This document shows positions 1-64,000 of a stretch of 64,000 nt of DNA, in pieces. The translations under genes were made by a program, and so were the position numbers. The stretch comes from Eledone cirrhosa (Eukaryota): the NCBI GenBank assembly GCA_964016885.1, contig OZ024743.1, positions 314,278,001-314,342,000 of the forward strand. The letters run 5' to 3'. Each line of letters starts with the position of its first letter. Positions within the stretch are counted from its first letter, which is position 1. The notes below the pieces were generated by a model, which worked only from the letters and a program-made list of their open reading frames with translations, searched no databases and was not told where the DNA came from.

Positions 1-118
1 TATTCGAAACTATGGGTACTAGAATGGGCAATAGGAAAAGAGTCAGGAGCCTGACGTTTCAGAAATAGCTCTCGAAACGGCCGGAGTTTAACCGTCGGGA
101 TCCTGACCCTTTTCCTAT
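1..118. mobile_element. Family A PLE-type terminal repeat remnant with fold-back
   Basis: ATAGGAAAAGAGTCAGGA...TCCTGACCCTTTTCCTAT inverted ends; similar to 2080-2190, 45263-45464, 49894-50130, 53543-53652; ends in (TA)n. Confidence 0.65.
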
Positions 119-149
119 ATATATATATATATATATATGTATATGTATC

Positions 150-325
150 TAATATAGAAATGGCTTCTACAAGCATATTTTGGCATTTATACCTTTTCTG
201 GTGGTAGGAGTGGATGGTGATTGGGATGGATGGAGGTCTAGTCCTCTAGAAGCCATTTCTATATTAAATATTTATAATCTGCTATGTATTGAGTACCTTA
301 CTGACTGTGGTTAGCCCCAGTTGAA
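150..325. repeat. Short fold-back element (20-bp inverted repeat plus tail) between (TA)n tracts
   Basis: TAATATAGAAATGGCTTCTA (150-169) is the reverse complement of 247-266. Confidence 0.6.
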
Positions 326-497
326 TATATATATATAAATAAATATACACGGGTGTGTATGATTGTGTATAGAAGATTATATTAATGAAAGGAATTCCAA
401 AATTGTCTGATTTACTCGTTTTATTTACAATCCTTTAAAATTATAATGGTATTAGAATGAAATAGTATGGTAGAATATTAAATGTTAACTGTTAATT

Positions 498-534
498 GAA
501 CAAGTACTTTCATGCTTTCGCAATCTTCAGGTTC
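498..534 (-). ncRNA. Minimal type I hammerhead ribozyme (family P; repeat ~340-540, second copy ~63295-63490)
   Basis: Minus strand: GAAC CUGAAGA U UGC-GAAA-GCA U GAAAGUACUU GUUC; stem I GAAC/GUUC, GNRA-capped stem II, palindromic stem III AGUACU. Confidence 0.75.
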
Positions 535-761
535 ATATTCTGTGGTAACAGTCAAGTTCGAACCTGCGGGTCCAGAATCAGACAGATCCACACAATGACC
601 GCGACTCGAGCTGTCCGGCGGAGAAACAATTGTAACAAACAATAAATTGAGCTCAGATGCATCACTGATTTTACATTTTCTATTCTATCATTCTCTGCTC
701 TGTAAGAGCATAGAGTGCTCAACCGGCATACCACCTATGGAAGCATCTTCGCTAACATCAG

Positions 762-811
<50 letters not shown>

Positions 812-815
<4 letters not shown>

Positions 816-1050
816 GGAAAAAATGAAACGAAAGTTCATTTCTCACTCTTAGTAGGGCTGTTACTTAAATATAAGTATGTATACGTCGCTGACGATAGCT
901 AATACGCTTGAAACTAGTACAGCGTTCCTTTGTCAGTGTTGAACAAATGAGCAACGATGGTTGCTAGAGGCTGTACGGCCTAATTCGGGATGTTTGTTTA
1001 CAAACACACCGAGCATTATAATAAATGTCCGCTGAATCCATACGTACATA
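812..1050 (+). mobile_element. Family C pseudo-LTR remnant with hammerhead motif at 883-925
   Basis: CTGACGA tagctaatacgctt GAAACTAGTA cagcgt; homologous to 43636-44480. Confidence 0.65.
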
Positions 1051-1184
1051 TATATATGTGTGCATGTATGTATATATATATATACATACTACTGTACGTC
1101 CGTATACATATATGTATGTTCGTATACATACTTATATATATATAATATATATATATGTTAGACTGTATATATGTTAGAGTATAA

Positions 1185-1366
1185 TATGTGTTTATATCTG
1201 TATTTTTGACCGTTGGTCAATCAATCATAAACATTGACGAAAAAATGAATTAACTGTGGAGATATAAAAGATACAGAAGCGAAAACACACCAAACCGTGA
1301 GTGCATTCTGTTATTATTTCTGGCAATACTATTACAACAATATGACCCTTCCCAAGTGTAACAATA
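1185..1366 (+). mobile_element. 3' end of the PLE family also at 37830-39245
   Basis: Shared TTTTTGACCGTTG...CTGGCAATA...ATGACCCT.CCCAAGT.TAACAATATA with 39070-39245. Confidence 0.65.
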
Positions 1367-1387
1367 TATATATATATATATACATAC

Positions 1388-2051
1388 AGCTATTGCTCGC
1401 ACCAACCGGAGGTATATGATTTTTAAAGCAATGAAATACCAATGAAGGTTGGAAAATCACTGACGAAGGACTATTTTTATCATATGTAACACATGTGCAA
1501 TCACGCAGTATTCTTTCTTCTCATGTTTTTTATATATAATTTCTTCAGCTGCGTTTGTCTGTTTCTCTCTTACTGCTTCCCCGCTCTCTCTGTTTCTCTC
1601 ACCTTCTTTCGCCCCCTCTGTCAGTTACACTTTATCTCGACTGGCCTCTTCCTCGCACTTCCACTCACTCACTCTCTGTTTCTCCCCTTCTCACTTCCTC
1701 CCGTTTGGCCTGTAGTGGGTTCTCTTCTTGCTCACATCTCACTCACGTCGGAAGGTCTGTATATCTCTCTCGCTCATGAAATCCACCCAGCTTAAGCTGA
1801 CCGGATTCCCATGCTGCTTGTTTTTTCCTATCTTTGCGTTGCTATCCTTGCCTGTTGTTTACTGTCTCGCTCGCTTTACGCGATTTACTTGTCCCAATAG
1901 CTTTATTTAGCTATTGCTCGCACCAACCGGAGGTATATGATTTTTAAAGCGATGTTATACCAATGAAGGTTGGAAAATCACTGAAAAAAGGACTATTTTT
2001 ATCATATGTAACCCATGTGCAACCACGCATAATTCTTTCTTCTCATGTTTT

Positions 2052-2055
<4 letters not shown>
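1388..2055 (+). mobile_element. Family K partial tandem repeat (~521-bp period), pseudo-LTR-like
   Basis: GCTATTGCTCGCACCAACCGGAGGTATATGATTTTTAAAGC... at ~1389 and ~1910; third copy ~10100-10490; flanked by (TA)n. Confidence 0.7.
1392..1466 (+). ncRNA. Candidate permuted/pseudoknotted hammerhead-like RNA with K-turn
   Basis: CCAACC GGA GGTAT A TGATTTT TAA AGCAAT GAAA TACC AATGAA GGTTGG AAAATCA CTGACGA; helices ccaacc/ggttgg, ggtat/atacc, tgatttt/aaaatca, attgct/agcaat. Confidence 0.5.
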
Positions 2056-2079
<24 letters not shown>

Positions 2080-2082
<3 letters not shown>

Positions 2083-2186
2083 CGAAGGAAATGTGGTAAG
2101 GAACCAGGTGGACCATAACGCACCAAAGTACTCAATACTTAGGGTAGTAGAGTGGGTAATAAGAACGAGTAGGCCCTACTCGTTCC

Positions 2187-2190
<4 letters not shown>
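2080..2190 (-). mobile_element. Family A terminal fragment with mini fold-back
   Basis: AACGAAGGAAATGTGGTAAGGAACCAGGTGGACC... plus hairpin GAACGAGTAG/CTACTCGTTC; flanked by (TA)n. Confidence 0.75.
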
Positions 2191-2282
<92 letters not shown>

Positions 2283-2489
2283 GTCTTTAAATAAATTACG
2301 TGGCCAACATTTGTGTCAATATATCATCAGCTGCTTAGATTTGATAGAATCATGATATTAACTACACATATTTTGGTTGTTACACCCTAATTTATACAAG
2401 TGTTACTCACTAGTAGTAGAGCGTTGATAATCCTATGAAACTGACAAGTTCACGACCGATCATATTTAGGATTATGTATACAATTATAT

Positions 2490-2635
2490 AAGGCGGTGAT
2501 GTAGCAAATTGCCGGTTAGGATGGTTTGTAGCATTTCTCCGTCTCTCTGCATTGTGAGTTCAATCCCTGCGTGGTTAACTTTGACTTTCATCCCTACCAG
2601 TTCAATAAATAAATTACCAGTCAATACGAGGTCGA
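2490..2635 (+). mobile_element. Degenerate tRNA-like SINE
   Basis: AGGCGG head, GAGTTCAATCC B-box-like motif, AACTTTGACTTTCATCC...TACCAG core. Confidence 0.6.
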
Positions 2636-5085
2636 ATCTCTATCCCTATGTCACCCTCACTCCCTCTCTCTCCTGATGTTTCTTTCTGTAATCGGGTGTA
2701 TTCCGACATAGAGGAGTGGTCTACACCCATTCTACATGTCAAATACAATGGTGACCATATTACTCCATATGTAGTAATAAACCATAGATTATTGGGTGGA
2801 TACCATGATATGCTTATTCAAATGTAATTTATGTAATCAAACTTTGAGCTGAGTCTATTGTAGTATTACTCACATTACATTGACAGTCAATGGAGCATCT
2901 AAATGAATGGCACCATATTTCTTTCCGCTCGCTGCACGTCTGTTCAAATCCCGACGAGGCCTATTTTCTATTTAAGCCTCTCGGAGCCAAATAATATATT
3001 GGGACATTCCATAATACTGCAGTTTTTATACTTCTTTTGTTTTTAAAGATTATGATTAACTGCACTTTTCAAAGCTTGCACTAATAATGAGGACAAGGTG
3101 AATGAAATATCTACTTTTATTGCATGCAATTAAAAAAGAACGCAATATGAGCTAGTTCTGATACCGTGGATTCGCATGATTGTTAAATTGTTGGACGGGA
3201 TGTTTTTCGGTGCTTGGTTAGACTCTGTTTCCTCTGGATTCAAATTGCCAACTACCACAGGAGAGAAGTGACGAGGAAAGGAAGGGGAATTTACGTTTGT
3301 AAAACGGTTACGTCATTAATGGAAACCTTATAACAAATTATAATTCCTGGAAAGCAAATATCACCATCATGGCAGCATTCGATAACTGCACTTAAAACAA
3401 CCGTAACAAATGTCATGGCAATTTGAAATCAGCAGTCAGAAAATAGTTCAGTATCATTGAAATACACTTAGACATTCATCAAATACATATATATATATAT
3501 ATAATAGATAGACCACAATGCTTATTTTATATATGTATTCCTTTCTGACATTTTAATATCGCGTCTTACGTATTATGTGGATATGCTACAAAAGACCATT
3601 TATCTGATATATGGCATTACAACGATGTGTTACTAATGGATATACATAAAATAACCCCTACACCAATCTATATATACTTATATACTAGAATAGTATAGTT
3701 TTTAAATAGAAATCTACCGTGATATTTATTTTGTACTTTGTTTTGAAAGGATTCTAACTACATATATATGTCTATCTCATTCTCCTCTGTTTTTGTTTGT
3801 GTGTGCATGCATATGCTTTTATGTGTGTATATACATTAAAAATGTTACTTAATCTTGTACGTACGTATCTAGACCTTTTGTCATTATTGTTGTTCGTGAT
3901 ATACTTTTCGTCTTTTATGCAAAATAATCCGGTTGTATTCATAGATATTTCCGAGAACACCATACTCAATAATATATTTCTCAGTTTCCTACAAATGTCT
4001 TCGTTTAATCCACCTCTATATTACAAGTATTTTTTATTAAGTTAAAATATTGTTTTCAAAAATGAGAAACTTTGTGATATCACCGGATGTCTACCGTTAT
4101 CGTATTGTTACATATTTATAAATATTATTTCATTGTATTGTCGAAGAAAGGTGAAAAGTATGTCGATAGAAATACATTGTATGATTGTATTTTTCCATTG
4201 TTTATTACTCAACCTATTCTTCATATATATCTTATTTATTCATGCTTTCATTATAAAATACGAAGCAGCGTATTTTAATATAATTCTAAAACTCTTGTGG
4301 GGGCGAATTTGAAATGGAAAGATGAATTGTGATAACCTAATTATAGTATACGGTTAATATACGAATTGTATCGTATATTCCTCGCTATCGTCTGGAATAG
4401 CGACTTTGATATTCTGTCCATCGGGACCAAGAGGCAACATAGAATCCATCTTGTTTTGTTTTGTTTCGTTTCGTTTTGTTTCAAAATGAAAAGGTGTTTT
4501 CAATGAATTTATATTTACACAGTTTTGTATTTTGCTCAGTTGAATATGCATCAAAAGAACGAGAAATTTCCTATGCAATACAATATCATGAGAGGTGGGT
4601 GCACATCACGGTGTATTTACTTGTATATGTGTGTTAAGTGTGGTGTTGGTGGAGATGTATGTTCATACATATGTATGAGCGTATGTATTCTAGTATGCGT
4701 GTTTAGCAGAGATGTGTGGTTGTAGGTTGATGTATGCAAGTGTGTATATGTGCACATTTCAAGGTAGATAAAATCCAGGATTTAGAAAGACTAGTTGAAT
4801 GGTAGAGGTGTATCTGTGTAGGCAGGTGAGACTGTAGTGAGAAACGAATTGTGGATAGTGACAGGGGATATATATCTGTATGTAGTTGCCAACTGAGAGT
4901 ACTCAATACCGAAGTAGAATTCAAATATCCATTTTGTTAATGCAAAATAGTGAATTTTGTTCCTCTGGTGTTTCGTCTGCTTCTCACGGGGCTAGAAGAA
5001 AGAGTAGATTTCTTAAATCATTTTATATCTTACAAATATTTCTATACGGAGAATCAAAACAAAACTTATGCTTTGACAATATAGT

Positions 5086-5285
5086 AAATAATTGTTTCTA
5101 CTTTTGGCACAAGGCCAGCAATTACCCAGTGTATTATTTTATCGACCAGTACTTTATTTTATCTACCCGGTAAGGATGAAAGGCAAAGTTAACCTCGGCG
5201 GGATTTGAACTCAGAATGGCAAGGGCCGTAACTCTATGCGTCAAAGCATGACGTCCGACCCTCTACCGATACTGCCAATCCATCA
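5086..5285 (-). mobile_element. tRNA-like SINE (abundant family)
   Basis: Reverse complement of GAGTTCAAATCCCGCCGAGGTTAACTTTGCCTTTCATCC...GTACTGG; matches 31815-32006. Confidence 0.85.
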
Positions 5286-6009
5286 ATGCAAAAGATATAT
5301 ATTGATCATAGCAACATATTATTATTCATAACGTAGATCATCATAGGGATAAATAATGACCTGATGAAAAGCAAGTCTAAAATGAAACACTAAGTTGTCT
5401 TGAGGGATGACTATATATATATATATATATATGGAGGAAGTTATAGTTCACTTGAAGCATTGTGTAATGAGGTATAAACGTTTGTATATGTATAATAAAG
5501 CCGGGTATGGACATAGAATAAAGAATGCAAATGCAAAAGATATTGTTGACAATTAGTCTTTTACCTTAGATTTATTTAAATATCCTTAATTTTCGAGATA
5601 ATATCTCTTCTTCGGAGGGAAGTAAAGCGTTTAAACCAGTGTTCTAATTAGCTTGCCAAATCATGCTGACAGGAAATGGTATAGAGTATCTGTTCTATCT
5701 CTAATGTCAAAGAGTTAAGGTTAGGTGGATAAAGAGTAGACTCCCTTTAAAAGTTTTTTTGTACAGGATTGTTTAAGTGTGTGGGAGAATGCGTGAATGT
5801 GTAAGTATGTGTGTGTGTGTGTGTGTGTGAGTGTGAGAAGATATGTCTATACGTAAATGTGGGGGATAGATATTCTCTCGTGTTAGAACTGGTCTTTGTG
5901 TGTGTATGTGTGCGTGTGAGAGAGAATAAGTGGAGGTGTAAGTGTGTGTGTGTGTGTGCGTGCGCATGTGTATGCGTGTGTGTGGGAGGGGGTGTAAATA
6001 TGGGGCTAG

Positions 6010-7700
6010 ATGCTCTATCAAGTTATACATTGGGTGTTGAGTTCTAGTCTATTTTTGATTGGTGGTTGTGTTTTTTCTATAATTAGTGTTTCCTTAATTC
6101 TAAGATTGCCGAGGTTTCTTTCCTTAGTTTCTATCCTAACTGTTATGGTTTTGTCGGTGTTTTTGAATGTAACTAGGTGTTTCTTAAATGAGGAAGCGTT
6201 AGTATTGAGATGTTCTTTTATTCTTATGTGGAGTGGTCTAGTGGTGCTACCTACGTAGAAGTTGCTGCATTTGTCGCACTCTAATCTGTATACGATGTAA
6301 GCCTGGTGGAATAGTTCTGTGTCGTTGATGGGGCAGTTGGCTAGCCTGCAGCGGTTGTCATGTCTGGTGGAGTGTCTTTTGGTTAGCTGTCCGCGTAGAG
6401 AAAGACCTGAGTGGGCCAGTTGGATATCTAGTCCCTCTCGTTTAATAGCTCTGCGGATGGCTGTTGTTGTTTCGTCACTGAAGTGTGGGAGCTTCAGGAA
6501 GCAAGTGTTAGTGGCTCGGGTGTGGTGTCCTCTGTTCTTTCTGGCACGGTTTGTGGTGGATGTCGTGTATCCGTTCAGTTTGAGTACTTCCAGGAAATGT
6601 GTGGTGTGTGTGTCTCGGTCTCTAGCGTCGGTGCATTTGTTCCGGATACCTGTAGTTCATTCCTTATGTATCCGAACTTAGCGCCGGCTGGGAGGGCCGA
6701 TCTGAAATGTACGAACAGGTCCCTGCTGGCGGCTTTTTTATAGAAGCAGGTGTGGATGTTGCCTTCCTCTGTTACCCTGAGTTGGAAGTCCAGTAGGGAT
6801 AGGGATCCGCGGTCATCGGGATGTTCCATGCTGAACTTTATACTGGCGTCCATGCTGGAGAATGTTGTGTATATTATATCCGCCTCCTCACGGCATGATT
6901 TAAGGATGAGTATGTCATCTACATATCGGGTGAAGAAGGTATGGGAATGGCAGGTGTTGAGGGCTCGGCATTCTAGCTAGTTCATATAGCTGATGGCCAG
7001 CAGGCCCGATAGGCTGCATCCCATGGGTAATCCTGTTGTATGTCTGTATGTGTGGTGATGGAAAGTGAAGTATGTGTTGTCCACTGTGAAGGACAAAAGC
7101 TGGTGTATGTCCGTCGGATGGAGGCCGTAGCATTGGATGTCCTCTGCGACCACGCAGTCCGCCAATAAATCAACAGCTGGATGAGCGGCGACTGTAGTGT
7201 AGGGGGAGACAACGTCGAGGCTAAAGGCGTATGTATTTAGTTTAAGTTGTTCAGGCTGGAGTGGGTGTAGTCTACGTATGACTTCGTCGGAGCTACTGAC
7301 ATGCCCGGGGAAGCTGGAGAGTAGACGCTTGAGGACCTGGGAGAGGAGCCAGGAAATTGTGTATAGGGGTTCTTCTATGCTAGAGACGATGGGTCTTATT
7401 TGTGTCTTAGTACTATTCTTGTGGGTCTTGATGAGGTGGTAGAAAGTGGGCAGTCTGCCATTTCTAGTGGTGTGGTTGAGCTTAACTTTATTTGGGAGTT
7501 GTCTTCTCCTACAGATGTCGAACCAGATGGAGTTGGTCTGTTTTTCGATCTGGGCTGCAGTCATGTCCGGGATCTCTGTATATAGTACATTGTCGCTTAG
7601 GTGTTCAAAGGCTAGGTTGTTGTATATGGCTTGAGAGATGACGAAAATCTCTTTACCTTTGTCGGATGGTAAGTATATAAGTTCCCTATTCCGTAGGTTC
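6010..7700 (-). pseudogene. Disrupted PLE reverse transcriptase + GIY-YIG endonuclease
   Basis: LPTFYHLIKTHK..IRPIVS, FSLDVVSPYT, GLPMGCSLSGLLA, RYVDD (~6915-6930), LLDFQL..FYKKAA, IVYRLECDKCSNFYVGSTTRPLHIRIKEH (~6210-6300); stops and frameshifts. Confidence 0.92.
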
Positions 7701-7876
7701 TCGCACTCACTTAAACACGCATGTACTAAAAAAAAAAAACACTTTTAAAGGGAGACTAATCTTTATCCACCTAACCTTAACTCTTTGACATTAGAGATAG
7801 AACAGATACTCTATACCATTTCCTGTCAGCATTACTTGGCAAGCTATTTAGAACAGTGGTTTAATCGCTTTACTTC

Positions 7877-7911
7877 CCTCCGAAGAAGAGATATTATCTC
7901 GAAAATTAAGG
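7877..7911 (+). ncRNA. Hammerhead-like motif with CCGAAGA core (mirror copy 5584-5618, minus)
   Basis: CCT CCGAAGA A GAGATA T TATCTC GAAAATTA AGG; palindromic stem III AATT. Confidence 0.5.
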
Positions 7912-8028
7912 ACATTTAAATAAATCTAAGGTAAAAGACTAACTGTCAACAATATCTTTTGCATTTGCATTCTTTATTCTATATCAATACCTGCATTGTT
8001 TTGGCTTTATTATACATATACAAACGTT

Positions 8029-8059
<31 letters not shown>

Positions 8060-8063
8060 ATAT

Positions 8064-8759
8064 AGAGATTACAATAATCAAAGTTCAGTTTAAATCATTT
8101 ATTTGCTTACAATTGTTTCCTCCAAACCGAGGTTTGGATTCTTCGGAGCAACTATCTAGTGATCTATAACATACTTGACCTCCTTTTCAACACAAGGGAC
8201 ATATAATGTCTGATTCTACAAGTAACAATCTGCCGCACTCTAATCCTGTATAAATGAGACACGCGTGCATGCCACACGTGAGATTGTTTCATACACTGAC
8301 TACTCTAAACTTTCCTCTTGCTTTATCTTCATAAACTGCCAATGTTTTATTTTTATTTTTATTTTTATTTTAATCCTTTAATCTTAAATTGCCATGCTAT
8401 ATCATTATGATGGATGTCAACCCACTGTGGGTCAATATATGCATATGTTTTTATATGTCCCTTGTGTTGAAAAGGATGTCAAGTATGTTATAGATCACTA
8501 AATAGTTGCTCCGAAGAATCCAAACCTCGGTTTGGAGGAAACAATTGTAAGCAAATAAATGATTTAAACTGAACTTTGATTATTGTAATCTCTATATAAC
8601 TGCTCTGTAAAACAACTGGTGTTATTACATTGAGCTATTTATCTTACTGGTAATAAGATAGTAATGAATGACTATCTTTCACTATTTTGTATTTATATAT
8701 AAAAACTATATAACCATAAAAGGTTTTATTATATACATAACCATAAATAGTATCCTTAA

Positions 8760-8760
<1 letters not shown>
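8064..8760 (+). mobile_element. Family L pseudo-LTR remnant with ~140-bp inverted repeats
   Basis: 8064-8200 is the reverse complement of ~8457-8598; flanked by (TA)n. Confidence 0.75.
8506..8554 (+). ncRNA. Hammerhead-like motif with CCGAAGA core (mirror copy 8103-8151, minus)
   Basis: TTGCT CCGAAGA A TCCAAACC TC GGTTTGGA G GAAACAATTGTA AGCAA; perfect stems I and II, palindromic ACAATTGT. Confidence 0.62.
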
Positions 8761-8800
<40 letters not shown>

Positions 8801-8810
8801 AACTTTAATA

Positions 8811-8886
<76 letters not shown>

Positions 8887-9379
8887 TTAGGCAAGAACGC
8901 TATTGTTTATTTTAGATAAATAAAAAAACAATGTCACGCTCCGCTGTTGGTCTGCAAAGCGGAGCAGAGGCAGTCGAGATGGTGTTAGTCAAAGCCAGAC
9001 TTGATCCGCCTAACAAAGGACTTGCAGTTGAGGTCTTCCCAATTAGGTTGGACCGTAGTATACTGGGGATAGAGAGGCCTTCACCTGTCTAGTAGGCCAG
9101 AGCCTGTTCCATCTCAGTGGCCAGGTCAGGTTCGGCCGACTGATTGAGAACCTCGCTGACGAGTGGGCGACGGGAAGATATAGAGAGGAGGTAGTCGGGT
9201 AAAGCTCGATCCGAAGCTGATGGGAGGCCGGACCCACCGAACCTCGCCGGAGTGTTACCTGTTACGAAGCTGCGCTGTCGAAACTGACATTGCAGATGAG
9301 TTCTACCCCCACGCAGATCTCGGGGAACTTGACGCCACCATTCGACGCTCTTTGTGTGTGTGTGTATATATGTGTGTGT

Positions 9380-9418
<39 letters not shown>

Positions 9419-9440
9419 TATTTATGTGTTTGTGTGTGTA

Positions 9441-9520
<80 letters not shown>

Positions 9521-9730
9521 TGTGCGCGAAATGTAAATGGAAAATTCGTAACAGACAATGAAGTACAATGAAGATATATATTAGTTTCCCGATCAATATT
9601 TTGGGAAAAGTCTCACCTAGATGCGAATTTTTCATCAGAAAATAGAATGAAAAATACGGGAAAGTGAGCTAGGGAAGAAACGGGTACAGTTTCATAAAAA
9701 AAAGCAAGTCTGTTCATCTCACATTCTATT

Positions 9731-9849
<119 letters not shown>

Positions 9850-9894
9850 AAGTTTGTTTTGAAACACCGAGTGAAGTTTGAAATTTAGTAGAAA

Positions 9895-10080
9895 TAGAAG
9901 CTTTCGCCTTATTTTCTTACTACAGAAATTTTAACCCGATAGTGGGGTTTAACAGCCTATAAATGGAAAACGACGAGTATTGACGAACACGTCAATACTC
10001 GTCCTTTTCTAGTTTTTATAGATTTTTAAACCCCACTATCAGGCTAAAATTCCTTTGGTCAAAGGTACGGCGAAAGCAGA
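9895..10080. repeat. Degenerate ~90-bp-arm palindrome
   Basis: GCTTTCGCC..GATAGTGGGGTTTAA..GACGAGTATTGACG / CGTCAATACTCGTC..TTAAACCCCACTATC..GGCGAAAGC. Confidence 0.7.
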
Positions 10081-10099
10081 TATGTATATATATATATAT

Positions 10100-10485
10100 A
10101 TCTGGTTGTTCCCTTTTTCTCTCTTGTCTACGATTTTACAGAACTTATGTTCACCGAATTCAGGGACTAGACTCCTTCTTCCTCCCGTTTGACCTGTGCG
10201 AAATTCCTTCCTTGCTCACATTTCGACTAGGTTTGATGGTCTTTATTCTCTCTCGTTCACGATTTCACCGAATTTATATTCATGGAAATCTGGGACTTGA
10301 CTCTTTCTTCCTCACTTTCCGTTGCATTACCATCTTTGTTTGTTTAGTCTCGCTCCTTCCCCTTATTTACGTGTCCCAACGACTTTTTTTAGCCGTTGCT
10401 CGCACAAACCAGAGGTATATGGTCTTTAAAGCGATGAAATACCAATGAAGGTTGGAAAATCACTGATGAAGGACTAACTTTATTC

Positions 10486-10490
<5 letters not shown>
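10100..10490 (+). mobile_element. Family K copy including the permuted hammerhead-like motif (10395-10469)
   Basis: AGAGGTATATGGTCTTTAAAGCGATGAAATACCAATGAAGGTTGGAAAATCACTGATGA. Confidence 0.7.
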
Positions 10491-10516
<26 letters not shown>

Positions 10517-10577
10517 TAGGAAAAGAGTCAGGACCCGACAGCGGAGCCTCGACCGTTTCGACAGCTAGGAGTAGGAA

Positions 10578-10745
10578 TAACTGTTTCTACTTTTGGCACA
10601 AGGCCAACAATTATCCAAGTGTATTACTGCTACTTTATTTCACCGACCCCGTAAGGATGAAAGGCAAAGGTAACCTCGGCGTATTTCTTTCCCTTTCATC
10701 CTTACGGGATCGATAAAATAAAGTACCAGTAATACACTGTGATGA
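10578..10745. mobile_element. Two SINE fragments in inverted orientation
   Basis: CCCCGTAAGGATGAAAGG followed by CCTTTCATCCTTACGGG. Confidence 0.75.
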
Positions 10746-11193
10746 TACACTAGCAGTAGTAATAAGATAGATACACAGACCAAAATTAAGATAGTACTCT
10801 TAGAGCAAACTATTATTAAAAGTTTAAGCAAATAATTTCTGCTTTCACCCTAAGTGGCATCATCCGAACATGTTCTATCCCAGTCTGTCGTCCTAGTTTT
10901 TAGAAAGTGAAACTTTTCCCTTATAATTATTTACTGCCCGATTTTACTCACCTCTCATATTATCAAGATATTTAAGAAGGTGGTGAGATTACAAATAACT
11001 CACCTCCTCGAAACCAACAATCTGATGTTCTCCGGCCAACTGGGGCTTTGTGATTTTTTAAATGAAAAAAAAATGAGTGAAAGTATAAGTATATAAATGG
11101 AATCGAAAATGCAAGTGGAGTCTTTTAAAGAATATGTATTTGTTTCCTTTGCCGATTTCACTGTTCTCATGATTTTCAATAGTAGAATTGAGA

Positions 11194-11233
<40 letters not shown>

Positions 11234-11239
11234 TTTTTC

Positions 11240-12077
11240 TTTATTAAAATAACAGATTAAATTTTAAGCAAAGTATCGCTGCTTTCATCCTTAACACGAT
11301 CTTCTGAAACTAACAAAGTCAATCTGTAAACGCAGTAGTAAATATTTCAAAAAACGTTTAATTATTTGTATACAGGCACACACACACACACATATTTATA
11401 TGTGCGTGTATTTGTATACATATGGCGAGTGTTTTCGCGTATGCTTGTGTACATACGTATTTGGATGCGTGTATGTATTTATTTTATATAATTTCAATTA
11501 CCTCTGTATTTTATTTACTTTATTCTTAACTCTGAAGCGGAGAATCATTCGGTTTCCTAGTTAGAATTTTAGTCTACGACTTCAGTTATACCATTTACGT
11601 GGTTTTGTATTTGCGTGCAATTGTTCTCCACGCTCCACGTATGACGTATTATCTTCGTTTTTCCGTTCATTGCCAGAGAACGTGTCTATGAACCCCATAA
11701 GAGAATATTAGTCTACGACTTCTTTTATACCATAAACGTGGTTCTGTCTTTACGTGTAATTGTTTCTCACCGCTCCAAATAATGACGTATTATATTCGTT
11801 TTTTCCCGTTCTTTGACAAGGAACGTTTCCATGAACCAAAATATCGCCTTCCTGTCTTCCTGCGGTTGCAACGTTTTTTGAAATATTCACTTCTGCATTT
11901 ACAGATTGACTTTGTTAGTTTCAGAAGATCCCGTTAAGGGTGAAAGCAGCGATTCTTTGGTTGCACTTTAATCTGTTATTTTAATAAATATTTGCTCTAC
12001 GCTTCTTATATATTTGATATATATTTATCCTTATCGAGCCCTCTTTGGACTATAGTCTTCAAATTTATTATTATTAC

Positions 12078-12078
<1 letters not shown>
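11240..12078 (+). mobile_element. Family D PLE 3' UTR/pseudo-LTR with inverted arm 11240-11370
   Basis: Matches 31400-32200, which lies downstream of a GIY-YIG ORF; internal duplication AGTCTACGACTTC; CAGAAGATCCCGTTAAGGGTGAAAGC motif. Confidence 0.8.
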
Positions 12079-12168
<90 letters not shown>

Positions 12169-12186
12169 CTATATATGTATATATAT

Positions 12187-12520
12187 AAGAAAGTGAGTCC
12201 ACAGAATCATTTGATAAAATATATACAGTATTTCTTCTCCCAATCACCATAATTAACGACACAAAAAATCAATTAAACGAGGCTATAAGTTTAAAATGTA
12301 CCTATGAAGAAACAATTGATAAATAAATGATAGCTATTTTATCCGCGATCAACAGCCACAGAAGATTTACCTAGTATTTCTAATATTATTTCTGCTGATT
12401 GGGAGAAGAAATACTGTATATATTTTATCAAATGATTCTATGGACTTACTATTGCTCTGATTGTTGATTATTTAATTAATTAATTCGTCATTGATCCACA
12501 GCGTGAATAGTTGCCAAAAA
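12187..12520. repeat. Fold-back element with ~55-bp inverted repeat between (TA)n tracts
   Basis: AGAATCATTTGATAAAATATATACAGTATTTCTTCTCCCAATCA vs reverse complement at ~12397-12440. Confidence 0.7.
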
Positions 12521-13380
12521 CACATATATATATATATCTATGGCTCTGTCTAGTTTATATATATGTAAATCTATATATTTTATATGTCTATATATATATA
12601 TGTATATATATTCGTAGCAGAGTGACCAGTGGATATTTTAGTGTTTTTTTATTTAATTCTAAGTCTGTCTCTTCATGATTCTTAAAGTAACGGTCCGACA
12701 AATAACGAACGATGAAACGATGAGGAAGGCTTAAAAGAATATGTACTGGTGTTAAGTTCATCGACGAAATCTCATTAGTGCAGTGCGTTACCTTGGCCAC
12801 AATCTAATGAAGAAAACATGTAAAATATGTAAGTATATATGAATATAAATGTATTCTGCCTAATACATGTAAACAAATATACGGGAGGATAATCTCGGAC
12901 CACGAACTCTGCATTGCCTAAATCAATGTAATATAATAGACGTATTTGATTATTTACCATGTGTGAGCTGACAAGCTGACATAATATATTTAAAAATGAA
13001 GAAATATCAAGCCAGCACTCTAGTTGAATTTCACCTGTTCATTGAACTGAACATCAACGACTTTTTCCTATAGCAAACACATCAAGTCTTTAATGTCAAT
13101 TAATTGGTGAAGCATTGCAGATTCTGATATGAAACAAACCATTTATGAAATTGTCAAACTCATAGTGAGAACTGTTTCACAGTAAAATATTAACCCCCGA
13201 ATATCTTACATTGGACCTCGGATTCATATAATCGCAATGTAAATTTCTAATATGGATATTTCATTCTGTTGCACTGTATATAGGTGCATACATATCATAC
13301 ATACATAGATACATAGAAACATACATACATACATACATACATACATACATACATACATACATACATACATACATACATAC

Positions 13381-13990
13381 ATGGTGGCTGCCAACTCGTT
13401 TTCGAGTACGGCCACTACTTTATATCCATGTAGGAGAACCCCTACCGATGCGCTGATCGAGTGTGACTTTTTAGTCCAGCCAGCGACTTGAACACTCTGG
13501 TACAAACACTACACTAATGACAATTATTGACACATAGTGCTGGGCCCATGGTACCATGTCACGACAAGTGCAGAGAGATCTCCAGATATAAAGCATTTCC
13601 TGTGCCCTGAAGCTTTTATAGTGAGCAAAGGCACTGCACAAAGCCAGTCTCACTCTCTTAACCAAGATGATATTTACCAAAAAGAAGAACAAGTCAACAT
13701 CATTGGATTCCATCAGGGTTGCAGGTGTTATATCAGAGTTTTTCTTCTCCTAGAATTCTGCCTTGACAAAGGCTAAGGGGTCATCTCTCCCGGTGATTTT
13801 GGATGGCCATTGACTCTTACGAGCTCCTTTGCCCTTTGACAGGTTTTGTTTTTAGTCCTGCAGGATGTCCAAAGTCACCCCCCTCACCAAGAAACCTTGG
13901 TGGGGTTGTCAGTTGAGTCGCCAACCACCCGACCATGAGACAGGTTGTACTGGGATACATGTTACTAGTAGCACCAACTGTGACCTGACA
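13381..13990 (-). mobile_element. Non-autonomous element with RTE-like 5' leader (second copy 44755-45240)
   Basis: Shared CAACCCCACCAAG..CTTGGTGAG..GGACA.CCTGCAGGAC and TCTAGGAGAAG..AACTC.GATATAA motifs; shared 3' end GGCAGCCA.CAT; RTE link from memory. Confidence 0.55.
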
Positions 13991-14020
13991 TAAATACATA
14001 CATACGTACATACATACATA

Positions 14021-14300
14021 TATAAAACAGAGGATGTCTGTCTGTCTGTCTGTCTGCCTGTCTGTATAAATCCCTAAAACTCGAGAAGTATCCGACTGAT
14101 TTTTTCAAACTTTACACATCCGTTACTTATATTTATGGCAGTGCAATAAATATAAGAGCCCACATAAGGCGAAAAGCCTCATTTTGGGGCGTAACTTAAA
14201 GATAATCCAGCCGATTTCCTCGAAATTTACAGCACACATTAGTTAGTCCCTTTGCATTGCTGTGGACCAAAAATTACGATTCCATTGATGGTTTCTAGGA
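14021..14300 (+). mobile_element. Helitron-like 5' fragment
   Basis: TATAAAACAGAGGATGTCTGTC..ATCCCTAAAACTCGAGAAG..TTCAAACTTTACACAT matches the 5' end of 27438-28454. Confidence 0.65.
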
Positions 14301-14977
14301 AATTTACGAATTAGAATTGGCCATTACATGTCATTTTCATTTTCAATATAAACACTACTTAAACATCGTAAGTAGCGTATAATATTTCGTTAAAAATTTG
14401 GTTTATTTAACAGAGGACACAACACTTACTTACTTTTAAGTAGGACCATTTTGGGGGGATTGAGGAAATGAGGATGGCCTTCAAATGACCTTTTGTCGGC
14501 GCCCTGTTGATATTTCGTGCATTCATCATGCGCAAATCTGGGTCCTGTGTACGTTGTCGTGTTATTGAAACCGTAAACCTGTGCTACTTCTACTAAGAAC
14601 CCTTTTGTTCCACCCACACCGCAGTATAAACGCCCTGCGCAAGTACGCCGAATAGCGGTAGTACTAATTCCGCGGTCACCCCTTTTGTCGCATCTTTGTT
14701 GCTGTGTAGATGCAGTGTAACCAGTGCCGCCCAGCGTTTCTGCTAATTGCACTATGACCCTCTTCTGCTGCAGCTGCGTTGCCACGCTGATTTCGTCATC
14801 TCAATATCCCTACTCAAACGTACATCCCTACTTGGTTTTCACACAATTGACTACGCCGCTCCTTCAGATGATGTCTGTCCGGATGACTGGGTGCGAATCT
14901 ATAAAAGTCGAAAATTACCTAACCGATTTTCTCCAAATGGAAGAAAATCATACTCTAAGATTTAGTCTATATATGGT

Positions 14978-15043
14978 TGGGTTGTTATTTCACTGAGGAA
15001 CTGGAATCATATGATTCCAGTTCCTCAGTGAAATAACAACCCA
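14978..15043. repeat. Perfect 66-bp palindrome
   Basis: TGGGTTGTTATTTCACTGAGGAACTGGAATCAT|ATGATTCCAGTTCCTCAGTGAAATAACAACCCA. Confidence 0.9.
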
Positions 15044-15121
15044 GGAACTGGGCATATCAGAGTATTGACATAATTATACACCTCAACAACATATGTACTT
15101 GTCTATACCACACTAATTCGG

Positions 15122-15175
15122 ACTGCCTGAAGAGGTCACACCACAGATGGTTGTCACTGAGATATATATAGCAGT
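15122..15175 (+). ncRNA. Degenerate hammerhead (GAAA to GAGA)
   Basis: ACTGC CTGAAGA ... GAGATATATATA GCAGT; perfect stem I, palindromic stem III. Confidence 0.45.
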
Positions 15176-15220
15176 AATAAACGAAGCTAAATTTTAAACA
15201 TTTGACTTTTTATTTAACTT

Positions 15221-15310
<90 letters not shown>

Positions 15311-16330
15311 ATATATATGTATATATATATGCATATATACATGCATTATATATATTTGTGTGAATGTGTGTCTGTCTGTGTGTTGTAAGAATGTATATAT
15401 AGTTATATAGATATATAACTGTATATACACGCGAATATATGTACACGTACAAAAGCAGTCGCATATCGAAGGAGATAGATAGATAGAATTAAAAGATATT
15501 TAGAAAACTCTGATATAATTATAGATACTCGTGTGTATGTTTAGAATACCTGGATATTAGACCAATCTTGATATTGTTCCTAAAACTCTTATAATTTAAT
15601 CATTTTTTAATCCGAAAATTTGCAGATACAATATACGGCCATGAAATCTATTGCATTATATAGGTACACTGTCGTACGCTATGAGTTAAAGTCCCTTTAG
15701 TGTTGAGTTTGTCAGCCTCACTCCAGTGACAATGATAAAATATCCACTAATAGGATAGATATTTGTTTTGTAAACAGTAACTTGACAGTTATTAAAGTGT
15801 TGGATTAAATGAATCACGGTACTGAAATATCTTTCTGAACCAGAGTTCAATTATCAGCATGTCACGGCTGTCATCTTCTCAGGATCGATAAACAATATAA
15901 GTATTCTGGACAGGGAGGTGTTTGCCAGATTGTTAGAACATCTGGTATGATTCTTTGTGATATTTCTTTCCTTCTCACTGTCCTTGCTGTGGCAGATCCC
16001 AAGCTCTCTATGAGCGATTTGGTTTTTCCAAAAAGAAAAAGGCAACTTTACAAAACATGCGACATGAAGAGGAGTTTTCCAAATGTAGATTCACCTTTCC
16101 GCAAGATACAGGTGGCCCAGGATACACTTGATAAGTTATCAAGAAATATTAGTCTCTAATGATGTTTCAACGAAAAAGACGAGACAGTCTATCTCTCCGC
16201 GAAATACCTCCCAAATATGGATGATATTTGGATGTTAGGATATAAACTCCTATGATGAAAGCCTTGTATGTGTGTATCTATGTTTGTTTGTGATTGCATG
16301 TGAATTGATGTACTATTACAAAGTCATCAG

Positions 16331-16384
<54 letters not shown>

Positions 16385-16413
16385 CACCAAGTGTATGTCA
16401 TTATGTTAACATC

Positions 16414-16471
<58 letters not shown>

Positions 16472-17082
16472 TTAACATAATTGTTTCTAGTTTAGGCACA
16501 AGGCCAGCAATTACCCAGTGCATTACTGTTAACATAATGAAATACACTTGGTGATTCAATGCCACAATTTGATTGCCTGGTGTTGAAGAATCTACTTGAT
16601 TGAAAGAGTAATTTAAAATGTCGCCGGTTCTGCGAAATATCAAACTATTTTACAACCTTGCATTTAAATTAATATTACAAACTGCCGAATAAGATGAAAT
16701 CTAATGGAATATAATATGTTGCATGAGAAACAAATTAAAAATAAACAAAGATGATTCGTAGCATTCATTTTAAAGTTAACAAAATCAAATATGGACGAGA
16801 TTTAGCTGAAAGCGATTACATATTTGCAATATTACCATTAACCTCTACGTGTAGATCTTATCGTAAATTTAAACTTATAAAATGACTGTACAGTTCGGCG
16901 TTTTATATTGTATTATATATATATATATGCATACGTTTTACGCTGGTTTCGTACTTATATAGATTTATATTTCAATACCATATGATAAAGAGGTATATTT
17001 GCGGAGAAATATTATAATTCAATGTATCTAACATCTAATGCCGGCTGCATTTCAAAATATTTCTTGAAACCATCACCATCAC

Positions 17083-17161
17083 CTTCTTCTTCTTCTTCTT
17101 CTTCTTCTTCTTCTTCTTCTTCTTCTTCTTCTTCTTCTTCTTCTTCTTCTTCTTCTTCTTC
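17083..17161. repeat. (CTT)n microsatellite
   Basis: Direct. Confidence 0.95.
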
Positions 17162-18016
17162 ACAGAAACACTAGAATTAACTAGTTCTTCATCAAATATA
17201 TAATACGAAAAATATGAAAATTTCTCATATTGTTTACATAATTTTCCCACGCTTTCTTTTAAAATAGTTATGACTCAACTTAGTTGCCTATTAACATGAA
17301 TGGTTTTTAATACTTCCTTACACTGAGCTGTTTACTAATTACTTATTGGTATACTTCTACCTGGGACTGTTATTCGTCAACATCCACCCGTTTCTATTGT
17401 TTATTTATGTATTCTAAATGAATATGTCTCTATGTATTGTTTCTTTATACGTACGTTAATCTAGGCTATATATCACGAATCTTTTAATCCTCAGTATATA
17501 TTGATTCAAATTTTCAATGTATTTTTGTATTAGATCTAAGCGGAATAGATTTTTACTGTCTTCTCAATTTTTGCCTTCCTTAGATATACATATCCTTGAT
17601 AACCTTTTGTGATTTAACATTAGCTGTTAACGTTGCGTGGCTTAGGGGTTAGGGAATTCGATTCAAACACCTTGAGCTTGAGAATTCGATTCCCGGACAG
17701 GGTGATGCTTTATACCTTGAGCAAGACACTTTCTGAATGAAGTTGCGACTGGTAGATAATATCAGCAATAGAAAGACCAATGGAAACATTGTTTCTTATG
17801 TCCAATTTGACGACATCCACCTCACGCGGTATGAAAATGAGGGGTAGGATATTGTTAATCAACTTCCTTCCAATTGGTTGTTTACACATAGGCTCAGTTA
17901 TCCCTATTTACTCACAGTATTCCTAACTCTAGTTATTTATACTTTCTGTCTTTAATGATTTTCTTACGTACCCGGATGGATATGGATGCATAAGTGTGTC
18001 TGTATATATATGAATC

Positions 18017-18069
<53 letters not shown>

Positions 18070-18071
<2 letters not shown>

Positions 18072-20070
18072 ATATAGTTATGTGTGTTTATGGGACTATT
18101 TATTCACCTCGTGCTGAGGGTTAATTCGAGAACATGGTTAGTAGAATGTCGTGATATATTTTGTAATCATCTACATGCATACCATGTAGATCTCTCAGAT
18201 TCTTTCGCAGCCTATTAAAAAACTGGGGACATTTGAACCCCAGGCTATTGCAGTATGTGATCCTTATTGTTGATGCGACGGATAGGCGCTTTGGCACTAT
18301 ACAATGCCCTTTTGGCTTCAATAGTGAATTTTGGCTCTAACCCTTCCAGAATCTTCCATACATATATCATTGCGTATCCCTCCCGTCTTCTATTCAGGGA
18401 GCTTTAGTTTTTCCAAACTCTGTCAGTAGTTCACCTCTTTCATGGAAGGAATCCTTTTTGTTTATCTTCGTTGGATTGTTTCAGTTTCTGCTGTTAGTTT
18501 GACACTGTGGGGCGACAGCATCTGAGAGCAATTGTCCTGTCGGCGGAAGTGGAACCTCCTACAGTGGACTAACATGGTTTCCCGTTCTCTTGTTTTAAAT
18601 GTCCTTAGAATCCACTCCGCCAGTCGTCTGCACATTGCCGTCATTTTATTGATGTGCATCAATGTTCATGTCAACACCCAGGTCTCGTATTCCTACTGGA
18701 CCAGTGTATCTTTCTTATGGTGATCCTATTTCTGCGGACTGATAGCAAAGGGCTTGAATCATACCTGCATTAAATTGCATATTGTTGGTTTCAGCCCATC
18801 CATCTATGGCATCTAAATCTTGTTGAAAGAGAGTACCATCAGTCGGTCTCTTGATTGCCTGTGCTTCTTTCGTGTCCTCTGCATAGCGTGCGAGGGAGGC
18901 TGTCCGTAATACAAAAGGCATGTGTGAGAGAGCCTCCACAAACTGTAGTGGTCCCAAGACGATTCCCTGGAGCACACCGCTTGTTATTGCCGTTTCCTTT
19001 GAGAAGGCCCCTTTGGCTTCAACTGTCTGGCTTTTGTCTTTTAAGAAGTCATGAATCCATTCACCTAGTTTTCCAACTATGCCAACGCTACACATTCTGA
19101 GACAAATCATTCCATGTTCAACCTTGTCGAAGGCCATCGCAACGTCGAGATATCTATGTCCGAACGGTCTAGCAGCTGAGTATCCATTCCTAATGCTCTA
19201 AGAGCTGCGTAAGACAACTTCTACCCGGTCAAAAGCTATGCTGAGTGTCAGTTAGAAGATCATTTTCCTCTAGAAAAGTGATCGGTTGTTTTCTAATGAT
19301 TCGTTTCATGCCTTTGCGGATATGTGAGGTCGGGGAGATAGATCTGTAGATTTTAACATCTGTTCTGCTTCCTCCTTTATGGATATGGCATATTATGCCT
19401 TCTTTTAGTTTTCCGGTTAGTTTACCACATGCACGGGATGATTGGAAGAGGATCTGCAGTGGTTTTGCTAATGTTTGCTTGCACGATTTTAGGATTTGAT
19501 GGGAAACCACCAGGGCCAGCTGCCGAATTTGACCTCATTTCGTTTATGGCTGATGTTACAACATTCAGCTTTATAACTATTTGGTTGATGGTGTAATTTC
19601 TCTGTGTAATGCAGTGGTGTTAAAGAACTCATCTGGCTTATTTATTTGTATGCGACTCATTAGAGAAGTGAAAACATTTTTTTTATTGTTGTTTCAGTTC
19701 CTCACTGATATGTTGGGAGAAGAGGGTCTGCGGTAAGTAAGCTACTTATATGGAAAAGTGTAACGAGTCGGTCTCTTTTGCAAATTTAAAGAAGGCCTTA
19801 GAGTTCGCCTTTATGTTTTATATAGCCCCGACTTCTCTTTCTGCTCTCTTTGTTTCATGGCAGATTTTGAGTTACTTTTCAGTTTGAAACAATGCCTGCT
19901 TCAAATGGGATTCCGTTGCATTCCTTACTTGTGTATGTAGCTTGTTTGAGACCTTCGTTATTTTTCTCATAAGGATTCTCCTGTCTCTGGGTACCATAAT
20001 CTTGTGTTTGTTGGCCATTATTTTCGGGATAATCTTGAAGTATATGGCTTGCATTATTTCCATTAATTAG
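18070..20070 (-). mobile_element. Decayed CR1/L2-type LINE, RT region and 3' end
   Basis: LAKPLQILFQSS..HKGGSRTDVKIYRSIS..QHSF; AFDKVEHG..GKLGEWIHDFL..SGVLQGIVLGPLQF..YAEDTK..LFQQDLDAIDGWAETNNMQFN; WILRTFKTRE; many frameshifts. Confidence 0.9.
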
Positions 20071-20179
20071 TCAAGTTGTATGTTGACAGATAAAAATTCT
20101 TACATCAGTTAATGATTTGTAATATTTCGACACTAATTTCATTAAATACATAACTATGAGCAAAATGTAATAAATAGTA

Positions 20180-20265
20180 ATATTTGTTTCTACTATTGGC
20201 ACATGGCCAGCAATTACCCAGTACATTACTGGTACTTTATTTTATCGACCCCGTAAGGATGAAAT
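20180..20265 (-). mobile_element. SINE 3' fragment
   Basis: TGTTTCTACTATTGGCACATGGCCAGCAATTACCCAGT..ATCGACCCCGTAAGGATGAAA. Confidence 0.8.
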
Positions 20266-21482
20266 AGTAATAATAATGATAATACTAACAAAAATAATAA
20301 TTATATTGATAATACAAGCATGAGGAAAATACTTATACTCGATATCTAGTATGTATTTAAATAGGTATGTATCTCATCGTAAAATTAAAGTATCAGTTTT
20401 AAAGAGAAATCCGTGAATTCGAATACAGAGAGCATACCATGTTGCTATTTTAGTGACAACATATTTACAACTATAGAACCCAGAACGTTGGACTAACTAT
20501 AAGATATCATATTTGAACCCTAAACCTTTTGCCACTTCACCGCCGTCAAGGTTTAAAGCATGTCGCAAGCTCAATAGGACTTTACTTCTCCGGGTTTCGT
20601 TAACGTTAAACATCTTACAGTACATCATTTCATACGGGATATGAAGGTCCAATGTAGGTTAACTCCATCGACTGCTGCTATTGTTTATTTTCATTTTAGC
20701 TGAGTGGATTGTAGTAATGAGAAATGGAATGCCTTGCTCTAAGATACAACACAACGATCCGTTCGGTAGTTCCCGGTTTCATCGTTGATTATCGCAGGAA
20801 TATCCCACGACTGCAGGGCCAGGAAAACATTCGTTTCAGATTGAGTGGACTGGACCAACGAAAAATGAAATAATTTTCTTATGAACACAAGATGTAGAGC
20901 TGTCAAGGAGTCAAACCCACTTTATTACAATCTCGAGATCATAAACCTAACCATTAGGCCGCTTGACTTCACAATTCATCACCTTAAGATCCAATGAATG
21001 AAATCATTCAATTATGAAGAAATTACAAAATGTATACATTTATCTTGATTCATATTTTTTCCAGGATCCTACTACTCCTCCTTTATATAAATCATTGGAT
21101 TCGTGATGTTTGATGTTTCATCTGTCATTGTCTTTTAAAAATCAATTAATTTATTGTCTTGAATTATTCAATCAGTGCAACAGTTCCATTTTATATTATT
21201 TGTCTCATTTGTTTCTGTTGTTAAAAATGTGCCTATTGCCGGAGAGAATTTAATTTACTAATTTACTACACTGGAGAAAAGGAAAGAATTAGGAAAGATG
21301 TTATGCATATATATGGAGATATAAATACGCACACATTTACACGAGATATTTACATTTATATTTGTGTGTGAAATAAGTTTCATATAAATATGAATTTGCA
21401 TAAGTACTTGTATGTACTAATGTATACACAGTTATATCTCCCTCCCTCCCTCTCTCACTCTCACTCTCTCTATATATATGGA

Positions 21483-21560
<78 letters not shown>

Positions 21561-21599
21561 GCACACACACAGATATATATATATGTGTATATATATATG

Positions 21600-21633
<34 letters not shown>

Positions 21634-21674
21634 AGTGTGTGTATATAATACACACACACACACACATATGCACA

Positions 21675-21795
<121 letters not shown>

Positions 21796-22479
21796 ATCTT
21801 GCCATTTTATACATTTGCATCCATTTGGAAGACTGTTATCTTCGAAATGTTAAACACAAAAGTATTTATAGTGACTTCAACTGAAATAATTCTCACCATT
21901 TATTCTCCAATAGGAGAATACATTATCTGATTTATAGACAAAGAAAGAATTAGAGAGTATACTATTTAGTGAAACTGTAACCCAAGGGAGTCAAATTTGC
22001 AGTTAGCTTCTGTGAAGTATTCTTTTAATTTCTGTTTGTACTTAATAGTATCCATTCATACAGTGTAAGTGCATAAGCTAGCAACAAAAAAAAAATATTT
22101 TGTTTACAAACTCAGTAAGAATATTTTGTTTTCCCATTTAGTATTCGAAGGCACGTATGTGATGCTGTTCACACGGAGTCAAAATACCTGAAATAAAATG
22201 CTCTAATACAAGTACGAGATCAGCTGTTATATGATCACAACGAGACAATTAGTCTATTAAACATAAGCACTTTTTATAGGATCGCATGTACACCTTTATT
22301 CTGAACCAGAGTGCGTTTGTGATATGGCTAATTAATAGCTGTATCTTTCAGAGTAAAAAGGAGAGAATATCTGAAGATAGATGTTGTGTTACTATATATC
22401 ACTATATATTACTATAATATATTTATATTTAACATATTGTGTTTTTGAGATAATACACAATTTATTATTTCTTCAGTTT

Positions 22480-22662
22480 TGATTGGCAGTATCAGTAGAG
22501 GGTCGGACGCCATGCTTTCCAGCATAGTTACTTCCCTTTACGATCTGAGTTCAAATCCCACCGAGGTTGACTTTGCCTTTCATCCTAACAGGGTCGATAA
22601 AATAAAGTACCAGTAATGCACTGGGTAATTGCTGGCCTTGTGCCTAAAGTAGAAACAATTAT
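22480..22662 (+). mobile_element. tRNA-like SINE
   Basis: GAGTTCAAATCCCACCGAGGTTGACTTTGCCTTTCATCC...GTAGAAACAATT; ATTATTTCTTCAGTTT on both sides, possibly a target duplication. Confidence 0.85.
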
Positions 22663-22894
22663 TTCTTCAGTTTGGAATTGTGACTATAATGTGGTTGTAG
22701 TTTCATGTTCTTGGAAAACAGAAAGGTATATGTGTTAACTCTTTGTTTATGTCCAGTAAGTTAGCGCTTCGACAAAAAGAGATCAAAAATATAAGTACGA
22801 GTGTTGATATAATCGACAAAACCCCTTCAACCATTGTAAGGAAACACTTAGATATTAGAGAGTATTTGATGTTGAGTGAATATATATATATATG

Positions 22895-22927
<33 letters not shown>

Positions 22928-23099
22928 TGATTTGCTTTTCTGATCAAAACTGCGACAAAGCTGGCTGTTGTGAGATCGTAGACTTGTGAGTGTGTGGGCG
23001 CGAGTGGGCTGAGCAATGCAGGGAGATATACATTTGTATGAGAAATTCTGCATATACATACAGACAGACAAGTAGAAACAGTAGCAAGGATTGTAGAAA

Positions 23100-23936
23100 C
23101 TGAGACAGGTGGCAAATATGATTGTCGCCCTGTATCATATCGTGGATATAGCCGTTTAGAGAAACTATTAAGCTTCCGGTACAACGATATGGCTGCACAA
23201 CTGCAGACGACTGATCTACGAAAGGGCCTAGAGCCGGGAAGTGGTGTTGGGGCGGAATAAATGCTGGTAACTATTTAACAACGATAGTGCTCCTTGTACG
23301 GCACTGGGTACTACGTGAACTTAGCCGCGTTTCTGAGGAGATATAAGCATATATGCATCATCGAGCGAGAGCCATGGAGTACACCATGTTATTGATATGT
23401 GATGCCTGAAGAAATATACAATCGGACGCGTATAAGTGCACACGTACGTGTGCGTGCATTTAAATGTGTAGGAGCGTGGAGGAGGAGGGACTGGGTTAGT
23501 TGGTGTTATTATGATCGTGGATGCTGATGGATGCGTAGTTGAGGCAATTTTTGTATGTGTATACGCATGTTGTGTGGATGGTTGGATAAATCTTCTGCGT
23601 GGTGGGAGAGATGGGACCAATTACGTGGATATGCATGTGTGTTAGTAGAGTTGATGGGTGACTCGGTTGGAATTTTCATATCGTATGTCCTTCACATGTT
23701 CTGCGAATTGGTCCGCTGCACAGCGGCCTGTTTGTACGGGTGTGAACAATGCTGAAAGTATGAACATCGCACGGTGTCGCTAGTGTTGGTATAGGTGAAG
23801 GAGTCGTAGATGTAAAAGAAATAGTTAAAACCTGTGAGGATGGTGTGGCTGGTTATAAAGGGACAGGTATTACAGCAGCGACAAGAGCAGGGACGGGAGC
23901 TCGGTGAAGGAAGGGAAGAAACTATATATAAGACGT

Positions 23937-23972
<36 letters not shown>

Positions 23973-24620
23973 GCGTGCTTAAAGGTGGTTATGTATGTGT
24001 TCTGAAAGAAATGAGAGTTAAGGGGTCAGGGATGAGTATTCAGAAGCAAAGAATGTTAGGACGCCAGAGCGTAGGGTAGAAGTGTAGTAGTTGAGGAGGA
24101 AAAGGCTAGTGTTGGGGCCGTTGTAGGTTAAGAACGTGATCGCACTGTCAGTGAACGGTTAATGGCAGCTTTGATCAGGATGGAGCGATATCCAGGCTGG
24201 ATGAAGCGAGAAGCCATGTGAGTGGACTATGTCTCTAAATCATGATGCTACCTGCAGAGAAGAAGAAGAGGGAAGAATTTAGAGAATGGTATGAAGAGTT
24301 TAGTGAGGGTGAGCTGGTAGTGGGTGAATTGGAGATTGAAGGTGGTATCAAGAGGTTTGTACAAAATGGAGATAGAGAGGGTATGGGAAATGTGGTTGAT
24401 AGACAGATGTTAAAGATTGGCAGGAATCGAAGACAAAGTTGGTGAAGTTAAGGGTAAGCGGAACAAACAAGATGGAGTAAAGGAAGTAGTCAAGCTGTTC
24501 ACGGGAGAAGTGACGGTGATGCATTCGATGATATAACGTCCGTATAGCTATGGGATGGGTCCAGTGCAGTCGTAGATCTAGGCATCAACGTCGCCAACGA
24601 ACAGATTAGCGAAGCTTGGA
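23100..24620 (-). pseudogene. Old, heavily decayed PLE (RT thumb + GIY-YIG)
   Basis: Manual minus-strand translation: LYGRYIIECI..REQLDYF, YKPLD..IPFSKF, THMASRFIQPGYRSILIKAAINRS, IYDSFTYT..DQFAEHVKDIR; resembles PLE RYIDDC / YKPTD / IPYSQF / RFAEH motifs. Confidence 0.7.
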
Positions 24621-24630
24621 TCATTTCTTG

Positions 24631-24746
<116 letters not shown>

Positions 24747-27249
24747 CAGCGTGCGTGCGTGTGGGCGTGTGTAAAATGTATACAGAAATATCAAAGCAAA
24801 CGACACAGTACAATGAGGAAATATATTAGTTTAACTCTTGAAATAGTAGGAAAAGTGTCTTAAAGTTTCAGACTCTAGTCGTTCATCAGCCGATAGAATG
24901 AGAAATAAAAATTGAAATAGAAATATAAAACGAAAATAGGAAGGAATGGAGAAAATTTCGAGAAAAAAACACGCATGCATATTAAGCCCACCATTGTTTA
25001 TTTATATATGCTGTGTACGTGTGCATGCCTTTATCCCCTAATCTAGGGATTCGACAGATATAATAGACTAAACATCTCAATGCGGATTCCTAGCATGCTC
25101 ATGCTGTGAATGAAAGTTGTAAATAATTAAAAGAATTCCACAGAACACGTTCATCATTCGAAGAGCTATATTAAACGGTTTAAAAAGAATATTTTATTCA
25201 ATATAATAAATGTGTATTAACATGAGTTTAAGCTCGTTTTTAAAAATAATTTTTTTTACAGAATATTATAGACAAGACAAGGGATATCGATGTGGAATAC
25301 GTCAGGTGTTATCAAGGTATTGACGACACAACATTTGATATTAAATACGGAAAATTCGTCAACATTAAAAATGACCTAATGAAAATATGATTCTGAAGAA
25401 AAAACAAAGCAATAAAGAACAAATAACCTTAATCCGAACTGGAAGTATTTCGCTTGTATGTGTTTGTATATACGGATGTATGTATATACGCTTGGGCGTA
25501 TGTATATCAGTATGAACGCGCCAGTATAAGTATCATTCATATTTCTATAGCAACTATCATATAATGTGATAAACAGAAACTTACTAAAAAATCGTGTATA
25601 GCAGTCATGAATTCGTGACTAGCACTTAGAAGATTCTATCCGTTTATTGTTTAAGACAATTGCTGCTTATATTTAACATTTTTATGTCACATTTTATGTC
25701 GTCATTCGTATATCTTCAGATATGTCTCGAAACATTTTGGTATTTTTTAAATATTAATTTCATTTGTATTCTTTCATACATGAAACATCACGAGATGTTT
25801 CGCAGATTTCATGTATTTTGAACCAAAATGTTTTTTCTTCGTTATAAGTAAGAACATAACACAATTATTTATCGTGGTTAGATGACAAGGAAACATGTTT
25901 AATGATTAATTTAATTTCATGATGTCTTCTTTTCTTTGAATAGCAGAAATCAATATTTTTTTGTAAAATAAAAAAATTAGAGAATTATATTTCTTAAAAC
26001 TTATTCTCACTTTTCGCTAGCACACGAATGCTCCCTCTCCTTCTCGTCATATATTCATATGTTATGTGTGTGTGGATGTGGTGTTAATTTGTATACATAT
26101 TGGTGCATACATTGGAACAGCATATGTTTATGAGACACGCTAGGCTCTGAAGTCATGTGCGTTTTTCATATTCGCACACTATTCAGTCTTCTGATATACT
26201 TAGAAGTGGAAGGATTACTAATTTTTACACCTACTGAAGAGCAGAGAGTTGGTGATTCCTTCGCTTAAAGCTGTGTAGGTGTTTCAGGCAGTTGCCCAGT
26301 ATAGGTTTTTTCTTCTTTTTCTTAATTTATTACTTTGAATTAAGTCTGGCAAACCATATTGTTATAGTTAGTATTTTTTTCACCCTAGTGAACTTGGTCC
26401 GTTAACATTCGAACGCATGTATGTTTTTATTTGTGTTTATCTCTCTTGTATATTCAATTATATATAATAACACACATTAATTTATCTCTGTGAGAATGTA
26501 CCGATAAATATATTATGCCCACACTGGCAGATGATCCTGCAGAGACCGTATTGTGTCAATAATGCGACATAAATCAAGTGTACTTCTTGTGCTAGTCCAT
26601 TAATAATTCCAGCATGGCATTGCTATACTTTCTATTAATTCTCCACCTATTGAGTACGGGTAGTGGAAACGCAGTCCATCACGTAGCATCCTTAAATATC
26701 AAAATGTGAAATTAATTTTTGAAAGATAAAACAAAGATAGGGAATATATATGTGTGCATGAGTGAGTGTGTGTGCTGGCGTGTGTATGTGTACGTACGTG
26801 TGAATGTGTGTGCTTGTGTAAATGTGGAGTATATGAAAACATATACAATATGCTTATGTACAGTAAACATGAAATTGTCTCGCTATGAAGGATGTGAGCT
26901 GTGATCTTGTCATAGATATCTCAATAGGCGCTGGGAACCTCAGACATCTGATTTTGCATTTTTATGTATCATCGGCGACATTTACTCATTCGGTACTGAG
27001 ACAAGAATAAGTTAAAAGCTTATATGTAATTTTTGTATCTCTATTGCAAAGGATCCTCCTCACCCATTGTAAAGCTGAATGTCTCTGAGATTTATGTTAA
27101 GAGTACACGTTTCTGTGGAATGCTAAACCACTTACATATTAGCTTTTTGTGTAGACTGTGAAGCTGGGACCCTTGTTATAGAAACAGACGCAGGTCCCTC
27201 ATAGACCTCTTTAATGAATATAAATAAATAATATTATATTATATTATTT

Positions 27250-27428
27250 GCCAGTATCCGTAGAGGGTCGGACGCCAGGCTTTGACGCATAGGGTTATGG
27301 CCCTTGACTTTCTGCGTTCAAATCCTGCCGAGGTTAACTTTGCTTTTCATCATTACGGGGTCGATAAAATAAAGTAGCATTAATGCACTGGGATATTGCT
27401 GGCCATGTGCCAAAAGTAGAAACAATTT
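27250..27428 (+). mobile_element. tRNA-like SINE
   Basis: GGGTCGGACGCC..GTTCAAATCCTGCCGAGGTTAACTTTGC..CGGGGTCGATAAAAT. Confidence 0.85.
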
Positions 27429-27437
27429 TATTATATA

Positions 27438-28519
<1,082 letters not shown>

Positions 28520-28534
28520 GTGTGTGTGTGTGTA

Positions 28535-28692
28535 AGGCGGCGAAATGGCAGAGTCGTTAGAACGTCGGATAGAATGCTTTATGGCTTCGTTCTGCTTCTC
28601 TGCTCTCTGAGTTCAAATCCCGATGATGTCAACTTTGCCTTTCATCCTTTCGAGATCGATAGAAAAAGTACCAATCTAGTACTGTGGTCGAT
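28535..28692 (+). mobile_element. tRNA-like SINE, second subfamily
   Basis: AGGCGGCGAAATGGCAGAGTCGTTAG (A-box-like), GAGTTCAAATCC (B-box-like), CTTTGCCTTTCATCC core. Confidence 0.8.
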
Positions 28693-28868
28693 TCTTCCTC
28701 TATATCTCTTTCTCATTACCTCCTTCTCACTTTCTCTCTTTCTCTGGAGGAAATCGGCTGAACTCAGGCCTGGAGAGGCATGGGCTCCGCTAGGGTTGGA
28801 GTGACTAAGAGTCGCAAGGTCGCCGTATTGACATACGGCGTCCCTCCGACCCTGTCAGGAGTTACGGG

Positions 28869-28944
<76 letters not shown>

Positions 28945-29117
28945 AATTGAATATAAATGAAAACGAACACAGATATATACATATATGTGTTCAAATCGCA
29001 AGGGACCAGATTCGCTAAGGTGAAAAGAATACTAACTATAGACAATAGGGTTTGCCTGTCTCAATTTAAGAAAAAAATCAAGAAAATAAATACAAACCGG
29101 AATTGTGGTAACTACCA

Positions 29118-29195
29118 ATCACCCAGACAGCTTGCTGCTGTTTCACAATATTAATTGTGAATAGAATTACCAATTCTTGCTCATCAGTGGGTGAT
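29118..29195 (-). ncRNA. Canonical type I hammerhead ribozyme (family G, copy 1)
   Basis: AUCACCCA CUGAUGA GCAA..UUGU GAAACAGC agcaa GCUGUC UGGGUGAU; 8-bp stem I, GUC site. Confidence 0.85.
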
Positions 29196-29628
29196 GAGTT
29201 AGTATCCTAGATACTTCTAAGTATATTAAACAAAACTGAATAGAGTGCTATATATAATAACGCACTTGGTATCTTAGCGTATCTCACAAGCTTACACCAC
29301 TAAAAATAGCAGCCAGGTTTATTCGGCATTTGAGATAGCTCAACAAATTAACGGAGTCGAATATATCAAAGGTATATATTGATTTAAGAACTCAAAATAG
29401 TCTCTTACAATATAATAGCTCTAAGAAAGTGATATTTCCTAGAAGTATATTATAATTGAATATAAAAGAAAAACGAACACAGATATATACATATATGTGT
29501 TCAAATCGCAAGGGACCAGATTCACTAAGGTGAAAAGAATACTAACTATAGACAATAGGGTTTGCCTGTCTCAAGATAATAAAAAAAATCAAGAACATAA
29601 ATACAAACCGGAATTGTGGTAACTACCA

Positions 29629-29706
29629 ATCACCCAGACAGCTTGCTGCTGTTTCGCAATATTAATTGTGTAAAGAATTACCAATTCTTGCTCATCAGTG
29701 GGTGAT
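29629..29706 (-). ncRNA. Canonical type I hammerhead ribozyme (family G, copy 2)
   Basis: Same fold, stem II closed by GCAA/UUGC. Confidence 0.85.
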
Positions 29707-30293
29707 GAAGTAGTATCCTAGACACTTCTAAGTATATTAAACACAACTGAATAGTGTGCTATATATAATAACGCATATGGTATCTTAGCGTGTCTCACAA
29801 ACTTACAGCACTAAAAATAGCAGCCAGGTTTATTCGACATTTGAAATAGCTCAACAAATTAACGGAGTCGAATATATCAAAGGTATATATTCAGTTAGGA
29901 ACTCAAAATAGTTTCTTACAATAAAATAGCTCTAAGAAAGTGATATTTCCGAGCCGTATATTATAATTGAATATAAAAGAAAAACAAACACAGATATATA
30001 CATATATGTGTTCAAATCGTTACCACAATATATGTGTTCAAATAGTTACCACAATTCGCGTTTGTATTTATTTTCTTGATTTTTTCTTAAATTGAGACAG
30101 GCAAACCCTATTGTCTATAGTTAGTATTTTTTTCACCTTAGCGAATCTGGTCTCTTGCGATTTGAACACTTATATGTATATATCTGTGTTCGTTTTCACT
30201 TATATTCAATTATAATATACAGCTCGGAAATATCTCTTTCTTAGAGGTATTTTATTGTAAGAGATTATTTTGAGTTCCTAACTCAACATATAC

Positions 30294-30352
<59 letters not shown>

Positions 30353-31814
30353 ATAATAATAAATTTTCAGACTAAAATCCAAAGAGGGCTTGATAAGGAT
30401 AAATGTATATCAAATATATAAGAGTTCTTACTCTACGATTCCTAACCTTGCACATAACATCACAGCTTCAAATTTAGCTAAACTACCTAGCCGTAGGAAC
30501 ACGTGCAACCCTGTAGTTAGTTCTAACTGTAATTGTAGGAATCGGGTTGATTGCCCCTATCCGGGAAATGCCTCTCTAGTAACATTGTCTACAAATGTAA
30601 GATTGAAAGACCCACGTCCCGTAGGGCCTACATAGGGTTAACTGCCAATAGATTCAAGCAGCGTCTTTACATGGATACCCATTCTTTTCGTTACCCTCTA
30701 AGAAGGAATATGACGTCACTTTCAGCTTATATCGGGAGCCTAAAAGACAACCACACCCAAAATAAGTTACACTGGGAGATCCTAGCTAGGGCTAGATCGT
30801 ATAACGTAAATAAAAGACCATGTGACCTCTTTGCCGCTGAGGCCTTAGAAATTCTCTAGGCCACAGACCACATCATAAACAAAAAATCTGAGGCAATTTC
30901 GGCTTGTAAACATGAATTGCACAAAACTTTCCTGTATTACAGACCCACGTTATACCCTAACGGATAGTACGATCTATGCGTGGATATTTTACGTCTTGAT
31001 GTGGTAGCTAAGTATATGTTTTCTTTATACCATTACTTATTTGCGTAGGTAAGTATTTATTACCTGTATGTTTTGTGAAAGTACGTATACTTTCTCGTAC
31101 GTAGATTTGTTTGTATATGTTATGGCGTATAATTTTTTATATATTCTGGTACATATGGTTTGGTTATGTGTATACGGGAGTTTTGCGTCTGTGTGAGTAT
31201 GCAGGTTCGTACGTATGTAGGGTGTGTGTATATGTGTACATCATGTTTTGGTTGACTTACGTCTCAGAACATTTGTGTATTTACATATAGGCATGTGTGT
31301 GCGCTTGTTATATACGTATTTATTTATATACGTTTATTTAATTATTTATTTATTTGTATACACGCACACACACACATATATTTATATGTGCGTGGTTTTG
31401 TATACCTATGGCAATTGTTTTCGAGTATGCTTGTGTATTTAAGTATTTGCATGCGTGTATGTATTTATTTAATTTCTATTACCTCTGTATTGTATTTTAT
31501 TTAATTTATTCTTAACTCTGAAGCGGAGATTCATTCGGTTTACCTAGTTAGAATTTAAGTCTACGACTTCAGCTATACAATTTACGTGGTTTTGTCTTTG
31601 CGTGCAATTGTCCTCCACGCTCCACATATGACGTATTATCTTCGTTTGTTCCGTTCATTTCCAGAGAACGTCTCTATGAACCACCTAAGAGAACAATAGT
31701 CTACGACTTCTTTTATACCATAAACGTGGTTCTGTCTTTGCGCGTAATTGTTTTTCACCGCTCCTATTAATGACGTATTATATTCGTATTATATATATGT
31801 GTGACGTATATATA

Positions 31815-32006
31815 GGGCGGTGGATCGGCACTATTGATAGTGGGTCGGACGCCATGCTTTGACGTATAGAGTTACGGCCCTTGCCATTCTGAGTTCAAAT
31901 CCCGCCGAGGTTAACTTTGCCTTTCATCCTTACGGGGTCGATAAAATAAAGTACCAGTAATGCACTGGGTAATTGCTGGTCTTGTGCCTAACATAGAAAC
32001 AATTAT
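31815..32006 (+). mobile_element. Full-length tRNA-like SINE inserted in family D
   Basis: GGGCGGTGGATCGGC head, GAGTTCAAATCC box, core and AGAAACAATTAT tail; TTATATTCGT on both sides. Confidence 0.88.
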
Positions 32007-32128
32007 ATTCGTTTTCCCCGTTCTTTGCCAGGGAACGTTTCCACGAACCAAAGTATCGTCTTCCTGTCTTCCTCCGCTTGCAACGTTTTTTGAAATATCC
32101 ACTTCTGCGTTTACAGATTGACTTTGTT

Positions 32129-32179
32129 AGTTTCAGAAGATCCCGTTAAGGGTGAAAGCAGCGATTCTTTGCTTAAACT
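32129..32179 (+). ncRNA. Hammerhead-like motif with CAGAAGA core (family D)
   Basis: AGTTT CAGAAGA T CCC GTTAA GGG T GAAAGCA gcgattctt TGCTT AAACT; same core near 11300, 11920, 40045, 43275. Confidence 0.55.
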
Positions 32180-32230
32180 TTAATCTGTTATTTTAATAAA
32201 TATATATTTATATATATATATATATAAATA

Positions 32231-32308
<78 letters not shown>

Positions 32309-32314
<6 letters not shown>

Positions 32315-33863
32315 TTGTAGCTCTGAAATAGCAATATATATATGGATGTAAATATAATGTATTTTGCAATACACTTTATGCTTAATTAAAAGCATTTTGA
32401 AGACCGTAAGCTATTGTTTTAAAGTAGTGACAAATTCACTCAATTCGATCTCAGCAAACAGGAGGAGATAAGCCGACATGACATGTTTCGCTTTTGTTGA
32501 AGCTTATCAAGGCCAACTACCCCGCCCGTCTGCTGAGATCAATGATGTTATATTCTTATAGAAATCTAGTAAATAATCAGGAGCTGATTATGCAGAGCGG
32601 TTGTTGGTCAGGCAGAAATTAAAAATTAGAATTGTAGCTCTGAAATAGCAATATATATATGGATGTAAATATAATGTATTTTGCAATACACTTTATGCTT
32701 AATTAAAAGCATTTTGAAGACCGTAAGCTATTGTTTTAAAGTAGTGACAAATTCACTCACTTCGATCTCAGCAAACAGGAGGAGATAAGCCGACATGACA
32801 TGTTTCGCTTTTGTTGAAGCTTATCAAGGCCAACTACCCCGGCCGTCTGCTGAGATCAATGATGTTATATTCTTATAGAAATCTAGTAAATAATCAGGAG
32901 CTGATTATGCAGAGCGGTTGTTGGTCAGGCAGAAATTAAAAATTAGAATTGTAGCTCTGAAATAGCAATATATATATGGATGTAAATATAATGTATTTTG
33001 CAATACACTTTATGCTTAATTAAAAGCATTTTGAAGACCGTAAGCTATTGTTTTAAAGTAGTGACAAATTCACTCACTTCGATCTCAGCAAACAGGAGGA
33101 GATAAGCCGACATGACATGTTTCGCTTTTGTTGAAGCTTATCAAGGCCAACTACCTTAAAACAATAGCTTACGGTCTTCAAAATGCTTTTAATTAAGCAT
33201 AAAGTGTATTGCAAAATACGTTATATTTACATCCATATATATATTGCTATTTCAGAGCTACAATTCTAATTTTTAATTTCTGCCTGACCAACAACCGCTC
33301 TGCATAATCAGCTCCTGATTATTTACTAGATTTCTATAAGAATATAACATCATTGATCTCAGCAGACGGGCGGGGTAGTTGGCCTTGATAAGCTTCAACA
33401 AAAGCGAAACATGTCATGTCGGCTTATCTCCTGTTTGCTGAGATCGAAGTGAGTGAATTTGTCACTACTTTAAAACAATAGCTTACGGTCTTCAAAATGC
33501 TTTTAATTAAGCATAACGTGTATTGCAAAATACATTATATTTACATCCATATATATATTGCTATTTCAGAGCTACAATTCTAATTTTTAATTTCTGCCTG
33601 ACCAACAACCGCTCTGCATAATCAGCTCCTGATTATTTACTAGATTTCTATAAGAATATAACATCATTGATCTCAGCAGACGGCCGGGGTAGTTGGCCTT
33701 GATAAGCTTCAACAAAAGCGAAACATGTCATGTCGGCTTATCTCCTCCTGTTTGCTGAGATCGAAGTGAGTGAATATGTCACTACTTTAAAACAATAGCT
33801 TACGGTCTTCAAAATGCTTTTAATTAAGCATAAAGTGTATTGCAAAATACATTATATTTACAT

Positions 33864-33866
<3 letters not shown>
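32309..33866. repeat. Family H: 317-bp tandem units (~2.7 copies) followed by an inverted block (~2.3 copies)
   Basis: TTAGAATTGTAGCTCTG at ~32309, ~32626, ~32943; inversion at ~33155; near-identical units; (TA)n flanks. Confidence 0.92.
33381..33424 (+). ncRNA. Hammerhead with U3-A8 core (also 33695-33738 +; 32471-32514, 32788-32831, 33105-33148 -)
   Basis: GGCC TTGATAA GCTT caacaa AAGC GAAACATG T CATGTC GGCT. Confidence 0.72.
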
Positions 33867-33931
<65 letters not shown>

Positions 33932-33974
33932 CTATCTGTCTATCTATCTATCTATATATATATATATATATATA

Positions 33975-34830
33975 TGAGAGACGTAAAATAAGAAAATTAT
34001 AAAATTAACTTACTTACTAAAATATCACTTCCAACTAATTAGTTTCTGGAATGGAATTAATATATTTTCTGAAGAAAACATTGAGAATCATTCCGTCGTC
34101 AGGGAAGACTATTCTCATCTAAGTATCCAGGCAAAGCGGGGACTCTGGAAACTTATTAAAAAATAATTCAGTGGATAGAAAATAGCAAAGCGTGGACTGA
34201 ATTCCTAGCCATTGAGAAAATCACTGCCTCTGCGTCGGTGGCAAATTCAAAAAGATTCAATCACGTGACATCGAGGTCAATCAGTGGAAAGTGGTTTGCT
34301 AATAAGACAGCGGCCTGCCTGCTACCATAGCAGCAGTCATGGCCAATATTGCTCGACAAATAATTTGGAGATAATTATAAAGAATTAATATCTAGTAACA
34401 TATATATACATACAGATGCATATCAATGCTAGCAAATATATAGGTTTTGTCTTAGTAACCTTTCTCAATGGCTAGGAATTCAGTCCACGCTTTGCTATTT
34501 TCTATCCACTGAATTATTTTTTAATAAGTTTCCAGAGTCCACGCTTTGCCTGGATACTTAGATGAGAATAGTCTTCCCTGACGACGGAATGATTCTCAAT
34601 GTTTTCTTCAGAAAATATATTAATTCCATTCCAGAAACTAATTAGTTGGAAGTGATATTTTAGTAAGTAAGTTAATTTTATAATTTTCTTATTTTACGTC
34701 TCTCATATTATTGTTCTGCAACCCCATGCATTGAACCACAAAGTTACTAAGACAAAACCTATATATTTGCTAGCATTGATATGCATCTGTATGTATATAT
34801 ATATATATGTTACTAGATATTAATTCTTTA
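33975..34830. mobile_element. Family I pseudo-LTR fold-back (~240-bp arms)
   Basis: 33975-34215 is the reverse complement of ~34462-34706; second pair ~34378-34458 / ~34743-34830. Confidence 0.8.
34573..34652 (+). ncRNA. Canonical type I hammerhead (mirror copy 34028-34107, minus)
   Basis: CTTCC CTGACGA C GGAATG..CATTCC A GAAACTAATTAGTT GGAAG; perfect stems I and II, palindromic ACTAATTAGT. Confidence 0.8.
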
Positions 34831-34904
34831 TATATATATATACATCTATATGTATATATATATATATATATATATACATCTATATGTATATATATATATA
34901 TATA

Positions 34905-35860
34905 AATGAAAAGTTAGAAATTGAAGCCAGGACTATCTGTCATCAGTGGTCTACTAGCCATCATGGGTATTTTTTCGCATTACAGACCATATACCTCAGG
35001 CTAGGGCGATGTAATAACTAAAATAAGTTATTCGAATAAAAAGAGTTGGGTGGAGAAAGAGAGACAGGTAAACAAATACGAATCGTGAGGTAACGTAAAG
35101 AGAAGAAAAAATGAGAAAATCAAGTCAATAATTCATTTTGAACATAAGAACGTGCGAATATTGACGAGAAGACGAAAGACACATCTTGGCCGTGCGAATA
35201 TGAGCGAGGAAAGAATTTCCTAGGAGTGTGAGACGATGGAGGAAGTGATAGAGAGGGTGAGTAGCAGAGAGTGAGTGAGTGAAAATGTGAGGAAGAGGTT
35301 AGACGAGAGAGTGTGACTAGCAGAGGGGGTGAGTGAAAGTAAAGGGGAGAAGGAGAGAGAAAGAGGATAGCAGTAAGGGAAGAGGAAAAGACAGGTCACA
35401 GCGAAGGGGAAAGCATATATGAATGAAAAATGGCTAGCTGTGTTGTTACAAATAGGATATCTATGAAAATGAAGAATTAGAAATAGAAGCCAGGACTATC
35501 CGTCATCAGTGGTCTACTAGCCATCATAGGTATTTCTTCGCATTACAGACCATACACCCCAGGCTAGGATGATGCAATAACTAAAATAAGTTATTGGGAT
35601 AAAAAAGAGTTGGGTGGAGAAAGAGAGACACGTAAACAAACACGAATGGTGAGGCAACGTAAAGAGAGGAAAAAAATGAGAAAATCAAGTCAATAATTCA
35701 TTTTGAACATAAGAACTTGCAAATATTGACGAGAAGGCAAAGACACCACTTGGCCGTGCGGATGTGAGCAAGGAAAGAATCTCGTACGGTGTGGGACGAT
35801 GGAGGAAGTGATAGAGAGGGTGAGTAGCAGAGAGTGAGTGAGTGAAAGTGTGAGGAAGAT
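34905..35860 (-). mobile_element. Family J partial tandem (~563-bp period), related to family K
   Basis: GAAGCCAGGACTATC.GTCATCAGTGGTCTACTAGCCATCAT at ~34923 and ~35486. Confidence 0.75.
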
Positions 35861-36227
35861 GCTCATCAATATAAATTTAAAAGGAAATCATTTACCTAGA
35901 CACATGAAATTTCATGAAAATATATATTTTACATATATTGGCTGAAGGGAATGGTTACGTGGTGAGCAATTTCCAACATACATATCTCCGCCTCGTTCAT
36001 TTGAAATATTCCCAAAACATACCAACATGCTGAAATAATTCTCCTAATCTGCCAAATATTTTTAACTTAGCTGCCAGCATTTTTTCCACAAAATGTCAAA
36101 TTTAGTTTGATGGCCTGTCATTCCTTACGATTTTCTAACTCTTCAGTTATGATCTCTAGGTTATATTATACAATCAATCTGGGCTATATTATTATCTGTT
36201 GATTACTGCAGTTAGTAATAATGTATT

Positions 36228-36385
36228 GCGGTGGAGAATTGGCAGAGTCTTTAGTAATTTAGATAAAGTGCTTGGCATACTCTCTCCGGTTTTCAATGCA
36301 AAGCGTTGAAATACCCCGTGGTCAAAGATTTTTTCATTAATTCGGTGTCGATAATGTACCAGTCTACTACTCGGGTCGATCTTTC
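36228..36385 (+). mobile_element. Degenerate SINE
   Basis: GCGGTGGAGAATTGGCAGAGTC head, GTCGATAATGTACCAG core. Confidence 0.5.
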
Positions 36386-36759
36386 ATGTGCATCAGTTTT
36401 ACTCTTATTCTCTCTATATATCTCGACATGCCTCTCTCTCTCACTCTCTCTCTCTCACCCTCTCTCTCATCCCTCTCTCGCTCCCTGTCTCTCTCTCTCT
36501 CCTTTTCTCGAAAGCTATTGCTCTGTCCGATATTAACATGGATGGATGTTATGAGGTTAATATACCAAAGACAGCTTATGTCATGAGAACATCCTACCAC
36601 TCATTCAGGAGATTAATGACCTGCGAAACAATGTACTTGTGTTTGCTTTCCTTTTATATATCATTAATATAAATATTAATATCACAAATATGAGCTTACC
36701 ACCGTATGAATTGTAAACTATGTATAAACAAATACACACTCACATATGGACACACAATG

Positions 36760-37260
36760 ATGATTTCTTCATCTTTGCAGATGATTGCCGTCTCTCCATG
36801 CTCTTCCATCAACCGCCACCATCTTCAAACGTCTGTTCATTGCCTCTTAGGTGACTTTTAAGTCCATCTTTAGATTTGTACGGTCTGCAGAAAATGTGAC
36901 AGACAAAAGATGTGCCCTCTATTGGGTCAAGTTGTGGGATGTCATCCTTATTTACCCTCATATGACTTTTAAGTCCAGAAATTGATTTGCAAATTAGTTG
37001 CACACCACACATATTGTCTCACTTAATATTGGAGTGATAGAGCTGCATACACTTGTTTGTTTATGTGATTTTAAATGAGGGATGTACCTAGATTTAGAGA
37101 GCAGTAGAAAACCACACACCTCACAACTCAAGCTCCATATGTCCTTTTTGAGGTTCATACTGTGGCTTTTCAAAGCTGACGTATAGGTCCTTCATGGTCA
37201 AGACGTCTCTTCAAACATTCTATAGCCTTCCTTCACATGTCCTCTCCATTCCACTCTCCT
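36760..37260 (-). mobile_element. RTE-like LINE 3' end with C2H2-like zinc-finger remnants
   Basis: CKSISGLKSHMR and FVCHIFCRPYKSKDGLKSHLR; upstream EWRETCEG..FEE; short 3' tail. Confidence 0.6.
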
Positions 37261-37775
37261 TATGTATATATATATATATAAACAGAAGTAAAAGGAATCG
37301 TAAGGGAGATATGTACACATGTACTCATGTACACATATGTACACATGTTCTCATATACACATAAATAATGGGTAAACTGCGTTTGAAAAGAGTCTGGAAT
37401 TCTGTTGAAGGCAGGAAGCCTCTTAAATCAGAACTCACATCCTTTCAAAAATACGCTACCATGAGTTATCTAACTTATATTGTATGATACTATTATGCAT
37501 TATGCTATACTTCAATACATCCAATTCTAGCAATTCATTCCATCAATTGTATGGGTTAGAATGATGGATGAAAATAAAATGGTGTTGGGCAGGAACAAAT
37601 GATAACAAATGGACACAGCATATTGAATTATTTAAGTCGTAATATAATCGGATGAAGTCATAATATAATCGGCTTGTATGCCCACAGCCCCGGCGGACAG
37701 AATAGAGATGGCGTTTCCCCGGTGGACGGCAAGGGAGACGCGCTGGAAGAGCCATATATATATATATATATATAT

Positions 37776-37825
<50 letters not shown>

Positions 37826-37829
37826 TATA

Positions 37830-38233
37830 TAATAACAGAACACACTCACTGTTTGGTTGGTTTTCGCTTTTCGCTCTGTGTCTTTTATATCGGTAATCTA
37901 ATTTATTCGGTCCTCAATGTTGCCATTGACTGACCGACGGTCAAAAATAATACAGATACAATATAGACACAAACACATATATATAGTTTATCAAAGTTCT
38001 TTCGTTGCACATCTGCAACGTCGTCAGTGGTGCTATTGTTTCCTCCCGTTACATTGTATGTCTACGCCATTTTTATTTAGTCTGTCTCTATATTTATTTA
38101 TTTGTTTGTTTATTTTATTTTGTCTTCTTTGCGCATGCGTTTGCGTGTGTGTATAGTGTTTTGTTTGATGTGTGTTTGTGATTGGGTGACTAGTGTGTGC
38201 TTATATGTGTTTGTTGTTATTGTGCTTGTGTAT

Positions 38234-38284
<51 letters not shown>

Positions 38285-39240
38285 TATATTTATATTTCTC
38301 TTAAGTCAGTGTTGTTTGTTTGGGTGTTGTTATTATTCCATTCATTCTTCCTGTTTAGTCTTGGCCTTCTAAGTTCTATTTCACTGGCCTCTCTGATTTG
38401 CCTATCTGCTGGGTCATTTCTATGTTTAGATATTATTCTAATTTCTATGTTGTCTATGTTACCGTCGTGTTGTTGTCTGGCATGTTCGTATATTACTGAC
38501 CCGTTCTTTCGTCCTTTTAGTTCCCCCATTTTTTGGTCTATCCTTTCACCTATGCTACGAGCTGTCTCGCCTATGTATGTTGTTGTCATGTTTCTACAAG
38601 TACCCTCTGTACATCTTATGCTATAGACTACGTTTCTAGTTTTACAGTTTATCCGGGGTTTACCATACATATGATACATTTCCTATTAGTACAGAAAGAA
38701 TGAATGGAATAACAACAACACCCAAACAAACAACACTGACCTAAGAGAAGTATAAATAAATAAATTAATAGATAAATAAATAAATACATACACAAGCACA
38801 ATAACAACAAACACATATAAACACACACTAGGCACCCAATCACGAAAACACATCAAACAAAACACTATACACACGCGCAAACGCATGCGCAAAGAAGACA
38901 TAATAAAATAAACAAACAAACAAATAACTAAATATATAGACAGACTAAATAAAAATGGCGTAGACATACAATGTAACGGGAGGAAACAATAGCACCACTG
39001 ACGATGTTGCAGATGTGCAACGAAAGAACTTTGATAAACTATATATATGTGTTTGTGTCTATATTGTATCTGTATTATTTTTGACCGTTGATCAGTAAAT
39101 GGCAACATTGAAGACCGAATAAATTAGATTACCGATATAAAAGACACAGTAGCGAAAAGCGAAAACCAACCAAACAGTGAGTTTGTTCTGTTATTAATTC
39201 TGGCAATATTACACAAATATGACCCTCCCCAAGTATAACA

Positions 39241-39245
<5 letters not shown>
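37830..39245. mobile_element. PLE fragment: GIY-YIG end with ~520-bp inverted arms
   Basis: 37830-38350 mirrors 38692-39197; extra tail 39198-39245; (TA)n flanks. Confidence 0.88.
38290..38679 (-). pseudogene. PLE GIY-YIG endonuclease domain (5'-truncated)
   Basis: NCKTRNVVYSIRC..C..TYIGETARSIGERI..SVIYEH..RQIREASEIELRRPRLNRKNE. Confidence 0.88.
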
Positions 39246-39275
<30 letters not shown>

Positions 39276-39294
39276 TAATTATAATAATAATAAT

Positions 39295-39485
39295 AATTGT
39301 TTTTACTTCTGGCACAAGGTAAGCAATTATCCAGTGTATTACTGGTGCTTCATTTGATCGACCCCGCAGGGATGAAAAGCAAAGTTAACCTCGGTGGGAT
39401 TTGAACTCAGACCGTAAAGAGCCTTGCCTCTATGCTGCAAAGCATAACGTCAAACACTCTACGCATACTGCCAATCCACCTTGAG
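39295..39485 (-). mobile_element. tRNA-like SINE
   Basis: GGATGAAAAGCAAAGTTAACCTCGGTGGGATTTGAACTCAG. Confidence 0.85.
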
Positions 39486-39714
39486 AAACGAAGTCATTAG
39501 ATATGATCGATGTACCTTCGATCGTTTTCACACTCAATGGTTTATTTAAGCCACTATCATTACGATACGAACCTAAATGTGAGAAAAACGACGATTTCGT
39601 TTGGGTAGAGAATTAGATTCTCTAGCCCCGGACAAATTTGTGGTACTCCATATGCTGGCAATAGTCCATATGAAAGTGGCGTGCACGCAAACACGCACAC
39701 GTATATATATATAT

Positions 39715-43002
<3,288 letters not shown>

Positions 43003-43214
43003 GTGAGGTTTTTTTTTTACAAATTGAAAAATAACCGAGGTCTCCTACACGAGTGAAATTATAAAGAAAAAGAGATGAAATCGAAAATGCAACTGCAGTC
43101 TTATTTAAAAAAAATATATATATATTTATTTGGTTCCTTTACCGGTTTCGCATTTCTTCTGCTTTTCAAAAGTAGAGTTGAGATGGAGGGTCTGTGGTTT
43201 TTCTCACATATATA

Positions 43215-43591
43215 TATTAAAATAACAGATTGAAGTTTAAGCAAAGAATCGCTGCTTTCACCCTTAATGGGATCTTCTGAAACTAACAAAGTCAATCTGT
43301 AAACGCAGAAGTGGATATTTCGAAAAACATTGCAACCGAAGGAAGATAGGAAGACGATACTTTGGTTCGTGGAAACGTTCCCTGGCAAAGAACGGGAAAA
43401 ACGATTATAATACGTCATTAATAGGAGAGGTGAAAAACCACCTAAGAGAACATTAGTCTACGACCACTTTTATACCATAAACGTGGTTCTGTCTTTGCGC
43501 GTAATTGTTTTTTAATAAATATTTGCTCTACAGTTCTTATATATTTGATATATATTTATCCTTATCGAGCCCTCTTTGGATTTATTATTAT

Positions 43592-43600
<9 letters not shown>
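43215..43600. mobile_element. Family D pseudo-LTR fold-back remnant
   Basis: 43215-43437 minus copy, then plus-strand pieces and the tail seen at 11990-12078. Confidence 0.8.
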
Positions 43601-43635
<35 letters not shown>

Positions 43636-43643
<8 letters not shown>

Positions 43644-43999
43644 GAATAGAATGAAATGAAATTTCATTTCTCACTCTTAGTACGGCACTTACTTTTTGTT
43701 CAACACTGACACAGCACCGATGTACTAGTTTCAAGCTTGTTAGCTATCGTCAGCACCGTATACCCTTCTGCCAGATGGTTGAACGTTCGAAAGTATATAC
43801 TTTCCTATGAAAATTAACGGCTGAGTAACCTAATTTGAATATCGAGTGATTTCAGTCGGTCAGGTGCACCGAAAACGATAAAATGGAATAGAATGAAATG
43901 AAATTTCATTTCTCACTCTTAGTACGGCACTTACTTAAATTTAAGTATGTATGTATACGTACATACATATATGTATACAGACGTAGAGCAGCATGTATA

Positions 44000-44055
<56 letters not shown>

Positions 44056-44480
44056 CATACAGGCACACATATATATACGTACGTATCAGTTTAGCGAACA
44101 TTTATTATAACGTTCGCTTTGTTCGTTTGTAAACAAACGGACTCCCTGATTTATGCCGTACGGTGTTAATGCAACCACGTCACCTTTTTGTTCAACACTG
44201 ACACAGGAACGATGTACTAGTTTCAAGCTTGTTAGCTATCGTCAGAACCGTATACCCTTCTGCCAGATGGTTGAACTTTCGAAAGTCTATACTTTCTTTA
44301 TGAAAATTAACGGCTGATCAGCCTAATTTGCATATGGAGTGAGTTCAGCAGTGTTGAACAAAAAGGTCACGTGGTTGCCTTAACAGTGTACAGCATAAAT
44401 CAGGCTGTCCGTTTGTTTACAAACGAACAAAGCGAACGTTATAAAAAAATATTCGCTAAACTGATACGTACATATATATA
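43636..44480 (-). mobile_element. Family C tandem + inverted pseudo-LTR with two hammerheads (43718-43758, 44210-44250)
   Basis: Minus: CGGUG CUGACGA U AGCU aaca AGCU U GAAACUAGUA CAUCG; inverted arm ~44350-44480 vs ~44075-44200. Confidence 0.78.
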
Positions 44481-44489
44481 TGTGTGCCT

Positions 44490-44543
<54 letters not shown>

Positions 44544-44754
44544 GCTACTGTACGTCTGTATACATATATGTATGTACGTATACATACATACCTACACATA
44601 TATATATATATATGTATACATACATACATATATTTGTATGTACATATATAAAAATATGTATATATACTCTATATAATTAGATATGTATAATATATATATA
44701 TGTGTGCATGTGTGTGAGTGTGTGTGTGTGTGTATATTTATATATATATGTAAC

Positions 44755-45240
44755 CCAGTACAACATGTCGCATGTCGGGTCGTCGGCGACTAAACCGGCA
44801 ACCCCACCAAGTTTACTTGGTGAGGAGCGTGATTTTGGACACCCTGCAGGACAAAGAACAAAACCTGACAAAGGGCGAAAGAGTCAACGGCCATCCGAAA
44901 GTGTGTAAATTAATATATACGCATGTACCGCGCGGTTAAACCACTGGAAGTGAAGGACCCCTAGCCTTTATCAGAGCAGTATTCTAGGAGAAGGCAAGGC
45001 AGGAACTGCGATAACTCCGATATAAAACCTGCGGTTCAGTAGTTACCGATGATGTTGATCTTTTCTTCTTTTCGGGTTATAGCTACTGTCGCTCCGAGAG
45101 TGGGATTGGCTCAGTGCAGTTTTTCCTTACTTTAAAAAATATTTTCCGGCACAGGCATGGCACGATAGAATTAATTAATAATTATTAATTATGGTATATC
45201 GTGCAATGGCCATACTCGAGATCGAGGGGGCAGCCATCAT
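44755..45240 (+). mobile_element. Non-autonomous element with RTE-like 5' leader
   Basis: Homologous to 13381-13990. Confidence 0.55.
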
Positions 45241-45262
45241 ATATATATATATACATATATAT

Positions 45263-45462
45263 ATAGGAACAAGTAAGACCCCGACGGCTGAGCTCAAGCC
45301 GTTTCGACGGCTAATTCTGGACTCCTGTCCAGAATTAGCCGTCGAAACGGCTTGAGCTCAGCCGTCGGGGTCTTGCTTGTTCCTATTACCCACTCTACTA
45401 CCCTAAGTATTGAGTACTTTGGTGCGTTATGGTCCACCTGATTCCTTACCACATTTCCTTCG

Positions 45463-45464
<2 letters not shown>
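45263..45464 (+). mobile_element. Family A fold-back (~60-bp near-perfect arms + 78-nt tail)
   Basis: 45263-45322 mirrors 45327-45386; contains the 3' half of an HHR (GAAACGGCT tgagctc AGCCGTC). Confidence 0.85.
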
Positions 45465-45505
<41 letters not shown>

Positions 45506-45738
45506 CGGAAATGGTCACCTGCGGTAGGTTTCTTAAGTTAATCGAATATTTTGTGACGTGTTGCCAAAGATATATGGACATTCCGTATTTCTTCTCACTG
45601 ATCGGACTTAGTGGTAGGCAGAGGATATATTGAATTACAGGAAATATTCATCTCACCTGTTGTCAATGAATTGGAGTGTATAAAGGTTACTAAGTGTTTT
45701 AATCTGAAAATAAGCGACGCTAGGATATTTGAATTTGG

Positions 45739-45793
<55 letters not shown>

Positions 45794-46437
45794 CACATAC
45801 ACAGACACAAACACACACACATACACACACATATATAAATACTGTATCTATCTACATACAAACACAAACACGTAAATTCATACATATATGGAAACGTACG
45901 TACATTCATACATACATACAAACATACATATGAGTATAAGCACGCACATACAAACACACCTACAAACAGGTACATACACTCACACACATATTTATGTGTG
46001 TCTGTGTGTATGTATGTATATGTATGTATAGATGTATATTTTTGCGTTTATATGTATGTATATTTATAGATGAATATGGATGTAAATTTATACATGCATG
46101 TATATATACACACACATCAAACAAATAATCTATAGCCGACAGCAATATATTAATGACAGTGAATTGAATTCTATTTGAGAACTAAATAACTGGTTCGGGA
46201 ATGATATTTATAACAACACAACCATGATGCTTACTGCATCTCTAATCAGTGTAAAATCGATAGATTCTAAGAAGAAATCATGTATAAATTCATGATTAGA
46301 CGAGAAAAAACTTTCTGGGGATATGTGGATTCATCGACATAATAAAATATTTTTTCATGGAAAAAAAAAAAATCTGTGAATACTTTTGTGCAAGTCTCTC
46401 ATAGAGTATCATACACAAGTGAATTTATATAAATATG

Positions 46438-46546
<109 letters not shown>

Positions 46547-46574
46547 ATATATATATGTATGTATATATATATAT

Positions 46575-46742
<168 letters not shown>

Positions 46743-47046
46743 ATATGTGTGTGTTAGTTAGGTGTGTAATTAGTTACAGGCAGCGTGCGGTTCGAAGCAC
46801 TCAATGCTGTTAAGAAGCCCGTCTCGTGCTGGGTGAGTTCTATTCTAGTGTTAAGGCGGCTGTAGAGTTCAGAGTGTTAATATAATAAGTAGAATCGAAG
46901 TCAATGTTGCAGCGAATGTAGAAACTGCCAAATTACGATTGTTTCAATATCAATCAGCTCAATGTACAATCATAATCTTCGGGGTCTACCTCTTCTGCTC
47001 AGATATGCGAGCTTATACGTGCAAAGAACCGTGAACTTTATAAAAT

Positions 47047-47102
<56 letters not shown>

Positions 47103-47141
47103 TGTGTGTGTGTCTGTGCGTGTGTATTTACATGTATCTAA

Positions 47142-47238
<97 letters not shown>

Positions 47239-47330
47239 GTTATATATATACGTTCATTTATGTAAGTGTATATGCATACGTATATACACGTATAAATATA
47301 TGAAAATTATAATTCCCAAATTTATATATA

Positions 47331-48100
47331 CTAGCGGCTTTCCCGGCCTTCGCTACGACCTGTATTGAGCTCAAATCTATTCATAAGTTACATATTGCCA
47401 TCTAGCGTAATGTCCATTTAGCTTAGAATAAAATATGTTAAAATGTATTTAAATATTGCATAGCCTAATTCTAAAATTTTATTTCGAACATCTAAATACA
47501 GAACGAAATAAAGGAAATAACAGAAAAATGTATTCTACGAAATCAATAAAACATTTATAGAACTTATACAATGTTTTTAACCTTTTTCTTTGGAGCATCT
47601 ATGAAGAGTTTGTGGGGTCTTCCTATTCTGGAATAATCTCCATACAATTGATCATAAATGACACAGCTTTCTGTTAGATGTTGACCGACAACCTGCAAGG
47701 ATTTTCTTAATGATCACTGGGAATTGCAATTATTTGAAACGAAAGGGGACATTTGTTGGTATTGGTGGTATTCTAGGTATAATTAGAATGTCTCTCTTAC
47801 CATAACTAGTGTGGATGTTGGATTCGATAATGTGAAGCTGCAGGTAAGTTACAACCATACGCGTCCCATTGCACAATCTTGGCTGCTCCAGGTTTCTGAG
47901 AAACCAGATGACTGTACCCTTCTTCATTTCAAGGCTGTCTGATTCAGGATTAAGAATGATTCAAGATTAATGATTCAACGGTTTAATGAACAACTTTGTC
48001 GATCCATTTATAGGTCTTGCTAACTCCAAGGGTCATTTGTATGGGGTTTTCTTGATAACCGTCATGCAACAGTTATGACCTCATCAGACACCTGGAATTT
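47331..48100 (-). mobile_element. Helitron 3' portion with PIF1-like helicase remnant
   Basis: FLRNLEQPRLCNGTRMVV..IPRIPPIPTNVPFRFK*LQFPV; 3' GC-rich hairpin-like segment then CTAG at 47331-47334. Confidence 0.88.
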
Positions 48101-48731
48101 GAACAGAGAAAAAAATCAGAAAAAAAAGAAGAAATAAAAATTGCACTTGTTGTTTCGATTCATTGATATGCTCCAAGCCGATATTTGGTGTTGCTTTCTC
48201 AAAGCAATAAATAGTCTCCGAGCATTAGGAAAAGGGATATAAAAGCCCACTATCTAATAAACAGAGATAGGTTCATCACAATATAATCAGGCCATTGTGA
48301 ATACCTTAGTGGTTCCATGGTCTGATATTAGCCTTCTACATGTTCAAGAAGTAGGTCAATCAGGGAAGTCTTAGCAGTAGGTTTTGATCTTGTAGATAAG
48401 TTGCAGTGCCATATGGAATTGTTTTCAGCAGCAACAATGAAAGGTTGCAATGAAAATGTTAGTTAGGAGTGGCACTCGGTCTCAGTGTCCGTGATAATAG
48501 TAGAGGCAGTAGCGATAATATGATATTTCTCAAAGCACCAGTGACATATGACTTAGAATAGATAAATAACAGTGATTATGAATAAATGAAATTTTATATT
48601 ATTGATATTCTTGACATGTACTTCATGATTATAATTATACTCCGTAAGAAACAGGTCCAATTGTGTACTTCGTAGAATCCTCTATTTTGCATAAAATAGT
48701 GGTGGTGAGTAACTAACTCATATTTTACCTT

Positions 48732-48821
<90 letters not shown>

Positions 48822-49129
48822 TAAGACAGGAGGGAAGAAAAAATGGCTTCACTTGTGCTTTCAACAAATTTATTTTCTTCACAAAATCCCAAAAGAATTT
48901 TTCTTAAAAAGAATTATTTTATAAATTAAGTTGTTGGTTGTTGGTTAGGTCTTAGGAGTTCTTGGTTAACGTAGGAGGTATTGTTTCGTTTTTAGAAAGA
49001 CCTTTCACGCTGAGGTGCGCTTGTCAAACTGATGTGTATGTGGTGTGTTGTTCTATATATAGGGATTTAACATGTCTGTGGTGTGGTAGGGGTTTCTTTT
49101 CTCCCCCTTTAATAAGTGCATGGGTGAAT

Positions 49130-49630
49130 GCACTCTTAAAAAACACACAGATAATTTATAGCAGACGCCAAGCACCCAACCTTAAAAAACTAATTACCAA
49201 GGCAAAATTTACGACCAACATGGAATCAATGCAAGTGACGAAATGCGGGGACCCTAGATGTGGAACCTGTGAACTCATCGAAGAGGGCAAACAGTTGTCA
49301 TTCAAAAACCATGATAATTTCAAGGTCAATGCTAATATGAACTGCAAAACGAAAAACCTAATATATTGCGCAAGATGTCCACAGTGTAAAGAGTATTACA
49401 TTGGGGAAACCGGAACGGGATTACATGATAGAGTCCGGGTACATAAACAACAGATTAAAGACCCCACAGTCAGAAATACCACATGTAGCGCACACTTTGC
49501 ATCATGCGGGAAGGGAAAATTCACAATCTTCCCTTTCTTCAAGATATGGTCGGATAACGAACATTTCCGCAGATATAAAGAAGAATTCTTCATAGAAAAA
49601 TTTAAACCACTACTGAACACGAAAAAATGA
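49130..49630 (+). pseudogene. PLE GIY-YIG endonuclease (open but 5'-truncated)
   Basis: RQAPNLKKLI..CGDPRCGTC..MNCKTKNLIYCARCPQCKEYYIGETG..RVRVH..H..RRYKEEFFIEKFKPLLN; the first ~55 codons of the 222-aa ORF are inverted-arm sequence. Confidence 0.9.
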
Positions 49631-49893
49631 ATTAACACTCGGAGGTAAAATTCCATTTCACTACCCCCCCCCCTCTTCTTATGCATACACATGAATATCT
49701 GAATGAACGGTGAGACACACACATATATGTGTGTAGGAATGTATGGATATATGTACGTGTGGGTATATATGTATGTGGGTGTGTGTATGTGTGTGTGTAT
49801 ATATATACATATATGTATGGATGTGTGTATGTTTGTATGTGTGTGTGTATATATATATATGTATATATATGTGTATATATATATATATATATA

Positions 49894-50126
49894 TAACGAA
49901 GGAAATGTGGTAAGGAACCAGGTGGACCATAACGCACCAAAGTACTCAATACTTGAGGTAGTAGAGTGGGTAATAGGAACCAGTAAGACCCCGACAGCTG
50001 AGCTCAAGCCGTTTCGACGGCTAATTCTGGACTAAATGAACATTTATCCAGATAGGATAAATTTTCATTTAGTCCAGAATTAGCCGTCGAAACGGCTTGA
50101 GCTCAGCTGTCGGGGTCTTACTGGTT

Positions 50127-50130
<4 letters not shown>
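49894..50130 (-). mobile_element. Family A fold-back inserted in the family O UTR
   Basis: Arms ~49973-50040 / ~50063-50131 around an AT-rich loop. Confidence 0.85.
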
Positions 50131-50189
<59 letters not shown>

Positions 50190-50240
50190 GTGTATATGTA
50201 CATGTATGTATGTGTATGTTTGTATATATGTGTGTGTGTA

Positions 50241-50315
<75 letters not shown>

Positions 50316-50545
50316 GTATATATGGATAGATATGTATGTTCATGTGTGTGTGTATGTATGTGTATGTACCTATATATATGTGTGTGTGTGTGTATGTATG
50401 TGCATATATGTACATATGTGTGTACATGTGTGTATGTTTCTGTTTGTGTATATGTATGTATGTAGATGTATGTGTGTGTATGTGTGTGTATGTATGTGTA
50501 TATGTGTGTGTATGTGTATGTGTCTTTATGTGCTCGTGTATACGT

Positions 50546-50605
<60 letters not shown>

Positions 50606-50738
50606 ATGTGTGTATATGTGTGTATGTGTATATATATGTATATATATGTGTATGTATATATGTGTATATATATATATATATGTATGTATGTATGTACATG
50701 TATGTGTATGCATGTATCTGTGTATGTATGTACTTGTA

Positions 50739-50775
<37 letters not shown>

Positions 50776-51029
50776 GTATGTGTATATATATACATATGTA
50801 TATATATATATGTGCATATGTATGTGTGTGTATATATGTGTATATGGATATGTATGTATGTGTATATGTATGTGTATATGTGTGTATGTGTCTGTATGTA
50901 TTTATGTGTACATATGTGTATATGTATGTGTGTGTATATATGTATATATATATATGTGTATATATATATATCATCATCATCATCATCATCATTTCATTTT
51001 ACGTCCGCTTTTTCCCTGCTTGCAAGGGT

Positions 51030-51080
<51 letters not shown>

Positions 51081-51343
51081 GTATGCCTCTCTCTTTATAT
51101 GTGTATATATATATATAGATGTATGGGTGTATGTGTATGTATGTATGCATGTATGTGTGAACGGAGGGGTATATATACGGACATATGTATATGTGTGTGT
51201 GTGCGTGTGTGTGTGTACACACGTGCGTGTGTGTGTGTGTGTGTGTGGGTGTATGTGTGCGTGTATGTGTGTATATATGTATATTTAGTTATGTATCTTT
51301 ATGTGTGTATATGTATGTATGTGTATGTAGGTATATGTTTGTA

Positions 51344-51435
<92 letters not shown>

Positions 51436-51730
51436 AGTGTATATGTGTGTGTATGTGTATGTGTATGTATATATATTTATATATATATATGTATATGTAT
51501 GTATGTATATGTGTATGTATGTGTGTATATATGTGTATATATTTATATATACCCATGTGGAGGTATGTGTACATATTCGTGTGTGTACGTATGTGTATGT
51601 GTGTTTTTACACGTGTCTCTATATGTTTTTGTGTATGTATTTGTACAGGGGTGTGTGATTGATGGTGTGTGCCTATATATTCCTACATATGCCCGTGTGT
51701 GTATGTACACATATGCACACATATATATGT
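50130..51730. repeat. ~1.6-kb compound (TA)/(TG)/(TATG) microsatellite
   Basis: Direct. Confidence 0.95.
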
Positions 51731-53051
51731 GTGTGTTGAACAAAGGACTAACTTTGGGATGGACGTAGAAAAATTCTTCAGGAAAAAAAGAAAAAAATAA
51801 TTATTCACATGCTTGACAAGTGCGATTTGCCTGTGACCATTCTCAACACAAAAGCGATGCTAAAAGCTTTTTTCCCTGAATAAAGGAATTTTTCGAGAAT
51901 GACCGGGGCAGGCCGCACTTGCTAAGTTTCTCCCCACCCAACCCTACTCACCGTCTCAACTCATTACTGCTATGAACACTTTTTCAACACACCTACACAC
52001 ATGTACTTATTAAAGGGGGAGAAAAGAAACCCCTACCGCACCACAGACATGTTAAATCCCTATATATAGAACAACACACCACATACACATCAGTTTGACA
52101 AGCGCACCTCAGCGTGAAAGGTCTTTCTAAAAACGAAACAATACCTCCTACGTTAACCAAGAACTCCTAAGACCTAACCAACAACCAACAACTTAATTTA
52201 TAAAATAATTCTTTTTAAGAAAAATTCTTTTTGGATTTTGTGAACAAAATAAATTTGTTGAAAGCACAAGTGAAGCCATTTTTTCTTCCCCCCTGTCTTT
52301 ATATACCTAACTCTACCAATGATTACACACATTTTCCAATATATATATATTATATATAGTGAAAAGATAACAAGGACAATTGGTTACTCCTTCATTACAT
52401 TTATTGGTTGGTGACGCGCGTTTCGCAACCGATCAGCTCAAGGTTCGATCTGAATCGATCTTACCCGACTCTGTAATCTGGTCTCGTCGTACCCCTTGTT
52501 ATGTTAGTAGATGCATTCTTTATGATGAAGTTAGAAGTTCATATGTTGGTCAATAAAGTTTGTTTATTGGAGGATTAGTTCATAGGGATGTTTTTGCCTG
52601 TACTGTATGTGGGGGGTTGGTGTGGTGATAAGATGGTGGTGACGGTCGCAGTCCGAATTGGGCGGTGGTGTGGGGGAATGGTTGTCGGTAGACAGATTGG
52701 CATGTAGCTGCGGCTGATTTTTGTGTGTGGTGTAGGTGTGGTGTTGTTTTTTGTGGTAATGAGGAAGCGGTGTTTATGATGGTGTGATGAATGTGTTGGT
52801 GGTGTCAACTTCAATAAGGAGATACATACATAGACACACTTAGTCTGACAAATACGTTGTATACACACAGATGTGTGTGTGTGTATATATATATATATAT
52901 TGTTATACTTTGGGAGGGTCACGTTGCCAATAAGAAACACACGCACCAGGAGCTTTCACTCCATTTATTATAAATTAAATTTATAAATTTAAGAATTTAT
53001 AAATTTCCTGTTGGTTGGTTGGTTCCGCAACCGGACGGTTGTTCATATATT

Positions 53052-53094
53052 GTCAAAGTTCTTTCATCACACATTCTGTGACCTCTTCAGTGAC
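53052..53094 (-). ncRNA. Minimal hammerhead in a nested remnant
   Basis: GUCA CUGAAGA G GUCACA gaaug UGUGAU GAAAG AA CUU UGAC. Confidence 0.6.
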
Positions 53095-53202
53095 TGGGGA
53101 TTCTTTTCTTTGTTTGTGCCTCTCCTTTGTCCTGTCCTACGCCATCTTGTTTTTGTGTGTGTTCTCTCTCTCTCTCTTTCTTTCTCGCTCTCTCTCTCTC
53201 TA

Positions 53203-53259
<57 letters not shown>

Positions 53260-53333
53260 GTTTCTACTTTTGGCACAAGGCCAACAATTACCCAGTACAT
53301 TACTGGTACTTTATTTTATCGATATATATATAT

Positions 53334-53437
<104 letters not shown>

Positions 53438-53441
53438 TAAT

Positions 53442-53768
<327 letters not shown>

Positions 53769-54301
53769 AAGTCAGTGGAGATGGCGTTGTAAAATAAATA
53801 TACTTACACACAAACACACACATGCGCTGTTTGGGGTGGGATGTGTTTGTGATGTTGATCATTGTTGAAGTATGGAGTTGTGACTGGTGGTGGCGGTGGT
53901 GGTGGGTGCGACAAAATATTAACAGCATTGAACTTTACGATGGATTACAGGTTAAAAAATGACATATGGAACACGGGGATGTCAATGAGGGATGGTGGAC
54001 GTATAGCGATGTGTATGGTTCTTGGTAGTGGTGGTGGCGATGGGGCGATGTGTTCGACATTATATTTAGGGCCACGCGTCTTTTAACTGACCATTTGATC
54101 TGGAATTCAATAAATGTAATGAAGGAGTAACCAATCGACCTTGTTATCTTTTCACTATAATACACTCTGTCTAGATCTACACCTCGACACTGAAATGAAC
54201 CTAAACATCGTGTGCTCACCCTAGTAAACCTACAGTAAGTCCAAGTTACACTCCCTGGATATTTTTGCCCCTTACTTAGTCGAGTGCTTACCTGGAACAC
54301 C

Positions 54302-56806
54302 ATGGAATTGTTCTACAACACTTCCTCCCTAAAGAACATACCTATACCTTCGGATGATGTATACATGTACCTTCTTTTACTAATACAGACGAACAATTTC
54401 ATTAGAAGGATCTGTTGGAGGACCTATCACTACAACAACAGAAGAGCCCCTGGATCCGACCACAATTCCACAAACCACATGAAAAAACTATTCAAATCGA
54501 GGAAAAACCCACCGCACAACCCACTCCTAGAGGAGTTTGCGGACAGGATTATTACCATGGGCCAGACTATTAAATTTAGAAAACCACCGCGAAACCCTGA
54601 CAGAAGTTCATTCCTGTCTGGGCTCGCATCTACTGTAAAAAGGGTTAGGAAAAGCCCTGGAATCATGGTGCCGGCCGATAAGACAGGGAACATCTATAAT
54701 TTGGAGTACAAAACCTACAAGAAATGCATCACAAACGAAATAGCTAAAATATACAAAACATAAACACGGAAAACCTAACACACATAAACGAACAGGCGAA
54801 ACCAATAATGACGGAACTAAGCCTAGATGGCAGGACTCAACCCTACAACCCTAGGACACCGAGGATATCTATTAAAGACCACAAATGGACTTTTAGTCCA
54901 AACTACGGCTCAGAATCATAGCTCCCTCTAAATCAAACTTAGGTAGACTAAGCAAATCTATCATTGACCGCGTTATACCAGAACTAAGGCATAGGACTAA
55001 ACTCAGCCTTTGGTCCTGTACCAAAGAGCTAATCGACTGATTCTCCGGCATTGAAACCAAGTCGGACGTTCAATTCGTCCAAATGGACATTGCGAACTAC
55101 TACGCCTCAATATATCCAGTCATCCTTAACAAGGCACTGATCTCAGCCATGAACAGATCAAGCCTCACCAGAAAGGAGGTGGACATCATACTAGTAGCTA
55201 GGAAAACTTTACTAGAATTTGATGGTAAATTGTGGGAACGACAGAATAGACCAGATAGCTTCGACATTACAATGGGGTCGTCTGAATCCGCACAGGTTAC
55301 CGATATAGTAGGCCTATACCTCGTAAATATATTAACAGATGAGATCCCCACCATGGGCTGGGGCTTGTACCGGGACGACGCCCTACTCATGGCCCGTGGA
55401 CTCAATAATAGCTAATTAGATAGACTACACAAACGACTTAGATATAACTTTAAGACCCAAGGATTAGCGGTAGAAATAGAACGCAACAGTAGGACAGTAA
55501 ACGTCTTAGACGTCACTATAGAATTAGACACAGGTCTCTACCGCTCTTACCATAAACCAAATAAAAACCTGAAATATGTCAACACACACTCCAACCACCC
55601 TAGGAGCATAATTAACTCAATAATTAAAAGCATTTCCTACAGAGTGTCCACCCTGTCGGGGAACAGAACTATTTTCAACCAGCACACGGAATACTATAAC
55701 TCCGCACTTGAAAAGGCTGGTTACAATGAGAAGATAGCTTACAACGACATAACTTGAACCGCAACGGCGCTAAAGCTAATCAGACCCTTAGAGATGCATA
55801 TAGACGAGGACACCACACCTAGAACAAATACTAACCTAAGACCCTCCTTAGCCGGCAGCACAGGCAGAGTTACACACAACTGCTAAGGAGATAAAGCTAT
55901 ACTGTCCAACCCCAATAAGGACTATGAATATCGCACGCGTACACGTAGTATTAGAGACCCGAGACATAACGCCAATAGAATAGTAGGAACCCCAATGAAA
56001 AATACTCCTGACCAACAACAACCAAACTAAATACCGTAAAGCCCGAAGTTGACCCGTGACATGGTTCAACGCCCCGTACACTATACACGTTGCCAGCAAT
56101 ATGCCGGGAACCTTCTTTAGGGCTCTGGAACAATCCTTCCCATCCACACATAAATATAGCAAGCTCTTCAATAGACACACTGACACATTCTCCTTCTCCA
56201 CAGCACTAAATCTAGGCGACACGATAGCACACACTAATAGGACAAAAATACGCAAACACATGGTAGCCCCACAACAAACCACTAGCAGAACCCAGAACAA
56301 AACCACACAACACAACACAACAACCCACATGCCAGCTCCTCACAAAATACGAACAACCGACAATGTGCCATGAAACATGTAACCCCCAACTGCAACTGTA
56401 AAAAGCGGGTAGAATGTCCACTAAACGGGAAGTGCCTCGTTAAAAACATTATTTACAGGTGCGATGTCACAGCTGGCAGAAAAGAGTACTCCTATATAGG
56501 TGCGACCTCGACTACGTTTAAGGAGCGCTGGTATAACCACAAAAGCTCCTTTAAACACAGGCTCAAACGATACCAAACTACACTGGCCGATTTGATCTGG
56601 GACCTCAAAGACATCGAATTCCAGATCAAATGGTCAGTTAAAAGACGCGTGGCCCAACTCCCCAGCGACAGAAACACTGCAGATTATGCCTGGCCGAGGC
56701 GGCTGAGATAATTAAATTGAAATTTGCCAAAAACTCTGGGTCTGACATAAATATAAATTGTAGACACACCAGGTTGAACACCTTCTCAACACAAACATTC
56801 GGCTGA
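54302..56806 (+). pseudogene. Disrupted PLE polyprotein (RT with YRDD + GIY-YIG)
   Basis: SLKNIPIPS..FIRRICWR, VPADKTGNIY, MDIANYYASI, FDITMGS..IVGLYL..GLYRDDAL, WFNAPY, CNCKKRVECPLNGKCLVKNIIY..YIGATSTTFKERWYNHKSSF; several stops and frameshifts. Confidence 0.93.
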
Positions 56807-57379
56807 GGGCCACACAATAACCCTGACCCAACATAGTGATAACCACCTTTGCCTTGCCACACCGTCCCTAATCTCAGTGCATTTGTCTTATATAACATGT
56901 AACACTTTGTAAGTTCAGATTTTGTAAATATGATGTCGCATCCATCACCCCCACCACCACCACCAACAGAAACATAGCCATACATCCCTCATCTCAGTAC
57001 CATTGTGTTCTATTTCTCCTCTCTGTCAGGTTTTAACTTGTAAAGCATCGTAACATCCGATCCTGTAAATATAATGTCGAACATATAACCGCATCACCAC
57101 CACCACCACTACCACCATACACCTCGCTATACGTCCACCATCCCTCATTCATAACCTTATTTTCCCCGTGTTCCCTATGTCATCTTTTAACCTGTAATCC
57201 ATCGTAAAATTCGATCCTGTTAATATTTTGTCGCACCCACCACCACCGCCACCACCAGGCACATCTCCATACTTCAACAATGATCAACATCACAAACACA
57301 TACCATCCCTCCCAAAACAACGCATGTGTGTGTGTCTGTGTGAAAGTATATTTATTTTATACAGCGCCATTTCCACTGA

Positions 57380-58667
<1,288 letters not shown>

Positions 58668-60076
58668 TACATTTATACGGGAACAAAACAGAGAGGCAGA
58701 CAAATAAAGGTTTATTAGGTTCACGCTTTTGAGAGGGGGTGGGGGTGGGGGTTCGGTCATAAGCTCTTCTTCAGGAGTAAATAGGTTAGGAAGAGAGTTC
58801 AGAGGGTGTGTCGAAATACATTTAGAAAAAAGGGGGAACGAGAACAAATACAAATAAAAGTAAAAATAAACAAAAGAATAAACAATAAGATGAACAAGTG
58901 GTGGAGGTGTGAGGCGTGTAAGAGTGGTGGCGGGTGGACTTGGGAGAGGGAGGCGGGGGTCGAAGCGGATAAGGCTGAAGGTGGTGTTTGTGTATGTGTG
59001 TAAGTGTACGTGAGTGTGTGTGTGTGTGTATGTGAGTGTTTTGAAGCACGAAGTTCCATGTTCAGGAAAGGATGTGTGCCTGGGGTGGGGTGTAAGTCGG
59101 AGTGTGCATGCGTGTGGAAGGAGAGGGGTCAGGGGTGGGGGAGGTGGCGTGTGGAATCCGGAGGTTGTGTATATGTGGGGGTACGCACGTTTGTGTTTGT
59201 GTTTATATAAGGTGTGGATGCGTGTGGCGTGGTGCGAAAAAAAATGTGAGTGTACGTTCGTCGGTAACTTTCTTAGGTAGTTCCGTCGGATGTGTGAAAC
59301 GATGCTGGATATTTCTCATATATATGTATATATATACATCTGTATGTATACAACGTATTTGTCAGAATAAGCGTGTCTATGTATGTATGTCCTTACTGAA
59401 GTTGACACCACCAACACATTCATCACAACATCATAAAGACCGCTACCTCATTACCACAAACAAAAACACCACACCTACACCACACACAAAAATCAGCCAC
59501 AGCTACATGCCAATCTGTTTACCGACAACCAGCACCCCCACACCACGGCCCAATTTAGCCTGCGACCGTCACCACCATCTTATCACCACACCAACCCGCC
59601 ACATACACTACAGGCAAAAACATCCCTATGAACTAATCCACCAATCAAAACAAATATTATTGACCAACATATGAACTGCTAACATTATCATAAAGAATGC
59701 ATTCAGTTTCTACTAACATTACAAGGGGTACGACGAGCCTCAGATTACAGAGTCGGGTAAGATCGATTCAGATCGAACCTTGAGCTGATCAGTGCCGAAA
59801 CGCGCGTCACCAACCAATAAATGTAATGAAGGAGTAACCAATCGTCCTTGTTATCTTTTCACTCTAATCCATTCTGTCTAGCTCTACACCTCGACACAGA
59901 AGTGAACCTAAGCATCGAGTGCTCACACGGGTGAACCTACATAACTTCAAGTTACACTCCCTGCACATATACACGGCACGCATCTCAACGTACACCCACT
60001 TACAAATCTCTCCACCACCGGATCTTGTTACTCGGAGATTTACCCATCTGCATTGTCGAGGCTTCCAAACGACTTA

Positions 60077-60119
<43 letters not shown>

Positions 60120-60122
<3 letters not shown>

Positions 60123-60920
60123 GTATATTTGGCAATATACCGTAGGTTTAATTAAAACATTTAGAAGACCATAGGCTATCGCTTCTTTTCGGCGAAAGAA
60201 GGGAGAGAAGCTAACAGTCTGTTTCACACTGGTTGGCGATCATCAGAGCCACGCACCCCCTACTTTCACCGAAAATTATATAAGCTGGATTCTAATGGAA
60301 TTCCAGAAATAATCAGGAGCTGATGATACAGAGCGATTTCCGGTCCAGCAAAAATGAGGTATTAGGTTTGGTGCTCTGAAATAGCGATGTATACATGAAT
60401 GTATATTTGGCAATATACCGTATGTTTGATAAAAACATTTTGAAGATTTTGAACATTATCGGTCATATAGTAATGACTATGTCACTTACTTCTTTTCGGC
60501 GAAAGAAGGGAGAGAAGCTAACAGTCTGTTTCACGCTGGTTGGCGATCATAAGAGCCACACACCCCTTGCTTCCGCCGAAAATTATAGAAGCTGAATTCT
60601 TATAGAGTTCCAGTAATAATCCGGAGCTGATTATACAGACTGTTAGCGTCTCTCCCTTCTTTCGCCGAAAAGAAGTAAGTGACATAGTCACTACTTTAAA
60701 ACCGATAGCGTATGGTCTTCTAAATGTTTTTAATTAAACATACGGTATATTTTCAAATATACTACACATACATTCATGTATACATCACTATTTCAGAGCA
60801 CCTATCCTAATACATAATTTTTGCTGGACCGGCAATCGCTCTGTATAATCAACTCCTGATTATTACTGGAATTCTATAAGAATCCTGCTACTATAATTTT
60901 CGGAGGAAGCAGCGGGTGCG
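60120..60920. repeat. Family H' (~307-bp tandem + inverted arm), diverged relative of family H
   Basis: Shared AATAATCAGGAGCTGAT..CAGAGCG and GCTCTGAAATAGC; inversion at ~60635. Confidence 0.8.
60209..60250 (-). ncRNA. Hammerhead with canonical C3-G8 core (family H')
   Basis: GGCU CUGAUGA U CGC caacca GUG U GAAACAG A CUGUU AGCU; second copy 60516-60557 has a mutated core CUUAUGA. Confidence 0.68.
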
Positions 60921-61849
60921 TTATCTAACGTTATGGTTTCGATTTCTAAAGCAATCAGTGAATTGTGTCTTCCTACAAGACACTTCATTTCTTCTTGTAT
61001 TTAGCACAAAGAAATGCGTCGCCGTCGTAGCTGGGCATTACAATTACAATGGGTTGTCAACCGTTTAAGAGAAAGTCTTATTATTTTATTCGTTTAACGC
61101 AAAGGAAACCGAGATAAGCACCGCCCTGATGATCCTCTGGAATTGGGGCCTACTAAAACGAAATTTGATCATTTTATTCCATTTTAAAAATATTTGTTTG
61201 TTTTGTCATATAATAATATAACACCCAATGTAAAGCATTGTGGGAAATTCAAATCATATTCAAGCTGTATTTATAAAAAGATATCTGATAGATATCTCTA
61301 TTGAACTTCAACATAAATCATATTATGAAGATTCAGATCTTGTTAAAAAAGCATACAAAGACTATCGTTATAATTCGTCACTATAAAAAAATGTTGAGTG
61401 TTTGTTCAAAGATGGGACAGGGCTATTGAGAAGAAGAATCCTCCTACAAAACACATGATACTCTTATCCTTATCAAACAATTCATCATCATTTTAATTGT
61501 AACTTGCCGCTGATAAACATATGAATATTATTAGATTTCAACAATGATCGTGTATATGGGACCAATATCTCAGACTTTAACGAATGTCTGAGGGATAAAG
61601 TTAATATAATCAATAATATAAAGAACTTGCTGTTGAGCGAGTGTATTTAATTTTTCCCTTCATAAATGCCCTGACCCGATTTAATAAGCTATTTTATATC
61701 ATTTCCACACATGAACACACCTTTCATTATATTTTGAGATATATTTCCTGATTGAAGTATATTTCCTTGAGGAAATATTATTGTTCTCTATTGACTTCTG
61801 AAAGTATGCTAGCACACCAAAGAGTTCATAAATATGCATTAAGGTATAT

Positions 61850-62180
61850 AACTAGTACTCCGTCAGTTACAATGATGAGTGATCCAGTTGATATGAGCAA
61901 CGGAATTGCCTGCACGTGAAATTAATCTGCAAGTGTCTGAGCGTTCCACTGACAAGCGCACCCTTCACATAGATTCCAGGGAGATAGAAAGTGACACAAA
62001 ATGTGTTAAGGCCGGTCCTTCGAATTAGAAGCACATCACACATTTACCAGCTTAGTGGACTGGAGAAATATGAAATAAACAGTCTTCCCCAAGGACACAG
62101 CCCGCCGATAGGAATCGAATCACGACGTAACGATCGTGAGCTTAATAACCTAACCACCCAGCCACGATCTTTCACAAGGT
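61850..62180 (+). mobile_element. Degenerate SINE-like repeat (related pieces ~20560-20970, ~26990-27200)
   Basis: AAGTGTCTGAGCGTTCCACTGACAAGCGCACCCTT..AGTGGACTGGAG..CCCAAGGACAC. Confidence 0.5.
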
Positions 62181-62558
62181 ATATATAGATAACTACAAAC
62201 TATAGACTATTTATGAAATATATAAACTATAATTAATATGGTTCGATTTGTTATTTCGATGGTCTTTTAATAAATATTTTATTGGAACTGGTATATGGCT
62301 TTACCTCTATTGATGTGAAGCACGAAACGTGTATGGTAGTATTATTTGTTATATGGTATATTAAATAGAATTATCAATCTACTTAGTAAAGATTTCTAAT
62401 TTTAAATTAGAAACGATGATAAAGAAAGGTCAAGTGCATTATTGGTAAAGAGGGAGACAAATTATTTTCTGGTCGACATTACTTAAAATGTTTGCTGCAT
62501 CGATATAATAATACCAGCCATGTGGGCGGCGTGATGTGATGTGTATGTACATTCTCAG

Positions 62559-62659
<101 letters not shown>

Positions 62660-63442
62660 GTGAGGGTGCAGAGCAAGCTTTGCTTGAACGGATATAAACC
62701 GATATTAGAATAGATATAATGATATCAGTAATAAACTAGAGTAATGTCATTAATTGATAATTAAAAATACAACGCTGTACCGACATCCTAGCATCCCAAG
62801 AGATATATATGTTTATTCTAATATCTATTCAGACGGTATCCTATGGTTGCCTGATTGGATGATGACAAGTATCAATAAAACAAGATAAACGATTGGTGTT
62901 CAATTGTTTGGAAAATAAAACAACGGCGAAAACACGGAGTGATAGAAAGATGACGAAATCGACATCAACGAATTATTGCTAATCCTGATTCAGAAATGAT
63001 TCTTTATTGCAAATGTTTGATGGTGTTTGCATGACTTAACTCTGTGGAAAACATAATAAGAAAAATATTAACATATACGAAGTAAAATGATTATCAGATA
63101 CAATTTGAGATAGTAAATAAAGATAACTTTTAAATTTGTGGTGGGGAGAAAATAAAAAAAAAATCTCAATAATGAAGTGGAAAAAATCCATTGTGTAATG
63201 GAACACGAACGAATTAATCATATATTGCAAATCTAAATGTTATGAATAATATATATATATATATATATATAGGTATATATATATATATATATATAAATAT
63301 ACACGGGTGTGTATGATTGTGTATAGAATTAATGATAGGAATTCCAACATTGTCTGATTTACTCGTTTTATTTACAATCCTTTAAAATTATAATAATATT
63401 ATAATGAAATAGTATGGTAGAATATTAAATGTTAAGTGTTAA

Positions 63443-63483
63443 ATGAACAAGTACTTTCATGCTTTCGCAATCTTCAGGTTCAT
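63443..63483 (-). ncRNA. Minimal hammerhead (family P, copy 2)
   Basis: AUGAAC CUGAAGA UUGCGAAAGCAU GAAAGUACUU GUUCAU; core identical to 498-534. Confidence 0.75.
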
Positions 63484-64000
63484 ATTCAATGGTGACATTC
63501 AAGTTTGCAATTTTCAACTGTAATGAGATGGGTAAATTCTGTGTCTAATATACAGTAAAAAGGGTCTACAGAATGCTAATTTTGCAAACTGTATTTCGAT
63601 AAATCGGTGTGTAGTTTCACTAGATTACTAAAGCTGAGTGATTTAGGCTTCATGGTTGGTTGAGCACGTCTAACGACTTCTATTTGACCCTATACAAAGA
63701 ATGTCCACTTTTAATGCTTTCTGAAAAATTCTGAATAGAGAAACACCTGAATAGAAAAAAAGCATTAAAAGTGGACATTCTCCCCAACACAACATACGCG
63801 AGAACACGTGGCAACACAAACACTCACCTTACCTTGAATCAAAGAAGAACTACGGGAAGAAATCCTGAGAAATCCTGATAGAGAGAATCCTGAAACCTGA
63901 ATAGAGAAAATCCTGAATAGAGACAAATCCATTTTTTAACGCGAGGAAAATACAAACCGGAAAAAGAAAAACTCCAGGAGGAGACATACCCAAAACATCT

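Follow-up and report, generated by a model that had tools for sequence, protein, structure and literature searches.

A 563-bp mobile repeat of Eledone cirrhosa carries a predicted permuted hammerhead ribozyme with an opened core and a K-turn

The family J insertion and its two motif copies

The window, i.e. the whole stretch of 64,000 nucleotides of Eledone cirrhosa DNA that was analysed, contains an insertion of a repeat family designated J (Table 1). Its two units are 90.6% identical and spaced by 563 nt. The unit body is non-coding and pyrimidine-rich with a longest open frame of 91 codons, and no ORF was found in family J, including none with the N-terminal GIY-YIG and C-terminal RT of autonomous Naiads.

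The original prediction had placed two minus-strand motifs with the spacing of a second repeat family, K, at 34940-35015 (copy 1) and 35503-35578 (copy 2). Both were recovered at these places, 563 nt apart, with CUGAUGA at 34946-34940 and 35509-35503 respectively, while each motif turned out to extend about 22 nt further in the 5' direction and 6 nt further in the 3' direction. A private lesion had been described for each copy, and both were confirmed: G12 is replaced by A at 34973 in copy 1 and a K-turn A by G at 35559 in copy 2. At both positions the family majority has the intact letter in DNA contigs from two read runs (kind unrecorded, one sample, possibly the assembly's own source; used for family-majority letters alone). 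Additional lesions were identified at 35570 and 35569 (stem II 5' strand) and at 35555 (stem III, where a G-U pair is kept) in copy 2, and at 35035, 35033 and 34938 (all breaking P0), 35012 and 34965 in copy 1. Owing to the change at 35012, the strand given as UUGCA for the third helix actually reads UUACA in copy 1. Altogether, K-turn and stem II are damaged in copy 2, and G12 and P0 are lost in copy 1. The window copies are decayed and probably inactive; selection acted on the source lineages and is reflected in the covariation described below, and the window locus is a fossil.

Other hammerhead-like repeats are present in the window. Positions 32308-33875 hold a 317/314-bp tandem array plus an inverted half with a type I-like motif, in which UUGAUAA replaces CUGAUGA, and at 33972-34708 each arm of a perfect 248-bp inverted repeat contains a CUGACGA core. 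Further repeat families with CUGANGA cores were seen at 889 (+), at 43753 and 44245 (-), at 53090 (-), at 29187 and 29698 (-) and at 530 and 63477 (-), some of these families being clearly type I hammerheads of PLE ends. Among the 150 of 195 Rfam matches listed there was no hammerhead match at the two J copies, and only weak HH9 matches at 32.4-33.8 kb.

Table 1. Features of the family J locus and of related motifs in the window
Feature	Position	Strand	Remarks
Family J insertion	34894..35863	-	About 1.7 units of the 563-bp repeat; 5'-truncated partial tandem; ends in (TA)n
(TA)n tract at the insertion end	34790-34904
Upstream motif copy (copy 2), P0 5' strand to P0 3' strand	35497..35600	-	Ribozyme-like; core letters intact
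P0 5' strand UAUCC	35596..35600	-	Pairs with GGAUA (35501-35497) directly after the core
Optional hairpin Px	35574..35595	-	Loop UAUUUU, 8 bp; missing from family M
Stem II 5' strand (family UCGC, here UCAU)	35569..35572	-	Supplied from upstream; partner GCGA before GAAA
P2 5' strand (CUAGCC) and K-turn non-bulged strand (family UGA)	35559..35567	-
Block S: stem III strand, U16.1, H17 (35553), stem I 5' strand	35546..35558	-
Predicted cut	between 35553 and 35552	-	Placed by hammerhead numbering
UAA linker and block G (stem II 3' strand, GAAA, stem III 3' strand)	35529..35545	-
K-turn bulged strand (box C-like AUGAU), P2 3' strand, stem I 3' strand, CUGAUGA	35503..35528	-
3' terminal motif copy (copy 1)	34934..35037	-	Ribozyme-like; G12 lost at 34973
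Unit that two cuts would release	34990..35552	-	563 nt; predicted
Family K motif copies	1396-1474, 10399-10477, ~1917-1995	+	Third copy degenerate

Covarying helices, opened core and K-turn

Read from 5' to 3', the motif presents the site (S), GAAA (G) and CUGAUGA (C), which is the block order of type SGC hammerheads. A canonical type I reading was rejected, as no GAAA follows CUGAUGA, and when all letters of the hammerhead core could be assigned, HDV, twister, pistol and hatchet were no longer considered. A pattern in which the core letters (K-turn letters included) and the spacing were fixed gave 12,829 exact matches in the E. cirrhosa genome and none for the reversed control, and a DNA search yielded 2,569 first-look candidates. 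From fetched loci, 148 distinct copies were sorted into subfamilies and nine majorities (J, K1, K2, M, F4, F5, F7, F8 and F9) were compared; the remaining clusters were splinters of M, one misregistered pair and 24 singletons.

Stem III is paired at all five positions and stem I at five inner positions in all nine majorities. P2, the helix beyond the K-turn, is paired in 8-9 of the nine; F8, the exception, becomes fully paired when shifted by one base. In an alignment of 18 genome copies, 91.9% of the cells are paired, with both partners changing in 18 of 24 pairs; slid-structure controls were paired at 32-47%, and 0-1 of 500 shuffles matched the result, a count that cannot be taken as a probability, given that the copies share ancestry and also served to derive the structure. 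When ten metagenome copies were aligned with eight genome copies, pairing reached 91.2% of the cells, both partners varied in 20 of 24 pairs, and the covariation was 0.805 as compared to 0.273 after shuffling. P2 is 96% paired with changes on both sides in five of its six pairs, and the UAA linker is near-invariant. In both alignments CUGANGA, GAAA, U-H and the A15.1-U16.1 pair are invariant or near-invariant, the latter being U-A in 18/18 aligned copies. Given the 12,829 matches against none, the shuffles and the alignment with metagenome copies, a chance arrangement is excluded.

Three covarying helices around a retained core had been proposed originally. Two of them are as claimed against the window K copies at 1409 and 10412 (+), with CUAGCC/GGCUAG replacing CCAACC/GGUUGG and UGGUCUG/UAGACCA replacing UGAUUUU/AAAAUCA. 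The third was probably assigned in the wrong register, and the list missed P0, Px and the 10.1-11.1 pair. The pairings did not collapse in the larger alignments, where the covariation is stronger and the hammerhead core invariant. Stem I, stem III, P2 and, in the register adjacent to P2, stem II covary, so that covariation of helices between diverged families around an invariant hammerhead core holds in the aligned sequences.

J copies are about 95% like their majority, and five of 44 sampled copies are whole, i.e. have core, K-turn and all four helices. Among J copies the mismatch is lower in the core than in the flanks, which carries no weight as evidence because the copies had been picked by the core pattern. 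Further diverged subfamilies were seen at L225 near 6095 (-), L221 near 1046 (-) and L157 near 1500 (+); that of L225 has a covarying P0 (UUUUCC/GGAAAA) and lacks P2 and the K-turn.

The bases following CUGAUGA form helix P0 with the 5' end of the motif rather than pairing with the strand that precedes GAAA. The third pair of P0 is A-U in J, F5 and F7 and G-C in K, M, F4, F8 and F9, and up to 12 of 12 positions of P0 are paired in a motif linked to RLE-type LINEs (see below). RNAfold returned P0 with Px, or P0 alone, in four of five sequences, P0 failing in the damaged copy 1 alone; MFE z-scores of nested parts were weak (-0.5 to -1.9). The 5' strand of stem II is supplied from upstream. In the register adjacent to P2 (UCGC/GCGA in J) it forms 4-5 of five pairs in 9/9 majorities, with 83-84% of the cells paired in the alignments, and this register is the sole one in M, F4 and the metagenome and RLE-linked motifs. 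Hence the universal stem II strand probably lies 4-5 nt further 3' than was originally proposed.

The 10.1-11.1 pair is present in eight of the nine majorities as U-A, A-U or G-U. J is the one subfamily with an unpaired 11.1 in the sampled majority (C.A in 33/44 copies); position 10.1 of J is U, which allows pairing, at 69-72% of the DNA-contig depth, a depth that may include sister subfamilies. Among 62 genome copies, the base after A9 can serve as partner of 11.1 in 46 and the upstream strand in 17, both being available in 14 and neither in 13, and in metagenome copies the upstream strand is the partner in 10/11. These counts can be read as a junction that slides by one pair at 11.1. We infer that the core is opened between A9 (after CUGAUGA) and stem II, where P0 with or without Px would form a three- or four-way junction. 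In type SGC block C is uninterrupted, the stem II 5' strand beginning within 1-2 nt of CUGAnGA; in the motif at most one pair is contributed by the base after A9 and the rest comes from upstream. Since stem II is mostly upstream and the 3' strand pairs in P0, the motif falls outside the definition of block C and would work like an SGC hammerhead without membership as defined.

The junction between stem III and P2 consists of a 3-nt bulge and tandem GA steps and is box C/D-like in J. The GA letters are invariant or near-invariant on both strands and were demanded by the search pattern, and the K-turn is intact in 34/44 J copies. Position pair 3b.3n, which the pattern fixed only by half, is U.U in 39, U.G in 13, A.G in four and Watson-Crick in one of 62 genome copies, and C.U in five, A.G in four and Watson-Crick in two of 11 metagenome copies. 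Thus, at the sequence level the junction has the 3-nt bulge, the G.A and A.G pairs and the mostly non-Watson-Crick 3b.3n of a K-turn. A Watson-Crick 3b.3n blocks ion-induced folding while 3n=G or 3b=C permits it (McPhee et al., 2014; PMC4382518), and the letters found here appear in line with this; a U.U K-turn may need protein for folding (PMC5689011). How stem III could be linked directly to the I/II helix was left open by Eckert et al. (PMC10085705), and the K-turn would provide such a link.

Naiads and RLE-type LINEs as carriers of the fold

Tandem motifs were found at 15/30 and inverted copies at 5/30 J loci, and J has two 3' end points 42 nt apart, corresponding to a 42-nt tail. Naiads are described as leaving partial tandems, inverted 5'-truncated copies, a 30-40 bp tail and (TA)n targets (Craig et al., 2021; PMC8557442). 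J shows the same marks, with partial tandems, inverted 5'-truncated copies, a tail of about 40 nt and (TA)n targets. In that study Naiads are reported without a canonical hammerhead, with only 'HHR_core' and 'HHR_half_core' matches that fit no descriptor.

The 54 Naiad consensi of File S5 of PMC8557442 were parsed by eye around each CUGANGA displayed there, a procedure that overlooks any motif interrupted by a line break. The split S-G-C fold was recognized in 11 of them (Obim, Ovul, Esco, Amil, Aacu, Anas and five others) and type CSG in six, all of the nematode section (Nbra-2, Nbra-3, Hcon and three others). The same by-eye parse around the displayed motifs found no hammerhead fold in the bivalve, spider and horseshoe-crab Naiads. 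By eye, the published Octopus Naiad ends have the K-turn strands, the 13-nt spacing and the Px loop letters of J and K, and family M has the core letters of the Octopus Naiads and ends in -TTTGAAT like the Acropora Naiads. Several Naiad ends of the arthropod section (File S5, parts 16-19) show CUGACGA or CUGAAGA after a C run, with no hammerhead order parsed; they may represent another permutation or ribozyme.

Within the E. cirrhosa genome, intact Naiad ORFs or Naiad ORFs joined to the motif were not found, and only broken Naiad-like RT pieces were obtained. A protein search for Naiads gave 115 broken matches, and 73 loci scanned contained no joined motif; a search with the Naiad DKA motif led to one old family, and a pattern with the spacing of the published Octopus Naiads matched ten genome positions, none of them Naiad-linked. 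The Naiad remnants are 68-77% alike as compared to J copies that are about 95% like their majority, so that mobilization of J by the Naiads detected seems precluded by their age; the autonomous partner of J was not found in this genome. L221 was considered as a motif-joined Naiad and rejected as a separate insertion.

A GIY-YIG search gave 150 matches; C-terminal-EN elements accounted for all 20 that were retrieved together with their flanks. Several of these 20 have type I hammerheads, and the J or K copies close to them were separate insertions. Uninterrupted C-terminal-EN Penelope-like ORFs of 938, 844 and 1096 codons were seen at L134, L135 and L136, which, judged from their reading frames, are possibly still active.

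The fold was also searched for in metagenomes with a pattern that specified no pairing but demanded the J/K spacing. Matches were obtained at 27 loci; at 15 of them the four helices are all present, written in new letters and accompanied by P0 and Px, and the other 12, without the helices, were dropped as chance. Six of the metagenome motifs, with K-turn, lie directly after the stop codon of an ORF encoding a reverse transcriptase, a zinc knuckle and an endonuclease. Pfam RVT_1 and zf-RVT scored below cut-off in this ORF, CCHC and PD-(D/E)xK motifs are visible, and its homologs are R2-named and occur in fish, molluscs and amphioxus. This RLE-type LINE probably belongs to the HERO clade. A metagenome contig (L270, 897-975, +) has a perfect fold with long P0 and Px and no recognisable adjacent retroelement ORF.

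When the E. cirrhosa genome was searched with the metagenome RLE endonuclease, the split-core fold was found right after the stop codon at 21/30 RLE loci. The original assignment to a Penelope-like context is supported via the Naiads, but the fold is not confined to PLEs. The RLE loci are at a median 95.8% like their majority and similar in age to J. Their motif has the fully paired 12/12 P0 and differs from J in letters and spacing, ending in CACACAAC. J does not share its 3' end with the RLE element of this genome, no match to the RLE loci was found for the J body, and inverted motifs occurred at 0/30 RLE loci as compared to 5/30 J loci. The young RLE-type LINE family at L275-L299 (e.g. L285:1949+) combines the split-core fold and its 12-bp P0 with a non-standard K-turn-like loop, and the loci L285 and L294 run directly into a next copy. 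The HERO clade itself is described in PMC4640811.

Proposed mechanism, competing readings and related systems

Taken together, these results make it probable that J is a 563-bp mobile repeat, likely a non-autonomous Naiad derivative, with a predicted permuted hammerhead that would cut tandem transcripts once per unit. In the proposed mechanism the 5' part of the RNA would supply stem II, with the base after A9 or the upstream strand as partner of 11.1. The K-turn would turn the chain back from stem III, allowing P2 to connect the distal ends of stems I and II and to take over the role of the loop I-loop II contact. If a tandem transcript were cut twice, an RNA of unit length would be set free; its ends would remain paired, which would favour its ligation to a circle of 563 nt; circularization has been reported for type I retrozyme RNA (Cervera and de la Peña, 2020; PMC7229834). 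An RT-endonuclease acting in trans would then copy the RNA into (TA)n, giving insertions whose 3' end is constant and whose 5' start varies. Release of the 563-nt RNA is plausible for family J and unlikely from the window locus, since copy 1 lacks G12 and copy 2 is damaged in stem II and K-turn.

Some J elements are longer than one unit, and 5' starts occur all along the unit without enrichment at the predicted cut: one of 20 (TA)n junctions starts there, and two of 43 starts lay within 3 nt of it, one of them spurious. Such elements fit a circular template and an uncut multimer equally. A wider reading, which we put forward tentatively and with slightly less than even confidence, is that an active module was passed between Naiad PLEs and RLE-type LINEs. 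It would constitute a seventh natural hammerhead topology, with the core opened by a branch-migrating junction and a K-turn integrated into its framework, its unit-length circle-ready RNAs would explain the partial tandems shared by both, and through the box C/D-like K-turn its cleavage might be controlled by a host protein of the L7Ae family.

J and K might instead have been moved in trans by the RLE-type LINE or by the intact C-terminal-EN Penelope-like elements, and not by Naiads. With RLE copies about as young as J the RLE-type LINE is a real rival driver: the same topology at 21/30 loci, the two head-to-tail cases at L285 and L294, and metagenome RLE elements with the exact J/K spacing and K-turn all speak for it, as do intact PLE ORFs of 844-1096 codons in a genome whose Naiad remnants are old. 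We nevertheless consider this unlikely, as the RLE motif of this genome departs from J in letters, spacing and terminus and lacks inverted copies, the identical metagenome spacing follows from the search pattern itself, RLE loci contain nothing that matches the J body, and the intact PLEs carry type I hammerheads.

Quite unlikely, in our view, is a fold that is real and non-catalytic in J, serving as a recognition or priming structure for the RT or depending on a host protein at the K-turn. The catalytic letters are invariant across the majorities and two retroelement classes while the stems vary freely, and U10.1 dominates in contig depth; the C.A at 10.1-11.1 in most sampled J copies, the prevalence of U.U at the K-turn (39/62 copies), elements that often run through the predicted cut and 5' starts that ignore it are the observations that such a structure would account for.

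As to stem II, the originally proposed third helix UUGCA/UGCGA pairs 5/5 in J but is not general and overlaps the conserved hairpin Px. This upstream register (UUGCW) is fully paired (5/5) in J, K1 and F9, the three subfamilies in which the adjacent one ends in a mismatch; window copy 2 preserves it and has the adjacent register disrupted. It drops to 4/5 in K2, F5, F7 and F8 and to 3/5 in M and F4, competes with Px and is absent from the metagenome and RLE-linked motifs, so that its use, or a switching of the RNA between both registers, appears very unlikely. An ordinary type SGC hammerhead with stem II from the bases after CUGAUGA, or a chance arrangement, is hardly credible: the S-G-C order and the one pair possible after A9 in most octopus-type subfamilies would suit the former, but the bases after CUGAUGA pair in P0, the covariation of which already refutes this reading, and not before GAAA, and the pattern and covariation controls exclude the latter.

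The predicted permuted hammerhead of J would have several implications. Non-circularly permuted hammerheads were previously known only from metatranscriptome RNAs and one bacterial candidate; if the reading is true, they are present in tens of thousands of animal genomic copies and the block rule that limits hammerheads to six orders is broken. It would also explain the apparent absence of hammerheads from Naiads, a gap noted and argued from by their describers, and type CSG would grow from two sequences to a family. The K-turn is a concrete candidate answer to the geometric puzzle of Eckert et al. (stem III to the I/II helix), and the occurrence of the same module on PLEs and RLE LINEs makes a role of the 3' ribozyme in partial-tandem insertion directly testable.

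In the literature covered, with subscription journals and Repbase Reports outside its scope, we found no permuted hammerhead in Naiads, RLE LINEs or cephalopods, no K-turn hammerhead and no paper joining hammerhead, K-turn and retrotransposon. The terms 'kink', 'k-turn', 'octopus' and 'mollusc' gave no matches in the supplement of PMC10085705, and PMC13725137, in its accessible part, only cites Eckert et al. Other insertions into hammerhead cores are listed by Perreault (2011).

Among the closest known systems is HRIMA-1, a type SGC ribozyme with the same four helices and a 3-nt I-to-II linker that cleaves (PMC10085705). Both have the S-G-C order, a full core, pseudoknotted stems I, II and III, a linker of about 3 nt and helix 'I' joining the far ends, the counterpart of which is P2 in J. 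In type SGC, however, stem II comes directly after CUGAnGA, with 0-1 additional U, and the beginning of the chain is at stem III, whereas J has P0 and the optional Px at its opened core and ties stem III to the 'I' helix on both strands via the K-turn. The examples of Eckert et al. (2023) came from soil metatranscriptomes. Their type CSG, represented by two sequences, proceeds as in J from the stem II 5' strand through the 'I' helix to block S, but has block C whole at the 5' end. The box C/D K-turn (PMC4382518) shares with J the 3-nt bulge, the tandem G.A and A.G pairs and a non-Watson-Crick 3b.3n, while that of J lies inside a predicted ribozyme arm.

Among mobile elements, Naiads (PMC8557442) have the insertion marks of J and, in Octopus, a 3' motif that by eye looks homologous, while J encodes no protein. 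RLE-type LINEs share the split-core fold, microsatellite neighbours and head-to-tail copies with J; their RT and endonuclease are unrelated to those of the proposed PLE source, and letters and 3' end differ from J. Non-LTR retrozymes (PMC7229834; 10.64898/2026.07.22.740005), which are thought to derive from PLE ends, are like J non-coding tandem units with one ribozyme each. They carry type I hammerheads in units of 170-400 nt, in contrast to the non-circular order and 563-nt unit of J, and published retrozyme searches would miss the J fold because type I models were used.
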